This document shows positions 1-64,000 of a DNA stretch of 64,000 nucleotides, one piece after another. Both the position numbers and the translations under genes were made by a program. The notes under the pieces were generated by a model. It did no database searches. It saw nothing but the letters and a program-made list of their open reading frames with translations, and was not told the origin of the DNA. The DNA is from Candidatus Afararchaeum irisae (lineage in GTDB: Archaea; Halobacteriota; Halobacteria; Halobacteriales; Afararchaeaceae), in NCBI GenBank assembly GCA_034190545.1, contig JAXIOF010000002.1, forward strand, positions 3,246 to 67,245. Reading direction: 5' to 3'. Numbering within the stretch: position 1 is the stretch's first letter; each line of letters begins with the position of its first letter.

Positions 1-370
1 CCTCCGACTGTGTCGCCATTCCTCCGTAGATGAAGGTTATGACCGTACTCACGGAAGTCGTTATACCCACATACTCCTCCGAGTTATGACCCGTTTTCTC
101 GGACTCAGTCCTTGACTCGTCTTTCCACATCGGCTTCCCGGCACTCGCCTCGTAGACGTACCCGAGGACAGACAGAGCGACCACTCCCGTGAACGCCACA
201 GCCAGAAGGCTCTCGAAGAACTCGTTGGTGACCGCACCTAGGAGAGCCACTAGTGGGAGTGTCCGGCTTCCCGCGAAAACCTGACCCGGAACGCTCCTCT
301 CTCTCTCGATGCCTATCAGACCACCGACACCCACTGCTACTACCAACTCGACAGCGAGGGGAAGAGCCAT
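1..370 (-). CDS. MgtC/SapB-like membrane protein, N-terminal part (the gene's 3' end runs past the window start)
   Basis: Absent from the ORF track because there is no stop codon in the window. A reverse-strand ATG at 368-370 opens the frame MALPLAVELVVAVGVGGLIGIERERSVPGQVFAGSRTLPLVALLGAV..., which stays open to position 1. The GLIGxERE and GxRT motifs plus hydrophobic helices resemble MgtC/DUF4010 proteins. Confidence 0.45.
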   Translation of the reverse strand, partial: MALPLAVELVVAVGVGGLIGIERERSVPGQVFAGSRTLPLVALLGAVTNEFFESLLAVAFTGVVALSVLGYVYEASAGKPMWKDESRTESEKTGHNSEEYVGITTSVSTVITFIYGGMATQSE

Positions 371-420
371 AAATACGTCTCGCATTTAAGAGGTATTAAG
401 CTTCGGCTAAGTATAGGCGG

Positions 421-1104
421 CTACACGAAGCTACTCAGTATATGAGCGACTGACGACACTGATCTCTCCCAGACTGAGAAGCCTGCGACTACGTTGAGTA
501 CTGTGTCTCCCGCGAAGAAGACGAAGAGAACTGCGCCCGCGTAATGCGCCTTCCTGACGTCGAACCTGTGGGAGAACCTGTGGAAGAAGAAGGCGTTTGC
601 TATGCTTACGGGAATTATAGCGAGCATCTCGCCCGCCCAGATAGCGGGATGAGCACCGTACTGAGCCGCGAGTCCTATCGTCACGACCTGTGTCTTGTCT
701 CCGAACTCTCCCGCAGCCATCATAGCGAATATAGGAAGGAAGCCGCCGAGGTAGTCGGGGACATCCCAGCCGAGAACTGAGACGTCGACGTCGTCGTAGA
801 CTTTCTCTGACTCCTCTGGGGTTCCCGATCCGGGGGCTGACCTGTATAGGAGGACTGCGAATACCACGAAGAGAGACGCGCTGAAGACGTCGAGGTAGAC
901 CTCGGGGAGAGCCCCCTTGAGCGCGTTTCCGAGGAGTATCTCTAAGGCTGTCCAGCCGGCGAAAGCGGTTCCGGCGGCGGAGACGACGACGACAGGGTTG
1001 TACCTCGTCGACAGACCCGCTATTATGAGCTGAACCTTCTCGCCGGGCAGAACCGCAAGCTGTGTCGTGAAGGCTATTACGAGTAGTGTTATCCAGTCTA
1101 TCAT
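421..1104 (-). CDS. UPF0016 (GDT1/TMEM165-type) putative Mn2+/Ca2+ transporter
   Basis: 227-aa polytopic membrane ORF. It carries two copies of the family motif E-x-G-D-K-[ST]-type: 'LPGEKVQLI' in the N-terminal half and 'GEFGDKTQVV' in the C-terminal half. It lies 7 nt downstream of the MntR-like gene on the same strand. Confidence 0.8.
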   Translation of the reverse strand: MIDWITLLVIAFTTQLAVLPGEKVQLIIAGLSTRYNPVVVVSAAGTAFAGWTALEILLGNALKGALPEVYLDVFSASLFVVFAVLLYRSAPGSGTPEESEKVYDDVDVSVLGWDVPDYLGGFLPIFAMMAAGEFGDKTQVVTIGLAAQYGAHPAIWAGEMLAIIPVSIANAFFFHRFSHRFDVRKAHYAGAVLFVFFAGDTVLNVVAGFSVWERSVSSVAHILSSFV

Positions 1105-1110
1105 CTCTGT

Positions 1111-1818
1111 CTATGTGCGTGTCTCGGTTTCCTGACTTCGGTTAGAAGACGTCGGCTCCGTGGTCTCACTCACGTAGATTCTCTCGGCTATCTCCTCGGG
1201 GAGTGACTGTTCTCCCTCGCCCTCGACGTCGACTACTACCATACCTATGGGAGCCACCTCGACTACAGTCACCACGGTTCCCGGGACTATACCAGCCTCT
1301 GAGAGGTACCGGAGCTTCTCCTCGTCCCTGTCGCTGACCCGCTCAACTAAGACGGTTTCGTCCTCCGAAGCCGCAGAGAGTGGCTGAGTCCCCTTCTCGG
1401 CGAGAGGATCGAGGCTCTCGGTCGGAATCGGGTCTCCGTGGGGATCGACCTCGGGGTCGTTGAGTGCCGAAGCCACCCTTCTCTCGAACTCCTCGCTGAT
1501 ATGGTGTTCCAAGACGTCCGCCTCGTCGTGTACCTCGGTCCACGAGTAGTCGAGGTACTCCGACAGGAAAGTCTCGAGGAGCCTGTGGTGGCGTAATGTC
1601 TCGAGAGCAACACCTCTTCCCTTCTGGGTGAGCTTCACGCCCTTGTACTTCTCACGGTCTATGAGATCCCTGTCCTCTAGTTTCTCCATACTACTCGTCA
1701 CCGTCGGGGACGTCACCCCGAGGTGGTCGGCTATCGAAGACGTCTTGACGCGTGAGCCTCTCGTGTCTTCGAGTTCGTAGACAGCCTTGAGGTAGTCCTC
1801 CATAGATGCACTTATCAT
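1111..1818 (-). CDS. DtxR/MntR-family metal-dependent transcriptional repressor with a C-terminal FeoA/SH3-like domain
   Basis: The N-terminus MISASMEDYLKAVYELEDTRGSRVKTSSIADHLGVTSPTVTSSMEKLEDRDLI...KGVKLTQKGR..LRHHRLLETFL is the classic DtxR/MntR wHTH plus dimerisation-helix pattern. The tail (VLVERVSDRDEEKLRYLSEAGIVPGTVVTVVEV) looks FeoA-like. An alternative start is Met6, at 1803. Confidence 0.85.
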   Translation of the reverse strand: MISASMEDYLKAVYELEDTRGSRVKTSSIADHLGVTSPTVTSSMEKLEDRDLIDREKYKGVKLTQKGRGVALETLRHHRLLETFLSEYLDYSWTEVHDEADVLEHHISEEFERRVASALNDPEVDPHGDPIPTESLDPLAEKGTQPLSAASEDETVLVERVSDRDEEKLRYLSEAGIVPGTVVTVVEVAPIGMVVVDVEGEGEQSLPEEIAERIYVSETTEPTSSNRSQETETRT

Positions 1819-1827
1819 ATAAATTAT

Positions 1828-1841
1828 TTAGACGCGTCTAA
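1828..1841. promoter_or_regulatory. Perfect 14-bp palindrome TTAGACGCGTCTAA, candidate MntR/DtxR-type operator
   Basis: It lies 10 nt upstream of the repressor gene's ATG (1816-1818) inside an AT-rich promoter-like stretch. A related 12-bp palindrome, AGAGACGTCTCT, lies at 1881-1892. Confidence 0.4.
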
Positions 1842-2096
1842 TCATAAGTATTCTGGAGACTAAACAGATGTCGTCATGGAAGAGACGTCTCTCCTCGGGT
1901 TCTGTTCTATCTCGAATGTGGGGGGAAAGCAATAGGACACGCCGGCTGACTTTGGGTTTATCGAGGTGGGGTTTGGGGAAACTTCTCGAATCTATGCCGG
2001 CAGTTAACTATTAAACTCTATACATACTAAAACTACTGTCCGAGGTAATTCTTGGAGCCAAGACACGAAAATCGGATATTCTTGCCTCTACCCCAG

Positions 2097-3569
2097 TTAC
2101 ACTCCGTATATCTCGCCGAACTTCTCCTCGGCGTACTCGACGAAGGGATCGACGTTGAGGTCGTCGCCCGTGACGCGTCTGATGAGGTCGTCAGTCTCGT
2201 ACCGCTTGCCGTGTCGGTGTATCTCTTCCTTGAGCCAGTCCCTGAGGTGTGAGAAGTTGCCTCGGCTTATCTTACCATTGAGGTCTTCTATCTCGTCGTC
2301 GGCGGCGTCGAAGACCTGTGCGGCGAGGACTGAGCCGAGCGAGTAGGTCGGGAAGTAGCCGAAGCTTCCGTGTGACCAGTGTATGTCCTGGAGACAGCCC
2401 TCGGCGTCGTTCTCGGGTCTTATTCCGAGGTACTCCTCGACCTTGTCGTTCCAGATCCCAGGGACTTCGTCGACCTCTATCTCTCCACGTATCAGGTCTT
2501 TCTCTATCTCGAACCTCAGTACTATATGCATATGGTAGGTGAGTTCGTCCGACTCGACACGTACTGGATGGGGAGAGACCTCGTTGACCGACCGGTAGAG
2601 GGCACCGGGAGAGACTTCGGTCTCCAGGGTTTGGTTCAGCTTAGGCGCGAAGTAGTCCCAGAAGGCGCGCGACCGCCCGACGTGGTTCTCCCAGAGGCGC
2701 GACTGTGACTCGTGTACTGTGAGGTCACGCGCCTCCGACAGGGGTGTTGCATAGCCTTCGTCGGGTAGACCCTGTATGTAGAGGGCGTGTCCCATCTCGT
2801 GTATAGTCGACATAAGCGCGTCGAGCGGATTAGTGAACCTCGTGGTCACCCTCGCGTCGAAGGTGTTGCCCGACGTGAACGGATGGGGCGAGGTGTCGAG
2901 CCTCCCACGCGAGAAGTCGTACCCCATCTCTTCGAGAGCCGTCTCGGCGATCTCCCTCTGTCTCTCGTCGGTGTACTCCGACCCAAGCACCTTCTCAACC
3001 TCGACGTCGGAGTCTCTTATGTCGTCGATGAGAGGCTTGATCGAGTCCCTGAGGTTAGTCAGGACTCTCTCAGCGGTTTCGAGGTCGATGTAGGGCTCGA
3101 AGTCGTCGAACAGAACTGCGTAGGGGTCTCTGTCGGGATCTATCTCCTCGGCGTACTCCCTCTTGAGTTCGACGAGCCTTTCGAGAGTCGGCGCGAACTC
3201 GTCGAAGTCGCTCTTCTCACGCGCCTTCTTCCAGACGGGATGTGCGCGCGAAGAGGTGTCTGATATCTCCTCGACGAGTTCGTCGGGAACCTCGACCGAC
3301 CTCGTGTACTCGCGTTGAATCTCCCTCACGACTGCTTCCTCGTCTTCTCCGTTCGGCTTGACGGAGTCGAGGATCTCCCCCGTCTCGTCGTCGGTGAGTA
3401 TCTCGTGTTTGATCGACGAGAGAGTCGAGAGCTCCTGTGCGCGCGCCTCGACACCCTTCTCGGGCATCATGACTTCCTGATCCCAGTTGAGCACCGACGA
3501 CGCGTTCTCGACGTTACGTATACGTCTCACCCTCTCGACGAGGTCGTCGTATTCGTGTTCCATACTCAC
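2097..3569 (-). CDS. Carboxypeptidase Taq-type metallopeptidase (family M32)
   Basis: 490 aa with the HExxH motif 'HEMGHALY' and the C-terminal 'IHWSHGSFGYFPTYSLG' block typical of M32 carboxypeptidases. Confidence 0.9.
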   Translation of the reverse strand: MSMEHEYDDLVERVRRIRNVENASSVLNWDQEVMMPEKGVEARAQELSTLSSIKHEILTDDETGEILDSVKPNGEDEEAVVREIQREYTRSVEVPDELVEEISDTSSRAHPVWKKAREKSDFDEFAPTLERLVELKREYAEEIDPDRDPYAVLFDDFEPYIDLETAERVLTNLRDSIKPLIDDIRDSDVEVEKVLGSEYTDERQREIAETALEEMGYDFSRGRLDTSPHPFTSGNTFDARVTTRFTNPLDALMSTIHEMGHALYIQGLPDEGYATPLSEARDLTVHESQSRLWENHVGRSRAFWDYFAPKLNQTLETEVSPGALYRSVNEVSPHPVRVESDELTYHMHIVLRFEIEKDLIRGEIEVDEVPGIWNDKVEEYLGIRPENDAEGCLQDIHWSHGSFGYFPTYSLGSVLAAQVFDAADDEIEDLNGKISRGNFSHLRDWLKEEIHRHGKRYETDDLIRRVTGDDLNVDPFVEYAEEKFGEIYGV

Positions 3570-3623
3570 GATAGCTTCCCCCGAATAATAGGATTTATCT
3601 TACTCGCGTAACAAATTCGTCGT

Positions 3624-3908
3624 ATGTCTGAAGATGAGACTAAGGGGAACGTAACGCGTAGCGCGGGACGTTTCGGAGCGCGTTACGGACGCGTGGCTCG
3701 GAAACGCGTCGCCGACATAGAGGACGAGATGAACAAGAACCACGAATGTCCCGACTGTGGTGCCGAGAAGGTCAGCCGTACCGACACCGGGATCTGGGAG
3801 TGCGGCAAATGTGGATACCGTTTCACCGGAGGAAGCTACCAGGTCGAGACACCCGCTGGAAGACGTGCGGAGCTATCGATAGACGAAGCCGTAGAAGAAC
3901 AGAACTAA
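3624..3908 (+). CDS. rpl37ae: 50S ribosomal protein L37Ae (eL43)
   Basis: GRFGARYGRVARKRV...CPDCGAEKVSRTDTGIWECGKCGYRFTGGSY: a zinc ribbon and basic N-terminus typical of eL43. Confidence 0.9.
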   Translation: MSEDETKGNVTRSAGRFGARYGRVARKRVADIEDEMNKNHECPDCGAEKVSRTDTGIWECGKCGYRFTGGSYQVETPAGRRAELSIDEAVEEQN

Positions 3909-3924
3909 TCTAATCTGATCCACA

Positions 3925-4059
3925 ATGGCATACAGATGCGCGCGCTGTAAGAGGAGTATAGAGCTCGAGGGAAGAAGTAGCGTGCGCTGTCCCTACTGCG
4001 GTCACCGTATACTTCTCAAGGAGCGCGGTGGCGGAATCAAGAAGGTCGATGTCCACTGA
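3925..4059 (+). CDS. rpoP: DNA-directed RNA polymerase subunit P (Rpo12/RpoP)
   Basis: Absent from the ORF track because it is under 60 aa. My own translation gives [44 protein letters not shown]. It has a CxxC...CxxC zinc ribbon, is 44 aa long, and sits in the conserved position after rpl37ae. Confidence 0.8.
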
Positions 4060-4336
4060 GACCGAGAGCGACCCGAAGACACACAGCTTATCTGTAACTC
4101 TGGAGGACTCCGACGTCCACCTCGAATCTGTCTACCGATCCCTTCTTCCCGAGGTGGGCGACATCGACGGTGACTCGGAGACGGCTGTCGAGTACGACAC
4201 CGACGGTGACTTTCTGAGAATAGAAGTCGAAGCCGACAGCCTGACTTCTCTGAGAGCCGGACTCAACACGTGGCTACGTCTCGCACGTACCGCGAATGAG
4301 GCTCTGACCCTACCCGGCTCCGAAACTGAATCTTAA
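4049..4336 (+). CDS. KEOPS subunit Pcc1-like protein
   Basis: Small acidic protein (...[23 protein letters not shown]...[32 protein letters not shown]). The position between rpoP and prefoldin beta and the 'LRAxLNxxLRL' helix resemble archaeal Pcc1. I chose the ATG at 4049, which overlaps the rpoP stop (ATGTCCACTGA), over the track's GTG at 4028. Confidence 0.55.
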
Positions 4337-4375
4337 CCAGTACTCTTTTCAACTTTCCACCCACTCTTTACGTCC

Positions 4376-4762
4376 ATGGATCAAGCACTTCCGCCCGAGG
4401 CTCAGGAGAAGCTAGAGAAGATACAGGAGTTACAGGAACAGATCGAACAGATCTCGGTACAGAAGGCAGAGTCTGAGAAGGAGATAGACGACACAGAGAG
4501 AGCACTCGAAACCCTCCGCGAGACAGACGAGGGCACAGAGGTTCACCGCTCTGTCGGCAACGTCATGGTCAAGGCTGACAGACAGGAGACGATAGACGAG
4601 CTTGAGGAGAAACAGGAGAGCCTCGAAGTACGTATAGAGTCGCTCAAGAAGAAGGAGGAGAAGGCAGAGGAGCAGTTCGAGAACCTCCAGGAAGACCTCC
4701 AGCAGATGCTCGGAGGAATGGGCGGAATGATGGGCGGCGCGGGCGGTCCCGGCGCTCAGTAG
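4376..4762 (+). CDS. pfdB: Prefoldin beta subunit
   Basis: Coiled coil, then a beta hairpin (VHRSVGNVMVKADRQETIDELEEK), then coiled coil. This is the typical prefoldin beta architecture. The tail is Gly/Met-rich. Confidence 0.85.
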   Translation: MDQALPPEAQEKLEKIQELQEQIEQISVQKAESEKEIDDTERALETLRETDEGTEVHRSVGNVMVKADRQETIDELEEKQESLEVRIESLKKKEEKAEEQFENLQEDLQQMLGGMGGMMGGAGGPGAQ

Positions 4763-4792
4763 ACGTAGAGTAGACACGGCTCTTCTACTTCG

Positions 4793-5793
4793 TTAATTAG
4801 CTAAAATCCGTCTCAGTTCCTCGATGTACTCTTCGTACGAGTATCCGAGGCGCGAGAGCCAGACGTCCTGGTACGAGGGATGTAGAACCGGTACGACTCT
4901 CACGCCGAGCGAGTCACAGTCGACGGCTTCGAGGACTGAGTCGACGAATCCGTCTAACTCCATTCCCTCCTTTTCGAGGACGAGACTCGTCGAGTGTTTC
5001 CCTGTCGTGACGACTACCTCTGGATCTATATAGAATAGCGAGAGTACCCCGAAGCTTGACTTCGGGGGTGAATCGCGTCGGAATGTATAAGTAGTATTAA
5101 CAACAATATTGTAGTACGGCAGTTTGGTATAGGGCTTACTGCCTTATCAACAAACAGCAAACCCTGATGTATAGCCTTAATACACGGGCGATAATACGTG
5201 GACTGGATCGAAAGGTCCGAAGGTAAGCCAAATTCCCCGTATGGGGAGGATGGTCTAGTGGCAAAGTGGACTTGTCTCTAAGCAAAGCTTAGAGGCTAAC
5301 GAAGCTCCGCTTCGTGATGCCGTAGAGAATAAGACCCACCCATAGTAGGTGTCTGAGGTAGACTTCTCTAGAAGCCTCGGAGCTTGACTCCGAGGTAGTT
5401 CACCCCGTCTATCTCGTCCTCAAGATGTCTCCAGCAGTTTTCGAGTTCGTCGCGCGCAGGCTCACGGTTCGAGTCACCGTCCTCTTCCTCGGGGAAACAC
5501 TTGACAGCGTTCGTGTAGTAGACGTCCTCGGCGTCGACACCAGCGTCCTCGATAAGCTCACGCACCTTCTGTCCCGAGTGGCGCGAGGTGTAGGCGAGAC
5601 CCGTCCAGTTGCCCCCTCTCCATCTCTCGGCGTCGGGGTCTCCCTTTCCGGGTGCCTCACCCACGACGATCACTCTTGCGTCTTCGGCTCCGTTGCCCCA
5701 CGAGATACAGCTGCGCGACTCGACGAGTGACGCACATCTCTCACAGCCCTCTTCTAGGACGTTTCTCGTCCTCGGATCGGGAAAGTCGGGCAT
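4793..5793 (-). pseudogene. Family-4 (Fe-S) uracil-DNA glycosylase interrupted by a 374-bp non-coding element. The two intact halves are 5399-5793 and 4793-5024.
   Basis: The N-terminal half (the track ORF 5368-5793) has CERC..., the 'VVGEAPG' motif, 'AVKCFP' and 'ENCWRHL'. The C-terminal half has no Met and so is absent from the track. My translation gives (I)DPEVVVTTGKHSTSLVL...VVPVLHPSYQDVW...RRILAN*, with stop at 4793-4795, and it carries the HPS motif. Neither half has a frameshift or an internal stop. Confidence 0.85.
5025..5398 (-). mobile_element. Hairpin-ended non-coding element, copy A (IS200/IS605-derived PATE-like or intron-like), inserted in the UDG gene and co-oriented with it
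   Basis: Sense-strand 5' end: CTA-CCTCGGAG-TCAAG-CTCCGAGG-CTTC. Sense-strand 3' end: ACGCGATTCAC-CCCCGAAG-TCAAG-CTTCGGGG-TACTCTCCGCTATTCTATATAGA. Plus-strand hairpin coordinates are 5375-5395 and 5048-5068. The interior holds many short stem-loops, for example CTCTAAGC-AAA-GCTTAGAG, GAAGC-TCC-GCTTC, CCCC-GTAT-GGGG and GGCAGT...ACTGCC. The ends match copy B at 34878-35298. The exact boundaries are inferred. Confidence 0.65.
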
Positions 5794-5794
5794 C

Positions 5795-7102
5795 TTAGTT
5801 CTTGACCGAATGTATCGGAGCGGGTATACGTCCGCCTCTCTGCACGAAGTCGGCGCTCGAACTCTCCGAGACCTCCATCACGGGAACCTCACCCAAGAGA
5901 CCACCGAGCTCTATACTGTCGCCCTCGACGCCTCCGGGTATGACACGTACGCCTGTCGTCTTGTTGTTGACTACTCCTATCGAGCATTCGTCGAGTATTA
6001 TACCTGCGAGCTTGTCGGTCGTCGTAGACTCGGGTACTGCGAACATGTCGAGTCCCACGCTACAGACACTCGTCATAGCTTCGAGCTTTTCGAGTGACAG
6101 GTCTCCTTCCTCCACCCTGTGTCTCATCGTACTGTCCTCGCTCACGGGTATGAAAGCCCCTGATAGACCTCCGACGTACGATGACGCCATCACGCCGCCC
6201 TTCTTGACGGCGTCGTTGAGGAGTGCGACCGCCGCCGTAGTTCCGTGTGCTCCCACGGTTTCGAGACCCATCTCCTCGAGTATGTCGGCGATCGAGTCCC
6301 CGACTGCGGGCGTCGGAGCGAGTGAGAGGTCGATTATGCCGAACTCAGTATCCATCCTCTCCGCGGTCTCCCTTCCTATCAGATCACCCGCACGCGTAAT
6401 CTTGAAAGCGGTTCTCTTTATCCTCTCTGATACCTCTCCGAGGTCTCCCTCGTAGCCCTCGAGTGCCGAACGGACGACCCCGGGACCCGATATTCCGATG
6501 TTGAGTGCTGTCTCGGGCTCTCCCTCTCCGTGGAAGGCTCCCGCCATGAAAGGGTTGTCGGGAGGAGCGTTAGCGAATGTAACCAGACGTGCCGCTGCCT
6601 CGGGACTCCTCTCGGCGACATCGTGGACTGTCTCTCCCATTATACGTGCCGCCTCGGCGTTTATACCCGACTTCGTCGTAGCTATGTTGACGCTAGAACA
6701 GACGCGTTCGGTCGAGTCGAGTGCCTCGGGAAGCGACTCTATGACAGTCTTGTCGCCCTCAGTGAACCCTTTCTCGACTAGAGCACCGAAGCCTCCCAGG
6801 AAATCCACTCCTATCTCGTCTGCGGCGTCGTCGAGTGCGCGCGCGACATCGACGGGGTTCGAGTCGTCTAAGACAGATCCCACGGGAGTAACACTGACAC
6901 GTTTGTTGACTATCGGGACGCCGTACTTCGACGATACCGCCTCCGCCTCGTCGACGAGCGAGCCGCCTTCCTCTACGACCCTGTCGTATACGTCGTCGGG
7001 GTCGTCCGACCTCAGACGTATCCCGAGTGTCACGGTACGTATGTCGAGCATGTCGTCGTCGACCATCTCGACTGTCTCGATTATCTCGTCGCTGCTGAAC
7101 AT
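5795..7102 (-). CDS. UPF0210 (DUF711, PFL-like) family protein
   Basis: 435 aa. The N-terminus ...MLDIRTVTLGIRL... and overall Gly/Ala-rich pattern are typical of UPF0210. Confidence 0.75.
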   Translation of the reverse strand: MFSSDEIIETVEMVDDDMLDIRTVTLGIRLRSDDPDDVYDRVVEEGGSLVDEAEAVSSKYGVPIVNKRVSVTPVGSVLDDSNPVDVARALDDAADEIGVDFLGGFGALVEKGFTEGDKTVIESLPEALDSTERVCSSVNIATTKSGINAEAARIMGETVHDVAERSPEAAARLVTFANAPPDNPFMAGAFHGEGEPETALNIGISGPGVVRSALEGYEGDLGEVSERIKRTAFKITRAGDLIGRETAERMDTEFGIIDLSLAPTPAVGDSIADILEEMGLETVGAHGTTAAVALLNDAVKKGGVMASSYVGGLSGAFIPVSEDSTMRHRVEEGDLSLEKLEAMTSVCSVGLDMFAVPESTTTDKLAGIILDECSIGVVNNKTTGVRVIPGGVEGDSIELGGLLGEVPVMEVSESSSADFVQRGGRIPAPIHSVKN

Positions 7103-7157
7103 AGCTAAGAGACTGTCCCGAACGACAAAAAACGACCCCTATCTTGCTTACTCAAAT

Positions 7158-8024
7158 CTACTCGACCCAAGTCTTCGCGAACGAGTCGAAGAAGTCGTCT
7201 CCGGTATTCACGACGACGTGGCGCGCGAGTACCTCGTCGGATATCTCGTCTATACTGCTTATGTGGTTCTCGAGACGGTTCTGGTAGGTCGTCTTGAGTC
7301 TGTTACTGAAGTAAGTACGTAGACTCGTGTCGGACTCTAGAGCCTCGAATATCGTGTCCCCCCTCGCAGGAAGCTCGCGCTCGTCGGGTGCTATGACGTG
7401 TGCGAGTGTGACGTCGTGTTTGGCGAGAGCACTCAGACCCTCGGCTATACCGTCTGTGTCACCGAGGAAGTCGCTGGCTACCAGGACGAGAGACTTCGAC
7501 CCTATGGTCGACTCGTACTCCTCGAACGACTTCCGGAAATCAGTCTCGCCTTCGAGGTCTTCGCCCTCCTCGTTGAGTAGGTCTATGAGACGGAGTATCT
7601 CTCCCCTGTTCGAGCCTCCTGTGTCGAGCCTCTTGAATCCGTCACCGAACACAGATACTCGGAAGTCGTTGTTCTCGTCGGCGGCGAGGTATGCGAATCC
7701 GAGACCTATCTTGGCGGCGTACTCGAACTTGTTGTCGTCGCCCTCGCCGAAGTCCATCGAACGGCTCGCGTCTATGAGGACGTGTATGGTGAGGTTCCTC
7801 TCCTCCTCGAACTGCTTTATGTAGAGCTCCTCGGTTCGGGCGTAGACTCGCCAGTCTATGAGACGTGTGTCGTCGCCGGGCGTGTAGTTGCGGTAGTCGC
7901 TGAAGGTCAGACCCTCACCTAGCTCCTTCGACTCCTGTTCGCCCTGGAATATCGAGTTGACCTCCTTCTTGAGAGCGGCGTCGAACCGCGCGAGTTCGTC
8001 GAGGAAGTCGGGCTGTATTGCCAT
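7158..8024 (-). CDS. DUF58 domain protein (vWA-like partner of MoxR)
   Basis: FSDYRNYTPGDDTRLIDWRVYARTEELYIKQFEEERNLTIHVLIDASRSMDFG is the DUF58 signature. The gene lies directly downstream of the MoxR ATPase. Confidence 0.85.
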   Translation of the reverse strand: MAIQPDFLDELARFDAALKKEVNSIFQGEQESKELGEGLTFSDYRNYTPGDDTRLIDWRVYARTEELYIKQFEEERNLTIHVLIDASRSMDFGEGDDNKFEYAAKIGLGFAYLAADENNDFRVSVFGDGFKRLDTGGSNRGEILRLIDLLNEEGEDLEGETDFRKSFEEYESTIGSKSLVLVASDFLGDTDGIAEGLSALAKHDVTLAHVIAPDERELPARGDTIFEALESDTSLRTYFSNRLKTTYQNRLENHISSIDEISDEVLARHVVVNTGDDFFDSFAKTWVE

Positions 8025-8040
8025 TCTACTATCTCTACTC

Positions 8041-10827
8041 TTACAGCAGGTTCTCTATCGCGTCGTCCTCTGTGACTCCCTCGCGCTCTGCTCTGAAGTC
8101 GACTATTATACGGTGTCGGAGAACCGGAGGAGCCATTGCGTCTATGTCCTCCTCGCTGACGTGTGTGCGTCCCCTGAGGAGTGCGCGAGCCTTTGACGCG
8201 AGGACTAGACCCATGCTCGCACGTGGACTAGCGCCGTACTCTATCTGTTCGTCGTCACGCGTGTCGCCGACTATCCTTATCGCCTTGTCACGCAGGTCGT
8301 CGGCTATCGGAACCTGACGTGTGAGCTCCTGTATCTTCTGAAGCTCGTGCTGATCCATGACCTTCTGAAGCTGTATGTTGTCGTCGAGACTCTTAGTGTA
8401 TCTGTCGACTATCTCGACCTCCTCGTCGAAAGACGGGTAGTCGAGGACTATCTTCATCAGGAACCTGTCCGACTGAGCCTCTGGGAGAGGGTAGGTGTTG
8501 TGGTTAACTCCACACGCACCAAGTCCTGCGACGTAGTTGTGGCTCCCCGGGACTGAGAGACCTATGACAGAACCCTCGTACTCCTCCTTCTCTATCTGGG
8601 TTATCGGATCGTAGAAGACGTCTGAGCCGACTAGTTCTCTGAGATACTCGGTCAGGTTTTCGGCTTCCTCAACACGTGACGAGTACTCGTCGGCGACGTA
8701 CTCGACGGCTTCGGGCTCTTCCCTCTCGCCCTCGTAGGTCTTCCAGACTGCGTGTTTCGAGAGCGAGGTATTCTCGACTACCTGTGTCATCGAGACCCCA
8801 CAGCCGTCTGCTATCTCACCTACGTCCATTTCGTCTATCTCGGCGTTCTTTCTCTCATCGACCGTCTCCTCCATCTCAGTCACGAACGAGTCGAGGTAGG
8901 AGTTAGCCATACGGTCGCGTTTCGTACGTGCCCATCTGTACGAGTTGTACCAGTCCTTCGAAGACACGTCGTCTACGCCGAGCATCTCGACGAGCCTCTC
9001 GGCTGCATCGGAGTCGACAGGCGTGGTTCTGTGTGCCGAGTCGAACTCCTCGGCGTCAACGTCGGGTTCTTCACCTCGCCACTCGAACTCCTCGGTGTAC
9101 TTAGCTACGTCCTCGCCCTGTATACGTATCTCGTATGCGTCCTCTCTCTCGTATATCCACGGCAGTATACCGAAGCTGAGGAGAAGATGTGCGACGAGAT
9201 TCGTAGTCTCCCTGTCTTTCTGTTTGAACGTGATTCTCCTCCTCTCACCGTCGAAGTGTGACTCGGTGAGTACGAATATCTCAAGGAACGACCTCCTGAA
9301 CTTCTCGGGTGCGCGCAGAAGACGGTTCGGCTCGTCTATGCTGTAACGTTCTCTGAGGTAGTCGACGAAGGGCTTCGAGCTGATCTTGACTTCCTTTCCT
9401 CCCTTCTGTCTCGTCGTGTAGTCGAGTCCCAGTCTCTCGGCTATACCGATCCATCTTTCGAGCTTCTCAGTCAGGTTCTTCTGTGTGACTCTCACTCCTG
9501 TGTCGGAGACTGATCCCTCGGCGAGAACGAATCCCACGAAGAAGCCCGCCTCCTCGTCGGTCATCTCGCCGTCGAATCTGTGTACCGTGTGGGACTCGAT
9601 GTAGTCGGCTTCTCTAATCTCAGAGTCTCGAAGAGCCTCACGTATCTCTTCACCGACTCTTGTCTGAGTTCTGGAGCCGTCGAGATGTCTCAGAACCTCG
9701 TCGTACGACGCCGACGTTATCTGGGACAGCTCCTTCTTCGAGAGACCCGCCGCTGTTCTCAGACTGTCGAGTTCGTCGTGTGAGAGGTCTTCGTCCGCCC
9801 TCAGACGTTCGGTGAGACTCGCCACCTCGTCACGTCTCACGACACTGTACTCATCCCTGTCCGAGACTGAGTCGAGTGCTTCGTCGTGGCTCACGAACTC
9901 GTCGCTTCCTAACTCTAGATTACGCGGTGTCACTAGATGGTCGCCCTCGTCGAGGTTGCGCGCCTTGACCCAGCTTATGACCCCCGACCTGTTGACGAGG
10001 AAGGGATGGTTGTCCGAGACACGTATACGTCTCCCTGTCTTAGTCTCGAAGCTGTATATTTCGCCCTCGTAATCCTTCTCGTAGACCATACAGTCGGTCT
10101 CGACCATCTCTCCCTCAGGATTCAGCGTCTGTGTTGTGGCGTCGATGTCGTAGAGACGCATCTCCACCTCGTCTTCTTCATCCGTCTCTGTCTCCGTCTC
10201 TGTCTCTGTCTCCGTCTCTGTCTCTCTCTCGTGTACCACCTCACCCTTCTGTCTCGCGTGTTCGAGTGCCTCGCTCGCTTTCCAGAGCTTACCGTTCATG
10301 TAGAGACTCTCGTCGGGATGTAGACTCCCTTCCTGGTCTATCGGGTTCTGAGTCGCGAGAACGAAGAAGGGACGTGGCAGGTCGTAGGTATCACCGCTCG
10401 CTGTGACCTGTTTCTCCTGCATGGCTTCGAGGAGTGCCGCCTGTGTCTTAGGCGTCGCCCTGTTTATCTCGTCGGCGAGGACGATGTTGGCGAATATGGG
10501 ACCTTTCTGGAACTCGAACTCCTTCCTCGCCCCCGTGTCACGTATGACCTCCGTCCCGGTTATGTCCGACGGCATCAGGTCGGGGGTATTCTGTATACGT
10601 GAGAAATCGAGGTCTATGACGTCCGAGATGGTACGTATCATCAGAGTCTTACCCAGACCCGGGTTACTCTCAAGCAGAGCGTTTCCGTCGCATAACATCG
10701 TGGCGAGAACCTGTTCGAGAACCTCGTCCTGACCCACTATCTTCTTCGCTACCTCGTCCTTTACCCTCTGCATCTTCGACTGTACCTGTTGTAAGTTGTG
10801 AGAAGACCTGTCAGCCATTAGTATCAC
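8041..10827 (-). CDS. MoxR-family AAA+ ATPase (AAA_3) interrupted by a 610-aa intein
   Basis: The exteins read ...ESNPGLGKT (Walker A)...[10 protein letters not shown] (Walker B)...[14 protein letters not shown] | intein | [16 protein letters not shown].... Joining them recreates the canonical [22 protein letters not shown] block. Confidence 0.9.
8497..10326 (-). other. Intein (610 aa) with a LAGLIDADG homing-endonuclease domain, in the MoxR ATPase
   Basis: It starts with Ser (SLHPDE...). Block B is '[10 protein letters not shown]'. The LAGLIDADG-like helices are '[12 protein letters not shown]' and '[12 protein letters not shown]'. The C-terminus is '...[16 protein letters not shown]' followed by the +1 Thr. 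Coordinates come from my residue counting and were checked against the DNA at 8494-8499. Confidence 0.8.
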
Positions 10828-11809
10828 TTCCGCTTCTTATACGTACGTTGTATTCCTTTACGAGATCCGCGTCGTCTATCTTCTGCTGTTCCTCGAAGCC
10901 CGCTTGCTGTGACTCGACCCCACCGCCGTTGCCCGAGTATCCGCTTGAGTCGTAGTTCTCGGGTGAGGCTCCCCCTCCCGATCCGGTGCCTCCTCCGCCG
11001 CGCTGCAAAGTGGCGTCGAGGTTCTGAGATCCCGACGAGACGTCCTCTGCCTCGCCTAAGACGCTGTCGCCTGACTGGAGACCCTGGTATCCGGAGCCTC
11101 CCTGTCCACCGCCGGCTCCCCCGCCTCCGCCGCCGCCGCTCGACTGTGAGGTCGACGAATCCGAACCCAGGATTCCCGACGGCGAGTTGAGCGCGGGCTG
11201 GTCGGAGTACGTCATGTAGAAGGCTCCGATAGCCATTCCGAATATGAGGAGTATGCTGACGAATATACGTCTGTTGCTGAGGAGACCCGCGCTCGAAGTC
11301 GAACGTAGACGTTCGACGACATCGTCGTAGAGCGCGACAGCGACCGGGTTTTCGTCGTCCTCTTTCTTAGCGATGTCCCTCGCCGTCCTGAGTGCCTCCT
11401 CGACCTCGGGGTTGATAGACTCGAACTTCTCGACCTCCGAATAGACGTAGGCGCGGTAGGCGAAGCTCACGACGAAGACAAAGACTCCGACGCCGAGTGT
11501 CACGAGAGCACCCCCCGAGGGCTCTATTGGCGACTCGACAGGTGAGGCTCCGACAGACGCGAAAGCCGAGTTCACGAGAGACAGAACTGACGACGGAATC
11601 CGAACCGTGACTGAGTCGGGTATCTGGCTTATCTCGAAGAGAGCGAGAAGAAGGTTGATTGCCATCAAGACGAGAGAAGAGTCGACGACCGCGTAGATAA
11701 ACGAAGCCTTGTAGCCCTCTTGACGTATCTCCTTGAGCGCCTTACGTATCTTCTTACGCTCGTTCTCGACTGAGACTGACTCAGATCCGGAGGCGCTTGC
11801 TCCTGACAT
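10811..11809 (-). CDS. Hypothetical membrane protein with a Gly/Ser-rich low-complexity tail (MoxR operon)
   Basis: 332-aa ORF with about 4 hydrophobic helices and a long [18 protein letters not shown]... region. It overlaps the MoxR start by 17 nt. I recognised no family. Confidence 0.5.
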
Positions 11810-11812
11810 AGT

Positions 11813-12394
11813 TTAGGGACCTGACGGTATCGTACAGTTTTGTGCCTGACTACATTCCACTTGTATTTTGTCTATGTAGGTGTTCAGCTCCTTTATTCTC
11901 TTCTCCTTGTTATCTATAGTTTGCTCCTTGTTATCTATAGTTTGTTCCTGTTCGTTTACCGTGGTCTGAAGCTCGTTTCTCTCCTGTCTGACTGTCTCAA
12001 GCTTCGATTCGAGTGAGTTGACACGTGACCTCGCCTGTGAGAGCTGAGCCCTCGTCTGTTCGAGTTTGTCTCTCGTCTGGCTCAGAGTCGACTGTGTCTG
12101 CTGAAGTTCGTTCTCTGTCTGTTCGAGATTACTCGTGACCTGTGAGAGATCCTGCTGTTTCGTCTCGACTTTCTGTCCGAGGTCACGAAGACGTTGTGTC
12201 CGGTTCTGGAGCGTCTGTCTGGTATTCCGAAGCTCTGTCCTGAGGTTCTGGTTCTCCTGACGTAGCTCCTCGACGTTCGAGTTGAGGTCGTTGACTGACT
12301 CCTGGTAGAATACCGTGGCTCCCGCTGTGCCGGTTATGGCGAGTCCGACGAGGAGCGTGAGAACGAGGTTGATCTTTCCGCCTATCAGACCCAT
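11813..12394 (-). CDS. Membrane-anchored coiled-coil protein (Gln/Glu-rich)
   Basis: N-terminal TM helix (LVLTLLVGLAITGTAGATVF) followed by about 150 aa of heptad-like Q/E/L/R repeats. It contains a 21-bp tandem duplication at about 11911-11952 that encodes EQTIDNK twice. Confidence 0.5.
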   Translation of the reverse strand: MGLIGGKINLVLTLLVGLAITGTAGATVFYQESVNDLNSNVEELRQENQNLRTELRNTRQTLQNRTQRLRDLGQKVETKQQDLSQVTSNLEQTENELQQTQSTLSQTRDKLEQTRAQLSQARSRVNSLESKLETVRQERNELQTTVNEQEQTIDNKEQTIDNKEKRIKELNTYIDKIQVECSQAQNCTIPSGP

Positions 12395-12471
12395 GTTTGT
12401 ATTCAGTTAGTAAGATGGTGTCCTATTTAACGTCTTGGTTGGGGATTACGTCTCGGGCTTTTACTGACTTT

Positions 12472-14958
12472 TCATCTTCTGAGTCTGGTCGGGACGACGT
12501 CGGGGAGTCTGTATCCGTATATCTCGTATATTCTCCGTGCCATGATCTCAATCAGATATATTACGAGTGCGGCGGACAGGACGATCCAGGTCACATTCTC
12601 ACGTACCTCTCTGACCTTCGTCGATCGGCTCTTGACGAACTTAGCAATAGCACTTGCCTGATTCGGTTCGAAGAGACGTCCTCCCGACGACCTGACTGCT
12701 GACCTGAGACTTTCTGAGAGTCCGAAGTCGTCGTACTCGTGGGGGTAGTTGACAGCATACTCGTCGTTCATCACCGACTTGAACCCTGTCTCGCTGGGAA
12801 CGATAGTCGCCGAGTAGGTACTCTGTCCGTCCGACTCTCCCGTCTTCGAGAAGGAGAGGTCAGACGAAGACGGCGGTGAGCTTCCCGTGTATGTGGCCCG
12901 TGTCGGCACCCCCACTCGCGTGTCGGCGACGTCGACCCCTTCGGTCTTCCTCTGTGGATCTCCTATCGCCCAGTTGACCGACTTCGAGACGAGTAACGAG
13001 TCGGGACTCGAAAGCATCCCGTCGAGACCTCCGTTGTTTCCGTAAGCGGTAAACGAGACCACCCTTCCGAGACCGTATCTCCACGATGCGACCGCGGGTC
13101 TTCCCGATCCCGACGCGACGAGGAACTCAGCACCGTCTTTCACAGTCACCTTGTGGGCATTCGCGGGATCGGCTGTCGTCTTGACCCCTCGTGTTATGAA
13201 ATGTCCCGAGTTGACCACGCTCAGACCCTGACCCTCTGGCTTCTTGTTCTCTCCTCCGAAGAAGACACGCAGACTGCTCGTCTCGTCAGCGGGGAAGAAT
13301 GTTCCGCCTCCTCTCTGGGCGATTCCTCTCATCACGTCGTCGTTGGTGTTGCCCCCGACTCCCACTGTAATCACACGTATTCCGTTGCGGTTCATCTGTC
13401 TCGCCTTGGCGAAAGCCGCGGCTTCGTCATTGCTGACTCCGTCGCTTATGAGTATGACGTTACCGGTTCCTCCCCCTAAGAGATCAGAAGCTCCCTTGAG
13501 AGCCGCCGAGAGGCTCGTCGATCCTCCGTTTTGGAGTCTGCGTATCGTGTTCTTTATCTCGGCTCTCGACCCACCCAGAGTCTGTAGGTCGGCGACCCTG
13601 TAGGCTCCCTGGTTGAACGCAATCACGCCCACCTGGTTCTCGTCGCCTAACTGTTCGATTACATCGAGAGCAAGTGCCTTCTGGACGCTCATGCTCTCGG
13701 TCGTACTTCCCGAGATATCGACTGCGAGGACGATCCTAGACGACTGGCTCGACTCCCCCATACGTACGGGAACTATGTTTCCTATAGTCGACTGGCTGTA
13801 GCCTCCCTTGTCATACGAGTTGGGTCCTCCGACGACGACAACGCCGTTTCCGTCTATGGCGTAGGTCTGGAGGGCGTTGACGTTGCCTATGTCGCCCGCC
13901 GCGACGTTCTGTATAACCACGGCGTAGTAGTCTTTGAGTTCAGACCGGCTTGGCACCGACTCAGCCGTGTCTACGTCGTAGAGGTCTTTCAGGAGGTTTT
14001 CGAGGGGGTAGTTACCGCGTGAGACGTAGAGGATCTTTGGCTTCTCGACTACCTCGACTGTCTTCCGGAAGACGTTGTTGTTGGAGAACCTGTCGCCGCC
14101 TCCTACGGTCGCGGTGATCCTGTGTGACCCCGTCGTCTCGAATGTGTGTTTGAACTCGACGCTCGTCTCCCCCGAGATGCTCTTTGAGATCTTCTGCTCG
14201 CCGTCGACGCTAACTGTGAGACTCGCTCCGCCTTTTTTTAGCCCTGTCCCCGTTACACGCGCTAAGAACCGGTTCTCGACTCCAACACTCGTCTTCGCGG
14301 GACCATGTAGACGCACAGCCCTCTCTGTCTGGGTCTGGGAGGATGTCAGATTCACGGCGTTGATGGTGGCGTTTACGCTCCTCGCGACCGACGCCGCCTG
14401 TTCGAGACTCCTTCCCGAGGTGACCCTTCCATCGGATACGAGGAGGAGGCTCCCGTTCTGTTCGAGGTTCGAGAGGACGGCGTCACCTATCCTTGAGTCG
14501 TTCCCCGAGCCTACTGTGACAGTCTCGACCGGAACGCCGTTCGACTCTATCCTCCCAGCGAGATCTGTCGCGAGTGAGTCTGCACCCGTGACATCCATGC
14601 TGTTCGATCCGTCGACGAGCATCTTGACACGCGGGTCTCCGGGTGTCTCCTTCGTCTGGACGGCGTAGGGCTGTGCGGCACCTAAGACGAGTAGAGCGAC
14701 TATCACCAGACGTGAGACGAAGACTGCCGTGCGTCTGCGTCGGCTCGCTCCTTCTATGCTCCCTCTCCAGAAGAAGACGTAGACGAGGACGAGGGCGAGC
14801 ACGGGTATGCCCACGAGTGCCACAGGATTCTCCAATCCGTAACCCGCGAACTCAACCCCCGACGTCAGACGTCGTACGAGACCACCTAAGCCGCCGATCT
14901 CGCTCACATCTACGTCGGGAACCGTCTGTGCCACGAAGCCTGAGCCTGAGACTGACAT
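12472..14958 (-). CDS. Large vWA-domain membrane protein (BatA/BatB-like)
   Basis: N-terminal and C-terminal TM helices. A clear vWA/MIDAS block is present: 'RIVLAVDISGSTTES...GGSTSLSAAL...NVILISDGVSND...ITVGVG'. An earlier 'MLVDGSNSMD' motif is also present. Confidence 0.8.
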   Translation of the reverse strand: MSVSGSGFVAQTVPDVDVSEIGGLGGLVRRLTSGVEFAGYGLENPVALVGIPVLALVLVYVFFWRGSIEGASRRRRTAVFVSRLVIVALLVLGAAQPYAVQTKETPGDPRVKMLVDGSNSMDVTGADSLATDLAGRIESNGVPVETVTVGSGNDSRIGDAVLSNLEQNGSLLLVSDGRVTSGRSLEQAASVARSVNATINAVNLTSSQTQTERAVRLHGPAKTSVGVENRFLARVTGTGLKKGGASLTVSVDGEQKISKSISGETSVEFKHTFETTGSHRITATVGGGDRFSNNNVFRKTVEVVEKPKILYVSRGNYPLENLLKDLYDVDTAESVPSRSELKDYYAVVIQNVAAGDIGNVNALQTYAIDGNGVVVVGGPNSYDKGGYSQSTIGNIVPVRMGESSQSSRIVLAVDISGSTTESMSVQKALALDVIEQLGDENQVGVIAFNQGAYRVADLQTLGGSRAEIKNTIRRLQNGGSTSLSAALKGASDLLGGGTGNVILISDGVSNDEAAAFAKARQMNRNGIRVITVGVGGNTNDDVMRGIAQRGGGTFFPADETSSLRVFFGGENKKPEGQGLSVVNSGHFITRGVKTTADPANAHKVTVKDGAEFLVASGSGRPAVASWRYGLGRVVSFTAYGNNGGLDGMLSSPDSLLVSKSVNWAIGDPQRKTEGVDVADTRVGVPTRATYTGSSPPSSSDLSFSKTGESDGQSTYSATIVPSETGFKSVMNDEYAVNYPHEYDDFGLSESLRSAVRSSGGRLFEPNQASAIAKFVKSRSTKVREVRENVTWIVLSAALVIYLIEIMARRIYEIYGYRLPDVVPTRLRR

Positions 14959-16745
14959 CAGATATCACCTCTGTACTTCATGTATCCGACCTCAGAGAGG
15001 ACGACCAGTAGTGCCAAGAGAGCTACATACGGCGTCAGGTTCACCGGGACTTCCTCTGTCGTCGTCCCCGTCGAACGCGCCGCCACCGACGACTCCTCTA
15101 TCGGCTTAGCCTTGACGTCCGACTCAGTCGAGTCGAGGAGGTTGGCGGCTATGTCGTTCTCTCCGACCGAGTAGAACCCCACCTCGTCGAAGACTAGAGT
15201 TCCCGTCGTCGTAGTCCCCGTCGGCGTGTTGACAGTCTGTGTGTCAGAGAAGGTGAGGCTGTCACCTGTCCTGACGTTCATCGACGACAGACGTTCACGT
15301 CCCGAGAGACGGTAGACGACGCGTTTCCAGAAGACGGGGTAGAGATAGTTGAACTTGAACTCGGACGACTTTTCCATGAAGCCGTAGTAGAGTTTTCTTC
15401 CCGAGACCGCTATCAGGGGCGAGCCGTCGGATGTGTTGACTATCGCGGTTCCTTCTTTGAGGCTCGCTTTGAGGTATCTGTCGGGCGACGAGAATTCTAT
15501 GCCCGCGACGAGAGGATCGTCGGAGACGACACGTGCCGAGCCACCCGACTGTACGCCGTCGGTCGAGACAGGCAGGAGGTCTCCGTACCCCACTCTCGAC
15601 AGACCTTCCTGTGCCTGTATAACGACGCCTCCGCCGTTCTCTATTGTTTCACGCCCCTTCTGTACTGTCCCCTGGAGTAGCCTGTCGGGGTTGACATTCG
15701 AGTAGACGACTATGTCGTAGCTTCCGGGTACCGAAGCCGGCGGGTTCTTCACTGTCAGACTCACCTCTTCCATCACCGAGAGCGCGGTCGAGAGGTAGGT
15801 GTTCTCGTCGTTAGTGACGAGAAGGACGTCTACCGTCGACTTCGAGGGTCCCGAGATGTAGGCGGTGTCGTCGGTGGGAAATGAGTCGCCGGGAGAGAGT
15901 CTGACCCTCGACCTACCTGTCGGTATCTCGAACTGAACAGTCTCAGAAGACCCGGGTCCGAGAGTCACCGACTCCTGTGAACCTCCGAGAGTCACCGATC
16001 TCTGTTGCTCCGACTCTCCGAAGTTGGTGACTGTGACCGAGACGGTGTTCCTGTCGTATGCCATATCCGTTATACCGACGTTCGAGTCGCCCCCTCCGTT
16101 GTACTGGTTTAGTGAGACGGGGATATCGCTCGCACGTGCCTTCTCGACCTCGATCTCCCACTCCGTCGTACCCGAGAAGTCGCTGTATACTAAGACGCGC
16201 GAGTCGTCGCTCGCTACGGATGCGGCGCGCGAGACCGCGTCGGCTAGATTACCCTGTGTGTCGGAGACGCTCAACGATTCGAGAGCACTACGTGCCTCCT
16301 CCGCTGATCCCTCGGTGAGTATGCTTCCCGACGGTCCTCCTGACACGATTACCGAGGTCGTGCTCGTGACCTCTGACTTAGCGTCGGCGACTGCTTTCTC
16401 GAACCTCGTCCCGTCTCCCGTCTGGGTCGCCATGCTTGCCGAGGCGTCTATCACTATTACTGTGTTACCCGTCTCGGCTGTCGCAGTCGTCTCGACATAC
16501 GGAGACGCGAGTGAGAGGCTTATGAGTATCAGAGCAAGAATCTGGAGAAGCAGCATCAGGTTTCTCCTCAGCCTCTCTATGACGGGGTTTGTCCCGCCCT
16601 CGTCGGTCTGTTCCGAGAGGAACTCCATAGTCGGAATTCTCAGCCTCCTCGGGTCGGGCTTTATGATGTAGAGTATTATGAGAGGTATCAGAGACGCAAG
16701 ACCCGCGAGTCCGAGCGGATTTAGGAAGAAGTCCGAGATTGCCAT
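14958..16745 (-). CDS. BatA-N-domain / vWA-domain membrane protein
   Basis: The N-terminus FLNPLGLAGLASLIPLIILYIIKPDPRRLRIPTMEFL resembles the aerotolerance-regulator N-terminal (BatA) domain. 'VIVIDASASMATQTGDGTRF' is MIDAS-like. There is a C-terminal TM helix. The stop overlaps the start of the next gene. Confidence 0.75.
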   Translation of the reverse strand: MAISDFFLNPLGLAGLASLIPLIILYIIKPDPRRLRIPTMEFLSEQTDEGGTNPVIERLRRNLMLLLQILALILISLSLASPYVETTATAETGNTVIVIDASASMATQTGDGTRFEKAVADAKSEVTSTTSVIVSGGPSGSILTEGSAEEARSALESLSVSDTQGNLADAVSRAASVASDDSRVLVYSDFSGTTEWEIEVEKARASDIPVSLNQYNGGGDSNVGITDMAYDRNTVSVTVTNFGESEQQRSVTLGGSQESVTLGPGSSETVQFEIPTGRSRVRLSPGDSFPTDDTAYISGPSKSTVDVLLVTNDENTYLSTALSVMEEVSLTVKNPPASVPGSYDIVVYSNVNPDRLLQGTVQKGRETIENGGGVVIQAQEGLSRVGYGDLLPVSTDGVQSGGSARVVSDDPLVAGIEFSSPDRYLKASLKEGTAIVNTSDGSPLIAVSGRKLYYGFMEKSSEFKFNYLYPVFWKRVVYRLSGRERLSSMNVRTGDSLTFSDTQTVNTPTGTTTTGTLVFDEVGFYSVGENDIAANLLDSTESDVKAKPIEESSVAARSTGTTTEEVPVNLTPYVALLALLVVLSEVGYMKYRGDI

Positions 16746-16869
16746 TATGAACTCGACTAACGTCTTCTCCGACTTAAGCTTTCTATATATTTGACTTCAC
16801 ATTTTCCGACTCGAATTCAGGTTTCTTCCACCGATGGCTTTAATTGTGACGCAGACAGTCTCATAGACC

Positions 16870-17133
16870 ATGCAGGACGACATCAACCGCCTAATGGGGT
16901 ACGACGTCTACTCGACCAACGGAGTCTTCGTAGGAAAGGTCGACGACGTACAGATAGACGTCAACGAGAGATCGATATCGGGTCTGGGTATCACCGACGT
17001 CAACCAGGATCTCTTCGAGAAGGAGGACACGTCTGGCAAGGGCGTAATCCTCCCGTACAGATGGGTGAGTGCGGTCGGAGACATAATACTCGTCAAGGAC
17101 GTCGTAGAACAGACCGCCGAGACTCCCGAGTAG
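16870..17133 (+). CDS. PRC-barrel domain protein
   Basis: LMGYDVYSTNGVFVGKVDDVQIDVNERSISGLGI...ILPYRWVSAVGDIILV matches the PRC-barrel pattern. Confidence 0.75.
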   Translation: MQDDINRLMGYDVYSTNGVFVGKVDDVQIDVNERSISGLGITDVNQDLFEKEDTSGKGVILPYRWVSAVGDIILVKDVVEQTAETPE

Positions 17134-17164
17134 GAAGATCAGTCGCGTTCTTCCTAACAGAGAC

Positions 17165-17494
17165 TCACCTAATATACCCGATAACTTCCTCGACCACATC
17201 ATCTACGAAATCAGATCTTAAACTTCCCTGTCTCCTCTCTATGTCCTCGTCGATAGGAGACTGTACTGCCCACGGAAGCACGTAACTCTGAAACGGCACG
17301 CCGCCTTCGTTCCAGTTCTCGGACTCGACGGTTAGAGCATCGTCGTAACCGCTCGTGGTGAGAGCCACAGCCATATACTGCTTACTCCGAAAAGGATGGG
17401 TTTGGTTGTTGAGTACGAGCCACCGTCTTCCTGCATCTTCGTCTTCCTTGAACGGATCGTCACTCCAGACTACATCACACCGAGTATAACTCAT
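17165..17494 (-). CDS. PemK/MazF-like toxin (haloarchaeal type)
   Basis: CDVVWSDDPFKEDEDAGRRWLVLNNQTHPF..YMAVALTTSGYDDALTV...SYVLPWAVQSP resembles the 'GDVVW.PDPFK...RPWLVLS...AVALTT' pattern of archaeal MazF-family toxins. It overlaps the upstream wHTH gene by 4 nt. Confidence 0.6.
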   Translation of the reverse strand: MSYTRCDVVWSDDPFKEDEDAGRRWLVLNNQTHPFRSKQYMAVALTTSGYDDALTVESENWNEGGVPFQSYVLPWAVQSPIDEDIERRQGSLRSDFVDDVVEEVIGYIR

Positions 17495-17844
17495 TCAGTC
17501 TCCTCTTCGACGGCGTGTTTCAGCCACTCTTCTTTGTCTTCTGTTCCATACCGTTCGTTTAGTGCCTCTGTGATGTTATGTGTCTGCGACGCGCTTTCGA
17601 GACGGTCTTTATCGTCGGTTATTGCCCAGTACTCCCCCTTGTGCCTGACTAATCCCTTATCCTGTAATCGGCTGAGTACCGAACCTACCGAGTTAGGGTT
17701 TACATCTGCCCTCTCGGCTATCACGGACTGTTTCCACGCTTTACCGTTGTTTTCCGCTAAGAAACGTATCACCTTCTCGGCGTTTGTCGACTCGCGTAGT
17801 CCGTCTTCGGTCTCGTTCTCGAACCGTTCGATGTCTATCGACAT
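17491..17844 (-). CDS. Winged-helix (MarR/PadR-like) DNA-binding protein, putative antitoxin or regulator
   Basis: VIRFLAENNGKAWKQSVIAERADVNPNSVGSVLSRLQDKGLVRHKGEYWAI is a wHTH. The gene is translationally coupled to the MazF-like gene. Confidence 0.6.
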   Translation of the reverse strand: MSIDIERFENETEDGLRESTNAEKVIRFLAENNGKAWKQSVIAERADVNPNSVGSVLSRLQDKGLVRHKGEYWAITDDKDRLESASQTHNITEALNERYGTEDKEEWLKHAVEEETE

Positions 17845-17940
17845 GTACGTGATGTACTAAATTTCCTAATGTAATATATGTACTGGCTGTATATGTAGTC
17901 GTCACAGTAAAAATCTCGGATCTGAGAAGCCTACTCGGTC

Positions 17941-19371
17941 TCAGTCGCGTTCTTCCTCGACGCCTATCGAGTCGAAGATACGTGACTCGACCGCCTCTGC
18001 TGTGAGTTCGAGAAGAGTCTCGCGGTCCTCGCCAGTCTCTCCTATTCCCTTGAAGAGTCCGAGAGGAACCCGGGCGTTGGCTCTTCGGGTGTGTCCCGCG
18101 ACCTCCCCTATTCCCCCGAAAGAGTCTTCTAGAACCCTCGCTATGTTGATACGTATGTCGTTAGACCTCGCGGCGATATGTATGTAGTCGTCGGTTATTC
18201 CGAAGACAGCCGTAGTATTCACGCCTTCGAGTGAGAGGAGATGGTCGGCGGCGGGTATTAGAGCCTCGTTGTCGTTTATGTATCCCGCGTTCGAGATGAG
18301 ATATGAGCTTCTGACCTCTCTGTTGTGTATCGAGTCGGCGAGTACGTCGAAGGTCTCGGGGCTCATAGACGGAGACTCTATCTGTTCGAGAAGCTCGTTG
18401 TCGGCGAGTGCGTAGAGGTAAGCGGCGGCGGTCAGGTCGGCAGGGGCAGTGTTCCGGAAGTCGTCTGTCGCCGTCCTTATTCCGTAGAGGAGTGCCGTCG
18501 GAACCTCGTTCGGGACGTTCGCCTCTGTCTCCTGTATGTACTTCGTCATTATGGTCGATGTACTCCCCAAGTTAGGACGGACGTCCTCGAAGTCGGCGTC
18601 GACCTCGTACTCCGAAGACCTGTTGTCTATGAAGATGTCGACCTCCGTACCCTCTTCCTCTACGTTCTCGACGTGGTCATAGACAGCTACAGTCCCGTAG
18701 TCGTCGAGGCTTACGTCGTCCATCCTCGTGAGCTCTATCTCAAGGAGGTTGACGAAAGCCTGGTTCTCTCTGTGTCCGAGGTCTCCCTTGTAGAGTATCT
18801 CCGCCTCGACGTCAAAGCTCTCGGCGATGCTTTCGAGTGCGACCGCGCTCGCTATCGAGTCGGGGTCGGGACTGTCGTATACGAGTATCGCCATCTTTCC
18901 GTCGGTCGACTTTATGACATCGACGAGGTTTGAGACGCGGTACTCCATCTCGCCCGTCTCGACCGCCCGGAGAGCGCTCTGTGCTATAACTGTGGGGGGA
19001 TTTATGACCGAGTCGGCACCCTTCTCTATGAGAGTCTCCTGTGAGACGGGGTCGGACGCCCTCACGACGATGTACTGTTCCCTACCTGTCTCACGGAGAT
19101 TTTCGAGAGCCTCGGCGTTGGCGTCGGTGTCGTCTGTAAGTATGAGAACGACGTGTCTGTCGGAGACCTCCTCCGTTGCCTCGGGGTCACGTATGTCCAT
19201 CTGTATCGCGTTGAGATCCTGATCCCTCAGCGACTCGACACGGCTCTCGTCCTTGTCAATTATAGTGATCTCTTTCCCCCTGTTGAGTAGATCCTGAGCC
19301 ACCTCGTATCCCACACTTCCGCAGCCGAGTATACCGTACCCGGAGGCGGTGTCGGGGACTCTTTCGACCAT
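17941..19371 (-). CDS. TrkA-N (NAD-binding) domain fused to a DHH/DHHA1 phosphoesterase
   Basis: N-terminal Rossmann motif 'ILGCGSVGYEVAQDLLNRGKEITIIDKDE'. The central part has the DHH-type 'DPDSIASAVAL'. The C-terminus has the DHHA1-like 'GGIGEVAGHTRRANARVPL'. Confidence 0.8.
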   Translation of the reverse strand: MVERVPDTASGYGILGCGSVGYEVAQDLLNRGKEITIIDKDESRVESLRDQDLNAIQMDIRDPEATEEVSDRHVVLILTDDTDANAEALENLRETGREQYIVVRASDPVSQETLIEKGADSVINPPTVIAQSALRAVETGEMEYRVSNLVDVIKSTDGKMAILVYDSPDPDSIASAVALESIAESFDVEAEILYKGDLGHRENQAFVNLLEIELTRMDDVSLDDYGTVAVYDHVENVEEEGTEVDIFIDNRSSEYEVDADFEDVRPNLGSTSTIMTKYIQETEANVPNEVPTALLYGIRTATDDFRNTAPADLTAAAYLYALADNELLEQIESPSMSPETFDVLADSIHNREVRSSYLISNAGYINDNEALIPAADHLLSLEGVNTTAVFGITDDYIHIAARSNDIRINIARVLEDSFGGIGEVAGHTRRANARVPLGLFKGIGETGEDRETLLELTAEAVESRIFDSIGVEEERD

Positions 19372-19455
19372 GCCTCAGACAAGACGCGGAGACACTTACA
19401 TCTTCAGTTTGGACACCGGCGTGAGAGTTATCGTCCTCAGTCTCCAAACTCTTCC

Positions 19456-19617
19456 ATGGCATCTGTTAGCATCAGTATACCCGACGAGATACACGACGAA
19501 GTTCTTGAGTACGCCGAGAAACACACCGAGTCGGTCGATCAGGCTTACGTGGAACTCGTCGAGTTCGCGCTCAACAACGTCGAACACGACCCCGACGAGG
19601 ACACCTACATAATGTGA
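19456..19617 (+). CDS. Small ribbon-helix-helix-like protein (53 aa)
   Basis: Absent from the ORF track because it is under 60 aa. My own translation gives MASVSISIPDEIHDEVLEYAEKHTESVDQAYVELVEFALNNVEHDPDEDTYIM*. The beta-strand 'SISIPDE' followed by two helices is typical of RHH/CopG-like proteins. The composition is acidic, like the rest of the proteome. Confidence 0.4.
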   Translation: MASVSISIPDEIHDEVLEYAEKHTESVDQAYVELVEFALNNVEHDPDEDTYIM

Positions 19618-19661
19618 CTCTAACGGGACTGTTTTTAGTGCCCAAGCCGTACTCCGAGTAA

Positions 19662-20117
19662 ATGGCGATTACCGACAGGATCTATCTCAAGGACGCAAAC
19701 GCCATATCGAGTCAGATCGACAGGAGGATGCCACGTAACATCTTCAGCGGCGCGGCTCTCGACATACTCTACTCGACTGAGGCTCTCGAAAGCCTCGACC
19801 CCGGGACACGTGATCAGCTTCTCGAGTTCGTCGAGGAGTTCCTTGACTGCGGCTGTAAGGACGCGCCCTACTGTGGACATCCCGAGGAGAAGTTCATGAA
19901 GTACCTCCTCGAACTCCGTTCGGCGGGTCTCTCTCCCGACGAGATAGTCGAGACGATGGAAGCGGAGTACGGTCTCTATGCCTACACGGGTGACATACTC
20001 GACTTCCTCGACTCCGCCGTCAGAAACCTCGAAGCCTTCGAGAAGATAGCCGGAGCGGCAGGTAAGGACGGAGTGAAAAGTAGATCCGAAAGACTGAGAC
20101 GCGACCTGGTTGAGTAG
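19662..20117 (+). CDS. Conserved small archaeal protein with a CGC-x5-C-x-H motif (possibly a DUF5814-type family; the name is uncertain)
   Basis: 151 aa, acidic, with 'FLDCGCKDAPYCGHPEEKF'. Its stop overlaps the start region of the DUF460-like gene. Confidence 0.6.
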   Translation: MAITDRIYLKDANAISSQIDRRMPRNIFSGAALDILYSTEALESLDPGTRDQLLEFVEEFLDCGCKDAPYCGHPEEKFMKYLLELRSAGLSPDEIVETMEAEYGLYAYTGDILDFLDSAVRNLEAFEKIAGAAGKDGVKSRSERLRRDLVE

Positions 20118-22173
20118 GAGTAGAAGTAGAAGTGGAACCAGAACCCGAACCGGAAGTGGATTTATACGGTATGAGAACCTACTTCTTGGTGTGAAGACTC
20201 GTACGGGAGCACTTGACACAGTCGTTTTCGGGGTCGACGTACAGAGCGGCGACGTGAGAGGTGACTCTCCCTCGTACGCCGTAGTGGCTTTCGACGGTGA
20301 GAACATCGACAGGGACGTAGTCTCACACAGGAAGCTTCTGCGTCTCATACAGAGAGAGGAGCCCGACATAGTCGCGACTGACAACATGTACGAGCTCGCT
20401 GAGGACAAGAGAGACCTCGTGGGGTTCCTCCGTAACCTGCCCTCCGAGACGCGTTTAGTACAGGTCACGGGGGACGAACGTCCCGAGCCCCTCTCACGAG
20501 TCGCGTCGCGCCACGGCGTGCCGTACGGAAAGAAGCCGATAAAGGAGGCGGAGGCGGCGGCACGTCTCGCTGCTGACAACGTCGGATACGTCGTCTCGGC
20601 GTTCGAGGACACGACGCGTCTCAAGGTCTCAAGGGGACGGTCGACGGGAAAGGGCGGCTGGAGCCAAGACCGTTACACGAGAAGGATACACGGCGCGGTC
20701 AGGAGACGTTCGAGGGAGATCGAGGAGAAGCTCAACGAAGACGGATTCGAGTACGACCTCGATGTCACAGAGAAGTACGGCGGATACTCGAACGCCGTCT
20801 TTACTGTCGACGCGAGAGCCGGCGAGGTACCCGTGTCGTCGGAGAGGTCGGGTGACGTGCGTGTCGAGGTCGAGGAGGTGCGTAAGGACGGAATAGAGTT
20901 CGAGCCCCTCGCCCGCAGACGTGACTACGTCATAGTCGGCATGGATCCGGGTACGACCACAGCCGTAGGAGTCGTTGGACTCGACGGTGAGATACTCAAC
21001 GTCGTGAGCACACGTACCTCCGATATCGCCGAGGTCATAGAGTGGATAGTCGAGAGGGGGCGTCCCGTAGTCGTCGCCGCCGACGTCACACCGATGCCCG
21101 ACACAGTCGAGAAGGTTAGGAGGAGCTTCGACGCCGCCGGATGGAAGCCCGACGAGGATCTCCGTGTCAACCATAAACAGCGCGTAACCTCGGAGTACTC
21201 CTACGACAACGACCACGAGAGGGACGCAGTCGCCGCCGCACTCTTCGCGTTCGAGGAGTACGACGAGAGGTTCGAGAGAATATCACGTAAGGTTCCTCCG
21301 GGCTTAGAGGACGGCGAGGTAATACGCCGCGTGGTCGCGTACGAGGAGTCGGTTGAGACGGCGGTAGACGTACTCACCGAGACCGAGGACGAAGACGACG
21401 AGGACGACGGACACTCGCCGCGCGAACTCACTGAGGACGAGAGACGTATAAAGGATCTCGAGAAACAGGTCGAACGTCTCAAGTCGTACGTCGACGACCT
21501 CGAAGGGACAGTCGAGGAGAAGGACGGCGAGATCGACGGGCTTCAGGAACGTCTCTCCGAGAGACGCCGAGAGGAGAAGAAGGAGATACGTAAGACCGAC
21601 GAGGTCAGACGTCTCGAAAAGAAGAACCAGAGGCTTGAACACAAGCTCACGTCGGTCGAGGAGAAGTACGACGACCTCAGATCGAAGTTCGAGAGACTCA
21701 AGAAGTTCTGGAAGCTTGACCACTCGAACTTCTCCGACGTCGCAGGGGACGCCGACGGCTACACCTCGGTCAAGATAATAGACAAGTTCACGAAGTCGGC
21801 TATAGACGAGACAGACCAACGCACGGGTCTCGTCGAGGACGACGTCATACTCCTGCGTGACGCGAGCGGCGCGGGTAGAAGCACCGCCGAGAAGCTCGCA
21901 TCGGTCGAGCCGCGTCTCGTCCTCAAGAACGGAGGGATCTCCGACGCAGCCGACGAGGTACTCTTCGAGAACCGGATTCCGGTCGGAGACGCCGATGACG
22001 TCAAGGTACGTGAGGTCGATGACCTCGCGATAGGCTTAGAGTCGGACGTCGAGGATGTCATAGAGGACTGGGAGGAGAGAGCCGAGGAGAGAAAGAGAAA
22101 GAGGAGTTCGGAGATGGTCGACAGCCTCATAACCGAGTACAGGGCTGAGAGAAAGAGAGAGACGAGCGACTAA
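20110..22173 (+). CDS. DUF460-family protein (predicted RNase H-fold nuclease with a long coiled coil)
   Basis: 'YVIVGMDPGTTTAVGVVGLDGEILNVVSTRTSDIAEVIEWIVERGRPVVVAADVTPMPDTVEKVRR' is the DUF460 hallmark, a RuvC/RNase H-like D-x-G-[ST] start. It is followed by a charged coiled coil (residues about 440-530). The true start may be the GTG at 20191. The track start is a TTG and adds an RS/RT dipeptide-repeat N-terminus. Confidence 0.75.
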   Translation: MSRSRSRSGTRTRTGSGFIRYENLLLGVKTRTGALDTVVFGVDVQSGDVRGDSPSYAVVAFDGENIDRDVVSHRKLLRLIQREEPDIVATDNMYELAEDKRDLVGFLRNLPSETRLVQVTGDERPEPLSRVASRHGVPYGKKPIKEAEAAARLAADNVGYVVSAFEDTTRLKVSRGRSTGKGGWSQDRYTRRIHGAVRRRSREIEEKLNEDGFEYDLDVTEKYGGYSNAVFTVDARAGEVPVSSERSGDVRVEVEEVRKDGIEFEPLARRRDYVIVGMDPGTTTAVGVVGLDGEILNVVSTRTSDIAEVIEWIVERGRPVVVAADVTPMPDTVEKVRRSFDAAGWKPDEDLRVNHKQRVTSEYSYDNDHERDAVAAALFAFEEYDERFERISRKVPPGLEDGEVIRRVVAYEESVETAVDVLTETEDEDDEDDGHSPRELTEDERRIKDLEKQVERLKSYVDDLEGTVEEKDGEIDGLQERLSERRREEKKEIRKTDEVRRLEKKNQRLEHKLTSVEEKYDDLRSKFERLKKFWKLDHSNFSDVAGDADGYTSVKIIDKFTKSAIDETDQRTGLVEDDVILLRDASGAGRSTAEKLASVEPRLVLKNGGISDAADEVLFENRIPVGDADDVKVREVDDLAIGLESDVEDVIEDWEERAEERKRKRSSEMVDSLITEYRAERKRETSD

Positions 22174-22202
22174 GACTAACAGTAACAGACTTACAGAGCT
22201 GT

Positions 22203-22556
22203 TCAGTCTTCGTCTCTGAATATGAGTCTGTCGCCCTCCTCGACACCGTCTAAGCCACCCGCCTTAGTCTCTATGACCCTCTTAGCCTCGTGGGACGCGT
22301 ACCCCGTCCACGCCTCCATACGTGTCTTCTTCACGACCCTGTTGTCTGAGTCGAGGAAGACGGCGTCGATACCGAAGAAGACAAAGACCATGTGGAGACG
22401 TACCTTCTTCTCGGAGTCGAACTCGAAGACTAAGGCGTAGCCGTCGGGAACCGACTCTGAACGTCGGAACATCAGACCCAGAGACTTAGACACGAAGGTA
22501 TCGGCGACCTCGGCTTCTTCTGTGACTACATCGCCGTTCTGAGTCTCTATTCTCAT
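22203..22556 (-). CDS. DUF192 family protein
   Basis: VADTFVSKSLGLMFRR...LVFEFDSEKKVRLHMVFVFFGIDAVFLDSD fits the DUF192 pattern (GLM.R ... M..v.fplD.vf.d). Confidence 0.7.
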   Translation of the reverse strand: MRIETQNGDVVTEEAEVADTFVSKSLGLMFRRSESVPDGYALVFEFDSEKKVRLHMVFVFFGIDAVFLDSDNRVVKKTRMEAWTGYASHEAKRVIETKAGGLDGVEEGDRLIFRDED

Positions 22557-22560
22557 CTTA

Positions 22561-22580
22561 TTCTGTTCTGTTCTGTTCTA
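22561..22580. repeat. Pentanucleotide tandem repeat (TTCTG)3(TTCTA)1 that fills an intercistronic spacer
   Basis: Read directly from the sequence. The whole 27-nt spacer between the stop at 22584-22586 and the start at 22554-22556 is built from this repeat. The same repeat occurs at 49630-49654. Confidence 0.9.
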
Positions 22581-22583
22581 TTC

Positions 22584-22955
22584 CTATGACGTCTCAGACT
22601 CAGACGATAGGGGTATCCCGTGTTCCTCGACTATCTCCTCCCGGAGTATGAGGTCGGCGTTCGCCCTGACGTAGTCGGGAGCGTCGTCTGCTATCAGAAC
22701 CGCCTTGAGATCGGGATTGACGTGTTTGGCGACAGTGACCTGTACAGACCTCTCTCCGCCGTAGACCACGAAGACGTCGGCGTCGTCTATACCTGCCTCG
22801 ATCAGGGCGTCCTCACCGACCCCCTCGGCTTCGACGACCTCGACCTCAACCTCCTCGGATTCTTCTACGTCTCTGTCTCCGTTTCCGTTTTCTTCACTCT
22901 CACCGAGGTCGAACTTTCTCAGTCTCTCCGGGACTCCGAGAACGACTACCTTCAT
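22584..22955 (-). CDS. Hypothetical acidic protein (Rossmann-like beta-alpha pattern)
   Basis: 123-aa ORF, MKVVVLGVPE...DADVFVVYGGERSVQVTVAKHVNPDLKAVLIADD. It abuts the guaA-B stop. I recognised no family. Confidence 0.45.
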   Translation of the reverse strand: MKVVVLGVPERLRKFDLGESEENGNGDRDVEESEEVEVEVVEAEGVGEDALIEAGIDDADVFVVYGGERSVQVTVAKHVNPDLKAVLIADDAPDYVRANADLILREEIVEEHGIPLSSESETS

Positions 22956-23873
22956 CTATTCGTACTCTATCGTCGCGGGTGGCTTGTGTGTGACGTCGTA
23001 GACGACACGTGCGACGTTGGGATGTGCCCCCGTTATCCCCGACTGTATCCTCTGGAGACTCTCCCACGGTATGTCCATCGCCTGTGCGGTCATTCCGTCA
23101 CGTGACTCTACGGCTCTCACGGCGACTATCCAGCCGTGAACCCTGTTGTCGCCCTTGACCCCCGTGCCCTTTCCTACGACTGCGGCGAGAGCCTGCCACG
23201 GGTCGAACTCCTCGACCTCCTCCTCGACGACTGCGTTAGCCTCGCGCGCGACCTCTAGCTTCTCCTCTGTGACCTCGCCTATCACACGCACTGCGAGACC
23301 GGGTCCCGGGAAAGGCATCCTCTCGCTGATCTCCTCGGTGAGACCGAGTGCACGTGCGACCTCACGTACCTCGTCCTTGTAGAGCTCTCTCACGGGCTCG
23401 ACGAGTCCCTCGAAGCTTATGACTTCGGGGAGACCTCCGACGTTGTGGTGGCTCTTTATGCCGCCCTCGCTCTCTATCCTGTCGGGGTATATCGTACCCT
23501 GGACGCAGTACTCCGCCTCGACCTCTGAGGCGACCTCCTCGAAGACACGCATGAACTCCTCTCCTATTATCTCGCGTTTCTCCTCGGGATCTGTGACTCC
23601 CGAGAGGGCGTCTAAGAACCTCTCTCGCGCGTCGACTATACGCAGACTCTCCATGTAGTCGAATGTCTCACGTATCTCGTCGGTCTCGCCCTTCCTCATC
23701 AGACCCGTGTCGACGTAGATAGGTGTGAGACGGCTGCCTATTGCCTCGTAGGCGAGTGCCGCGCTCACAGCCGAGTCGACGCCTCCCGACAGGGCTATGA
23801 CTGCGTGACCGTCGTCGACGTCTTCCTTTATCTCCTCTACCGCTTCGTCTATGAAACTGTCTGTGTCTACCAT
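22956..23873 (-). CDS. guaA: GMP synthase (glutamine-hydrolysing) subunit B, ATP-pyrophosphatase domain
   Basis: PP-loop motif '[16 protein letters not shown]', and a C-terminus '...[14 protein letters not shown]' typical of GuaA. At 305 aa it matches the split archaeal subunit B. Confidence 0.9.
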
Positions 23874-23893
23874 CTTTGTGTTTGTAATCTCCT

Positions 23894-25516
23894 TTATACC
23901 TCTATCCTGGCACCGTGTTTTCTTTCGAGCGCTGCCTCCACGAGCCCTACGAAGACGGGGCTCGGCTTACCCGGACGTGACTTGAACTCGGGATGGAACT
24001 GTGTGCCGACGAAGTAGGGGTGTTCGTCCTGTGGGAGTTCGAGTATCTCCATACGGCTGTTCGAACGTCCCGAGAAGACGAGACCGTTCTCCTCTAAGAC
24101 GTCTATGTACTCGGGGTTGACCTCGAACCTGTGTCTGTGTCTCTCGCTCACCGACCTCGCGCTGTAGAGGCTGTGTGCGAGGCTGTCCTCGTCTATCTGA
24201 GTTTCTTTTTCGCCGAGACGCATCGTTCCTCCCATATCCTCGACGTCGTACTGTTCGGGGAGTATGTCTATCACGGGATTCGGAGTCTCCTCGTCTATCT
24301 CTGTCGAGTGTGCACCGTCTAAGCCGACGACGTTACGTGCGTACTCGACGACAGCCATCTGGAAGCCGAAACACAGTCCTAAGAAGGGAACACCGTTCTC
24401 CCGCGCGTACTTCACGGCGTTGACCTTGCCCTCTGTTCCTCTCTCGCCGAACCCTCCGGGAACTATCAGACCGTCGACTTGACGTAGCTTCCTCCTGTCT
24501 TCCTCCTCCATGTCCTCGGTGTTGACCCAGAGAACCTCCGTCTCGACGTTGTGTCTCAGACCCGCGTGTTTGAGAGCCTCGTGTACGGAGAGGTAGGCGT
24601 CCTCGAACTCGTACTTCCCCGCGAGGGCGATCTTGACAGTCTCGTCGGTCTCCTGTGTCACCGTCTCGCGCCAGTCTGTGTTCATCTCGTCGGCTTCCGA
24701 CTCCAGACTGAGCTCCGACATCACGTAGTCGTCCATTCCCTCGTCCTCAAGCGTGAGGGGAACGTGGTAGATGTCATCGACATCCGGTGTGCTTACGACT
24801 GCGTCGGTCGGTACGTCACAGAAGAGACTGATCTTCTCGCGTGTCTCGTCTTCGAGCTTGTCCTCCGACCGTCCCACGACTATGTTGGGATGGAGACCCA
24901 GCTCCCTCAGCTCCTTCACGCTGTGCTGAGTCGGCTTAGTCTTCTGTTCGCCGTTGTTGGTGAGAGGAACCAGAGTTACGTGGACGAGTAGGAAGTCGTC
25001 TTCATCCTCCTCGTTGTGCATCTGTCTCACCGACTCAAGGAAAGGCATCCCTTCTATGTCTCCGACTGTTCCGCCGAGCTCTATTATACAGATGTCCTCA
25101 TCGTCTCCCGCTTCACGTATACGTCTCTTTATGTCGTCAGTGATATGCGGAATTATCTGTACGGTCTTCCCGAGGTAGTCACCCGACCTCTCACGGTCTA
25201 TGACGTTGCTGTAGACCTTCCCAGTCGTGACGTTGTGGTCGAAGGTCATGTCGATATCGAGGAACCTCTCGTAGTTGCCGAGATCGAGGTCGACCTCTCC
25301 GCCGTCCTTGAGGACATAGACCTCACCGTGTTCGTACGGGTTCATAGTCCCGGCGTCGACGTTGAGATATGGATCGATCTTGACCGCAGTCACGTCGAAG
25401 CCACGGTTCTTGAGAAGCCTCCCCAACGACGCCGCAGTGATGCCCTTTCCGAGTCCGGACATCACACCTCCGGTCACGAATATAAACTTAGTATCAGTAT
25501 CAGACTCCTTCGGCAT
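23894..25516 (-). CDS. pyrG: CTP synthase
   Basis: '[21 protein letters not shown]' at the N-terminus, and a GATase domain with 'GLCFGFQ' and 'HRHRFEVN'. Confidence 0.95.
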
Positions 25517-25604
25517 ACTATCTGTAGGGAAAACCGGTTGAAAACTGTTGCTACTGGACTGGAATACGCGAAATGTTGACGTATACTATATGGTATTGAT
25601 TGGA

Positions 25605-26051
25605 TCAGAACTCGTCTTCCGAAATCCGTGTCACAGTCACGTCGTCGGTATCGTAGAGGTCGTACTCGGGAGGCTCCTCCTTGCCGTATACCGGCTCACG
25701 CAGTTCTCCGTCGACCACGCCTCTCACGAGGTAGTACTCCGTCGTATCCTCGGGATCTACCTCCCTCTCGTAGAGATTCCGCGCGAGAGACCGCGAGAGC
25801 CACTCGTGGGTGCTCACGCTCGGCTCCAGAACCTCGGAGAACCGCGCGTACCTCGTGAGGTACCAGTCAAGGTCGTTGAGAGACGCGAGTGCCCCTCCGA
25901 GAGAAGACGTGCGGTATACGACCGAGTTACGTATCTCTACCTCAGACTCGACGCGTTCGTACGACGACAGAGCCTCGCGTGCGGTCTGACTCGTGACTAA
26001 CTCGTACTCCAGACTGACGTCCTCCTTTCCTATTATACGTACGCGTGTCAT
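25605..26051 (-). CDS. Hypothetical acidic protein
   Basis: 148-aa ORF with proteome-typical composition. It lies 1 nt downstream of thiI on the same strand. I recognised no family. Confidence 0.45.
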   Translation of the reverse strand: MTRVRIIGKEDVSLEYELVTSQTAREALSSYERVESEVEIRNSVVYRTSSLGGALASLNDLDWYLTRYARFSEVLEPSVSTHEWLSRSLARNLYEREVDPEDTTEYYLVRGVVDGELREPVYGKEEPPEYDLYDTDDVTVTRISEDEF

Positions 26052-26052
26052 C

Positions 26053-27282
26053 TCAGTCCCGTCTCACGCGAACTTTCTCAGACCTCTCGACTGCGTCCAA
26101 GACGAGTTTCTCTACGTCTCTGCTCAGACCCACCTCTTTCTCACGTACATCTTCGAGGTCGGCGTGTGTCGTCGGATGGTGAGGCGCGAGCGACGCACAG
26201 CCCTCGTCTATGTCGACTGTCGGATACGTTCCTATCTCCCTCGCCTTCGCCGTAATCTCGGTCTTGTCACGTCCGAAGAGGGGTCTGTGTACGGGCATAC
26301 CGACCGCCTCCGAGGTCACGCGGAGGTTTCTCGCCGTCTGGCTCGACTTCTGCCCTAGCGACTCCCCTGTGACGATACCCTCGGCGTCCTCCTTCTTAGC
26401 TATCGCCTCGGCGATCCTCAGCATGATTCTCCTGTAGATGATCATCCTGTCACGTTCGACCTCGTCGAAAAGCTGTAGGAGTATCCCGTCGGTCGGGACT
26501 CTCCAGATCTCGTCGACGTCGGGAGCGTACCTCGACAACGCTTCGACGGCGAGACGCGCCCTCTCGAAATGGTCTTCGCCTACGAGGGGGTCGAGGTCGA
26601 GGTATATAGGCACGAGGCTCGAACCCCGTCTCAGACTGTACCAAGCCGCGACGGGCGAGTCTATTCCGCCGCTTACCAAGCCGACTGTCCGTCCCTGTGA
26701 TCCCACGGGAAGACCGCCGACACCCTCCATCTCCTCGACGTAGACGTAAGCCGCGTCTTCGCGCGCCTCTACGCCTACCGAGAGTTCGGGATCATCGAGG
26801 TCGACCTCCGGCTCCTCGACCGCTTCCCAGACTGCGTCTCCTATCTTCCGTCCCATATCCTCGCTGTCAAACGAGTGGTCGCCTGCCGACCTCGGACGTA
26901 CTGCGAACTTCCCCGAGTCGAATCCGACTGCCTTTACGAGGCTCACCGCGGCGTTTTCCATCTCGTCCATCTCGGGATCGACACGTACCGCGGGAGAAGT
27001 CCTCACGACACCGAAGACGTCGGCTACCGCCTCAGCTGCGTCTACGACGTTATCGCAGTCTACGAAGAGACGCCCCCACTCGACCTCTATTCCGTTGTAC
27101 TCAATCTCCCTGTCGTCGAGCGTGAGACGTATTCTGTCGGCTAAGAGACGCTGGAGACGTGACCTCACTGAGCTACTCTTGTTGCCTATCTCTCCGTAAC
27201 GCACGAGGACTGTGTCGTACAGATCCTCGGCTTCGAGGTCTTCGGCGTCTCCGGCATCATTTCGCTTCGTGTCGGCTCTCAT
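26053..27282 (-). CDS. thiI: tRNA 4-thiouridine synthase ThiI (THUMP + PP-loop)
   Basis: 'VGLVSGGIDSPVAAW' PP-loop and an N-terminal THUMP-like region. 409 aa. Confidence 0.85.
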   Translation of the reverse strand: MRADTKRNDAGDAEDLEAEDLYDTVLVRYGEIGNKSSSVRSRLQRLLADRIRLTLDDREIEYNGIEVEWGRLFVDCDNVVDAAEAVADVFGVVRTSPAVRVDPEMDEMENAAVSLVKAVGFDSGKFAVRPRSAGDHSFDSEDMGRKIGDAVWEAVEEPEVDLDDPELSVGVEAREDAAYVYVEEMEGVGGLPVGSQGRTVGLVSGGIDSPVAAWYSLRRGSSLVPIYLDLDPLVGEDHFERARLAVEALSRYAPDVDEIWRVPTDGILLQLFDEVERDRMIIYRRIMLRIAEAIAKKEDAEGIVTGESLGQKSSQTARNLRVTSEAVGMPVHRPLFGRDKTEITAKAREIGTYPTVDIDEGCASLAPHHPTTHADLEDVREKEVGLSRDVEKLVLDAVERSEKVRVRRD

Positions 27283-27319
27283 CTGTCAAAAGATACGGCT
27301 GAGACTCTTTTAACTCTGG

Positions 27320-28576
27320 CTAGAAAGTCGACATCTCGCCGTGTATTATGTCACGTGTGAGGTCAGTCACATTTTCGAGGGCGTCGTCTGTGATCGACTC
27401 TATCTCGTACTCGACGTCGGAGAGTTCGACGCCTTCCTCTGTCTGAACCTGGAGACCGGCTATCTGTGGCTCGTCTATCGGCTTTCCTATCTGTGACAGG
27501 AGCTTCACCCTCAGGTCTTCTATGCCGTCGACCTCGTCGACGACCTTCTTCGCTATACGTATCGAGAGAAGGTTGTAGATCTTGCCTATGTGGTTGACGG
27601 GGTTCTTTCCGCTCGTGGCTTCGAGGCTCATGTTCCTACTCGGGGTTATGAGACCGTTGGCGCGGTTGCCCCTTCCGACGCTTCCGTCGTCTCCCATCTC
27701 AGCGCTCGTCCCCGTCTCTGTGAGGTAGAAAGTCCCCTCGTCCCGAGGACTCTCTGAGTCCTCGTGTGCATGCGAGTCTTCAGATTCGCGAACGTCGTAG
27801 TCGTCGGCGGTGTTGACTGCGACGTTGAGGTCTCTGTCAGTGTACTCCTCGGCTGTCGAGGCGACGAACTCCCTGACGTCCTCCATCACGCTGATATACT
27901 CATCGGCGTCCTTGACGTACTCCGAGACAGTCGCCGCCGCGACCGTGAGATCTAAGGTATCGCCCTCGCGTTTTCCCATCACCTTGACGTCCTCTCCCAC
28001 CGCGGGAATCTCGTGTCTCAGGTCTTCGTAGATCTGTGTCTCGGTCTCGTAGACTACCTCCTCGGTCTCGGAGAATGGCGCGTGACCCACTCCGAACGAG
28101 GTGTCGTTTGCCTTCGGAACCGCACCGTCTTCGAGCTTGAAGACGTCCTTGAGATCTGTCGATCCCTCGCCCATACGTACGTCGACGACGACCTCCGACT
28201 CTAAGTCGATATTCTGGAGGGTGTCGTCGATATAGTCACGTGCCGCCTTGACAGCGAGGGTGTCGGTGGGTATTGCCTCGCCCTCGAACTCCTTCGTCGC
28301 CCTTCCGACTATCAGGACGTAGATCGGCTCAACGACCTCTCCGCCGCCGAAGTCGGGCTGGCTCCGTCCCGCGACCAACTGACACTCATCTGTGTTGTGG
28401 TGGAGGACAGCACCGAACCTGTCGAGGTACTCCTGAGACAGCGCGCGCATTACCGACTCGGCGATGCCGTCACAGATAGAGTCGGGATGTCCCATCCCTT
28501 TTCTCTCGGCGAGCTCGATCCTCTGTTGATCCACAGGGATCTCGTCGAGAGACTCGACTCTTATGTTACGTTCCAT
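27320..28576 (-). CDS. metK: Archaeal-type S-adenosylmethionine synthetase
   Basis: [40 protein letters not shown]...HHNTDE... is the archaeal MAT signature. The start was moved to the ATG at 28574-28576. The track ORF's 172-aa upstream extension is Ser-rich and non-acidic, and it overlaps the divergent gene. Confidence 0.9.
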
Positions 28577-28715
28577 AATCAGAGTCGTCGCCGGCTGATC
28601 TAATAACTTCTGATGACAGCTTGGTAGCCGTTTTCTCGGCTCGGCTACATTTTTTAGGCTGTCAACCTCTCCCATAAAAAATAAAGTTATGAGTGTAGAC
28701 AAACCTACATAGTAC

Positions 28716-29396
28716 ATGGCGCGTTCCGACGAGGGTGAGGACTCGATAGTCCCCGAGGGGTACGTCGAGCCCGAGATCTCGACGCCCGAGGACGACGACC
28801 TTGACGAGGACATGGCTAAGACCCCCGACGAGATCAAACACGATGTCGAGGAGATCGACGAGAGACGAAACCTCGTGCGCCTCGACGAGGACGACGGTGA
28901 CGAGCTTTCTTCTTCACCGCGCCAGAGAAGGAGCCGGGGACACGGACGTGACCGTCCGAATCCCAAGGAGTCCGACAGACCGACATCCAGACGCCATCCC
29001 GAGCCCTCGGTCGAAGACACCGACCTCGACCGGAGTTCGGAGTCGGATGTCGAGACTAAGCTACGTGAGGCACTTGAGGAGAGACACGACAACGCCTTCT
29101 ACGTCGGTGTCAAGAGACAGGGCGAGATTGAGGTGATCGACTCAGACGTCGACTCCTCCGAAGACATAATCGCGGAGGTCTTCACTCAGTATATCAGATA
29201 CGAGTACGAGTCAAACGACAGTACCTACAAAGAGACCGCTTACGACAACCTTTCGAGGCTTCCCGTCTCGCCGCGTCTCACGCCTCTCGACGTATTCAAG
29301 ATAATAAAGTCATACGACGTCTCGCCCGACGACACAGTCATGGATCTCATAGAAGAGGTCGAGAAGGGCGGAAGCAGACGTCTCGATGAACTTTAG
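28716..29396 (+). CDS. Hypothetical, highly charged protein (disordered N-terminal half)
   Basis: 226-aa ORF. The composition is acidic and the C-terminal about 90 aa look globular (AFYVGVKRQGEIEVIDSD...VFKIIKSYDV). I recognised no family. Confidence 0.45.
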   Translation: MARSDEGEDSIVPEGYVEPEISTPEDDDLDEDMAKTPDEIKHDVEEIDERRNLVRLDEDDGDELSSSPRQRRSRGHGRDRPNPKESDRPTSRRHPEPSVEDTDLDRSSESDVETKLREALEERHDNAFYVGVKRQGEIEVIDSDVDSSEDIIAEVFTQYIRYEYESNDSTYKETAYDNLSRLPVSPRLTPLDVFKIIKSYDVSPDDTVMDLIEEVEKGGSRRLDEL

Positions 29397-31349
29397 TTAT
29401 CCTATCTTCCTGTCCTCGACACCCGAGATGTCGGGGGCACCCTCGGCGCCTTCCTTGAGGGGAGCCTCTCCGAACTTCTTCTTGAGCTCGTAGAGAACCT
29501 CCTCTCTCATTCCCTCGGCGAACTTTATCGAACCTACGACGAGATGTCCTCCTCCGTCGACACCCGCTCCTCTGATCTCGTCCTTGAGTTCGTCGACTAT
29601 CTGGGGTATGTCTATCCCGACGCCGTGTCCTCTTATGACACAGAAGTCAGGTCCGTATCCTATCGTAATTACAGGATCGTCTGTCTCGTCGACCTTCGTG
29701 TCGTGTATCTCGCCAGTCGTCTTGCCGGGTCCGGGGAAGGTGAACTTGTGGGCGTACTTCTCGACGTTTATGGTGTAGAGACGCGCGCCGTTTTCGAGCC
29801 TCTCCTCCTGTACGTGGGGCATCGCGGTAGAGATCTGTCTCTCGAATGCCTCGTCGGCGCGTTGGTTGAGCTTCTCGACGAGTTCATCGTGTACGTCGTT
29901 GTCGCTCACGTCGAGTATGTCGTTGACGAGATGCCTCCCCTCGTCGTACTTGAGCCAGAACGCCTCGTAGTCGAGCGCGTCGGCGACGTCCTCTAAGTGA
30001 CCCTCGTCGTAGCCCTCGTTCTCCGCCATCTCGACGTACTCTTCCATCTCGTCAGCCTCCGACCTGTCGCCCTTGCCTGACACAGCCGGAACGTGACGTA
30101 CTTCGTCCTCGACATCGGGGTTGACGAGACGTGCTAGTTCGGTACACAGCATCCCCGAGGTTATCGAGTAGTCCTCATCTATGAGGTAGGGGTTGACGTG
30201 TTCCTCGACGAGAGGGTCTACCGAGTCGGGGTCGGGGAAATGGTGGTCGACTATGTAGATCGGAATGTCGTAGGTTCGCGCTATCTCGTACGCCGGAGTG
30301 TCCTCCTCTGTCGATCCGTTGTCGAGCATCACGAGTATAGGCATCGAGTGCCCGTGTCTCTTGACGTCCTTGAGGGCGTAGTTGAGGTCACGTGTGACGT
30401 CCTCCATCTCGTAGAAGGGTGCCTTACTCGGCGACCGCGAGAAGAGATGGTACTTCGCCTCGGGGTCGTCGTTGACCTCGTCTATCATAGAAGTCACAGC
30501 CCTCTCGACTACGACGCCGCTCGATATACCGTCGGCGTCGGCGTGGTGTCTGACTATTATCGGACGGTTGGTGAGAACAGCCTTCCTTATCGCCTTAGCT
30601 ACGTTTCTGAGTCCCGGGTAGAGGCTGTCTATGCTGTCGGCGTCTATGAGAGGCTCTATCTCGGGAGGCTCAGCCTTCTCGTCGAGACTCGCCTGTATTC
30701 TCTCCTCGACCTCGTCTCTCTCGTCGCCTTCGAGCCCCTCCATCTCGTCCGCCTCTATCTGGAGATCGCCGTCACGTGTCTCGACCTCTCCTCTTATACG
30801 TACGAAGTCACCTGTCTCTATCTCGGGGTATGCACGTACACCCGCTTCGACGAACGCCGCTGTGTCGACCGTCCCCGTCTCGTCGGTCACCGTGAATATC
30901 GTGGGACCTCCTGTCTGTTTCGTACGGACGACCTCGCCCTCGACGTAGACCGCCTCACCCACTCTCTCGGAGAGACTTCCGATCTCCGATCTAGTCCTCT
31001 CGCACTCGATCTCTGCGTCGTTGTAGTCATGCATGAAGACGGGACGCAGATCTATGTCTCCGTTGTCCTTTATCTCTGAGACACGTACCTTGACCTCGTC
31101 TCCGACTTCAAGGCTCTCAGAGAGATTAGACTCGTGTATCAGACCGCTTATGTCGTCGTTGAGATCTACGAAGACTCCGTAGTCTACCACACCGTTGACC
31201 TCACCCTCGTAGACCTTACCCTCGTCTACCTCGTCTAAGCCACACGAGTTGCCGAGATGGTAGAGAACAGGTGTGCCCTCGTGCTCGTTACACAGATCTC
31301 CGCCTCCTTCGACTTTCCTTCCGCAGACGTCGCATGTAGATTCGTTCAT
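29397..31349 (-). CDS. Archaea-specific RecJ-like DHH phosphoesterase with Zn-ribbon, S1 and OB-fold domains (COG1107-like)
   Basis: N-terminal CDVCGRK...CNEH zinc ribbon. S1-like 'YEGEVNGVVDYGVFVDLNDDISGLIHESNL'. OB-fold 'GEVVRTKQTGGPTIFTVTDETGTVDTAAF'. DHH 'IVRHHADADGISSG' and 'IVDHH'. DHHA1 'GGGH'. Confidence 0.8.
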   Translation of the reverse strand: MNESTCDVCGRKVEGGGDLCNEHEGTPVLYHLGNSCGLDEVDEGKVYEGEVNGVVDYGVFVDLNDDISGLIHESNLSESLEVGDEVKVRVSEIKDNGDIDLRPVFMHDYNDAEIECERTRSEIGSLSERVGEAVYVEGEVVRTKQTGGPTIFTVTDETGTVDTAAFVEAGVRAYPEIETGDFVRIRGEVETRDGDLQIEADEMEGLEGDERDEVEERIQASLDEKAEPPEIEPLIDADSIDSLYPGLRNVAKAIRKAVLTNRPIIVRHHADADGISSGVVVERAVTSMIDEVNDDPEAKYHLFSRSPSKAPFYEMEDVTRDLNYALKDVKRHGHSMPILVMLDNGSTEEDTPAYEIARTYDIPIYIVDHHFPDPDSVDPLVEEHVNPYLIDEDYSITSGMLCTELARLVNPDVEDEVRHVPAVSGKGDRSEADEMEEYVEMAENEGYDEGHLEDVADALDYEAFWLKYDEGRHLVNDILDVSDNDVHDELVEKLNQRADEAFERQISTAMPHVQEERLENGARLYTINVEKYAHKFTFPGPGKTTGEIHDTKVDETDDPVITIGYGPDFCVIRGHGVGIDIPQIVDELKDEIRGAGVDGGGHLVVGSIKFAEGMREEVLYELKKKFGEAPLKEGAEGAPDISGVEDRKIG

Positions 31350-31399
31350 CGTTTACGCGACCTTTGTTATAGAGTCTAAAGGCTGTTCGGGTTTCGACT

Positions 31400-31551
31400 G
31401 ACGTTCGGAAATCTTCGATTTCCGAGCCATCCAGAACAAGTTCTGGAGACGTTCGTCAATCAAAGATTGACGTGCACACGAGAACTCAAAGAGTTCTCGG
31501 GACGTTCGCTAATCTTCGATTTCCGAGCCATCCAGATCGAAGATCTTGTGG
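31400..31551. repeat. Tandem array of three 48-53-bp units. Each unit is GACGTTCG + hairpin A (..AATC-NNN-GATT..) + spacer + hairpin B (..AGAxC-N2-3-GxTCT..).
   Basis: The units are 31400-31447, 31448-31500 and 31501-31551. Perfect stems: CGGAAATC/GATTTCCG (31406-31424), CCAGAAC/GTTCTGG (31431-31446), CGTCAATC/GATTGACG (31454-31472) and CGAGAACTC/GAGTTCTCG (31479-31499). Units 1 and 3 are nearly identical over about 35 nt. Confidence 0.85.
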
Positions 31552-31599
31552 TGTTGACAAGCTTTGTATACTCCCGAACTCTATACGTCTCATCCCCGT

Positions 31600-32019
31600 A
31601 TGTACGAGATCCTCGAACACACAGCAGACGCCAAGTTCAGAGCTGAGGGCGAGACACTCGAAGACGCGCTCCGAGAGGTAGTCGAGGCATTCGCCGAGGT
31701 CGTCGGAGCACACGAAATAAATCCCGAGGACGAAGCTCAGAACCGGATCACGGTTAACTCGGAGAACCTCGAAGCCCTAGTCTTCGACTTCCTCGACCGT
31801 CTCATCTACACACAGGACGTCGAGGGTGTAGCCGTCTTGACCGCAGAGACGGTGACCGTAGAAGAGACCGAGACGGGCTACTCCCTCACAGCCGTCGTCG
31901 AGACGGTTCCGTTGAGCACGACCTCGGGACTCACCGACATCAAGGCTCCGACATACAACGACATGAGGGTCGAGGAGACTGACTCAGGATGGCTGATTCA
32001 GGCGGTTCTCGACATCTGA
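31600..32019 (+). CDS. Archease (RtcB activator)
   Basis: MYEILEHTADAKFRAEGETLEDAL... is the canonical archease N-terminus, and the gene lies immediately upstream of rtcB. I used the ATG at 31600. The track's TTG start at 31564 adds 12 atypical residues. Confidence 0.85.
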   Translation: MYEILEHTADAKFRAEGETLEDALREVVEAFAEVVGAHEINPEDEAQNRITVNSENLEALVFDFLDRLIYTQDVEGVAVLTAETVTVEETETGYSLTAVVETVPLSTTSGLTDIKAPTYNDMRVEETDSGWLIQAVLDI

Positions 32020-32056
32020 CCCAAAGGTTTAGTTAGGCAGATTCGAAGACTCAGGT

Positions 32057-34876
32057 ATGGAGATAACACAGGTAGACGAAAACATCTACGAGATCGGGCA
32101 GGAAGACGACATGAACGTTCCTGCGAGGGTCTACGCTTCTGAGCTTCTTCTGGAGAAGATCGAACAGGACAAGACGCTCGAACAGGTCAGAAACGTCGCC
32201 ACCCTACCGGGGATACAGAAGTACTCTATCGTTCTCCCCGACGGTCACCAGGGATACGGATTCCCGATAGGCGGCGTCGCGGCTGTCGACATGGACGACG
32301 GAGTCATAAGTCCCGGAGGTATCGGCTATGACATCAACTGTCTCTCGGGGGACACCGAGGTTCTGCTGGAGTTCGGGAGGAGGAGGAGTATAGAAGACCT
32401 CAGACAGAGCTTTGACGACGAGAGGGCTGTCGTAGCTACTTCCGACTCCGCCGACACCTCAGGAATACATCTGTTCACTCAGGACGAGAAGACAGTATAC
32501 GAGGTAGACACCGGACTCCGGACAGTAGAGGCGAGTCCCGACCATCCCTTCTTAACCCCTGAGGGCATGAAGCCCCTACGAGAGATCGACGAGGGCGACG
32601 AGGTCTACGTCTATCCCTTCGAGGGTATCGAGGACGAAGATCCCGACGACGTCGTACTCCTCGACTCCGACGACTTCTCCTCCGAGGTCGCTGAGGTTCT
32701 CGAAGACCGCGGTCTCCTGCCTCTCTCGACGGCTGACAGGGAGTTCAACATACTCCTGAAACTCGTGGGATACCACACGGGCGACGGATCATTCAACCGC
32801 CACGGTGACACAGCCTTCTACGGAGAGGAGGAGGGTCTCAGACAGATACAGGAGGACATACGCCAACTCGGATTCGAGCCGTCGAGGATCTACTCGCGCG
32901 AGAGGAGCCACGAGATAGACGGGTCGGAGTTCGAGGCTGTCGAAAACACAGTCAAGTCGACCTCGAAGGCGTTCCAGAGGCTACTCGTCGCCCTCGGTGC
33001 ACCCGAGGGAGTCAAGGTAGACTCAGAGTTCACGACTCCCAACTACCTCGACGGCTGTACCGACTGGCAGAAGGCACTATATCTCTCGGCTTTCTTCGGT
33101 GCCGAGATGAGTAGTCCCGCTCCTCAGACAGACAAGAACCTCTACTGTCCTACGGTGTCACACAGCCGCAGGTCGGGAGGAGGCGACGACTTCGTACGTG
33201 AGATAAAGTCGTACCTCGAAGACCTCGGCATAGAGACCAACTCGACGGAGGAGTTCGAGTCTGAGACAGGGGCAACGAGATACCGTTTCGGTGTCAAGAA
33301 CGACTCCGAGAACCTGATACGTCTCTTCACGCGTGTCGGTTACACATACGCAGTCGAGAAACAGAAGGAAGCCGTCAGAGCCACAGTCTATCTGCGTGAG
33401 AAGGAACGTGCGATAGACGAACGCCGGACTGCGTCTGAGAGAGCGGTCGCGATGTACGACGGCGGCGTAGCCCCGAAGGAGATAAAGTCACGTCTCGAAA
33501 TAAACGACAGGTTCGTCGAGAGGAGCATATACGGCGACGCCAGAGCCGAGGTCAGACCACCCGCTGACTTCCCGGGATACGACGACTTCACCGACTCGGT
33601 CGATGTCGACGACGGATTCCGTGTCACGACTCAGGTCGAGTCGATAGACGAGATAGGCGAAAAGACCGTATACGACATAGGCGTAAGACACGACGCCCAC
33701 AGCTTCGTCGCAGACGGCTTCGTCGTCTCGAACTGCGGCGTCCGTGTTCTGCGTACAAACCTGAGTTACGACGACGTGAGGGGCACGGGAGAGAAGCTAG
33801 CCGAGAGGCTCTACCAGACAGTCCCGTCGGGTCTCGGCAAGGGAAGCTATCTAGACACAGACCTCGACGACATAGAAGGTATACTCGAAGGCGGCATGGA
33901 GTGGATGCTCGAAAACCGACACGCCTTCGAGGAGGATCTCGAACACTGTGAGGAGAACGGCAGGCTACCCGGCGATCCGAAGGCTGTTCCCGACGAGGCG
34001 AAGGAGAGAGGAGTCAGCCAGGTTGGATCGCTCGGATCGGGCAACCACTTCTTAGAGGTACAGAGGGTCTCGAACCTCTACGACGAACCGACCGCCGAAG
34101 CCTACGGTCTTGAGGAGGATCAGATCGTTGTCATGATACACACGGGGTCGAGGGGTCTCGGACACCAGACGTGTACCAACTACCTCAGGAGGTTCGAGAG
34201 GGAGTATCCCGATATAGTCGAGGATCTCCCCGACAAGGAGCTCATATACGCGCCGATAGGCGACGACCCAGCCGAGGAGTACAGAGACGCTATGTACGCC
34301 GCCGCCAACTTCGCGTGGTCGAACAGACAGGCGATAACACAGGCTGTGAGAGAAGTCTTCAACGAGATGTACAGTATCCGTGAGAGGGACGTCGAACTCG
34401 TCTACGATGTCTGTCACAACATAGCCAAGGAGGAGACCCACACCGTAGACGGCGACGAGAAGGAGCTACTCGTCCATCGGAAGGGCGCGACGAGAGCCTT
34501 TCCCGCAGGAAGGGAGGAGATACCCGATGTCTACCAGGACGTAGGACAGCCCGTTCTCATACCCGGTACGATGGGCACCGACTCGTGGATACTCTCGGGA
34601 GGTGAGAAGTCGCTCGACCTCTCGTTCGGTTCAACCGCACACGGTGCTGGCAGGGTGATGTCGAGGACACAGGCGAAGAAGGACTACTGGGGACGTGACG
34701 TACAGGAACAGCTCGCGGAGAGGGAGATTTACGTCAGGGCAGAGAGCGGATCGACTATCGCCGAGGAAGCACCCGGAGCGTACAAGGACGTCGATGAGGT
34801 CATGAGGGTGAGCGACGAACTCGGAATAGGTGAGAGGGTCTCACGTCTCGCTCCTATAGCGACTATAAAGGGGTGA
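32057..34876 (+). CDS. rtcB: RNA-splicing ligase RtcB interrupted by a 465-aa intein
   Basis: The exteins read ...LPDGHQGYGFPIGGVAA...GGIGYDIN | intein | CGVRVLRTN...GSGNHFLEVQ...HTGSRGLGHQ...HNIAKEE...GSTAHGAGR...IATIKG*. Joining them recreates GYDINCGVR. Confidence 0.95.
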   Translation: MEITQVDENIYEIGQEDDMNVPARVYASELLLEKIEQDKTLEQVRNVATLPGIQKYSIVLPDGHQGYGFPIGGVAAVDMDDGVISPGGIGYDINCLSGDTEVLLEFGRRRSIEDLRQSFDDERAVVATSDSADTSGIHLFTQDEKTVYEVDTGLRTVEASPDHPFLTPEGMKPLREIDEGDEVYVYPFEGIEDEDPDDVVLLDSDDFSSEVAEVLEDRGLLPLSTADREFNILLKLVGYHTGDGSFNRHGDTAFYGEEEGLRQIQEDIRQLGFEPSRIYSRERSHEIDGSEFEAVENTVKSTSKAFQRLLVALGAPEGVKVDSEFTTPNYLDGCTDWQKALYLSAFFGAEMSSPAPQTDKNLYCPTVSHSRRSGGGDDFVREIKSYLEDLGIETNSTEEFESETGATRYRFGVKNDSENLIRLFTRVGYTYAVEKQKEAVRATVYLREKERAIDERRTASERAVAMYDGGVAPKEIKSRLEINDRFVERSIYGDARAEVRPPADFPGYDDFTDSVDVDDGFRVTTQVESIDEIGEKTVYDIGVRHDAHSFVADGFVVSNCGVRVLRTNLSYDDVRGTGEKLAERLYQTVPSGLGKGSYLDTDLDDIEGILEGGMEWMLENRHAFEEDLEHCEENGRLPGDPKAVPDEAKERGVSQVGSLGSGNHFLEVQRVSNLYDEPTAEAYGLEEDQIVVMIHTGSRGLGHQTCTNYLRRFEREYPDIVEDLPDKELIYAPIGDDPAEEYRDAMYAAANFAWSNRQAITQAVREVFNEMYSIRERDVELVYDVCHNIAKEETHTVDGDEKELLVHRKGATRAFPAGREEIPDVYQDVGQPVLIPGTMGTDSWILSGGEKSLDLSFGSTAHGAGRVMSRTQAKKDYWGRDVQEQLAEREIYVRAESGSTIAEEAPGAYKDVDEVMRVSDELGIGERVSRLAPIATIKG
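32339..33733 (+). other. Intein (465 aa) with a LAGLIDADG domain, in RtcB
   Basis: It starts 'CLSGDTEVLL'. Block B is 'EASPDHPFLT'. The LAGLIDADG-like helices are 'LLKLVGYHTGDGSF' and 'ALYLSAFFGAEMS'. It ends 'HSFVADGFVVSN' followed by the +1 Cys. Coordinates were checked on the DNA (TGT at 32339-32341, AAC at 33731-33733). Confidence 0.85.
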
Positions 34877-34877
34877 A

Positions 34878-35298
34878 GTACCTCGGGGACAAGCCCCGAG
34901 GCTTCACCGTCTTGACCGCACGCCCAAAAACTGGGCGTGCCGTCGCAGGCGAATTTAATTCCCCTCGACCTTCCCGAAATGGGTCGGTTGGAATTCACAC
35001 CCGAACGCTCGGTGCGTCCGTGAGGGCCGGCGGCTCCACCCCGCCCGACAACTCCCGTCGCACCACGCCAAAGACGCGGGTTTTGAGAGGAGTCGCATTT
35101 CCTTGCAACTGCCGGCAGTTGCTTCGGATTAAGGTCTTTAATCCACGTCGCAACTGTATTCGTCGATACGGCAGGTTGCATCATATAGCTTACGCAATTC
35201 ACCCTCGGGGTCAAGTCAAGGAAAATCTTTGATTTTCCGTATCCCAAAAAGCTCTGCTTTTTGAAGACCCCGAGGCACTCTCGCTGTATTCCTGTAGA
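34878..35298 (+). mobile_element. Hairpin-ended non-coding element, copy B (same family as 5025-5398), starting immediately after the rtcB stop codon
   Basis: 5' end: GTA-CCTCGGGG-ACAAG-CCCCGAGG-CTTC (hairpin at 34881-34901). 3' end: ACGCAATTCAC-CCTCGGGGTC...GACCCCGAGG-CACTCTCGCTGTATTCCTGTAGA (stem arms at 35203-35212 and 35266-35275). The interior is GC-rich and full of stems. The only ORFs across it (34729-35247 on the minus strand and 34873-35232 on the plus strand) are basic and Arg-rich, unlike the acidic proteome. Confidence 0.6.
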
Positions 35299-35341
35299 AA
35301 CGAGATAAATAAGACAGACACAAAGACAGAGAAAGACTAGA

Positions 35342-36163
35342 CTAAGACAGCTTCTTCTTGGCTTCGGCGACTATCTCGTCTATGTCGGCGTCCTGGAGAT
35401 CCTCGTCGCCGAGTCGGAGACGCAGACGCGGTCTTCCTATGTCGATCGGCTCCTTCTCGGTGTCTATCAGACCTGCGTCCTCCAGCTCAGTCTTCTTACG
35501 TGAGAAGGTCGCCTTCGACGCGACGCCCGAGTCCTCTCCCCATTTCGAGATGTCATAGAGGAGTATCTTGTTCTTCGCCGCGACCAGGAGAGCGACTGTA
35601 ATCTCGTCGAGCCCCTCGCCGTCACCCTTCGCGGCGTCGAGTAGGTCGAGGACTCTCCTGAAGTCGTCCTCAGTCTCGTCGCCTATCTCGTCTCTCAGGC
35701 TCTGGCTCACGTCGCTCATCGGCGGAGTACGTATCTTGAACTCGTCTCCGTCCTCCCACATCGAGTCGAAGAGATCCGAGACTGCCTCGGCGAGTTCGTC
35801 GTTCTCGGCTGCGACGGTACCTATCGAGTCGTCGGTCTCTATGAAGCTGATAGTCTCTGTGTCGTCGAGTATAGCCACCGACCTCTCGACTGTGTCGTCA
35901 GTAGACAGTATCTCTAAGACTCCCTCCTTTATGAGGTCACTCGCGGCACTCGATATAAGGAAGTCACGCATAACCTCCTTGAGACTCTCCTCGTGGACGA
36001 GGACACGCATCCTCTCGATCTTGTCGCGCTCCTCGCTCGCGACCTCTATGTAGTCGCCCAGAACCCCAGGAGAGACCTGCAGAACGTCGAGACTGCCACC
36101 GCTTTCCTCTATGGATCTCCGTATAATGTCCCGTCCGTCGACACCTGTCAAGTTCGCTGTCAT
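35342..36163 (-). CDS. Putative winged-helix DNA-binding regulator (resembles haloarchaeal TbsP/DUF5821-type proteins; the name is uncertain)
   Basis: 273 aa, acidic. The C-terminal 'GVASKATFSRKKTELEDAGLIDTEKEPIDIGRPRLRLRL' looks like a wHTH recognition helix plus wing. Confidence 0.5.
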   Translation of the reverse strand: MTANLTGVDGRDIIRRSIEESGGSLDVLQVSPGVLGDYIEVASEERDKIERMRVLVHEESLKEVMRDFLISSAASDLIKEGVLEILSTDDTVERSVAILDDTETISFIETDDSIGTVAAENDELAEAVSDLFDSMWEDGDEFKIRTPPMSDVSQSLRDEIGDETEDDFRRVLDLLDAAKGDGEGLDEITVALLVAAKNKILLYDISKWGEDSGVASKATFSRKKTELEDAGLIDTEKEPIDIGRPRLRLRLGDEDLQDADIDEIVAEAKKKLS

Positions 36164-36239
36164 TCTGACTAAGTATATTGATAGGTCTATATTTAATTTG
36201 ACGGTCTGAGTCTGATAAATGAGGGATAACGAGGTAGTT

Positions 36240-36296
36240 GGAATACGTCAGTCTTAGATTGACTATAACACAGATCGGGGATCTGTGGAATACGTC
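36240..36296. repeat. Dispersed, degenerate copy of the double-hairpin module, bracketed by the direct repeat GGAATACGTC
   Basis: GGAATACGTC occurs at 36240-36249 and 36287-36296. Between the two copies lie AGTC-TTA-GATTGACT (a half-decayed hairpin A that shares GATTGAC with 31465-31471) and CACAGATC-GGG-GATCTGTG (36269-36287; compare CCAGATC-GAA-GATCT at 31531-31547). Confidence 0.55.
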
Positions 36297-36366
36297 GCCC
36301 GCCGACGCGTTGAAAGTCTCGGTTGGATCGGAGAAGACTTATGCTCGACAGTCCGTTTGGTTAGGT

Positions 36367-37611
36367 ATGGAACACATAGACGAGACCGACCCCGAGACGG
36401 CGGAGGCGATACGCGGAGAGATCGAGAGAGAGGAACGCGGTCTTGAGATGATCGCGAGCGAGAACATCGCCTCGAAGGCTGTGATGGAGGCACAGGGCTC
36501 TGTAATGACCAACAAGTACGCCGAGGGGTATCCCGGGGAGAGGTACTACGGCGGCTGTGAATACATGGACGAGGTCGAGAATCTCGCGAGAGACCGCGCG
36601 AAGGAGATCTTCGGAGCCGACCACGTCAACGTACAGCCACACTCGGGGACACAGGCTAACATGGCAGTCTACTTCTCTGTCCTCGAGCCCGGCGACAGGA
36701 TACTCGGAATGGATCTCACACACGGAGGACATCTCTCCCACGGACATCCCGCCAACTTCTCGGGAAAGCTCTACGACGTAGAGAGCTACGAGGTCGACGA
36801 GGAGACGGGACGTATAGACTACGACGACCTGAGAGAGCACGCCGAGGAGTTCGACCCCGACATAATCGTATCGGGAGCGAGTGCGTATCCCCGTGAGATA
36901 GAGTTCGACACTATAGGAGAGATAGCCGACGACGTCGACGCCTACCATCTCGCCGACATAGCACATATAGCCGGATTAGTCGCCTCCGACGTTCATCAGA
37001 GTCCTGTTGAGCACGCCGAGTTCGTGACGACGACGACACACAAGACACTCCGTGGTCCGAGAGGCGGAATGATAATGTGTGACGAAGAGTTCGCAGACGA
37101 CATAGACACGACTGTCTTCCCCGGAGTCCAGGGAGGACCCCTGATGCATGTCGTAGCCGCTAAGGCTGTCTCGTTCAAGGAGGCACTCACAGACGACTTC
37201 GACGAGTACCAGGAGGCGATCGCCGAGAACGCACGTGTCCTCGGTGAGACACTCCAGGACGAGGGATGGAACCTCGTGAGCGGCGGAACCGACAACCATC
37301 TCGTCCTGATGGATCTACGTGGTACCGGAATTACCGGAAAGGAGGCGGAGGAAGCGCTCGAAGACGTCGATATCACAGTCAACAAGAACACCATACCCGG
37401 CGAGGAGAGAGCCCCGACGGTCGCCTCGGGAATACGTATAGGTGCTCCCGCGCCGACGACACGTGGTCTGAGAGCCGACGAGTTCGAGAAGGTAGGACGT
37501 CTCATCTCACGTGTCCTCAATAACACCGACGACGACGAGGTCAAGGCGGAGGTCAGAGAGGAGGTAAACAGTCTGTGTGACGAGTTCCCGATCTATCCCG
37601 TACTGAACTAA
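36367..37611 (+). CDS. glyA: Serine hydroxymethyltransferase
   Basis: '[11 protein letters not shown]', '[17 protein letters not shown]' and '[14 protein letters not shown]' (the PLP lysine). I set the start at the ATG at 36367 ([10 protein letters not shown]...). The track's upstream extension is non-homologous and covers the repeat at 36240-36296. Confidence 0.9.
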
Positions 37612-38714
37612 ATCTTAATCTCCTCACAGACACGACGGAAGATTTCTTTTTCGGCTTCGTTCTCATTCTCATTCTCGTTGTACGCCTCGATCTGACGCTG
37701 TGCCCCCGACTCCTCTATGAGACTCTCGGCGAGACTTAGTTTCTGACCCTCAAGACTGCCGACCACGTCATCGAAGAGGTCTTCGAGTTCGACTACTCCG
37801 GTCTCTGTCTCTCCCTCTCCCGTACGCAGGAAAGTGGCGTCGTGTCCGTGTCTCAGGGCGCGCCATTTGTTCTCGTCGAGTATCTCACGCCTGACGTCGG
37901 TGTGACCGCCCCTGTCGCAGTCCGAGTACAGATCGAGGACGAGTGCACGTGTCAGAGCCACGAATCCGACGACCCTCTCGATACTCGTCTGTGAGTCGGG
38001 CGAACGTATCTCGACTGTGCCGTACCTCGTGTTGGGACGTACGTCCCACCAGATCTCTCCTCTGTCCTTTATCGATCCTTCCTCGACCATCCTCTTCTCG
38101 AAAGACCTAAAGTCGCGCCACGAGTCGAATGCGGTCGGAATACCCGTGTTAGGAAGATTCTCGAAGACGACCGCCCTCGCACTTCTCAGACCCGTCTCGT
38201 ATCCCTGCCAGAAAGGAGAGTTGGCTCCGAGAGCGAGGTACATCGGAAGATAACGCCGGATCTCGTTGGCTATACAGACCGCGGTGTCGGCGTCGTCTAC
38301 GCCTATGTGGACGTGGAGACCCGCCGTCATGTTCCTGTGCTGAGGATAGCCTATACGTTCGAGCTGTTTGGTGTAACGCGGCTTCTGTATCTGTTCGTTC
38401 TCGATCCATTTCGCCGAGGGATGGAGACCCGCAGCGAGAACCTCGTAGCCGTAAGACCGGACGTACGACTTGAGTGCCTCCCTCTTCTCGGCGACCTGGT
38501 CACGTGCGTCTCCGACTGAGGTCGCCGTGTCGGTCGTGGTTTCGAGGACGAACTTGAACAGCTCTGTGTCTAGATGATCCTGAAGCTCGCGTGGAGGGTC
38601 TTCTAGAAGACTGTCGGAGGCAGCCACGGGTTCGAGAGTCTCGGAGTCGACGACGTAGAACTCCTCCTCGACCCCTATCGTGCCTAACGTGTCGAACCTT
38701 TCCCTCTCTTTCAT
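37608..38714 (-). CDS. Glutamate-cysteine ligase family 2 (GCS2/YbdK-like; gamma-glutamylcysteine synthetase type)
   Basis: '[14 protein letters not shown]', 'HVHIGVDD' and '[11 protein letters not shown]' are the carboxylate-amine ligase (GCS2) motifs. Its end converges on and overlaps glyA by 4 nt. Confidence 0.8.
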
Positions 38715-38781
38715 CCGACTCTCGCCTCTGTGTATTTGCTTGGAAAATCAGATATAAAAGTGAATCTAACTGTCGGTGTCT

Positions 38782-39546
38782 CTAAGCCGCGGCTTCCTCA
38801 CGTATCCAGTCGTAGCCCTCGTCCTCGAGCTTCTCGGCTAGCTCGTGTCCTCCCTTCTTAGCCACCTCTCCGTCGAGCATCACGGCGACGCGGTCGGGCT
38901 CGACGTAGTCGAGTATCCTCTGGTAATGAGTGATGAGGAGAGTACCCATCGAGTCGTCGCCCTGTGTGAGTTCGTTGATGCCCTTAGCGACTATCTTGAG
39001 TGCGTCGATGTCGAGACCCGAGTCGACCTCGTCTATCAGAGCGATCTCGGGGTTGAGAACCGCCATCTGGAGGACTTCCATTCTCTTCTTCTCTCCTCCC
39101 GAGAAACCCTCGTTTATCGACCTGTTCATGAAGTCGGAGTCGATCTCGAGTATCTCCATCTTCTCCTCGAGCATATCCTGGAACTCCGCGGGTCCTATTT
39201 CGTCTTCCTCGTCCCTACCGGCGTTTACCGCGGTACGCAGGAAGTTACTCACCGTCACACCCGTTATCTCCTTGGGATACTGGAAGGCGAGGAAGAGACC
39301 GAGACGTGCCCTCTCGTCGGGCTCCATCTCAAGTATGTTCTCTCCCTTGAGGTAGGCTTCGCCCTCGGTGACCTCGTAAGCCGGATGTCCCATGAGTACC
39401 TTCGCGAGAGTCGACTTTCCGCTTCCGTTGGGACCCATCATGGCGACGACCTCACCCTTCTCTATCGTGATGTCGACTCCGTTGAGTATCTTTTCTCCGT
39501 CAGCCTCTACGTGTAAGTTGTTTACTTCGAGTTGTGTCTGTGTCAT
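38782..39546 (-). CDS. sufC: Fe-S cluster assembly ATPase SufC
   Basis: 'MGPNGSGKSTL' Walker A, 'FSGGEKKR' ABC signature, 'LIDEVDSGLD' Walker B. About 250 aa. Confidence 0.95.
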   Translation of the reverse strand: MTQTQLEVNNLHVEADGEKILNGVDITIEKGEVVAMMGPNGSGKSTLAKVLMGHPAYEVTEGEAYLKGENILEMEPDERARLGLFLAFQYPKEITGVTVSNFLRTAVNAGRDEEDEIGPAEFQDMLEEKMEILEIDSDFMNRSINEGFSGGEKKRMEVLQMAVLNPEIALIDEVDSGLDIDALKIVAKGINELTQGDDSMGTLLITHYQRILDYVEPDRVAVMLDGEVAKKGGHELAEKLEDEGYDWIREEAAA

Positions 39547-39591
39547 TGTTGATCTTATCTTAACTTAACTTAAGCTACCTGTCTAACTATG

Positions 39592-39975
39592 CTATGTCTC
39601 TGCCTCGTACTCTGCTACACCGCCTTCGAGAACCTTGAGACCTAAGACCGCACATTTCACCCTCATCGGATTTAGCTCTATGCCGAGCATATCCATTATG
39701 TAGTCGCGGTCGAGGTCTTTGACCTCGTCGAGTGTCATTCCCTTGATCTCGTCGGTGAGCATCGACGCGCTCGCCTGGCTGATCGCACAGCCCTCTCCCT
39801 TGAACTTCGCGTCTACTATCTCGCCGTCCTCGTCTAGCTCGACGTAGACGTCTATCTCGTCGCCACACGACGGGTTGACGTCCTCGTACTCTATGTCGGG
39901 GTTCTCGATCTCGCCGTAGTTGTGGGGATTCCTGTAATGGTCGAGTATGTTCTGCTTGTACATGTCGCGGCTCAT
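39592..39975 (-). CDS. sufU: SufU/IscU-type Fe-S scaffold or sulfur-transfer protein
   Basis: 'ILDHYRNPHNYG', 'NPSCGDEI', 'GEGCAISQASASM' and 'RVKCAVL' are NifU-N/SufU motifs. Confidence 0.85.
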   Translation of the reverse strand: MSRDMYKQNILDHYRNPHNYGEIENPDIEYEDVNPSCGDEIDVYVELDEDGEIVDAKFKGEGCAISQASASMLTDEIKGMTLDEVKDLDRDYIMDMLGIELNPMRVKCAVLGLKVLEGGVAEYEAET

Positions 39976-41222
39976 GCTCCGAACACCTCCTTGACGTCTT
40001 CGAGTGCCTCTACGAATCTGTCCGCCTCCTCACGTGTGTTGTAGAGGTAGAACGACGCACGTGCTGTCGCCGCTACATCTAACTGATCCATAACGGGCTG
40101 TACGCAGTGGTGTCCCGCTCTGACGGCGACTCCCGAGTCGTTGAGTATGTCGCTCGTGTCGTGAGCGTGTGCGCCCTCGACGTTGAACGAGACGACTCCT
40201 CCTCTCTCCTCGTAGTTGGAAGACGGACCGTATACCTCGACACCGTCGACCTCTTCGAGTCTTTCGACCGTGTACTCCGCGAGCATCTTCTCGTGTTCGT
40301 GTATGTTCTCCATGCCTATATCTTCGAGGTACTCTACGGCTCTCCCGAGACCTATCCCCTCGGCGACGTTCGGTGTTCCCGCCTCGAACTTCCACGGAAT
40401 CTCCGCCCACGTCGCTTCCTCACGTGTGACCTTCTTTATCATCTCTCCGCCGTACTCGAACGGCGATGTCTCTTCGAGGACTTCCTTCGAGCCGTATAGG
40501 ACTCCGCTTCCCGTCGGTCCACACATCTTGTGTCCGCTGAAGGCGAGGAAGTCACAGCCTATCTCTCCGACGTCTACGGGCATATGAGGGACGCTCTGGG
40601 CGGCATCTACGAGACACCGTGCGCCGACTTCGTGGGCGCGGTCACAGATCTCCTCGACCGGCGTGACCGTGCCGAAGACATTCGACATATGGATCACCGA
40701 GACCATCGCGGCGTCCTCGGTGATCTTCGTCTCTATCTCGCCCTCCTCTATGAAGCCGTGGTCGTCGGTTTCGAGAAAGACTAGGTCTGCACCCGTGCGT
40801 TCAGCGATCTGTTGCCACGGGAGGAGACCCGAGTGGTGTTCCATCCCCGTGAGGACGACCTCGTCGCCCTCGCCGAGGTTATCGAGACCCCAGCCGTATG
40901 CTACTGTGTTGATCGCCTCCGTCGTGTTCGAGGTGAAGACGATTTCGTCGCTCGACGCGCCTATGAAGTCTGCGACCTTGTCGTGAGCCGTCTCGTAGGC
41001 TATGCTAGCCTCCTGGCTCATCTCGTGGAGACCCCTGTGTACGTTGGCGTTGTACCTCTCGTAGTACTCGTTCATCGCGTCGACGACCTGAGTCGGGGTC
41101 TGTGAGGTCGCTGCGTTGTCGAGGTAGACGAGTCTCTCCCCGTTGACCTCACGTCTGAGCGCGGGGAAGTCTCTCCGTACCTCCTCGACGTCTATCGGGC
41201 TAGGGCACTCCTCGGCAGTCAT
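39972..41222 (-). CDS. sufS: Cysteine desulfurase SufS (class V aminotransferase, group II)
   Basis: 'YLDNAATSQ', 'FSGHKMCGPTGSGVLY' (the PLP lysine), 'RAGHHCVQP' (the catalytic Cys loop) and 'ARASFYLYNT'. Confidence 0.9.
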   Translation of the reverse strand: MTAEECPSPIDVEEVRRDFPALRREVNGERLVYLDNAATSQTPTQVVDAMNEYYERYNANVHRGLHEMSQEASIAYETAHDKVADFIGASSDEIVFTSNTTEAINTVAYGWGLDNLGEGDEVVLTGMEHHSGLLPWQQIAERTGADLVFLETDDHGFIEEGEIETKITEDAAMVSVIHMSNVFGTVTPVEEICDRAHEVGARCLVDAAQSVPHMPVDVGEIGCDFLAFSGHKMCGPTGSGVLYGSKEVLEETSPFEYGGEMIKKVTREEATWAEIPWKFEAGTPNVAEGIGLGRAVEYLEDIGMENIHEHEKMLAEYTVERLEEVDGVEVYGPSSNYEERGGVVSFNVEGAHAHDTSDILNDSGVAVRAGHHCVQPVMDQLDVAATARASFYLYNTREEADRFVEALEDVKEVFGA

Positions 41223-41227
41223 CTCTA

Positions 41228-42445
41228 TTATATTTCCATCTTACGTTCGACTATCTCGCGGCAGTCGTCCTCTAACTCCTCGAGAGGGAGCTCTCCGAAG
41301 ACGGGCTCGAAGAATCCCTCGACTATCCTGCGTCTAACGCTCTCCTCGTCGAGACCCCGCGACCTCATGTAGAACATCTCCTCATCGTCTATCTTACCGA
41401 CTGTTGCGGCGTGAGAGCACTTGACGTCGTTGTTGTCGATCTCGAGACGCGGCGACGCGTCAGCCTCCGCCTTGTCACTCACGAGTAGGACGTTCTCCGT
41501 CTGGTAGGCGTCGACGTTGTAGGCGGGCTCGGAGACCTCTATTGTGCCCTCGTAGGCACCCACCGCCTCGTCGTCTAAGACTCCTCTCGTGAACATGTCA
41601 CAGACGGAGTTGGGAGCGTCGTGGCGTGTACGTGTCTCTACGTCGAAGTGCTGGTCTCCCGTGCCGAAGAAGAGACCCAGGTTCTCGGTGTCGGCTCCCT
41701 CTCCCTCTATCACCGTGCTCACCGTCGACTTCGTGAGAGCGGTTCCGAAACAGCCGTCTATCCAGTTGACACTCGCGTCTCTTCCTGCGGTTCCTCTCTT
41801 GACCGTGTACTGGTACGAGTCCTCGGAGAGATCCTGTACGGCTCCGTAGTTGACCTCGGCCCCGTCTCCTGCGTGTACCTCGACGATGTTCGAGAAGTAC
41901 GACTCGTCTCCTCCCTCGATACTCTCGGAGACGTTGACCTTGGCGTTATCCTCGACGACGACGAGTGTGTGACTGAACTGTACACTGTCGTCCACGACGG
42001 TCTGGGTCGATAGAGTCTCGTCGACCTCAACACCCTCGGGAACGTAGACGAAGACACCGTCGGTAACTGCTGCGGCGTGTATAGCAGTGAAGCGGTTGTC
42101 GTCCCATCTCACAGCCTTGTTCATCAGGTTCTCACGTACGAGATCCTCGTGTTCTTCGACTGCTGTCGCGAAGTCGGTGAGGACGACTCCCTCGGGCAGA
42201 TCGGCTTCGTTAGTCTCGATCTGCCTCTGGGTCGTACCCTCTCCCTTAGCGAGCGACCTCGCTGTTAGCTCTCCTAAGTCAGTCCAGACCTTTCCGGGTG
42301 TGGTTATGACCTTCGGGAACGGGAGGTCTTCGTACGACTCCCATGCTTCGAGTCTTCTGTTCGTGAGCCAGTCGGGCTCGTCTCTCGACTCGGAGACCTC
42401 AAGTACGTGGTCTCGGTCGAGCTTCTGTTGGGGTTCTGCGCTCAT
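41228..42445 (-). CDS. sufD: Fe-S cluster assembly protein SufD
   Basis: 405 aa with a beta-helix-like repeat region and a C-terminal '...VKCSHAATVGKIDDEEMFYMRSRGL...A..RIVEGF' SufB/D block. Confidence 0.85.
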   Translation of the reverse strand: MSAEPQQKLDRDHVLEVSESRDEPDWLTNRRLEAWESYEDLPFPKVITTPGKVWTDLGELTARSLAKGEGTTQRQIETNEADLPEGVVLTDFATAVEEHEDLVRENLMNKAVRWDDNRFTAIHAAAVTDGVFVYVPEGVEVDETLSTQTVVDDSVQFSHTLVVVEDNAKVNVSESIEGGDESYFSNIVEVHAGDGAEVNYGAVQDLSEDSYQYTVKRGTAGRDASVNWIDGCFGTALTKSTVSTVIEGEGADTENLGLFFGTGDQHFDVETRTRHDAPNSVCDMFTRGVLDDEAVGAYEGTIEVSEPAYNVDAYQTENVLLVSDKAEADASPRLEIDNNDVKCSHAATVGKIDDEEMFYMRSRGLDEESVRRRIVEGFFEPVFGELPLEELEDDCREIVERKMEI

Positions 42446-42491
42446 TGTCTTTGTCTTGTGGTGTGGTTACGTCGTTTTAAAATACAGCTAT

Positions 42492-43904
42492 CTATCCGAG
42501 TGATCCTTCCATCTCGAGCTCTATGAGACGGTTTAGCTCGACGGCGTACTCAAGAGGTAGCTCGTCGGTTATGGGCTCTATGAAGCCCGAGACGACCATC
42601 TGCATAGCCTCGTCGTCCTCTATTCCGCGTGACTGGAGGTAGAATATGTCCTCGTCTCCTATGCTTCCGACAGTCGCCTCGTGTGCCATGTCGACGTCCG
42701 ACTCGTTGATCTCCTCGTAAGGCATCGTGTCGCTCACCGACTCGTCGTCGAGCATCAGTGCGTCACAGTCGACGCTCGATTTGACGCCCTTCGCTCCCTC
42801 GGAGACACGTACGAGTCCCCTGTAGTTCGTCCTTCCGCCGTCCATCGATATCGACTTCGACTCTATCGTCGACGACGTGTCGGGCGCGAGGTGTGAGACC
42901 TTAGCTCCCGTGTCTATATCCTGTCCCTCTCCCGCGAAGGCGACCGAGATCTGACGCGCGTTGGCGTTTCTTCCCTTGAGAACCGACATCGGGTAGAGCA
43001 TCGTCGTCTTCGATCCCATCGATCCCGATATCCACTCCATTGTTCCGTTCTCCTCGACGAGTGCGCGTTTCGTGTTGAGGTTGTAGGTGTTCTTGCTCCA
43101 GTTCTGAACTGTCGAGTACTTGACACGTGCGTTCTCCTCGACAAAGACCTCGACACATCCCGCGTGGAGGTTGTGGCTGGTGTACTGGGGAGCCGAACAT
43201 CCCTCTATGTAATGTACCTCAGCACCTTCCTCGGCGATTATGAGGGTGTGCTCGAACTGTCCCATCCCCTCGGTGTTCATACGGAAGTACGCCTGTATAG
43301 GCATCTCGACAGTGACTCCCTCGGGTACATAGACGAACGACCCACCCGAGTGTACCGCGCCGTGGAGAGCGGCGAACTTGTTGTCAGACGGAGGAACCGA
43401 CTTCGTCATGAAGTACTCCTTCACGAGATCCTCGTGCTCCTGTATCGCTGTGTCTATGTCGGTGAAGACGACTCCCTTCGACTCCCACTGCTCCTTCATG
43501 TTCTGGTAGACGACCTCCGACTCGTACTGGGCACCGACGCCGCCGAGTGCCTTCTGTTCCGCCTCGGGAATACCGAGCTTGTCGAAGGTGTCCTTTATGT
43601 CGTCGGGAACCTCGTCCCAGTCCTGTTCCGCTTCCGACTCGTCGGCGCGGAGGTAGGTCACTATCTCGTCTATACGGAGATCCGACAGGTCGGGACCCCA
43701 GTCGGGCATCGGCATCTCCTTGAAATGCTCGAGCGCGTTGAGACGTCTCTCAAGCATCCAGTCGGGCTCGTCTTTCTCCTCCGAGATCTCACGTATTATC
43801 TCCTCCGATAGACCCTTCTCGCTCTTGTACTCCGACCTCTCGGGGTTGCGGTGGTCGAACCTCTCCCTCTGGGCTTTTTCTAACTCTCTTGTGTCTGAAC
43901 TCAT
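42492..43904 (-). CDS. sufB: Fe-S cluster assembly protein SufB
   Basis: 470 aa. 'HTLIIAEEGAEVHYIEGCSAP', 'MAHEATVGSIGDEDIFYLQSRGI' and 'MEGSLG' at the C-terminus are typical of SufB. Confidence 0.95.
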   Translation of the reverse strand: MSSDTRELEKAQRERFDHRNPERSEYKSEKGLSEEIIREISEEKDEPDWMLERRLNALEHFKEMPMPDWGPDLSDLRIDEIVTYLRADESEAEQDWDEVPDDIKDTFDKLGIPEAEQKALGGVGAQYESEVVYQNMKEQWESKGVVFTDIDTAIQEHEDLVKEYFMTKSVPPSDNKFAALHGAVHSGGSFVYVPEGVTVEMPIQAYFRMNTEGMGQFEHTLIIAEEGAEVHYIEGCSAPQYTSHNLHAGCVEVFVEENARVKYSTVQNWSKNTYNLNTKRALVEENGTMEWISGSMGSKTTMLYPMSVLKGRNANARQISVAFAGEGQDIDTGAKVSHLAPDTSSTIESKSISMDGGRTNYRGLVRVSEGAKGVKSSVDCDALMLDDESVSDTMPYEEINESDVDMAHEATVGSIGDEDIFYLQSRGIEDDEAMQMVVSGFIEPITDELPLEYAVELNRLIELEMEGSLG

Positions 43905-43924
43905 GTTATCACTCTGGAGAACTT

Positions 43925-43941
43925 ACTACTTTGAAAGTAGT
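43925..43941. promoter_or_regulatory. Inverted repeat ACTACTTT-G-AAAGTAGT upstream of sufB, candidate operator
   Basis: 8+1+8 palindrome lying 21-37 nt upstream of the sufB ATG (43902-43904), in the only sizeable non-coding gap before the suf operon. Confidence 0.35.
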
Positions 43942-44060
43942 CTGTCTTCCGCTTAAGTCTTACGTGTTGGGGCTTGTCTAAAGGGCTTTCTCTTCTCTCC
44001 GACCCTGACGGAGAGACGGGCATACTCTCTGTCCGACAGTAATAATACTCGCCGCGACTT

Positions 44061-44495
44061 ATGTCAGGTATGAGAGCCGATGTCATAGGTGTCGACAGCC
44101 ACGACCCGGGGGACTACTGTGTTATACTCAGAGTCGAAGACGACCGAGCCGTGGCGGTTCCCGTCGAAGCCAGACACGCACAGTCGATCCGTCTCGGTCT
44201 CGACAACACGAGGTTCGGAAGACCCCTTACACACGACCTTCTTATCGAGGTTCTGACTGAGATGGGAGGCGCGGTCGACTCCGCCGAGATATACGCCTAC
44301 GACGAGGAAAGAGACGAGTTCTACGCGCGTCTTAAAACTGAGTCTTACCGTGGCGGCGACCGACGCGACGAGATCCCCTACGACTGCGATCCTGGGGACG
44401 CCGTCGGAGTCGCTCTCAAGTCGAGCGCGCCCATACGAGTCTCAGAAGACGTAGTCGAAGAAGCTCCTGCCCCGGAGTCGGAGACGGGATGGTGA
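44061..44495 (+). CDS. Bifunctional nuclease family protein (DUF151/BFN)
   Basis: 'VILRVEDDRAVAVPVEARHAQSIRLGL....RPLTHDLLIEVL' matches the DUF151 core. Confidence 0.75.
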   Translation: MSGMRADVIGVDSHDPGDYCVILRVEDDRAVAVPVEARHAQSIRLGLDNTRFGRPLTHDLLIEVLTEMGGAVDSAEIYAYDEERDEFYARLKTESYRGGDRRDEIPYDCDPGDAVGVALKSSAPIRVSEDVVEEAPAPESETGW

Positions 44496-45235
44496 GGAAA
44501 ACCGAGTCGGTCTCTGACCTCCTCGATCTCGAACGTCCCCCCGAGGACACACCTCTCCGTTCGCCTCGCGTCGAGTCGTACAGCTGGGAGACCTTCAAGA
44601 CTACGACGCGTAAGACGGCTAACCTGATTGCTGGCTTGGGTGTCCGACGGGGACACTCCGTCTCATTCTCGCCCGCGAACCAACCCGAGTCTGTCTTCTT
44701 CTTCCTCGGTGCCTCACTACTCGGAGCCGAGGTCACGGCTGGTCTCGATGACGATGTCTCTCCCGAACTCGTCTTCGGACCTACGCCGACTGTCGAGAGA
44801 CTCGGTCTCGGTACGAGAGGTATCTCTTACGGCGAGAAGCCCGACGATCCGCGTCTGACCCATTACGAGAGGGAGATATGGGGTGAGAGTCCCCTGTTCC
44901 CGCCTGACAGGACTAGCAGCCCCGAAGACGTCGTCCTAGTCGACGGCTCCGACGAGTACAGACAGAGCCAGCTCTTCGAAGCAGCCGAGACTGTAGCCGA
45001 TGAAGCCGGAATCCACGACTACGACGAGGCTGTGGTCGGCTCAGTCTCCGAACCCAGAGATATAGTTGCCGGGGTTCTGGCTCCACTCGTCGCCGAAACC
45101 ACGGTAACACTCCGCGGCGACGCGAGCCGAGGGACTGACACAGACACTGACGCTGACACGGATTCGGACGCTGTTCTACTCCGCCGAGGCGACACACAGA
45201 AGACTCTCCGGGTAGGCTCGGTCTCTATAAAATAG
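44489..45235 (+). CDS. Hypothetical protein with an acyl-CoA-synthetase-like (ANL) N-terminal segment
   Basis: 'SWETFKTTTRKTANLIAGLGVRRGHSVSFSPANQPESVFFFLGASLLGAEV' resembles the start of AMP-binding enzymes, but the ORF is only 248 aa. It carries a DTDTDADTDSD repeat near the C-terminus. Confidence 0.4.
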   Translation: MVRKTESVSDLLDLERPPEDTPLRSPRVESYSWETFKTTTRKTANLIAGLGVRRGHSVSFSPANQPESVFFFLGASLLGAEVTAGLDDDVSPELVFGPTPTVERLGLGTRGISYGEKPDDPRLTHYEREIWGESPLFPPDRTSSPEDVVLVDGSDEYRQSQLFEAAETVADEAGIHDYDEAVVGSVSEPRDIVAGVLAPLVAETTVTLRGDASRGTDTDTDADTDSDAVLLRRGDTQKTLRVGSVSIK

Positions 45236-45254
45236 GAACGAAGCTGTCTGTCTG

Positions 45255-45289
45255 TTACTTTACTTTACTCTACTCTACTCTACTTTACT
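45255..45289. repeat. Pentanucleotide tandem repeat (TTACT)3(CTACT)3(TTACT)1
   Basis: Read directly from the sequence. It lies between convergent genes, and its last unit supplies the stop codon of the cold-shock gene. Confidence 0.9.
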
Positions 45290-45497
45290 CGCTGTCGCTC
45301 GTCGCTACGCGTCTCACGTCGATAGCTCTTGGACCTTCTTCTGCCTCCTCGATCTCGAACTCGACTACGTCATCCTCGTCTATCTCGGCACCTAGAACCT
45401 CTGTGATATGGAAAAACACGTCCTCGTCGCCGTCCTCACGCTCTATAAATCCGTAACTCTTCTCGTTGTGGAAGAATTTTACAGTACCTTCTGCCAT
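45285..45497 (-). CDS. cspA: Cold-shock domain protein
   Basis: 'GTVKFFHNEKSYGFIEREDGDEDVFFH' contains the RNP1- and RNP2-like motifs. Confidence 0.9.
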   Translation of the reverse strand: MAEGTVKFFHNEKSYGFIEREDGDEDVFFHITEVLGAEIDEDDVVEFEIEEAEEGPRAIDVRRVATSDSE

Positions 45498-45598
45498 TTG
45501 AGTTCTCCTTTAACGTCTATAAGTTCTTAGCCTTAAAAAGAATTCTGGTGATCTCCGTCTTCCGTAAGTATAATCCGAGAAAGACGCCAACTCACCTT

Positions 45599-46051
45599 AT
45601 GTCGCTCATAGACAACGTAATGGCTTCTCTTCACGTGATATTCGCCGCGGTCTGGATAGGAAGTGCCCTCTTCATGGCGGGGGTCGTCGTACCCGCCGCG
45701 CGCGACGGAAAGATGAGCTCCGAACTCGCGTCGCACGTCGCCGACAGGTTCTCTCTCGTCTCGATCGTCGGCTCAGCAGTCATGTTCGTGACAGGTGGAC
45801 ACATGGCTGGCACGATGTATAACTTCGGTGCTCTCCTCAACACAGTCGGCGGCAACCTCGTACTCACGATGGTCGTCCTCTGGTTCCTGGTATCGGGATT
45901 CCTACATATGGCGACTAAGAAACTCAAGGACGGAGTCGACGAAGACAGGGTCAGGACGCCGGCTAAGAACAGCTTAGTCTGGTACAGGATCTCGGCGGTT
46001 CTCGGCTTCTTACTCCTCGTGAACGGCGCGCTCCTCAGCTTCGTTTACTGA
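45599..46051 (+). CDS. Hypothetical 4-TM membrane protein (CopD/DUF-like)
   Basis: Four hydrophobic helices. I preferred the ATG at 45599 (MSLIDNVMASLHVIFAAVWIG...) to the track's GTG at 45548. Confidence 0.5.
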   Translation: MSLIDNVMASLHVIFAAVWIGSALFMAGVVVPAARDGKMSSELASHVADRFSLVSIVGSAVMFVTGGHMAGTMYNFGALLNTVGGNLVLTMVVLWFLVSGFLHMATKKLKDGVDEDRVRTPAKNSLVWYRISAVLGFLLLVNGALLSFVY

Positions 46052-46052
46052 G

Positions 46053-46841
46053 CTAAGACGTCTTTACGAGGCGGTGTTCGATACCTTCTGACTGGAGCCT
46101 GTCAGTCAGGCTTCCCGTCCTGTCCTCGACTACACAGACGACCGCCGAGACGCCGTTGAGACACGCCTCGACTACACCCTCCTCGACTCCGTACCGAATG
46201 TAGTCTCTGACCTCTGACTTCTCGAGTGCGACCTCGGCTTCTGTTCCGAGTCCGAAGACGACGGCGGCGTCCTCGGTTTCCTCCCTGATCACTTCGGTCT
46301 CTACTTCTCTGCTTCCGCCGTCCTCGACTGAGGGAACCTGAAGGACTGTCACCGAACCCGGCTCCATCTCTATCAGGCCCTCGAACTCTGTTATTCCGAT
46401 GTCCTCGCCCTCCTCGGCTGCTGTGACGGCTACGGCTGTCGGCGATCCGTCGCCGTCGGCTCGTGATACGTACATCCTTCCCTCCTCCATCTCTATGCCA
46501 ACCCTGTCGCCCTCTTCTATACTCTCCCTTGCGACAGCCGTCTCTACGAAGACCTCTCCCATTACGTCACCTGTTACGTGTTCGAGGTAGTCGTCTAGCT
46601 CCTCTGCGCGCGAGAGTATGAGGTCGGCACCTTCCTTCGTCACAGTGTACCTTCCGCGCGCGAGGTTCTCGACGAGACCCTCGTCGACGAGGTAATGCAT
46701 GTGATCCGAGACAGCCTGTGGAGTTATACCTATGCTGTCGGCTATCTCCGTCTGACTTATAGCGGGCTGGTTCTCCGCAATCTGAACGAGTATCTGGAAC
46801 CTAGTTATCTCCCGCTTGTCGTTGAGAAGTCGGCTCTTCAT
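46053..46841 (-). CDS. Winged-helix transcriptional regulator with an uncharacterised C-terminal domain
   Basis: 'ITRFQILVQIAENQPAISQTEIADSIGITPQAVSDHMHYLVDEGLVENLARGRYTVTKEG' is a MarR/ArsR-like wHTH. The C-terminal 170 aa were not recognised. Confidence 0.6.
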   Translation of the reverse strand: MKSRLLNDKREITRFQILVQIAENQPAISQTEIADSIGITPQAVSDHMHYLVDEGLVENLARGRYTVTKEGADLILSRAEELDDYLEHVTGDVMGEVFVETAVARESIEEGDRVGIEMEEGRMYVSRADGDGSPTAVAVTAAEEGEDIGITEFEGLIEMEPGSVTVLQVPSVEDGGSREVETEVIREETEDAAVVFGLGTEAEVALEKSEVRDYIRYGVEEGVVEACLNGVSAVVCVVEDRTGSLTDRLQSEGIEHRLVKTS

Positions 46842-46933
46842 TCTCCTTCTGAGTAAGTAGACGTGCCCGAGACTAATCTATTTTGGTAACCCACCGGCAA
46901 AAATATATTAACCGTGAGTACGACTAACGCCCC

Positions 46934-47956
46934 ATGGATAACTCAAAGACCAGAAGGAGGTTTCTTACTTCTGCGGGACTCTTAGCCCTCGCTGGATGTG
47001 TTCAGACGACCAACCAGGGGCAAGAGACACAGAACGGGGATCAGGCGGACTCGGACGGCGGCTCTGGCGACGGATCGAACTCGGGCAACGGCGGCTCCGG
47101 GGGCAACTCGAACACGGCTGACGGAGACCAGAACGAGACACAGACACAGAACGAGACGGCGAACGAGACCGCAGACGTCGAGGAGGAGGTCGACTACGTC
47201 TCGGAGCCGAGAAGGGACAGACGTGTGAGTGTAGTCCGTGACTCCGTGAGAATTAAGGGCAAGACTATCTGGGGCGAGGTCGAGAACACGGGGAACGTAC
47301 CTCTGATGGGAAGCGACATAGAGGTTCTCGGAAATATGCTCGACAACGACGGGATCGAGATAGCTAGAGGAGAGACCAACCCCAAGGACGTCTACTTCGA
47401 GCCGGGTGAGACACTCCCGTTCAAGTTCAGCATAAGCGTCGAGGTCAAGTCGGCTAAGTCGGAGGTCAACGACAGGATGTCGTCGGCTCAGAGACTCGCC
47501 GAGTTCGGACAGAGGTTCGCCGACTTCCTACATCTCGAAGCCGACGTTCTTCCGAGATCAGAACTCGAAATTCCGATTCCGAGAAAACACTACGGAGCCA
47601 AGAACCTGAGTCTTCTCGATGGTAAACTCGTAGAAGTCACGACTTCAGTCACAGAAGGCGGTAACGTAATCCCCGACACCAGACAGAGAAAGGCGACCTT
47701 CGACCTGCGTCTCAACAACCTCTCCGAAAGAAAGGTCGAGAACTTTGGTGTCGTGATAACACTCAGGAAAGAGGGGTCGACGCCTCAGTTAGTCGACTTC
47801 AAGTTCGTAAATGCGAGTCTCGAACCCGAGGACAGGGGCGAGAACAGGGTCGTAAAGGAGATCAGCTTAGACCAGAGGAACCTCAACGTCAGAGACCCCG
47901 AGATACGTATAACTCTCTACGAGAACACCGAAATAGTAGCCGCGGACGCTGAATAA
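46934..47956 (+). CDS. Secreted or lipid-anchored protein with a Tat signal and lipobox
   Basis: 'SKTRRRFLTSAGLLALAGC' is a twin-arginine signal plus a lipobox Cys. It is followed by a Gly/Asn/Gln/Thr-rich linker and a beta-rich body. Confidence 0.6.
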   Translation: MDNSKTRRRFLTSAGLLALAGCVQTTNQGQETQNGDQADSDGGSGDGSNSGNGGSGGNSNTADGDQNETQTQNETANETADVEEEVDYVSEPRRDRRVSVVRDSVRIKGKTIWGEVENTGNVPLMGSDIEVLGNMLDNDGIEIARGETNPKDVYFEPGETLPFKFSISVEVKSAKSEVNDRMSSAQRLAEFGQRFADFLHLEADVLPRSELEIPIPRKHYGAKNLSLLDGKLVEVTTSVTEGGNVIPDTRQRKATFDLRLNNLSERKVENFGVVITLRKEGSTPQLVDFKFVNASLEPEDRGENRVVKEISLDQRNLNVRDPEIRITLYENTEIVAADAE

Positions 47957-47966
47957 ACTGCCTACT

Positions 47967-48293
47967 CTAGACTTCTTCGAGGTGCTCTATTCCCTTCTTG
48001 CTCACGTTCGCCTCTGTGATCTCGTCGGGCATCCAGTCGGGCTTGTTCTCGGGTGCTGTCTCCTCCCACGCCCACGCGTCATATATGTGTACCTTGTCGG
48101 TACCCTTCTCACGTAGACGTATCTCAGTTGCGTTGTCCTTTGCGTCTTCCTCCGACCCGTGGACGTCGTCGAGTCTTCTCGCCGCCTTCAGCGCAGCCTG
48201 TCTCGGAGTGTTTCCGCTGAAAACGCTCGTCTCTTCACTGTCGGTTCTTAGCGCGAAGTTTCTTTTGCCGTCTTCTCTTACCATTTTTGGCAC
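47967..48293 (-). CDS. Chromosomal protein MC1
   Basis: 'RNFALRTDSEETSVFSGNTPRQAALKAARR...IRLREKGTDKVHIYDAWAWEETAPENKPDWMP' closely parallels the Methanosarcina MC1 sequence as I recall it. Confidence 0.85.
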   Translation of the reverse strand: MPKMVREDGKRNFALRTDSEETSVFSGNTPRQAALKAARRLDDVHGSEEDAKDNATEIRLREKGTDKVHIYDAWAWEETAPENKPDWMPDEITEANVSKKGIEHLEEV

Positions 48294-48414
48294 ACCGTAT
48301 GGGGAAGTCTATTCCGTACTGTAATATTAAATTAACGACGGTCTGCATCTATTTCACCGAAAGATACTTACGTCATGAGAAAACGCGACCCAGAAATACG
48401 ACGAACCGCGCGGT

Positions 48415-49626
48415 TCACGTTGTTGCAGTGATCTCCTCGACCACGTCGTTGACTCCCATCGCTATTCCCTCGACCTCTATTCCGCCTTTACCCTTAGCGG
48501 CGTCGCCGACTACATAGACGCCGTCGAGTGGAGTGTCGTTTCCGGCTTTGTAGCCGTTCGCGACGCGGTTGACGGGCCAGTCTCCCTTGTAGCCCTGTGA
48601 CAGGAGTATCTCGTAGTCGGCGTCGGGGAATATCTCTTCGAGGTCTGACTTCGCCTTACGTATAGCCTCTCCCGCCGTCTCCCTCTCGGGGTTCCAGCTC
48701 ATATGTGCCTCCGTGAGATGTTTGCCGTCGGGAGCGAGACTCGGATCGGCGTGTGTGACCTCGTTTATTCCGTCTACCTTCTCGGCTTCGGGCGCGAACA
48801 GTATTCCGTTGTAACCCAGGAGTGGCTCGTCGGTTCCTAAGCTCATCTTTATACCCGGTGACGGCGGGCGACTCTCCGCCTCTTCGAGGTAGTCGTCGTC
48901 TCCCATCAGACGTGCTGTGATACGGTGTCCTGCGTTCGAGATTACGTAGTCGGCTTCGACCGTCTCGCCCTCGACTGTGACCTCACCCTCGTCTATCGCC
49001 TCGACCTCGTGTCTAGTATGTATCTCTCCCCCCTCCGACTCCACGACGTCGGCGAGTGCGTCGACGACCCCCGAACAGCCGCCCTTCGGAACCCCGGGCA
49101 TACCGTACTTCTTCGTGTTCTTCATTATGGCGTAGATCTCGTCGACTGGCATCTCCTCCGCCGTCAGGGAACACGACCAGCCACAGAAGGCGTCGGCTAC
49201 GTCACGCATCTCGCCGCTCGTGATGTCGTCGAGATTTCTCCCTCTCACGAGACCGTACCACGCTCTGAGGTACCAGAGAGCGTTCTTGACGAGACCGTAC
49301 TTGCCGAATACGTACTCGCTCATGAGGACGTCGTCGCGGCTGTCCCCGAAACGTATCTTAGCCGCGGGGTCACACTCGACTATATCGACGTCCGCGCCTA
49401 CGTCGTCGAGTATTCTTCCGAGAGGACCCGTGGCTCCGTGTGGTATCATATGGAGCGCCCCGCTCGTCAGCTCGTAGCCCTCGTACTCTAGGTTACGGAA
49501 ACGTCCTCCTATCTCGTAGTTCTTCTCGAATATTTCGACCTCGAAGCCCTCCCTCGCGAGCTTAGCACCCGCTGAGAGACCTCCTATTCCCGCGCCGACG
49601 ACGACCGCTCTGGGTTTCGGAGCCAT
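48415..49626 (-). CDS. FAD/NAD(P)-dependent oxidoreductase (phytoene-desaturase-like, COG1233-type)
   Basis: 'AVVVGAGIGGLSAGAKLAREGFEVEIFEKN' dinucleotide-binding motif and a C-terminal 'VYVVGDAA'. Confidence 0.75.
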   Translation of the reverse strand: MAPKPRAVVVGAGIGGLSAGAKLAREGFEVEIFEKNYEIGGRFRNLEYEGYELTSGALHMIPHGATGPLGRILDDVGADVDIVECDPAAKIRFGDSRDDVLMSEYVFGKYGLVKNALWYLRAWYGLVRGRNLDDITSGEMRDVADAFCGWSCSLTAEEMPVDEIYAIMKNTKKYGMPGVPKGGCSGVVDALADVVESEGGEIHTRHEVEAIDEGEVTVEGETVEADYVISNAGHRITARLMGDDDYLEEAESRPPSPGIKMSLGTDEPLLGYNGILFAPEAEKVDGINEVTHADPSLAPDGKHLTEAHMSWNPERETAGEAIRKAKSDLEEIFPDADYEILLSQGYKGDWPVNRVANGYKAGNDTPLDGVYVVGDAAKGKGGIEVEGIAMGVNDVVEEITATT

Positions 49627-49629
49627 TAC

Positions 49630-49654
49630 TTCTGTTCTATTCTATTCTGTTCTG
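49630..49654. repeat. Pentanucleotide tandem repeat (TTCTG)(TTCTA)2(TTCTG)2 that fills an intercistronic spacer
   Basis: Read directly from the sequence. The spacer between the asd stop (49656-49658) and the downstream start (49624-49626) consists almost entirely of the repeat. The unit is the same as at 22561-22580. Confidence 0.9.
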
Positions 49655-49655
49655 T

Positions 49656-50693
49656 TTAGAGTATTCTCTCGGCGATTACCTCTGCGTTGAGGAGGCTCGC
49701 CCCCGCCGCGCCTCTCACCGTGTTGTGTGCGAGACACGAGTACTTCGTGCCCTTCGTGTCGTCACGTACCCTTCCGACACTCACCGACATTCCGTTGCCC
49801 GCGTTCCTGTCGAGTCTCGGCTGAGGTCTGTCGGGCTCGTCGTGGACTATGATCGTCTGGTCTGGCGCAGTCGGGAGGTCGAGAGTCGTGAAGTCGCGGA
49901 AAGCCTCCTTTATCTCCTCGGCTGTGGGGTCTTCGTCTAGCTCTCCCCAGACGTTTTCGAGATGTCCGTCGAATGTGGCGACGCGGTTACACGAAGCCGA
50001 TATGCCGATCTCAGCCTCGTCTATCTCGGAGCCGTCGAACTCTCCGAGTATCTTGAGAGGCTCTGTCTCCATCTTCTTCTCCTCGTTGCTTATGTAGGGA
50101 ATGACGTTGTCGAGTATCTCCATGCTGCTGACTCCCGAGTACCCGGCTCCGCTGACCGCCTGGAGCGTCGCGACGACTACACGTGAGAGACCGAACTCAC
50201 GCAGAGCGGCTATCGTCGGCGTCATCGTGATCGCAGAACAGTTGGGGTTTTTGACTATGCCTCCGTCCCAGCCTCTCTCGTCCGACTGTACCTCTAAGAG
50301 GTCGAGGTGGTCGGGGTTTATCTCGGGTATTACGAGAGGTACGTCGTCCTTCATACGTCCCCATCCCGCGTTCGACGCGACTATGTAGCCATCGTCGGCA
50401 AAGGCGGGCTCGACCTCCTTTGCCGCAGACGACGGAAGCGCGCTGAAGACTATCTCGACGTCGTCGTCAACGTCGCCGGGCTGTGTCTCTCCTACCTCCA
50501 ACTCCTTAGCCATCTCGGGAAGACGTGAGTCGAGTCTCCAGTCGACTACGTCGCTGTATGCGTTTCCCGCAGACGACTCGCTCGCTGTCACCGACGCGAG
50601 TTCGAACCAAGGATGGTCGTCGAGAAGCTGTATGAAACGCTGTCCGACGTTTCCGGTTGCTCCCAGGACTCCGACTTTCGTGTTGTTAGTCAT
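49656..50693 (-). CDS. asd: Aspartate-semialdehyde dehydrogenase (archaeal type)
   Basis: 'KVGVLGATGNVGQRF', the active-site 'NPNCSAI', and 'LQAVSGAGY'. Confidence 0.9.
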   Translation of the reverse strand: MTNNTKVGVLGATGNVGQRFIQLLDDHPWFELASVTASESSAGNAYSDVVDWRLDSRLPEMAKELEVGETQPGDVDDDVEIVFSALPSSAAKEVEPAFADDGYIVASNAGWGRMKDDVPLVIPEINPDHLDLLEVQSDERGWDGGIVKNPNCSAITMTPTIAALREFGLSRVVVATLQAVSGAGYSGVSSMEILDNVIPYISNEEKKMETEPLKILGEFDGSEIDEAEIGISASCNRVATFDGHLENVWGELDEDPTAEEIKEAFRDFTTLDLPTAPDQTIIVHDEPDRPQPRLDRNAGNGMSVSVGRVRDDTKGTKYSCLAHNTVRGAAGASLLNAEVIAERIL

Positions 50694-50729
50694 GTATCTG
50701 GTGGAGAACTCCCAAAACCTAAACCTTTT

Positions 50730-51026
50730 CTATGTTCTGATTCCCAGCAGAAGGGCGAGTATCCTGTGTAGAAACACTCCGGCTATCACGGCTACGAGAG
50801 CGATCCTGTGGTTCACTGCGACTAAAGCCCATCCGAGGCTGAATACCGAAGACACGAAAAGACGGCTCGTCTCGTTCCTCGAAGCTTCTTTCCACTCGTC
50901 CGCTGACTCGGACTCCGACGCCCCCCTACGCGCTAACAAGAGCCAGTAGATCCTGTACGTAACACCCAAGAAAGGCAGGTAGTCTATCAGACTGCTTCTT
51001 CCCCAGTCCCGCTTAGACTTCTCCAT
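50730..51026 (-). CDS. Small hypothetical membrane protein
   Basis: Two or three hydrophobic segments. I set the start at the ATG at 51024-51026 (MEKSKRDW...) to avoid overlap with the upstream gene. Support is weak. Confidence 0.35.
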   Translation of the reverse strand: MEKSKRDWGRSSLIDYLPFLGVTYRIYWLLLARRGASESESADEWKEASRNETSRLFVSSVFSLGWALVAVNHRIALVAVIAGVFLHRILALLLGIRT

Positions 51027-51039
51027 TCCGGCTGCTGAG

Positions 51040-51468
51040 TTACTCTTCGAGTATGTCGTCAAGACCCGGAAGATCGCCTTCTTCTCCCTCACTTGTCTCG
51101 GCTCCGGCTTCGACTTCTTCGACTTCCTCTTCTTCTATCTCCTCGACCTCAGTGACCTTGAGTGGTATGTCGGAGAGCTTCTGACCTATCTCCTTACGAG
51201 CGACTCGTGAGGCGTGTTCCTCGCTCTCGACGTTGAACACCTTCATCTCAAGCTCGAGAGCCACGAGACCCTCGTCTGCGGCTATGAAAGCGGGGTCTTG
51301 TTCGGCTCCGCACTCCTCACACTCCCTGTCACCTACGTTGATCTCGACGTAGTTGAGGTCGGGGTTAAGCATATCTCCGACCTTGCTTATCGCTATCCTG
51401 ACTGCCTCGTCACTTGTCTCTACGTCGTAAACCGGTACTGCTGCTTCAACGACTACTTTGTAGTTCAT
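51040..51468 (-). CDS. UPF0212 (DUF555) family protein
   Basis: 'MNYKVVVEAAVPVYDVETSDEAVRIAISKVGDMLNPDLNYVEINVGDRECEECG' matches the UPF0212 N-terminus. The track ORF's 109-aa upstream extension (Ser-rich, antisense to tfe) was rejected. Confidence 0.75.
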   Translation of the reverse strand: MNYKVVVEAAVPVYDVETSDEAVRIAISKVGDMLNPDLNYVEINVGDRECEECGAEQDPAFIAADEGLVALELEMKVFNVESEEHASRVARKEIGQKLSDIPLKVTEVEEIEEEEVEEVEAGAETSEGEEGDLPGLDDILEE

Positions 51469-51619
51469 GGTTTTACCTTCTCTCCTGCGTCTGCAACATC
51501 TGAACGCCTTTACTCCTGCGGCGTGTTGTTCATATTCCTTAGTAGAACCCCAAAAATCTTCCGCTGTTGGAGGTTGGTCAACGAAGCCTTTAATAAGTTC
51601 ACAGACTCGGTTTAACCCA

Positions 51620-52153
51620 ATGACGGATTTCGAGGATCTACTCTCGAACGAGGTAGTACAGGCATATCTCCAGAAGCTCGTGGGGTCGGAGGGTATGCCT
51701 GTCGCGATGAACCCAGCCGAGGAGGAGATCACCGACGAGGATCTCGCCGAGGAGCTCGACATGGAGCTGAATATAGTGAGGAGGACGCTCTTCATACTCT
51801 ACGAGAACGACCTCGCGTCTTACAGACGTCTCCGTGACGAGGAGACGGGCTGGCTCACGTATCTCTGGACCTTCGAGTACGACGAGATACACGACAACCT
51901 CAGGGATGAGATGAAGAAGCTCTACGAGAGTCTCGACGAGAGGTACGAGTACGAGCGCCAGCACCAGTTCTACATCTGTGAGGTCTGTGGAATACGCTTC
52001 GAGTTCGAGGAGGCTATGGAGCTCGACTTCAACTGCCCCGAGTGTGGGTCTCCGCTCGAATCGATGGACAACGACGACCTACTCGAAGCCCTCGAGTCGA
52101 GGATGGAGAGCATAGACGAAGAGCTTAACCTCAAGACTCCCCGGTTCCAGTGA
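51620..52153 (+). CDS. tfe: Transcription factor E (TFE alpha)
   Basis: wHTH 'ITDEDLAEELDMELNIVRRTLFILYENDLASYRRLRDEETGWLTYLW' plus a zinc ribbon 'CEVCGIRF...CPECGSPL'. The start is the ATG at 51620. Confidence 0.85.
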   Translation: MTDFEDLLSNEVVQAYLQKLVGSEGMPVAMNPAEEEITDEDLAEELDMELNIVRRTLFILYENDLASYRRLRDEETGWLTYLWTFEYDEIHDNLRDEMKKLYESLDERYEYERQHQFYICEVCGIRFEFEEAMELDFNCPECGSPLESMDNDDLLEALESRMESIDEELNLKTPRFQ

Positions 52154-52830
52154 TGAAGACGGTTCTCAACTCGAAGATCTACGTCGAGGGAGACGCCCGT
52201 GACAGGGCACTCGACGGTGCGGAAGCCGTCATAAGAGACAGACTCGAAGGACTCGACGTCGAGTACGAGGTACGTCTCAGGGGTGACGACCGGATAGAGA
52301 TCGAAGGGATCGGAGAAGACATAGAGATGGCTCTCAGCCTACTCGCCGACGAGTTCGGTGAGTTCGAGACCGATCCCGAGAAGGGCGAGACCTACGTTGG
52401 AACCTTGGAGTCGTGGGGCGAGGACGGCTTCACAGTCGACATAGGACGTGAAATACGTCTGCCCGCGGAGTCACTCGACGTACTCGGCACCGGGACGCCG
52501 TCACAGATACGTGAGAGGTACGGCTTAGTTCAGCACATGGCTCTCGAAGTCGTCTGGGACGACACTCCGCGTCTCTCCGACGAACAGGCGGACGAGCTCT
52601 GGGACTGGAGGAAGGGAGACGGACGTATAAATGTCAACTCGTCGACACGCGGCGAGGTCAGGGCTACGGTCAACAGAGCCGGACACGCCCGCGACATAGT
52701 CACAGTAGAACGGCTCGGCTTCTTAGAACAGAGCATCGTATGTAAGGAGGAGACTGATCCTCCGGGTCTCTTAGCCGAGATAGGCAAGTACATACAGGGT
52801 GAAATGAAATGCGTCGTGCCGTCGTCTTAG
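52150..52830 (+). CDS. DUF2110-like protein (conserved neighbour of tfe)
   Basis: 226 aa, overlapping the tfe stop by 4 nt. The family was assigned from gene context and general pattern only. Confidence 0.5.
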   Translation: MMKTVLNSKIYVEGDARDRALDGAEAVIRDRLEGLDVEYEVRLRGDDRIEIEGIGEDIEMALSLLADEFGEFETDPEKGETYVGTLESWGEDGFTVDIGREIRLPAESLDVLGTGTPSQIRERYGLVQHMALEVVWDDTPRLSDEQADELWDWRKGDGRINVNSSTRGEVRATVNRAGHARDIVTVERLGFLEQSIVCKEETDPPGLLAEIGKYIQGEMKCVVPSS

Positions 52831-53498
52831 CCGCCGTCGTCGGTATCGTCGTACTCTCGGGCTGTATGGGAAACTCCCCAGGAGCCTCACCCGGGTACAG
52901 CTGGTCTTCGGTCGAGGGAGACACCGACGTGTACTATGACCTCAACCCCGACAACTATACGGCTGTTATGACTGTGAGCCGTCTCGACTCGTCTCAGGTC
53001 GAGCTATCACAGGGGGACTCATTCGGGGGACGTATACCTGTACGCGCTACTCACGTCCGTTTCCGTTACCCCAACTCGACAGTCGTAAATGCGTCAGTCG
53101 AGACCGAGTCGGATAGGACTACCGTAACGCTTCCCTCCGACGACGGAAAGCTGGCGTACACGTCGCCGTTGAGGTCTAACTCGTTCGCACGCGAGGTACC
53201 GGTGCCTGTCGACGGAGACGTAGTAGTCGTTCTCCCCGAGGGCAAGGACGCCAGAAACAGGATACTCGGCGGAATATCGCCGAGCGGCTACGAGGTCGTC
53301 TCGGAGTCACCTCTGAGTCTGAGATGGAGTGGTCTGAGCCAGGGTGACACAGTAGACGTAAAGTTCTACGACACGGGTAACGTACGTCTCCTGATATACC
53401 TCTTCGGAGCCGTTTTAGCCGGCGCGGTAGCCGTAGTGGTCTACTTCAGACAGCGTCTCGCCGATCTGCGTGAGAAGAGAAGAGAGTACGAGTACTAG
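52809..53498 (+). CDS. Lipoprotein-like membrane protein (N-terminal signal with lipobox, C-terminal TM anchor)
   Basis: 'MRRAVVLAAVVGIVVLSGCMG' and a C-terminal 'LLIYLFGAVLAGAVAVVVYF' followed by basic residues. Confidence 0.55.
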   Translation: MRRAVVLAAVVGIVVLSGCMGNSPGASPGYSWSSVEGDTDVYYDLNPDNYTAVMTVSRLDSSQVELSQGDSFGGRIPVRATHVRFRYPNSTVVNASVETESDRTTVTLPSDDGKLAYTSPLRSNSFAREVPVPVDGDVVVVLPEGKDARNRILGGISPSGYEVVSESPLSLRWSGLSQGDTVDVKFYDTGNVRLLIYLFGAVLAGAVAVVVYFRQRLADLREKRREYEY

Positions 53499-53965
53499 TC
53501 CTTCTCGAGTTCGACGAACTCAAGCGACCTACCGTGTTCACAGTCGATGTCGGAGCCTCCGGCTGTCTCCTTTATGGTGTAGTCCTCCCCGAAGTCGAGA
53601 CCCTCGGGTACACAGTACTTGTAGCCCTTGCACTCCTTCTTGTCACACGTCTCCTCGTCTATCGAGACGGTGGATCCCTCGAACGCCTTCTTCGAGTCGA
53701 CCTGTGCAAAGACGGGTGACTCGGTGACCTCGACCGCACGCACGCTACCTCCGGCGTGAACCCCGCAGTCGAGGTCTTGACCTCCCTCACGTACGTCTAC
53801 GACACGGTAACGCACTCCTTCTTCGAGGTTGAGACACGTAGAGCTGTGAGGACAGACCTCACAGTTCTCGGTTCCTCCCTCGAATATGAACTCCTCTCCG
53901 ACCTCCGCTATCTTCTTTCCTATGAGAGTGATCTGTGTGTTCTGAGGTGTTGAGTCTGATGACAT
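53495..53965 (-). CDS. UPF0179 family Cys-rich protein
   Basis: 'ITLIGKKIAEVGEEFIFEG...CEVCPHSSTCLNLEEGVRYRVVDVRE...LDCGVHAGGSVRAVEV' fits the UPF0179 pattern. Confidence 0.7.
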   Translation of the reverse strand: MSSDSTPQNTQITLIGKKIAEVGEEFIFEGGTENCEVCPHSSTCLNLEEGVRYRVVDVREGGQDLDCGVHAGGSVRAVEVTESPVFAQVDSKKAFEGSTVSIDEETCDKKECKGYKYCVPEGLDFGEDYTIKETAGGSDIDCEHGRSLEFVELEKD

Positions 53966-54062
53966 ATCCGTATATGATTGACCTATCTTGATATGCCTTC
54001 CGTCAGAAGGCTACGAGACGTTAGCCTTAAATCCCAGACGCGTGTCTCTTGAAAAGATAAAG

Positions 54063-55124
54063 ATGGACGAGGAAGAAGGCTTCCGTAAGTCGACCTGGAT
54101 AAGCCTGCCCAGCGACGTCGTAGTCGGACACGGCGTCCTCGAAGAGGTTACGGACGTGCTCGACAAGTCGTGTGAGTCCGGTATAGTCGTCACCTCTCCC
54201 ACGACACGCGGCGTAGCGGGTGACAGGGTCGCTGACCTACTCGAAGACTCGGGGGTCGGCTCGGAGACAGTCGTCGTAGAGGGCGCGAGCTTCGGGTCGA
54301 TAGACGACGTGATAAAGACTGCTGAGGATCTCGACGCCGACGTTCTGTTAGGTGTCGGGGGTGGAGTCCCTATAGACACAGCCAAGGTCGCGTCACACAG
54401 ACTCGACGTACCGTTCGTGAGCGTTCCTACCGCGGCGTCACACGACGGAATCGTCTCGTCGCGCGCGTCTATACCCGACGGCGAGTCGCGTCACTCTGTC
54501 GCGGCGTCGCCTCCCCTAGGAGTCGTAGCTGACACGGGGATACTCGCCGACGCACCCCGGCGTCTCACAGCCAGCGGCTGCGCCGATATAATCTCGAACT
54601 ACACCGCAGTTAAGGACTGGAAGCTCGCAAAGCGTCTCCAGAACGCGAGCTACAGCGGATACGCAGGGGCTCTGAGCGAGATGACCGCCGAGATACTCCT
54701 CGACAACGCCGACTCGATAAAGCCCGGATTAGAGGAGAGCGCGTGGATAGTAGTCAAGGCTCTCGTCTCATCTGGAGTCGCGATGAGCATAGCCGGATCG
54801 TCACGTCCCGCGAGCGGAAGCGAACATAAGTTCTCACACGCACTCGACCGTATCGACTCAAAGAGGGCTCTCCACGGAGAACAGTGCGGCGTCGGGAGCA
54901 TAATGATGATGTACCTCCACGGCGGCGACTGGGAACGTATAAGAGACGCACTCGAAACTATAGGTGCTCCGACGACTGCCGACGAGCTCGGGTTCAGCCG
55001 TGACGAGATAATAGAGGCTCTCGTGACCGCTCACGAGATAAGACCTGAACGTTACACTATACTAGGAAGCGGACTCACCGAGGAAGCCGCCGAGAACGTC
55101 GCCGAGATCACGGGTGTGGTCTAA
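54063..55124 (+). CDS. egsA: sn-Glycerol-1-phosphate dehydrogenase
   Basis: Fe-ADH-like fold: '[14 protein letters not shown]', '[11 protein letters not shown]' and '[10 protein letters not shown]...LHGEQCG'. The start is the ATG at 54063 (MDEEEGFRK...). Confidence 0.85.
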
Positions 55125-55142
55125 GACTTAAGACTATACTAT

Positions 55143-55157
55143 ACAGCCGACGGCTGT
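55143..55157. terminator. Short hairpin ACAGCCG-A-CGGCTGT between convergent genes
   Basis: 7-bp stem read directly from the sequence, between the egsA stop (55124) and the stop of the minus-strand membrane gene (55169). Its function is unproven. Confidence 0.25.
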
Positions 55158-55168
55158 CTGTCACGCTC

Positions 55169-55732
55169 TCAGATAAGAAGACTTCCTCCGCCGAGTATTC
55201 CCAGAGTCACGAGGAGTCTTCCGACGCTTCCCACGAACGCAGCCGCGGCGAACTTCGAGTAGCTGTCTTCTAAGACTGCAAAGGCGTATATGGATATCGT
55301 GTCAGGGAAGAAAGGCACTGAGAGTAGGACTGCCATACCGACATATCCCCACTCCTTGGCGACCTCGACCCCTTTCTTATGTGACCACTCGACGGGGTCG
55401 TAGCCCCTTCTCTGGAAGAATCTCGTCACAGGACCTGACTCCCTCGCCTTTATTCCGAGATGGAGGGCAGCGACACTCCCCGCTGCCTTTCCGACGGCGC
55501 TCACGACTATTATCGTACCTAGTGTCCCGAGTCTTCCGAGACCTATGTCGAGTGTGTTGACGGGGGCGAGAACTACCTCGCTCGGCATCGGGAGGACTAC
55601 CGCTATCAGGAAAGAGTAGATCCCTATCATCGCAACCCCGAACCATCCAGTCGCAGTCTCGACGGCGGATCGCAGGAATCCGTTGAGGGCGGGGTACTCC
55701 GAGAGGGAGAGTAAGACGAACTCTTGGATCAC
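55169..55732 (-). CDS. DedA/VTT-domain-like membrane protein
   Basis: 187 aa and polytopic. 'FLIAVVLPMPSEVVL' resembles the VTT/SNARE-associated motif. Confidence 0.5.
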   Translation of the reverse strand: MIQEFVLLSLSEYPALNGFLRSAVETATGWFGVAMIGIYSFLIAVVLPMPSEVVLAPVNTLDIGLGRLGTLGTIIVVSAVGKAAGSVAALHLGIKARESGPVTRFFQRRGYDPVEWSHKKGVEVAKEWGYVGMAVLLSVPFFPDTISIYAFAVLEDSYSKFAAAAFVGSVGRLLVTLGILGGGSLLI

Positions 55733-55836
55733 TGTTCCGTACTAAGTGGGTCATACTCAAGTGGCTTTTGTTGTCCAACGAGCCGACAGAACAAGCTTAA
55801 TACGGTGGCACGACTGTCTCTACTACACGAAAACGA

Positions 55837-57675
55837 ATGTCTCTCGGCTATGGACACGCGTCGCGTCTGACGCGTTATCTCTTCAAAACCCCCCGCTGGT
55901 ATCTCTCTCTCTCGTTCGCCCTCGTCGCGGGTAGCATAACAGGTCTCGGTGGCTTCGGTGACGGCTTAATAGCCGCAGTCATGGGGTTTCTCTTCATAGG
56001 CGTTCCAACGGTAGGAGCCGCACTCGCCACGACCCCGATAGACAGGTACTTCGGCGGAAACATGACATGGAACCGTTCCGCCTTTCTCGCCGTCCTGTGT
56101 GAGGGCATAACAGTAGTCCTGATCTCGGTCGCGGCTGTCTTCCAGAAGTACCTCGGCTTCGACAGCTTTGTCTACGATGCCCTGATAGCGTCTCTGGCTC
56201 TAATATTCGGAGTGAGGTTTCTCGTCCTAATGGCTGTAAGCAGGGACTCGGCTCTCCGCACTCTGATACCCGCGAGTCTCCAGACCGGCTTCACAGCTGT
56301 AATACTCTACTTCTACACGGGTCTCCCCCTCTCGGGAGACTACTTCACCAACCTCGTGATAACATCGGGTCTGTACGTCATGGGGTCGTACGTCCTCGTC
56401 CGTCTCATCGACCACCCGATGAGGACGAGCATAGGAGTCTCGGGTCTCGAACTCCTCCGCGGCTTCCTCGGTTACCTCACTGAGAACACGCGTGAACTCG
56501 AAGAAGTCTTCGAGAGGATGGGAGAGTCAGTCAAGGTTCCCGTCACGGTTCTCGTCTTCAGGAGGAAGAAGACTCAGGCTGAGACTGATGAACCCGACTC
56601 CGAGGGAGATGACTTAAACCAAAACCAGAACCAAAGCCGAAGTCACGAGAAGGCGAGGTTCGTACTTCCGATGGTACATCCCGGAATAATGGGGGAGATA
56701 GGCGGCGGAAACCTCCCCTTCCGCTTAGCCGAAACCTCCGACTCGCTGTGTTTCGTGCCCCACGCGACTGCTGACCACGACTTCAACCCCGTGAGCCAGA
56801 GGGAGGTCGAGAAGCTACGTGCCGCAGCCGACAGAGCCGTCGAGTCGGTCGAGTACAACTCAGAAGCGACGAGGAGCCGACGTCTCGACTGCGGCGACTC
56901 ACACATGATAGGACAGAGGTTCGGCGACGGCGTCTTCCTCGCTACGACGTGTTCGCCCAAGTCGTGTGACGACATCCGTTTCAGCGTGGGTCTGAGTGCG
57001 ATAAGTGAGTCACACGCCAGCGGAGCCGAGGAGACGATGCTCGTCGACGCACACAACTGTTACGCCGCCAACTCGGGAACTATAGTCAGTCCGGGGTCGG
57101 AGAGGAGCTACAACATAATGGACTGTGCCGCCGATCTCTCCGAGTCGCTAGTCTCCGACGATACCCACCCGTTACGTCTCGGAACCGCTCAGTCGCCGAC
57201 GAGATGGGAGATCGAGGACGGAATGGGTCCCCTTGGGATACGTGTCGCAGTCCTCGAAGCCGGCGACCAGACTACCGCTTACGCCCTCATAGACGGCAAC
57301 AACATGGTTCCTATGCTCAGAGACGAGATAGTCGACGTCATAACTGACGATGCCGGCGTCGACAACGCCGAGGTCATGACGACCGACACACACGTCGTCA
57401 ACAGGGTCGAGAGCCATAACCGGATAGGCGAACACATCCCCCACGGAGAGCTAAAGACTATAATTCGCTCACTTGTGACGGACGCAGTCAACGACTTAGA
57501 GGAGGTCGAGGCTGGAATGGCGTCGAGCGAGACAGAAGTTATCGTCTTCGGAAACGACAGGATAGAACGTCTCGCGAGTACCACCAACGCTGTGGCTTCG
57601 ATGGGTACTGCGCTCGCAGTCGTCGCGACCTTCGCCGCACTGATGCTAAGCGCGCTCGTCTTCTTCTTTAACTGA
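55837..57675 (+). CDS. Large archaeal membrane protein, DUF2070-like
   Basis: About 6 N-terminal TM helices, a soluble domain of about 350 aa, and a single C-terminal TM. The architecture matches DUF2070, but I saw no motif-level proof. Confidence 0.5.
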   Translation: MSLGYGHASRLTRYLFKTPRWYLSLSFALVAGSITGLGGFGDGLIAAVMGFLFIGVPTVGAALATTPIDRYFGGNMTWNRSAFLAVLCEGITVVLISVAAVFQKYLGFDSFVYDALIASLALIFGVRFLVLMAVSRDSALRTLIPASLQTGFTAVILYFYTGLPLSGDYFTNLVITSGLYVMGSYVLVRLIDHPMRTSIGVSGLELLRGFLGYLTENTRELEEVFERMGESVKVPVTVLVFRRKKTQAETDEPDSEGDDLNQNQNQSRSHEKARFVLPMVHPGIMGEIGGGNLPFRLAETSDSLCFVPHATADHDFNPVSQREVEKLRAAADRAVESVEYNSEATRSRRLDCGDSHMIGQRFGDGVFLATTCSPKSCDDIRFSVGLSAISESHASGAEETMLVDAHNCYAANSGTIVSPGSERSYNIMDCAADLSESLVSDDTHPLRLGTAQSPTRWEIEDGMGPLGIRVAVLEAGDQTTAYALIDGNNMVPMLRDEIVDVITDDAGVDNAEVMTTDTHVVNRVESHNRIGEHIPHGELKTIIRSLVTDAVNDLEEVEAGMASSETEVIVFGNDRIERLASTTNAVASMGTALAVVATFAALMLSALVFFFN

Positions 57676-57697
57676 GACGAACTGAGAAAAGAAAAAG

Positions 57698-60600
57698 CTA
57701 AACCAGACGGAAATGCCCGTGTGACGGCTCTATTACCTCGCCGTTCCTCTGTAACGTCTTAAGCTCCTCCTGTGCCTTCTCACGTTCCATCCCGTGGTCC
57801 TCGGCTGTTTCGAGTATCTCGTCGCGCGGAGCCTTTCCGTCTTCTCTCTCGTCTGCTATCGTCTGTATGATGTCGCTCAGATCCTTTATCCTCTCGCGCT
57901 GTGACGACGAGTGTCCCGTCTCGACTATGTCGGCGTCTAACTGACCCGTCTCGGGATCGTAGCTCACGTCTCTTAGAGACTCCTTGACTATGTCTATCGC
58001 ACGTTCGGCGTCCTCGACTTCGACCTCGTCGCTCAGACGCATCCTCGCGCTCGCCTCGGCGAGACGGACGAGTGCTTCTAGCTTTCTCGCGGTTATCGGG
58101 ATCACGTCCGACCCCTCACCCTCCGAACGCAGGTCGACGTAGAAGTCCCTGACCCTGTCACGCGCTTCGTCTGTCATCTGAGGCTTACACTCGCGCCGAG
58201 AGTAGGCGACGTACTTCCGGAGCATCTCGGACTCTATCTCGGGATAGATCTCCTCCTGTATCTCGTCGGCGTCCTCCGCCTCACGTTCGGGTCTCGACTC
58301 CGAGTCGGAAGCGTAGACCTCACCCGCGTAGTTGGTCGTGAGTATGTGTTCGGCAAGACGTGAGTCCTTCTCTTCGTCCGCTTCGTCTGTCACTGTGAAT
58401 ATGAGGTCGAAACGTGATATCAGAGCGGGCTCTAGCTCTATCTGCTCTGCGATACCCTCGTACTCGTCGAACCTTCCGTACTTCGGATTCGCCGCTCCGA
58501 GGAGTGCACATCTCGACTTGAGCGTCGCGTTGATTCCCGCCTTGGATATGCTAACGGACTGCTGCTCTAGTGCCTCGTGGAGTGCCGATCTGTCCTTCGG
58601 ATCCATCTTGTCGACCTCGTCGACACATGCTATTCCCTTGTCGGCTAAGACGAGAGCACCGGCTTCGAGTGTCCATTTTCCGTCTCCGAAGTCGTCCTGT
58701 ACTGCGGCGGCGGTGAGCCCTGCGGCACTCGATCCTTTACCCGAGGTATAGACCCCCCTCGGTGCTATCTTCTTAACGTACTGGAGTAGCTGTGAGTTGT
58801 GTGAGAAGACACCGTTGGTTACGAAGTTGTGTGTCTCCTCGACTTCGAGGTCGTAGACGTAGTCGTAGTCGGGGTCGACCTTCTCTATCGACTCTATTCT
58901 GTCCCACAGAACAGACGACTCCGCGAGCTTACGTATTTCGAGGATATCTTCATCGTAGCTAACTGCGTCGTCTATCTCCTCCCTCAGACGTTCGACTGCG
59001 TCAGCACGCACCGTCTCTTCATCTGGGGAACCCATGTCTAAACTCCCACCGTCGGCAATCCCTTCATTCTCTTTTCCACTTATCCACGCTTGGGAAACTC
59101 CGACTGAAGACGCGAGACTCTCCTGTGAGACTCTGAGGCTCTCACGTGTCTCACATATGAGGCTCCAGTCAGGGTCGTCTCTGAGACGTCTCTTAAGCTC
59201 TCTGAGTTCATCTCTCCTCGTCTCAAATCTATCAGCAATCTCTTCGAGGGAACCGACACTCGGGTTTCTGTCACCTCTCTCGTAGTGCTGATATGTCGTC
59301 CTCGGAACCCCGCAGTCTGACTGAGGCAGACGGAGCCCATCTCTGACCTCACGGAGCTTTTCCCCTATATCGGGGACTACGTGTCTGTTTGTGTTGTGGG
59401 ATGTACTGCTGAATCTCTCTGCCCTCTCCGACTTCCTCCGTGTTACGAGACCAACTTTCTCGAAGAACTCGGTATAGTCTGAGCCGGATATACGTAGACT
59501 GTAGCTGTATCCGTCGTCTTCCGATACCTTCTGAGACGATATACCGACTGAGAGGAGGAGTGTACTCACATCGTCTATAAGCTCCTCACTCGTGGAACTG
59601 ACTGAAATTTCACGCTGTTTCTCTGAGACGGTTCCCTCGGCGTCCACATACGCACTCAGGAAGTCGGATCTGACTTTATCCGTCGACGTCATCACAGCCT
59701 CTGGAACCCGTTTATCCCTGGACGGCTTCAGAAGACTCGGGGAGAGGTTTTCGAGGAAGCTCACGAACTCGCTCGAACTACATACTATCTCTTTCGTGGT
59801 CTTTCCTTCGTGTGTCTCCCTCACGGACGTGTTCAGACCCAGACCCAGACTTTCGAGTCCGCGCTCAACGTCTTCGAGTATCTCAGTGTCTTTGTTGGTG
59901 ACGTATACGGTTCCCGTGTTGTCGTCGTTGCTCTGAACGTATCCCTCGGCTACTATATATCCTAAGAGCCTCGACATCTGAGGTGTAATCTCGTCGGGAA
60001 GGTCGAGCGAAACTGAGTTGTTCGCCTTCGACTTTCTGTACTTGTACTCGGTGTCGAGACTGTCATCGCCTTTAACCACGGTCTCGTTCGGAGTGGCTAT
60101 GAAGTCCCCCTCTTCGAGATCCTCGGCTCTGACTCCCTCGATCTTCGCATCCGAATGTACGAAGAGGGGATGTGTGGGTGTGACTTCGAGTTCCTTCCCT
60201 GTTGACGTCTCTATCCTGTACATACGGTCAGGTGCGGTACGTTTCCAGACACGGGTTGTGTTCTTCTGTCTGACAGATGCGTCACGTCCGAGAGACGGCA
60301 GACTAAAGTCGGCGTCGTCGTAGACTCCGTCATCGACTTCCTTCGGATCTTCCAGATGTGTTTCGACGAGGTTCTCTATACGTTCGTCACGTCCGTCACC
60401 GAGAGTAACACGTGTCCCGGGAGCGACACATTTCGCAGTACCCGGATCTCCTACCATCAGAATATGCATGTCTCCCCTTATACGTGTCTCGTCGGGGAGG
60501 TTCTTCGTGACTCCCGAGAAGAGCTGGAGAGCCATCGCGAGCTTCTCGGTCTCGTAGCCGTATATACCCGGAGCGATGCTGTCGACTATCTTCTCGTAGA

Positions 60601-61414
60601 CGTCGGGGGAGTTCGCAATCTCCTCTATCGTCTCCTCGTCCTCGTCGGTGATCTTGAACTCCTCGAACTCCTGATCCTCTATCTCTATGTTGTTGCCCTC
60701 TATGAAGACGTCGAAGGTCGTCGAGTCGCCGTCCTGTGTTGCTCTCAGAATCCCGACGACTGTGACCCTGTCCCCGGGGGTAACCTCTCCCGTGATGTCG
60801 TCCTCTATCTCGACATCTATCGTCTGTGGATTCTCGCCTCCTCTGAGATCCTCGGGCGACTCCTGTACCCTGACCTTCTGTGAGTCGACGAACTCACTCT
60901 GGTCGAAGAGTAGACTAAAAGGACCCTGTCTCTCACATCCCTTGCACTCGTAGGGCTCCCTGAGACTGCTGTCGTCGGTCTGTGTTATAGTCGTCGTAGT
61001 TCCACACCGCTCGCACTCGAAGACTGTCTTGATCGCCTTCGGACGCACCTCGGTCGCTTTTCTCACGATACCTTCGACCGAGATTAGTGTATTGACGTCC
61101 TTCGAACGTATGCCACGTATCTCCGTGATCTCACCCACGTTTCTTATACGTAGGTTGGCGTCGGCGAAACGCACGTCGGCGACAGGGACGTCGTACTCGT
61201 GGAGGGCTTCCTCGGCGTACCGGAGCATCTCCTCGGGGTTCCTCCGGAGGTCTTCAGCGAGTTCGGGGTCGTACTGGAAGAGATCCTGGAAGTCGATGTA
61301 GAGGGATCTCTCCTCTCTCGGGTACTTCTGAGCGAGCTTACCGATCTCGTTGTCGTAGTAACTCCTGTAGAAAGACTCCCACTTCTCTGTGAGCTCTACG
61401 TTTTCGAGAGACAT
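57698..61414 (-). CDS. mcm: MCM replicative helicase interrupted by a 545-aa intein in the Walker A motif
   Basis: N-terminal Zn motif 'CERCG...CKGC'. The exteins read 'HILMVGDPGTAK | intein | SQLLQYVKK'. Walker B is 'IACVDEVDKM', and 'SRFDLIF' carries the arginine finger. Confidence 0.95.
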   Translation of the reverse strand: MSLENVELTEKWESFYRSYYDNEIGKLAQKYPREERSLYIDFQDLFQYDPELAEDLRRNPEEMLRYAEEALHEYDVPVADVRFADANLRIRNVGEITEIRGIRSKDVNTLISVEGIVRKATEVRPKAIKTVFECERCGTTTTITQTDDSSLREPYECKGCERQGPFSLLFDQSEFVDSQKVRVQESPEDLRGGENPQTIDVEIEDDITGEVTPGDRVTVVGILRATQDGDSTTFDVFIEGNNIEIEDQEFEEFKITDEDEETIEEIANSPDVYEKIVDSIAPGIYGYETEKLAMALQLFSGVTKNLPDETRIRGDMHILMVGDPGTAKCVAPGTRVTLGDGRDERIENLVETHLEDPKEVDDGVYDDADFSLPSLGRDASVRQKNTTRVWKRTAPDRMYRIETSTGKELEVTPTHPLFVHSDAKIEGVRAEDLEEGDFIATPNETVVKGDDSLDTEYKYRKSKANNSVSLDLPDEITPQMSRLLGYIVAEGYVQSNDDNTGTVYVTNKDTEILEDVERGLESLGLGLNTSVRETHEGKTTKEIVCSSSEFVSFLENLSPSLLKPSRDKRVPEAVMTSTDKVRSDFLSAYVDAEGTVSEKQREISVSSTSEELIDDVSTLLLSVGISSQKVSEDDGYSYSLRISGSDYTEFFEKVGLVTRRKSERAERFSSTSHNTNRHVVPDIGEKLREVRDGLRLPQSDCGVPRTTYQHYERGDRNPSVGSLEEIADRFETRRDELRELKRRLRDDPDWSLICETRESLRVSQESLASSVGVSQAWISGKENEGIADGGSLDMGSPDEETVRADAVERLREEIDDAVSYDEDILEIRKLAESSVLWDRIESIEKVDPDYDYVYDLEVEETHNFVTNGVFSHNSQLLQYVKKIAPRGVYTSGKGSSAAGLTAAAVQDDFGDGKWTLEAGALVLADKGIACVDEVDKMDPKDRSALHEALEQQSVSISKAGINATLKSRCALLGAANPKYGRFDEYEGIAEQIELEPALISRFDLIFTVTDEADEEKDSRLAEHILTTNYAGEVYASDSESRPEREAEDADEIQEEIYPEIESEMLRKYVAYSRRECKPQMTDEARDRVRDFYVDLRSEGEGSDVIPITARKLEALVRLAEASARMRLSDEVEVEDAERAIDIVKESLRDVSYDPETGQLDADIVETGHSSSQRERIKDLSDIIQTIADEREDGKAPRDEILETAEDHGMEREKAQEELKTLQRNGEVIEPSHGHFRLV
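58796..60430 (-). other. Intein (545 aa) with a LAGLIDADG domain and two XRE-like HTH motifs, in MCM
   Basis: It starts 'CVAPGTRVTL'. Block B is 'EVTPTHPLFV'. The LAGLIDADG helices are 'LLGYIVAEGYV' and 'FLSAYVDAEGTV'. The HTH-like segments are 'LRLPQSDCGVPRTTYQHYERGDRNPSVGSLEEIA' and 'LRVSQESLASSVGVSQAWISGKENEG'. It ends 'THNFVTNGVFSHN' followed by the +1 Ser. Coordinates were checked on the DNA. Confidence 0.85.
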
Positions 61415-61480
61415 GGAGCGGAGATAAAGTTAGAACTGCTGAGCCGTGTTGGTGTGGCTGTGGTCTTGGTCACTAGGTAG

Positions 61481-62011
61481 TCAGTCCATGACGATCTCTT
61501 CGCCCTCGTCTATGACTACCGAGTAGGGACCGGGCAGCTTCGTGTAGGCTCTGCGGAGCGAGTCCTTGGCGACGTCGAAGTCAGCCTCGACGACCCTCGC
61601 AGTGAAGATCTTCTGTCCTACGTCGACCCTCGCCGCGGTTCCGACGGGTCTTCCGAAAGACTGTCTCATTCCGTCTGAGACACGGTCGGCTCCCGCGCCT
61701 GTCGCCTGTTTGTTCTCCCTCAGAACCTGATGAGGGTGAACGCGGAGTCTCATCTTGTAGCCCTCCTCACCGAGCTCCTTTATCATATTTCGGTTCGCGG
61801 CGACACGCGCGCTCTCGAGAGCCGAGTGGCGTATCTGACACGCCTCGTCGGCTACCAGAGTCACAGCGACGGGGTACTCGTCGTCGTCAGCCGAGACGTC
61901 TCCCATGTTGAACTGAGTAATCTTAGAACCCGGAATCCCGTCTATGTACTCCGTCCTCGTGTACGCCATACCCTCGATGTCGCGGTACATACTCCCAGGT
62001 TTTCCTGCCAT
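61481..62011 (-). CDS. rpl10e: 50S ribosomal protein L10e (uL16)
   Basis: 'KPGSMYRDIEGMAYTRTEYIDGIPGSKI' and 'RLRVHPHQVLRENK' are typical of L10e. Confidence 0.9.
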   Translation of the reverse strand: MAGKPGSMYRDIEGMAYTRTEYIDGIPGSKITQFNMGDVSADDDEYPVAVTLVADEACQIRHSALESARVAANRNMIKELGEEGYKMRLRVHPHQVLRENKQATGAGADRVSDGMRQSFGRPVGTAARVDVGQKIFTARVVEADFDVAKDSLRRAYTKLPGPYSVVIDEGEEIVMD

Positions 62012-62090
62012 ACAGACGACTTAGCCTGTCTAACGAATAAGTCTTGTCTTCCGACGTCGATTATCGTATCTTTGGTCTCAAGAAACCTTA

Positions 62091-62114
62091 TCTGTGATGC
62101 TCACGTATCACAGA
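62091..62114. promoter_or_regulatory. Inverted repeat TCTGTGAT-N8-ATCACAGA, candidate operator of the RHH/RelE module
   Basis: 8-bp arms that end 3 nt before the antitoxin ATG (62117). Confidence 0.4.
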
Positions 62115-62116
62115 GT

Positions 62117-62356
62117 ATGAGCGTAGAGACTGACGACAGTTCGAAGATAGATGTGAGAGTACCTAAGTCTCTCCTTGACGAAGTCGACGAGATATATGAG
62201 GAACGTGGTTACACGAGTCGCAGCGAGTTCGTCCGTGACGCGATCCGTGATGCCGTGAACCCGAAGGTAGAGATATCGCCCGAGTTCTTGGAGCATCTCA
62301 AGGAGAGCCAGGATCAGAAGGAACGAGGTCAGTATACTACCCTCGAAGACATCTAA
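62117..62356 (+). CDS. Ribbon-helix-helix (CopG-like) antitoxin
   Basis: 'KIDVRVPKSLLDEVDEIYEERGYTSRSEFVRDAIRDAV' is an RHH. I set the start at the ATG at 62117. The longer track ORF (from 61730) is antisense to rpl10e. Confidence 0.7.
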   Translation: MSVETDDSSKIDVRVPKSLLDEVDEIYEERGYTSRSEFVRDAIRDAVNPKVEISPEFLEHLKESQDQKERGQYTTLEDI

Positions 62357-62366
62357 GCTAAGCTAA

Positions 62367-62630
62367 ATGACTGAGGTAAGATTCACTCCCAGAGCTGAGT
62401 CTCTCTTAAACAACCTACAGGAGGAGACACAGGAGAGGATAAAGTCGGATCTGAGAGACGCTCGTGAGTCTCCCGAACGTGAGCTGGAGCCTGTACAGGG
62501 ATTTGACTATTACAAGCTACGTACGGGGGACTACCGTACTCTGATAGACTGGGAAAAGGACGACGACGTTCTCTGGGTCTTTGCCTTGGGACACCGTAGT
62601 GTAGTTTATGACAGACATCTTCCGCCATAG
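62367..62630 (+). CDS. RelE/ParE-family toxin
   Basis: 87 aa. 'YKLRTGDYRTLIDWEKDDDVLWVFALGHRSVVY' is the RelE/ParE C-terminal pattern. The gene starts 10 nt after the RHH gene ends. Confidence 0.75.
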   Translation: MTEVRFTPRAESLLNNLQEETQERIKSDLRDARESPERELEPVQGFDYYKLRTGDYRTLIDWEKDDDVLWVFALGHRSVVYDRHLPP

Positions 62631-62685
62631 CTCGATACTGACTCAACTCCATAGGAACTTAAACCCCTTACTGCTAATTTAACGT

Positions 62686-63198
62686 ATGCGCGGATTCTAC
62701 GTCGGGAGGTTCCAGCCCTTCCATCTGGGGCATTACAAGGTTCTCGAAGAGGTCGCCGAAGACGTCCCCGAGATAGTCATAGCGATAGGAACCGCACAGG
62801 CGTCCCACACAGTGAAGAACCCGTTTACGGCGGGCGAACGTGTCAGCATGGTGAGGAAGAGTGTCAACGACTTGGACGCGACGACCTACGTAATTCCGAT
62901 AGAGGACATCAACCGTAACTCACTCTGGGTCTCACACATAGAGTCGATGGCACCTGACTTCGACGTCATCTACTCGAACAACCCTCTCGTGATACGTCTC
63001 TTCGAGGAGGACGGAAAGGAGGTCAGGAAGAATCCCCTCTTCGACAGAAGCAGATACTCGGGGAGGGAGATACGTAAGAGGATGATAGAGGGGGGCGACT
63101 GGAGAGACCTCGTTCCCGACCCGGTCGAGGACGTCATAGACGAGGTCGACGGAGTGGACAGGATAAAACAGGTCAACCAGACCGACTACCCCGACTGA
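62686..63198 (+). CDS. Nicotinamide-nucleotide adenylyltransferase (archaeal NMNAT)
   Basis: 'RGFYVGRFQPFHLGH' and 'SGREIRKRM' motifs. 170 aa. Confidence 0.9.
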   Translation: MRGFYVGRFQPFHLGHYKVLEEVAEDVPEIVIAIGTAQASHTVKNPFTAGERVSMVRKSVNDLDATTYVIPIEDINRNSLWVSHIESMAPDFDVIYSNNPLVIRLFEEDGKEVRKNPLFDRSRYSGREIRKRMIEGGDWRDLVPDPVEDVIDEVDGVDRIKQVNQTDYPD

Positions 63199-63206
63199 CA
63201 CCACTC

Positions 63207-64000
63207 TCAGAGATCTTCTAGAACCGACTCCATCACGTCGAGAGCCTCACGCAGGTTCTCACGTGAGTTGGCGTAAGAGACGCGGGCGTGTCCCTCTCCG
63301 CCCTCTCCGAATGCATCTCCCGGAACTACAACGACTCCTTCTTCTATACACGCGTCGATGAAGCCGTCGGGAACCTCTGGGAAGGCGTAGAATGCACCCT
63401 TCGGCGTCGGACAGTCAAGACCCATCTCCTTGAAGCCGTCGAGTATCAGGTCACGTCTCGCCTCGAACTCTTCCTTCATCTCGCTCACAGCGTACTGAGG
63501 ACCTTCGAGTGCTTCGAGGGCTGCGTACTGCGACGGCGCACTCGCACACGCCTGTATGTACTGATGGACACGTAACATATTCTCGGTCTCGGGCGCAGTG
63601 ACGTATCCGAGACGCCATCCTGTCATCGAGTAAGCCTTCGAAGCCGCGTTTACTGTGACGACGTTCTCGCCGAACTCCGCGGGGGAGTGGTGCTCGCCCT
63701 CGTAGACGAAAGGCTCATAGACCTCGTCGCTTATGAGTGTCACTCCGTAGTCGTCGGCTATCTCGGCGAAGGCTCTCATGTCGTCACGTGTCTGTACCGC
63801 ACCCGTCGGGTTCGCGGGGGAGTTGACCACGAACGCCGAAGTCTCATCGGTGATCGCCTCCTTTACTGACTCGGGTTCGAGACGCAGGTCGTCGGCGAGT
63901 TCGACACCTTTCGGACGCGCGTCTCCGACCTTCGAGAGAGCCTCATAAGAGACGAATCCCGGGTCGGGAATTAGAACCTCGTCGCCTGTGTCGACGTGTG
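63207..64000 (-). CDS. Class I/II PLP-dependent aminotransferase, C-terminal part (the 5' end runs past the window end)
   Basis: 'NSPANPTG' and 'SKAYSMTGWRLGY' (the PLP lysine). The frame stays open upstream of the track's Met to position 64000. Confidence 0.85.
   Translation of the reverse strand, partial: HVDTGDEVLIPDPGFVSYEALSKVGDARPKGVELADDLRLEPESVKEAITDETSAFVVNSPANPTGAVQTRDDMRAFAEIADDYGVTLISDEVYEPFVYEGEHHSPAEFGENVVTVNAASKAYSMTGWRLGYVTAPETENMLRVHQYIQACASAPSQYAALEALEGPQYAVSEMKEEFEARRDLILDGFKEMGLDCPTPKGAFYAFPEVPDGFIDACIEEGVVVVPGDAFGEGGEGHARVSYANSRENLREALDVMESVLEDL

Follow-up and report, generated by a model that had tools for sequence, protein, structure and literature searches.

A probable gene-less IS200/IS605-family element inserted in the family-4 uracil-DNA glycosylase gene of a Halorutilales relative

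The sequence that splits a family-4 uracil-DNA glycosylase (UDG) gene in the 64-kb stretch of DNA analysed here (the window) is very probably a gene-less PATE of the IS200/IS605 family, belonging to its IS1341/TnpB-associated lineage, which haloarchaea commonly carry, and was recently inserted. The host organism is a relative of the Halorutilales. The element, hereafter el1, is a new instance of an already known haloarchaeal PATE type. Since this type of transposon is widespread in haloarchaea and is not an intron, the interruption is best read as an ordinary recent insertion, and the otherwise undamaged state of both UDG parts indicates that it is recent in evolutionary terms. UDG should consequently be annotated as a transposon-disrupted gene, and not as an intron-containing or split gene, with the ends of the element at 5030 and 5403 on the plus strand. 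The finding adds a further example of active IS200/IS605-derived PATEs in haloarchaea, extends them to a Halorutilales-related lineage, and indicates that such elements can strike a conserved DNA-repair gene.

The interrupted gene and the limits of the insert

The UDG gene is located on the minus strand, running from 5793 to 4793, and is split by an insert of 374 bp. The features considered in the window are the following.

4793-5029, minus strand: C-terminal part of UDG, 78 codons and the stop (Ile131 to Asn208), with the HPS motif
5025-5029, plus strand: target pentanucleotide TCTAT directly 5' of the left end of el1, native gene sequence (family consensus TCTAC)
5030-5403, plus strand: el1, 374 nt, assigned as a non-coding, non-autonomous IS200/IS605 (IS1341-type) PATE, antisense to UDG
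5047-5067, plus strand: left-end subterminal hairpin, CCCCGAAG-CTTGA-CTTCGGGG, followed by GTGAAT
5248-5403, plus strand: 3' module of el1, partly resembling the omegaRNA/sotRNA-like structured RNA of the family
5375-5395, plus strand: right-end subterminal hairpin, CCTCGGAG-CTTGA-CTCCGAGG, oriented as a direct repeat of the left hairpin
5399-5403, plus strand: terminal motif TTCAC, with which el1 ends; right cleavage-site motif
5404-5793, minus strand: N-terminal part of UDG, 130 codons (Met1 to Gly130), with the CxxC/Cys ligands and GEAPG
34873-35293, minus strand: el2, a PATE of 421 nt, typical full-length member of the family

Neither part of UDG contains a frameshift or a stop, and joining 5404-5793 to 4793-5029 gives an uninterrupted protein of 208 aa. 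From the N-terminal part the reading frame enters the element, where it stops after 11 codons. As long as the element stays in place, UDG most likely does not function; no record of the 141-aa truncated product was obtained on look-up. The 208-aa protein read after deletion of 5025-5398 matched the Pfam UDG family (PF03167) with E = 9.6e-25. Printed alignments with the solved family-4 UDGs 4zbx and 1l9g/1vk2 were gap-free across the junction (residues 125-140), and the match with structure 1ui0 spanned residues 15-183. The identity reached 57-67% with more than 100 haloarchaeal UDGs, and 88% at 100% coverage with the intact protein of the closest relative (P0001), the locus of which is syntenic. 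The UDG-superfamily fold, the Fe-S cysteines, motif A (GEAPG), motif B (HPS) and contiguity over the junction, by which family-4 UDGs are recognised, were all found. A preliminary description of the locus had already presented the gene as split by 374 bp, with both halves intact, the Fe-S cysteines and GEAPG in the N-terminal half and HPS in the C-terminal one, and had proposed alignment with family-4 UDGs and comparison with related genomes as checks; on all these points the present results agree with it.

The limits of the insert had to be revised. Deletion of 5025-5398, as proposed initially, also produces an uninterrupted frame of 208 aa (209 aa had been given), with GTG AAT at the junction. 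Excision of 5030-5403 leads to GAC GGG ATA GAT CCA and to the protein ...DEIDGIDPEVVV..., and the intact orthologue L001 displays GAC GAG ATA GAT CCC at the insertion site, its ATAGAT being that of the el1-excised gene. From this comparison, the junction is ATA GAT, and the true limits of the insert have the same length, shifted by 5 nt. The empty site expected of the excised gene consists of ...GGATCTAT joined directly to CCCGTCTATC... No such allele of the species was found among the UDGs of relatives, in assembly contigs or in a metagenome scan for same-species UDG alleles, in which a 22-mer adjoining the insertion gave no match.

el1 was inserted 3' of its pentanucleotide target into the coding sequence of UDG. 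TCTAT closes the left flank and CCCGTC opens the right one; nothing is repeated between them, and there is no target duplication. The GC content of el1 is 47% (window, 56%). Both hairpins are 21 nt long with an 8-bp stem and a CTTGA loop, are 81% identical as direct repeats, and are located 17 nt from the left end and 8 nt from the right end, respectively. Terminal inverted repeats are lacking in el1. The only ORFs of el1 encode 44 and 49 aa, neither being transposase-like, and the insert folds far better than shuffled sequence (z = -5.5 on the plus strand, -5.25 on the minus strand), in agreement with its earlier designation as non-coding and structured. This anatomy is that of a PATE: no transposase ORF, direct subterminal palindromes without terminal inverted repeats, insertion 3' of a target of 4-5 nt without duplication, and ends homologous to those of IS605/IS1341-type elements. 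In the absence of any coding capacity, el1 would depend on TnpA (and on TnpB, if used) acting in trans.

The insert had been considered to be co-oriented with UDG. Both ends, however, matched the family profile in nhmmer on the plus strand (left end, 5034-5091, E = 8.6e-4; right end, 5371-5403, E = 4.6e-6), which is antisense to the gene. The opposite orientation, with GTGAA as left target on the UDG strand, was rejected because of the orthologue comparison and because tnpB of the autonomous relatives is found on the strand displayed here.

Relationship of the element to haloarchaeal transposons

Searching with the right-end hairpin pattern delivered more than 120 sites, every one of them in haloarchaeal genomes. 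The family architecture starts after the target TCTAC with AG..GCGAGTG-hairpin-GTGAAGCC and finishes with GGTGAAG-hairpin-TAC-TTCAC, followed by a variable flank; the hairpin sequence typical of the family is CCYCGRRGCTTGWCYYCGRGG, and complete gene-less copies measure 366-561 nt. In the fetched loci, TCTAC or TCTAT directly precedes the left end in 54 of 56 left-end anchors, with diverse sequence upstream. At the other side, (C/G/A)TTCAC follows GGTA in 101 of 120 family ends, with diverse sequence beyond. The same hairpins flank tnpB in three loci (L054, L046 and L118; Pfam OrfB_IS605 and Cas12f1-like TNB), and IS200-type tnpA is also present in some loci (L062, L110 and L081). Within the 64-kb window, tblastn with TnpA and TnpB queries identified neither gene.

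A longer target of 8 nt, read by a guide inside the element in the manner of intron guide sequences or of the bridge RNA of IS110, was also considered on the basis of the flank sequence TTCACCCC shared with the internal GGGGTGAA. It was rejected because the 120 family ends assign TTCAC to the element and show diverse bases beyond it. The CCC common to the flank and the interior of el1 is either a coincidence or a weak preference.

The closest published counterpart used for comparison is HqIRS46, a 'homogeneous' PATE of Haloquadratum walsbyi with the targeting sequence TCTAC (Dyall-Smith et al., 2011; PMC3119063, Table S9), for which the 3' end ...GGTACTTCAC and a core-deleted form of 52 bp were also published (PMC3119063). 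HqIRS46 (386-393 bp) and el1 (374 bp) belong to the same size class, and both are devoid of ORF, inverted terminal repeats and target duplication. The ends of el1 match those of HqIRS46, with TCTAC followed by AG..GCGAGTG-hairpin-GTGAA on the left and hairpin-GGTA(C/G)TTCAC on the right; the HqIRS46-like left end reads AG..A(G)CGAGAGT-hairpin-GTGAAT, and the loop of the right hairpin GCTTGAC. Besides their hosts, a relative of the Halorutilales for el1 and Haloquadratum for HqIRS46, the two differ by one base in the target (TCTAT versus TCTAC), by compensated substitutions in the hairpin stems (CCCCGAAG/CTTCGGGG and CCTCGGAG/CTCCGAGG) and by a core that cannot be aligned. The sequence 5' of the right-end hairpin is CTAGAAG in el1 and GGTGAAG in the family. 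The el1 core (about 5092-5370) showed no similarity to the conserved family core in the profile, nor to the 120 fetched loci by BLAST, and the family assignment of el1 is therefore made by ends, target and architecture only. A metagenome scan with the right end of el1 gave no match either. Similarity over the full-length core, which characterises the HqIRS46-like PATE subfamily, was not found in el1 and is typical of el2. Judged on its sequence, el1 is a PATE with these ends and not a member of the core-conserved HqIRS46-like subfamily.

Haloarchaeal transposons of the IS1341-type (tnpB only) and of the IS605-type (tnpA and tnpB), such as ISNph, ISHwa and ISH12/ISH1-8, display subterminal hairpins and a GGTA-NTT(C/G)AC right end as in el1. 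In them, tnpB is located between these ends and shares its strand with the conserved RNA module of the family, and some loci contain tnpA in addition, whereas el1 has no protein-coding capacity.

A structured RNA with strong covariation, conserved across many haloarchaeal genera, forms the 3' module of the family; current Rfam detects it below threshold only. In an alignment fitted to the model, compensatory changes were counted in 27 of 44 pairs, 98.2% of the cells were paired, and none of 500 shuffles was as good. The region 5248-5403 of el1 scored 33.4 bits on the plus strand (E about 6e-8) with the covariance model R1, much of this score coming from the right-end hairpin. A long-range helix between GUGGAC (5266-5271) and GUUCAC (5398-5403) is kept in el1 via a compensatory change. 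The Rfam family sot2652 (RF02657), a transcript of Halobacterium that overlaps the 3' end of IS1341-type tnpB in sense orientation (Gomes-Filho et al., 2015; PMC4615843), matched the core of el2 below threshold and did not match el1, for which Rfam returned no sotRNA or omegaRNA. The 3' module of el1 appears divergent, and its putative function as guide RNA is uncertain.

Removal of the insert and other explanations

IS608 and ISDra2 are the studied paradigms of the single-strand 'peel and paste' transposition of IS200/IS605 elements. el1 resembles them in its insertion 3' of a target of 4-5 nt without duplication and in its subterminal hairpins on one strand. These paradigms also show seamless excision restoring the donor, and their right end specifies an omegaRNA that extends into the flank (see also Meers et al.). 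The mechanism is transferred to el1 solely on the grounds of homologous architecture; hairpin-to-end distances and the TCTAC/TTCAC motifs are specific to the lineage. By this analogy, excision would be carried out by a Y1 transposase (TnpA) with its gene elsewhere, which would recognise both subterminal hairpins on the plus strand, cleave behind TCTAT and behind TTCAC, and leave the flanks seamlessly joined. In elements of the el1 type, the 3' portion would normally specify a structured guide RNA (omegaRNA/sotRNA) that continues into the right flank and serves TnpB in trans. As the excision of PATEs is seamless, inactivation of UDG is reversible in principle; restoration would be expected at the DNA level only, through precise excision by TnpA provided in trans.

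It could be argued that the insertion is a functional device, either a reversible switch in which TnpA toggles UDG and creates a transient mutator, or a state maintained by an omegaRNA and TnpB in a polyploid genome. We regard this as improbable. The seamless excision of IS200/IS605 elements is established for IS608 and ISDra2, omegaRNAs serving TnpB in trans are often encoded by PATEs (PMC10055086), and el1 keeps part of the strongly covarying 3' module. However, neither tnpA nor tnpB is present in the window, the divergent core of el1 gave no sotRNA or omegaRNA match, and the two undamaged UDG halves, compatible with a switch, would result just as well from a simple recent insertion. In its most elaborate version, the disruption of UDG by el1 could, in a polyploid archaeon, be maintained or reversible, with guide RNA and TnpB as the drive and TnpA as the switch. 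A plus-strand guide RNA that continues from el1 into the flanking sequence (CCCGTCTATCTCGTCC...) would then lead TnpB, with its gene elsewhere, to cleave restored UDG copies beside TCTAT, spreading the insertion to all chromosome copies, and occasional excision by TnpA would turn uracil repair on again, which would amount to a transposon-controlled mutator switch. This version is very improbable.

Removal at the RNA level is also disfavoured: that the insert is an intervening sequence cut from the UDG transcript, whether as a self-splicing intron of group I or group II, a transposon-intron hybrid like an IStron, or an archaeal bulge-helix-bulge intron processed by the tRNA splicing endonuclease, is extremely unlikely. 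Such a reading would account for the frame regained upon removal of exactly 374 nt and for the pronounced folding on both strands. It also has a precedent in IStrons (e.g. CdiIStron), which combine IS605-type ends with a group I intron, and a PATE with IStron ends is mentioned in 10.1101/2023.11.20.567912. Like an IStron, el1 is an intragenic element of IS200/IS605 type whose removal restores the gene. Unlike IStrons, el1 has no group I intron module and is oriented antisense, so that rescue at the RNA level is not expected. The frame is restored because IS200/IS605 insertion is seamless, and this counts against an intron. Moreover, a scan of 4700-5900 with Rfam 15 on both strands at a permissive threshold returned no intron family, the best match being an implausible riboswitch (19 bits, E = 0.13). 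The bulge-helix-bulge motif, defined as a 3-nt bulge, a 4-bp helix and a 3-nt bulge formed by both exon-intron junctions, was searched within 25 nt on either side of both junctions, and none that would remove 374 nt was found. Two canonical-like candidates were located inside the element, with about 1.8 expected by chance. Finally, the sister element el2 is located at the 3' end of rtcB, outside any frame in need of rescue. Of the interpretations offered in the preliminary description, recent inactivating insertion is supported by the PATE anatomy and the published ends, and so is exact removal of an element of the IS200/IS605 type, while self-splicing and IStron-like removal are not supported by the evidence from Rfam, bulge-helix-bulge motif, strand and el2.

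An assembly artefact, also envisaged initially, in which a repeat was misplaced inside an intact UDG, is scarcely credible: the ends of the element are indeed repeated and short-read contigs break there, but the UDG-element junctions on both sides recur in independent Logan assemblies of two sequencing runs (SRR28304476 and SRR28304477), follow exactly the target rule of the family (TCTAT before the element, TTCAC at its end), and no empty-site contig was returned for the flanking genes. The Logan contigs that contain the junctions at the right and left ends agree with the window at 100% identity, and stop inside the hairpins because repeats break short-read assemblies.

A second element in the window

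Apart from el1 and el2, a weak match at 23403-23430 was judged to be due to chance, being located inside a GMP-synthase-like gene. A tRNA scan detected no tRNA gene in the window. The PATE el2 was inserted 3' of TCTAC (35298-35294) at the extreme end of rtcB; both the third base of the terminal Gly codon and the TGA stop of this gene come from the element. It matched the family profile over its full length (nhmmer, 281 bits, E = 1.2e-85) and the covariance model R1 with 180 bits. The match with sot2652 was weak (27 bits, E = 7.6e-4; gathering score 61), and is consistent with the core of the PATE being the RNA module of the tnpB 3' end.

A uracil-DNA glycosylase gene split by 374 bp

On the minus strand, the family-4 uracil-DNA glycosylase (UDG) gene is split by 374 bp and undamaged apart from this split. 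A 141-aa ORF extends from a start at 5793 to a stop at 5368, and the remainder, to the stop at 4793, is read in a different frame. Deletion of 5025-5398, the insert according to the preliminary description, gave a continuous ORF of 208 aa matching the UDG family of Pfam (PF03167, E = 9.6e-25), which confirmed that both halves are sound. Alignments with the solved family-4 UDGs 4zbx and 1l9g/1vk2, as shown, ran through the junction without a gap, and the match to 1ui0 spanned residues 15-183. Over its full length, the rebuilt UDG shares 57-67% identity with over 100 haloarchaeal UDGs; its identity to the intact protein of the closest relative, Halorutilales archaeon Cl-col2-1 (P0001), is 88%.

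The insert, here called el1, has a GC content of 47% (56% for the window). It was described as non-coding and structured, and indeed no ORF exceeds 49 aa and both strands fold far better than shuffled sequence (z = -5.5 and -5.25). The insert contains a pair of nearly identical hairpins of 21 nt, directly oriented:

5047-5067, plus strand, left hairpin, CCCCGAAG-CTTGA-CTTCGGGG
5375-5395, plus strand, right hairpin, CCTCGGAG-CTTGA-CTCCGAGG

Such hairpins close to either end, combined with a lack of terminal inverted repeats, are the hallmark of the IS200/IS605 family.

Ends, target and strand of the insert

The right-end hairpin pattern was scanned over 185,579 species genomes, giving at least 120 sites, all of them in Halobacteria among the matches listed. 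Aligned in register, the sites share one architecture. On the left, a variable flank and TCTAC precede the element, which starts with AG..CA(A/G)GGCGAGTG, a hairpin and GTGAAGCC; on the right, it closes with ACGGTGAAG, a hairpin and TAC-TTCAC before a variable flank. Among the matches listed, TCTAC or TCTAT was located 11-12 nt upstream in 54 of 56 left-end anchors, with diverse sequence before it, GGTA then NTTCAC then diverse sequence was present in 101 of 120 right ends, and at least 28 complete copies (366-561 nt) were gene-less. Relatives with the same hairpins carry between their ends, on the same strand, a gene of ~410 aa identified by Pfam as TnpB (OrfB_IS605 and Cas12f1-like TNB). An IS200-type TnpA was also present in three loci among the matches listed. 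In one tnpB-bearing locus (L054), a small AbrB/SpoVT-like ORF (...VTIPEEVRKGLDLKAGDQLKLTVEKLD) was seen by eye between the left-end hairpin and tnpB:

~3740-3900 of L054, locus minus strand, AbrB/SpoVT-like ORF upstream of tnpB

The family with these ends was already described in 2011. Haloarchaeal PATEs were defined as elements with near-terminal palindromes, without inverted repeats, target duplication or transposase, related to IS605/IS1341-type transposons, and 52-bp core-deleted forms were reported (Dyall-Smith et al. 2011, PMC3119063). The Haloquadratum PATE HqIRS46 is given in Table S9 as TCTAC (targeting sequence) AGATTAACAGGCAGAGTG CCTCGGGGCTTGACCCCGAGG GTGAATGCCGTC ... CGGTGAAG CCTCGGGGCTTGACCCCGAGG TACTTCAC (PMC3119063), and its ends are those of the present family. 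Terminal-only forms of ~52 nt (TCTAC, left-end start, one hairpin, then TACTTCAC) were found at many sites across haloarchaeal genera (e.g. L004, L010, L031, L053 and L071) and match the core-deleted HqIRS46 form. The hairpin of the L004 copy is identical to the right-end hairpin of el1.

Following the family rule, the ends of el1 were assigned as follows:

5025-5029, plus strand, target TCTAT
5399-5403, plus strand, TTCAC, part of the element

The same locus in the closest relative (L001) is completely syntenic with the window (DUF711 - UDG - prefoldin - Pcc1 - RpoP - L37ae - M32 peptidase), and its UDG gene is uninterrupted.

DNA at the site of insertion
L001, intact orthologue: GAC GAG ATA GAT CCC
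Window minus 5030-5403: GAC GGG ATA GAT CCA
Window minus 5025-5398: GAC GGG GTG AAT CCA

Both deletions restore the frame because they are of equal length. Removal of 5030-5403 reproduces the ATA GAT of the relative, and the protein therefore reads ...DEIDGIDPEVVVTTGKH... and not ...GVNPEVVV.... By the family rule together with this comparison, el1 is placed at 5030-5403. A family profile built without either window copy matched the plus strand with the left end (5034-5091) and the right end (5371-5403) in the correct order; el1 is thus antisense to UDG, and not co-oriented with it as previously stated. An 8-mer adjoining both window copies, TTCACCCC, was discarded as an extended target: it consists of TTCAC, belonging to the element, and CCC, and the bases after TTCAC are diverse across the family.

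A second element and the cores of both copies

When the window was searched by BLAST with the insert, a second element (el2) with the same ends came to light directly after rtcB:

34873-35293, minus strand, el2, typical PATE of 421 nt, with TCTAC to 35298, exactly at the rtcB end (34871-34876)

The native rtcB end ...AAG GGG TAG appears to have been changed to ...AAG GG/G TGA (slash, element boundary), so that the final Gly codon appears to take its last base, and the gene its new stop codon, from el2, with RtcB unchanged. RtcB (32057-34876, plus strand) is 939 aa long because of an intein (Pfam Intein_splicing at residues 108-559, with RtcB matches on either side). The left-end hairpin loop of el2 (~35216-35267, minus strand) contains a ~52-nt insert composed of a pair of small hairpins. 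At the same position, copies from other genera (L056, L057, L030, L095, L121 and others) carry an insert of the same architecture and different sequence (TCGTTCGGAAGAC..GTCTTCCGTGATGACGAGAGAC..GTCTCTCGAACCAC). A relation to SMR-A, small mobile repeats with PATE palindromes as their reported target, is possible, as is an alternative form of the left end.

The preliminary description also proposed an intron removed at the RNA level. Removing the 374 nt does restore the frame, which is explained by IS200/IS605 elements inserting seamlessly and without target duplication. With Rfam, neither strand matched a group I or group II intron or gave a convincing hit to any other RNA family, and a search for bulge-helix-bulge motifs found none removing 374 nt; its two canonical-like candidates fell within the element, at chance rate. 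Considering also that el1 is antisense to UDG and that el2 sits at the rtcB stop, not within a frame needing rescue, an intron is extremely improbable. The IS200/IS605-type element, proposed in the same description, was retained on the basis of hairpins, target and the published HqIRS46 ends, while its intron options, orientation and exact boundaries were abandoned.

The family profile matched el2 along its whole length (281 bits). The el2 core gave a sub-threshold Rfam match (27 bits against a gathering score of 61, E = 7.6e-4) to sot2652, a sense-overlapping transcript of the tnpB 3' end in IS1341-type elements. With only this match in Rfam 15, the 3' module seems to lack a dedicated Rfam model. 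A covariance model made from the last 174 positions of the PATE family found 62 copies in the fetched loci. In an alignment itself fitted to the model, 98.2% of cells were paired, 27 of 44 pairs were compensatory and 0 of 500 shuffles equalled the observed pairing. This strongly covarying, highly conserved module of ~174 nt occurs in many haloarchaeal genera (el2 copy at 34873-35056, minus strand; 60 others in L003-L100). In the current view, omegaRNAs that serve TnpB in trans are frequent in PATEs (Meers et al., PMC10055086), and the modelled 3' module fits this.

The core of el1 showed no sequence match to the family profile or any fetched locus, and el1 no convincing match in Rfam. The covariance model aligned 5248-5403 at 33.4 bits, much of the score coming from the right-end hairpin. 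A long-range helix between an internal and the terminal hexamer is kept by compensatory change (GUGGAC/GUUCAC, consensus GUGGAG/CUUCAC). Since the core lacks a sequence match and the 3' model match is partial, el1 is classified from sequence comparison as a PATE whose ends are of the HqIRS46 type and whose core is divergent.

Recent insertion and putative mobility

Two Logan contigs are 100% identical to the window, L122 (SRR28304476) over 5374-11102 and L123 (SRR28304477) over 2677-5053, and terminate inside the right-end and left-end hairpins, respectively. Both junctions are therefore present in independent assemblies, which argues against an assembly artefact, and the contig breaks fall where a repeat would cause them. 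A further contig (L124, SRR28304476, 2369 nt) has the same called genes as L123. The organism was found in two public sequencing runs, SRR28304476 and SRR28304477. No empty-site contig was among the Logan contigs returned, no intact UDG allele above 88% identity was in the protein collection, and the insertion locus was not found in JGI metagenomes. That both halves are undamaged and that the nearest relative has an intact orthologue free of the insert indicates a recent insertion, as first suggested, and not a decaying pseudogene.

el1, of defined class, ends, target and strand, disrupts the UDG gene: in a host lineage new for this known kind of element, a copy with a divergent core has most likely inactivated a conserved repair gene. 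Neither tnpA nor tnpB was found within the 64-kb window. By analogy with IS608/ISDra2 and from what is published on haloarchaea, both insertion and a possible excision would take place on single-stranded plus-strand DNA, cut behind TCTAT and behind TTCAC by a Y1 TnpA acting in trans. The exact UDG sequence would be regained upon excision, and a TnpB acting in trans may make use of a 3' RNA module.

Follow-up and report, generated by a model that had tools for sequence, protein, structure and literature searches.

IS608 of Helicobacter pylori, reportedly the element treated by Barabas et al. 2008, is said to be the mechanistic archetype of the IS200/IS605 family. It is reported to insert on the 3' side of a short target that is not duplicated, and to carry subterminal hairpins on one strand, a long spacer at the left end (LE) and a short tail at the right end (RE), all of which recur in the elements described here. 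A 4-nt guide is said to lie 5' of its LE hairpin and to match the target in the same 5'-3' order (TTAC/AAAG). In haloarchaea, PATEs have been on record since 2011 (PMC3119063) and PATE-derived RNAs since 2015 (PMC4615843). Halobacterium expresses both PATE-derived and tnpB-3' RNAs (PMC4615843). PATEs 'often encode ωRNAs', which are used in trans by TnpB (PMC10055086).

The window, i.e. the whole 64-kb stretch of Candidatus Afararchaeum irisae DNA that was analysed, contains two related loci, termed copy A and copy B. Both are very probably PATEs, elements that lack a transposase and arose by internal deletion from tnpB-bearing, IS1341-type insertion sequences of the IS200/IS605 family in Halobacteria. 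They are further examples of the gene-less mobile elements known from haloarchaea, real but ordinary.

Structure and orientation of the elements

Two exact matches to the motif GGGGTGAANTACCTCGGRG, at 34870 (+) and 5406 (-), are present in the window; none is expected (100 shuffles). The hairpins that the original prediction described are present at both loci. Their stems at the four ends (CCTCGGAG, CCTCGGGG, CCCCGAAG and CCTCGGGG) vary at positions 3, 6 and 7, in every case with compensation on the opposite arm, which supports the earlier proposal of structural selection on the terminal hairpins. At both ends the hairpins lie on one strand and in the same orientation, again as predicted, and their flanks are asymmetric, with an LE spacer of 17-18 nt and an RE tail of 8 nt. 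Terminal inverted repeats are absent, as the outermost 12 nt of the LE (AGGAATACAGCG) bear no resemblance to those of the RE in reverse complement (GTGAAGTACCTC), and no target-site duplication was found at three empty sites (rtcB, UDG, and L006 versus L008). Both absences had been noted for the two loci of the window. Alignment between copies A and B stops at the ends, in agreement with the description of their interiors as unrelated. With 421 nt (B) and 374 nt (A), the copies are too short for a transposase. The claim that the window lacks tnpA and tnpB also stood, as neither TnpB (tblastn, four TnpB queries) nor TnpA (IS608 TnpA query) gave a match in the 64 kb; any mobilising enzyme of this genome would have to be encoded elsewhere.

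A search of GTDB species genomes with the RE hairpin pattern (the 5' hairpin of the original prediction) recovered 117 stretches. All come from Halobacteria and are distributed over ~29 named genera. Full-length relatives with the same ends carry transposon genes: TnpB is encoded in L030, L117 and L120, and L068 holds a tnpA remnant (Y1_Tnp, 6.5e-38) together with tnpB and the LE layout of the family. The L068 tnpA, the sole one found adjoining a family member, is a pseudogene. In L030 and L117, a 413-aa TnpB (Pfam OrfB_IS605, 4.8e-20; Cas12f1-like_TNB, 1.1e-22) is flanked by the two hairpin types of the family, and plasmid pNMAG02 of Natrialba magadii shows the arrangement TCTAT/LE…tnpB…hairpin-GGTACTTCAC (here and below, a slash marks the insertion point or junction). 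L117 originates from a Haloquadratum MAG. Family members are mostly intergenic and beside tnpB; they are found in multiple copies, at contig ends and with nested insertions. The assignment to the single-strand IS200/IS605-type family and its PATE derivatives holds.

In L030, L117 and L120, tnpB is located on the opposite strand and heads for the supposed 5' hairpin. Each element thus lies antisense to its host gene, contrary to the stated co-orientation, and the former 5' end is the RE, the former 3' end the LE. Read on its own strand, each element consists of the LE (a 17-18 nt spacer, the subterminal hairpin and GTGAA), the interior and the RE (a hairpin and the tail TA(C/G)TTCAC), preceded by a host pentamer TCTAC or TCTAT. 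Within the same transposon class, the original prediction had taken GTGAA for the target, flanking the left end on its 5' side, and TAGA for the right terminus. This reading accounts for the position of GTGAA right before the hairpin in both copies and in nearly all 117 family copies, and removal of the 374 nt defined in that way likewise restores the UDG frame (..GVN/PEVVV). It is contradicted by all three empty sites. The uninterrupted rtcB locus of Halorutilales archaeon Cl-col2-1 (AAAGGG/GTAGAAACGAG; AAAGGGGTAGAAACGAG) matches exactly if GTAGA belongs to the host and with 2 mismatches if GTGAA does. At the UDG site of the same relative (GAGATAGATCC) the corrected limits leave 1 mismatch against 5, and an intact tnpB element, which reads GAGTCTGC/ACCCAG where L006 has its insertion, leaves 1 against 3 (L006 versus L008). 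Moreover, tnpB runs towards the supposed left end, where the 3 nt between GTGAA and the hairpin are too little for a guide; the opposite end offers the 17-18 nt spacer and a covarying guide. Already refuted by the empty sites, the earlier orientation is very unlikely. Even less probability, close to none, is left for an ordinary MITE or for chance GC-rich palindromes and terminator hairpins. Such sequences would be short, non-coding and rich in hairpins, as these are, and an RE hairpin directly after a stop codon would suit a terminator; the lack of terminal inverted repeats, the lack of duplication at three empty sites, the 117 family members and the expectation of zero matches refute both. 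Neither inverted repeats with target duplications, nor a restriction of the similarity to two sequences, nor a match to a housekeeping RNA was found, all of which the original prediction had named in advance as counting against it.

The three empty sites agree in placing a TCTAY target on the host side, without duplication, and TTCAC at the end of the element. The terminal (G)TAGA is thus the 5-nt host target, TCTAC or TCTAT on the strand of the element, and GTGAA is the terminus of the element. The insertion 3' of GTGAA and the right ends finishing in TAGA are accordingly reversed. Of the 8-nt flank said to be shared, the octamer does occur at both loci; the sequence upstream of GTGAA varies among family copies, so that the wider family keeps GTGAA only and the GGG is coincidental, and GTGAA is not a flank. 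The earlier limits were off by 5 nt on either side of copy A and on the right of copy B, and by 3 nt on the left of copy B, since the range given there started at the shared octamer. A one-base error had also entered the transcribed 3' end of copy A (TACTCTCCGCT); the actual sequence is TACTCTCGCT, which makes the gap against copy B unnecessary.

Insertion sites in the UDG and rtcB genes

Copy A (5030..5403, plus strand), a 374-nt PATE with family-like ends, belongs to a subfamily other than that of copy B. Its LE (5030..5067) comprises the 17-nt spacer ATAGAATAGCGAGAGTA, with the putative guide AGTA at 5043-5046, and a hairpin at 5047-5067; its RE (5375..5403) comprises a hairpin at 5375-5395 and the tail TAGTTCAC at 5396-5403. 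The interior has 45% GC, and no relatives of it were detected in the searches, so that an ωRNA scaffold in copy A would be conjecture. The location of this copy inside a family-4 uracil-DNA glycosylase (UDG) gene had been missed by the original prediction. The N-terminal part of the gene lies at 5404..5793 and the C-terminal part, with the invariant His-Pro of HPSYQ (H180, P181 in A2), at 4793..5029, both on the minus strand. Copy A landed in the codons ATA GAT, which contain the host target pentamer TCTAT (5025..5029, plus strand; ATAGATCC in the relative), and truncates UDG: the N-terminal reading frame enters the element and meets a stop at 5368 after 12 additional codons. When 5030..5403 is taken out, the gene reads GAC GGG/ATA GAT CCA, 1 of 14 nt off the intact gene of the relative, and encodes a full-length protein without gaps. 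A precise excision of copy A would restore UDG.

Copy B (34873..35293, minus strand) is a complete 421-nt PATE that runs from the LE at 35293 to the RE at 34873 and shares 80-89% identity with full-length copies from other genera. Its host target pentamer TCTAC (GTAGA on the plus strand; 35294..35298) is also present in the uninterrupted locus of the relative. The 18-nt LE spacer AGGAATACAGCGAGAGTG (35276..35293) ends in AGTG (35276-35279), the probable DNA guide for TCTAC. It is followed by the LE subterminal hairpin (35203..35275; stem 35203-35212/35266-35275), whose loop holds an extra module of two hairpins with covarying stems (35213-35265) that some family copies possess and others lack. 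Directly 3' of this hairpin lies a conserved GTGAA box (35198..35202, minus strand; TTCAC on the plus strand). The box follows the LE hairpin in all recovered LEs, where it was a search requirement, and was also seen in L120, L068 and L030. The RE is formed by the subterminal hairpin CCTCGGGG-CTTGT-CCCCGAGG (34881..34901) and the tail TACTTCAC (34873..34880; GTGAAGTA on the plus strand), which is the terminus of the element.

On the plus strand, this tail supplies the third base of the last Gly codon of rtcB and a new stop codon TGA (34874-34876), and copy B indeed begins at the rtcB stop as had been observed. The rtcB ORF spans 32057..34876 and the RtcB Pfam match reaches the profile end (426/426). 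The native stop codon TAG (35295-35297) lies inside the target pentamer. Copy B has thus exchanged the native TAG of rtcB for a TGA of its own and leaves the RtcB protein unchanged (terminal G+TGA). RtcB is 98% identical to that of Halorutilales archaeon Cl-col2-1, which lacks copy B. Both copies were inserted after the split from this relative.

The guide-RNA scaffold of copy B

The interior of copy B had been regarded as a different cargo. Its RE-proximal part (34873..35102, minus strand), the conserved core of the family, is instead a ~230-nt guide-RNA (ωRNA/sotRNA-like) scaffold, of a kind that ordinarily shares sequence with the end of the tnpB gene in IS1341-type elements, and not foreign cargo. 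It can be aligned with the tnpB 3' end of N. magadii and has at least 72 relatives, the 72 distinct copies showing 72-90% identity across many haloarchaeal genera. RNAalifold predicted 48 pairs for these copies, 17 of them with double compensatory changes, and the RNA structure of the scaffold is conserved. G-U pairs number 525 and non-pairs 53 when counted on the element's own strand; on the strand considered earlier the counts are 23 and 555. Covariation and G·U asymmetry thus assign the RNA to the strand of the element itself. The weak match of this strand to sot2652 (Rfam RF02657; 27 bits at E 7.6e-4, 751 nt searched) does not amount to membership, as scores of 27-30 bits lie far under the gathering threshold of 61 and ~70 model positions are absent. 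Judged by these comparisons, the copy B RNA is probably a divergent ωRNA-like scaffold outside Rfam coverage.

A minus-strand transcript of copy B, if made, would carry at its end a guide taken from the flank, antisense to the last rtcB codons. With this RNA, a TnpB from elsewhere could cut the empty site (TCTAC and flank), which would favour retention of the element. Copy-B-type elements without tnpB, which score below the Rfam gathering threshold and are mostly unannotated beneath plasmid matches, keep their structure in at least 72 copies from ~29 genera. Beyond being transposon debris in decay, they might even form a reservoir of trans-acting guide RNAs, each with a flank-derived guide for a TnpB from another locus, or act as antisense regulators, although we consider this unlikely. 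If true, the copy B RNA would end antisense to the rtcB 3' end and might be a substrate of the RtcB ligase encoded alongside, in view of the circular ωRNAs on record.

Two further explanations were considered. A copy-B-type element could chiefly function as a gene for a non-coding RNA, an ωRNA-like product domesticated and maintained through host selection, with mobility incidental or lost. The identity and covariation of the scaffold among so many copies and genera would agree with such a gene, as would the better growth of Halobacterium overexpressing a PATE-derived RNA (PMC4615843) and the regulated circular ωRNA isoforms of haloarchaea (PMC12558985). However, copy B is missing at the orthologous site of the relative in spite of the 98% identical RtcB; its LE is intact and its target and guide fit each other, which points to recent transposition; multiple copies, contig ends and nested insertions are typical of selfish DNA; and a fit to TnpB accounts equally well for the conserved scaffold. 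This explanation is therefore quite improbable. Copy A, for its part, could be an intron (group I or IStron-like, group II, or archaeal bulge-helix-bulge) spliced from the UDG mRNA, leaving the gene functional. It folds well (z -4.1 and -5.75) in a conserved host gene that is in frame after its removal, and the RNA ligase RtcB is encoded in the neighbourhood. Against splicing, no group I or group II Rfam family matched even at E<=10, inspection of junctions 5404/5403 and 5030/5029 revealed no 3-4-3 bulge-helix-bulge pairing, and the sole intron/exon pairing (ACTACCTC with GAGGTAGT) lies 5-18 nt off the junctions and is missing in the exon of the relative. The conserved RNA structure of the family is on the strand antisense to UDG, and family members are mainly intergenic, beside tnpB. 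An intron is extremely unlikely, and both copies are best read as PATEs.

Transposition and comparison with known elements

In ~45 family copies TCTAC stands immediately 5' of the LE. The target pentamer covaries with the 4 nt that precede the LE hairpin: AGTG accompanies TCTAC (~45 copies), AGTA accompanies TCTAT (n=3), the combination of copy A, L119 and L120, and the remaining classes are AGTT with TCTAA (n=1) and ACTG with TGTAC (n=2). The rule is broken in 3 of ~50 LEs (L075, L043 and L087). This covariation fits the DNA-guided targeting of the IS200/IS605 family. An equally clean guide rule was sought for the right-end cleavage site and none could be derived. Most likely, the top strand is cut out as single-stranded DNA by a Y1 (HUH) TnpA acting in trans and is inserted on the 3' side of the target pentamer, which is not duplicated. 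Base-pairing between the target and the 4 nt that immediately precede the LE hairpin would select the site.

The guide of IS608 is matched here by TCTAC/AGTG, in the same 5'-3' order and with the third base unpaired. In contrast to IS608, the target is a pentamer, the spacers measure 17-18 and 8 nt, and the elements contain no tnpA. The PATEs of Haloquadratum walsbyi (e.g. HqIRS46/HqIRS56) likewise lack a transposase, inverted terminal repeats and target duplication, and share with the present copies the near-terminal palindromes of IS605-type transposons, small repeats within the palindromes, a host-owned conserved targeting oligonucleotide of 4-5 bp on the 5' side, a 5' spacer longer than the 3' one and an origin by core deletion (Dyall-Smith et al. 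2011, PMC3119063). The host here belongs to the Halorutilales, and the likeness to the HqIRS families is one of described features. The PATE-like elements of Geobacillus stearothermophilus are also gene-less, keep the LE, the RE and often an ωRNA, and presumably depend on TnpA and TnpB in trans (Meers et al. 2023, PMC10055086), as the copies here would; they are bacterial and unrelated in sequence and motifs. In sotRNAs/ωRNAs (sot2652, RF02657; sot0042, RF02656) and in VNG_R0052 of Halobacterium salinarum (PMC4615843), the scaffold is placed at the tnpB 3' end or RE and ends in the RE hairpin, as in copy B. The IS1341-type (tnpB-only) element at NMAG_RS19185 of N. magadii pNMAG02 differs from the window copies by ~1.1 kb containing most of tnpB; it has the same LE (TCTAT/…GCGAGTA-hairpin-GTGAAG) and the same RE (hairpin-GGTACTTCAC), and copy B is homologous to its final ~230 nt.

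Limits of the two elements

The feature at 34870-35298 is real. The window contains its 19-nt left-end motif exactly two times, on the plus strand at the element behind rtcB (copy B) and on the minus strand (5388-5406) at the partner element inside a uracil-DNA glycosylase (UDG) gene (copy A); none is expected by chance. As described in the original prediction, each locus carries a hairpin with an 8-bp stem and a 5-nt loop near either end, and the four stems vary at positions 3, 6 and 7 with every difference matched on the opposite arm. The window holds these two copies only. The class named for them, palindrome-associated transposable elements (PATEs) of the IS200/IS605 type, was correct, and relatives with the same ends carry tnpB. 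Both loci are further members of an already known kind of PATE and will not surprise specialists.

On the element's strand the conserved block extends from TCTAC to TTCAC, and three empty sites settled which of these bases belong to the host. At rtcB, the closest relative, Halorutilales archaeon Cl-col2-1, reads GCGACTATAAAGGGGTAGAAACGAG, compared with …AAAGGG-(GTGAAG…TTCCT)-GTAGAAACGAG in the window. At UDG, Cl-col2-1 has GAC GAG ATA GAT CCC and the window, with 5030..5403 taken out, GAC GGG ATA GAT CCA; this leaves one mismatch in 14 at the junction, compared with five for the limits first proposed. The third site is the intact locus L008, GAGTCTGC joined to ACCCAG, as compared with locus L006, which reads GAGTCTAC, element, ACCCAG. 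All three place TCTAY in the host and the element terminus at TTCAC with zero duplication, which reverses the earlier reading of TAGA as right terminus and GTGAA as flank. Copy A occupies 5030..5403 (own strand plus, target 5025..5029) and copy B 34873..35293 (own strand minus, target 35294..35298). Three of the four earlier limits, both of copy A and the right-hand one of copy B, were off by 5 nt; the fourth, on the left of copy B, was off by 3 nt, because the range there began at the octamer shared by both copies. One base in the transcribed 3' end of copy A was also wrong. Within this octamer, GTGAA is family-wide and GGG is a coincidence, since the flanks upstream of GTGAA are unrelated across the family.

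Orientation and a putative guide-RNA scaffold

Three sets of relatives revealed the orientation of the elements. In loci L030 and L117 a 413-aa open reading frame (ORF) with Pfam matches to OrfB_IS605 and Cas12f1-like_TNB, i.e. TnpB, lies between the same two types of hairpin. It is encoded opposite to the strand originally taken as sense, and its 3' end adjoins the hairpin that had been labelled 5'. On Natrialba magadii plasmid pNMAG02, TCTAT/AAAGAATAGCAGCGCGAGTA-hairpin-GTGAAG lies ahead of an annotated TnpB gene and hairpin-GGTACTTCAC behind it; copy B aligns with the final ~230 nt of this element, a stretch that takes in the end of the tnpB ORF. The Haloferax prahovense insertion sequence (L068) has the same left-end layout, with tnpB and a divergent Y1_Tnp gene (E 6.5e-38). 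The end layout in these relatives turns the former 5' end into the right end (RE) and the former 3' end into the left end (LE), and on this comparison the own strand is assigned to the window minus strand for copy B and the plus strand for copy A.

The Y1_Tnp gene of L068 (2972..3430) contains two in-frame stops, and no other Y1 transposase gene turned up next to a family member. A search of the 64-kb window with an IS608 TnpA sequence, for which L068 served as positive control and was confirmed by Pfam, gave nothing credible (best E=0.25). Ten long ORFs beside family copies, judged by eye only, were not TnpB-like and resembled ordinary neighbours. The question of who mobilizes the family when tnpA copies are pseudogenes is an old puzzle (PMC3119063), which these data touch but do not solve.

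The ~230-290 nt adjoining the former 5' end are kept at 72-90% in 72 distinct copies, and over its full length copy B shares 80-89% identity with copies from Natrinema, Natronococcus, Halobiforma, Natronorubrum and others. RNAalifold predicted 48 pairs from the 72-copy alignment, 17 of them with double compensatory changes. On the element's own strand these comprised 2874 Watson-Crick pairs, 525 G-U pairs and 53 non-pairs, as against 2874, 23 and 555 for the same structure on the opposite strand, which places the conserved structure in a putative RNA of the tnpB-sense strand. The Rfam family sot2652, which stands for a Halobacterium transcript that overlaps tnpB at its 3' end, matched copy B and three relatives on the tnpB-sense strand but scored no more than 27-30 bits, the gathering score being 61; at the gathering score the whole window had no match, and at E<=10 both loci gave only this weak match plus chance miRNA or riboswitch matches. 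The covariation, its strand asymmetry and the same-strand sot2652 matches identify the interior of copy B as the putative guide-RNA scaffold of the family. The interiors of the two copies do not align, as originally stated, but the label "cargo" was wrong for copy B. Most plasmid matches examined lack any annotated feature at this widespread, structurally conserved haloarchaeal ωRNA-like scaffold, which Rfam does not capture.

The interior of copy A (about 5075..5370) has a GC content of 45%, compared with 56% for the window, and a folding z-score of -5.75 on its own strand. Blastn searches against the 117 family loci and against plasmids matched at its ends only. Metagenomes scanned with its RE hairpin yielded 0 matches, and a second scan, with the shared LE motif, yielded seven loci, each of the N. 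magadii type.

Target selection and distribution of the family

Guide and target were compared at about 50 left ends of family loci. The target pentamer and the 4 nt that directly precede the LE hairpin vary together: AGTG goes with TCTAC (about 45 copies), AGTA with TCTAT (three copies: copy A, L119 and L120), ACTG with TGTAC (the two tnpB-bearing loci L030 and L117) and AGTT with TCTAA (L068). Read in the same 5'-3' direction, the guide is complementary to target positions 1, 2, 4 and 5 and leaves position 3 free (TCGAC in L008). Three exceptions to this rule were found among the ~50 left ends. In IS608 the pair TTAC/AAAG represents transposon-directed target selection by the Y1 transposase TnpA. 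The covariation of the AGTG/TCTAC type follows the same logic, which also suits an LE spacer of 17-18 nt and an RE tail of 8 nt. Copies A and B, with no tnpA in the window, would be acted on by TnpA in trans. An analogous rule for the right end was sought and none was derived. In copy B, GTGAAG/CTTCAC forms an antiparallel stem extension that is absent in other subfamilies. AGTG/TCTAC and its variants provide a clean natural example of covariation and a testable targeting rule for haloarchaeal TnpA/TnpB systems.

A degenerate hairpin pattern, scanned against one genome per prokaryotic species, matched 117 stretches, all in Halobacteria and from ~29 named genera. One copy was in a Haloquadratum MAG and three were in Halorutilus salinus. 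The three copies of strain F3-133 (L045, L072 and L084), all of the copy B type, lie at contig ends, suggesting that assembly broke at the repeat and that the genome has more copies than were counted. Two PATEs of the copy B type (L057 2617..4039 and L101 4202..5585) are split by a ~1 kb insertion with a DDE_Tnp_IS1595-like ORF, and in L006 (1233..1607, compared with L008 2284..2458) such a PATE lies within another kind of tnpB element, in its sot0042/ωRNA region, one mobile element serving as target of another.

Host genes and known systems

The region 34870-35298 starts within the final codons of rtcB, a 939-aa ORF (32057..34876) with the stop TGA at 34874-34876. The native stop is a TAG inside the target pentamer, and the present TGA is transposon-derived. 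The RtcB protein is unchanged, because the terminal G and TGA of the element complete a Gly codon and end translation; its Pfam profile is matched through the last position. The RtcB of Cl-col2-1 has 474 aa, is 98% identical over the query and is without intein. The extra ~465 aa in the window (about residues 96-560) match Pfam Intein_splicing, start at …DIN/CLSGDT and end at …VVSN/CGVRV, and are thus an intein missing in the relative.

That copy A interrupts a gene had been overlooked. The ORF 5368..5793 (minus strand) encodes the N-terminal two-thirds of a family-4 UDG, and the rest follows in another frame from 5026 downwards. Rejoined without the 374 nt, the pieces align gap-free with the seven closest of 858 homologues. 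As interrupted, the protein ends after Gly-129 and 12 foreign codons and lacks the conserved C-terminal part, to which the invariant His-Pro of HPSYQ belongs. The UDG of Cl-col2-1 is intact and 88% identical. This presence/absence contrast with so close a relative (RtcB 98%, UDG 88% identical) points to elements that are currently active in small Halorutilales genomes.

The in-frame interruption prompted a consideration of copy A as an intron, but no fit to a group I P1/ωG, to group II ends or, on inspection of the junctions, to a bulge-helix-bulge was found. A pairing of ACTACCTC with GAGGTAGT as intron/exon contact was a coincidence, the relative being without it. Likewise, a pairing of the flank GGGGTGAA with TTCACCCC near the other hairpin was dismissed, as GGG is not conserved and GTGAA is the element's own end; L068 keeps GTGAA after its LE hairpin despite an RE tail TTTAC, which also counts against it. 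The UDG gene should be annotated as interrupted by a mobile element, neither as two ORFs nor as an intron-containing gene. The value of these observations lies mainly in annotation (the interrupted UDG, the transposon-supplied rtcB stop and the unannotated RNA scaffold), and they are not conceptually new.

Halobacterium expresses RNAs from tnpB 3' ends and a PATE-derived RNA (Gomes-Filho et al. 2015, PMC4615843), PATEs often encode ωRNAs that are used in trans (Meers et al. 2023, PMC10055086), and circular ωRNAs occur in haloarchaea (Picinato et al. 2025, PMC12558985). In the PATEs of Haloquadratum the targeting oligonucleotide of 4-5 bp is host-derived, the spacer is longer on the 5' side, core deletions reduce elements to as little as ~52 bp, and the palindromes contain inserted small repeats (Dyall-Smith et al. 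2011, PMC3119063). These are exactly the properties seen here. The core deletions compare with two terminal-only derivatives of the N. magadii-type element in metagenomes, each 53 nt long (L123 ~1048..1105, reverse strand; L124 2170..2227), in which a single hybrid hairpin joins the LE spacer to the RE tail and TCTAT still precedes the whole. The small mobile repeats that target palindromes resemble a variable ~52-nt module of two small hairpins in the loop of the copy B LE hairpin (35213..35265); most copies are without it, and L013, L022, L027 and L067 have one at the same place with stems that differ yet pair.
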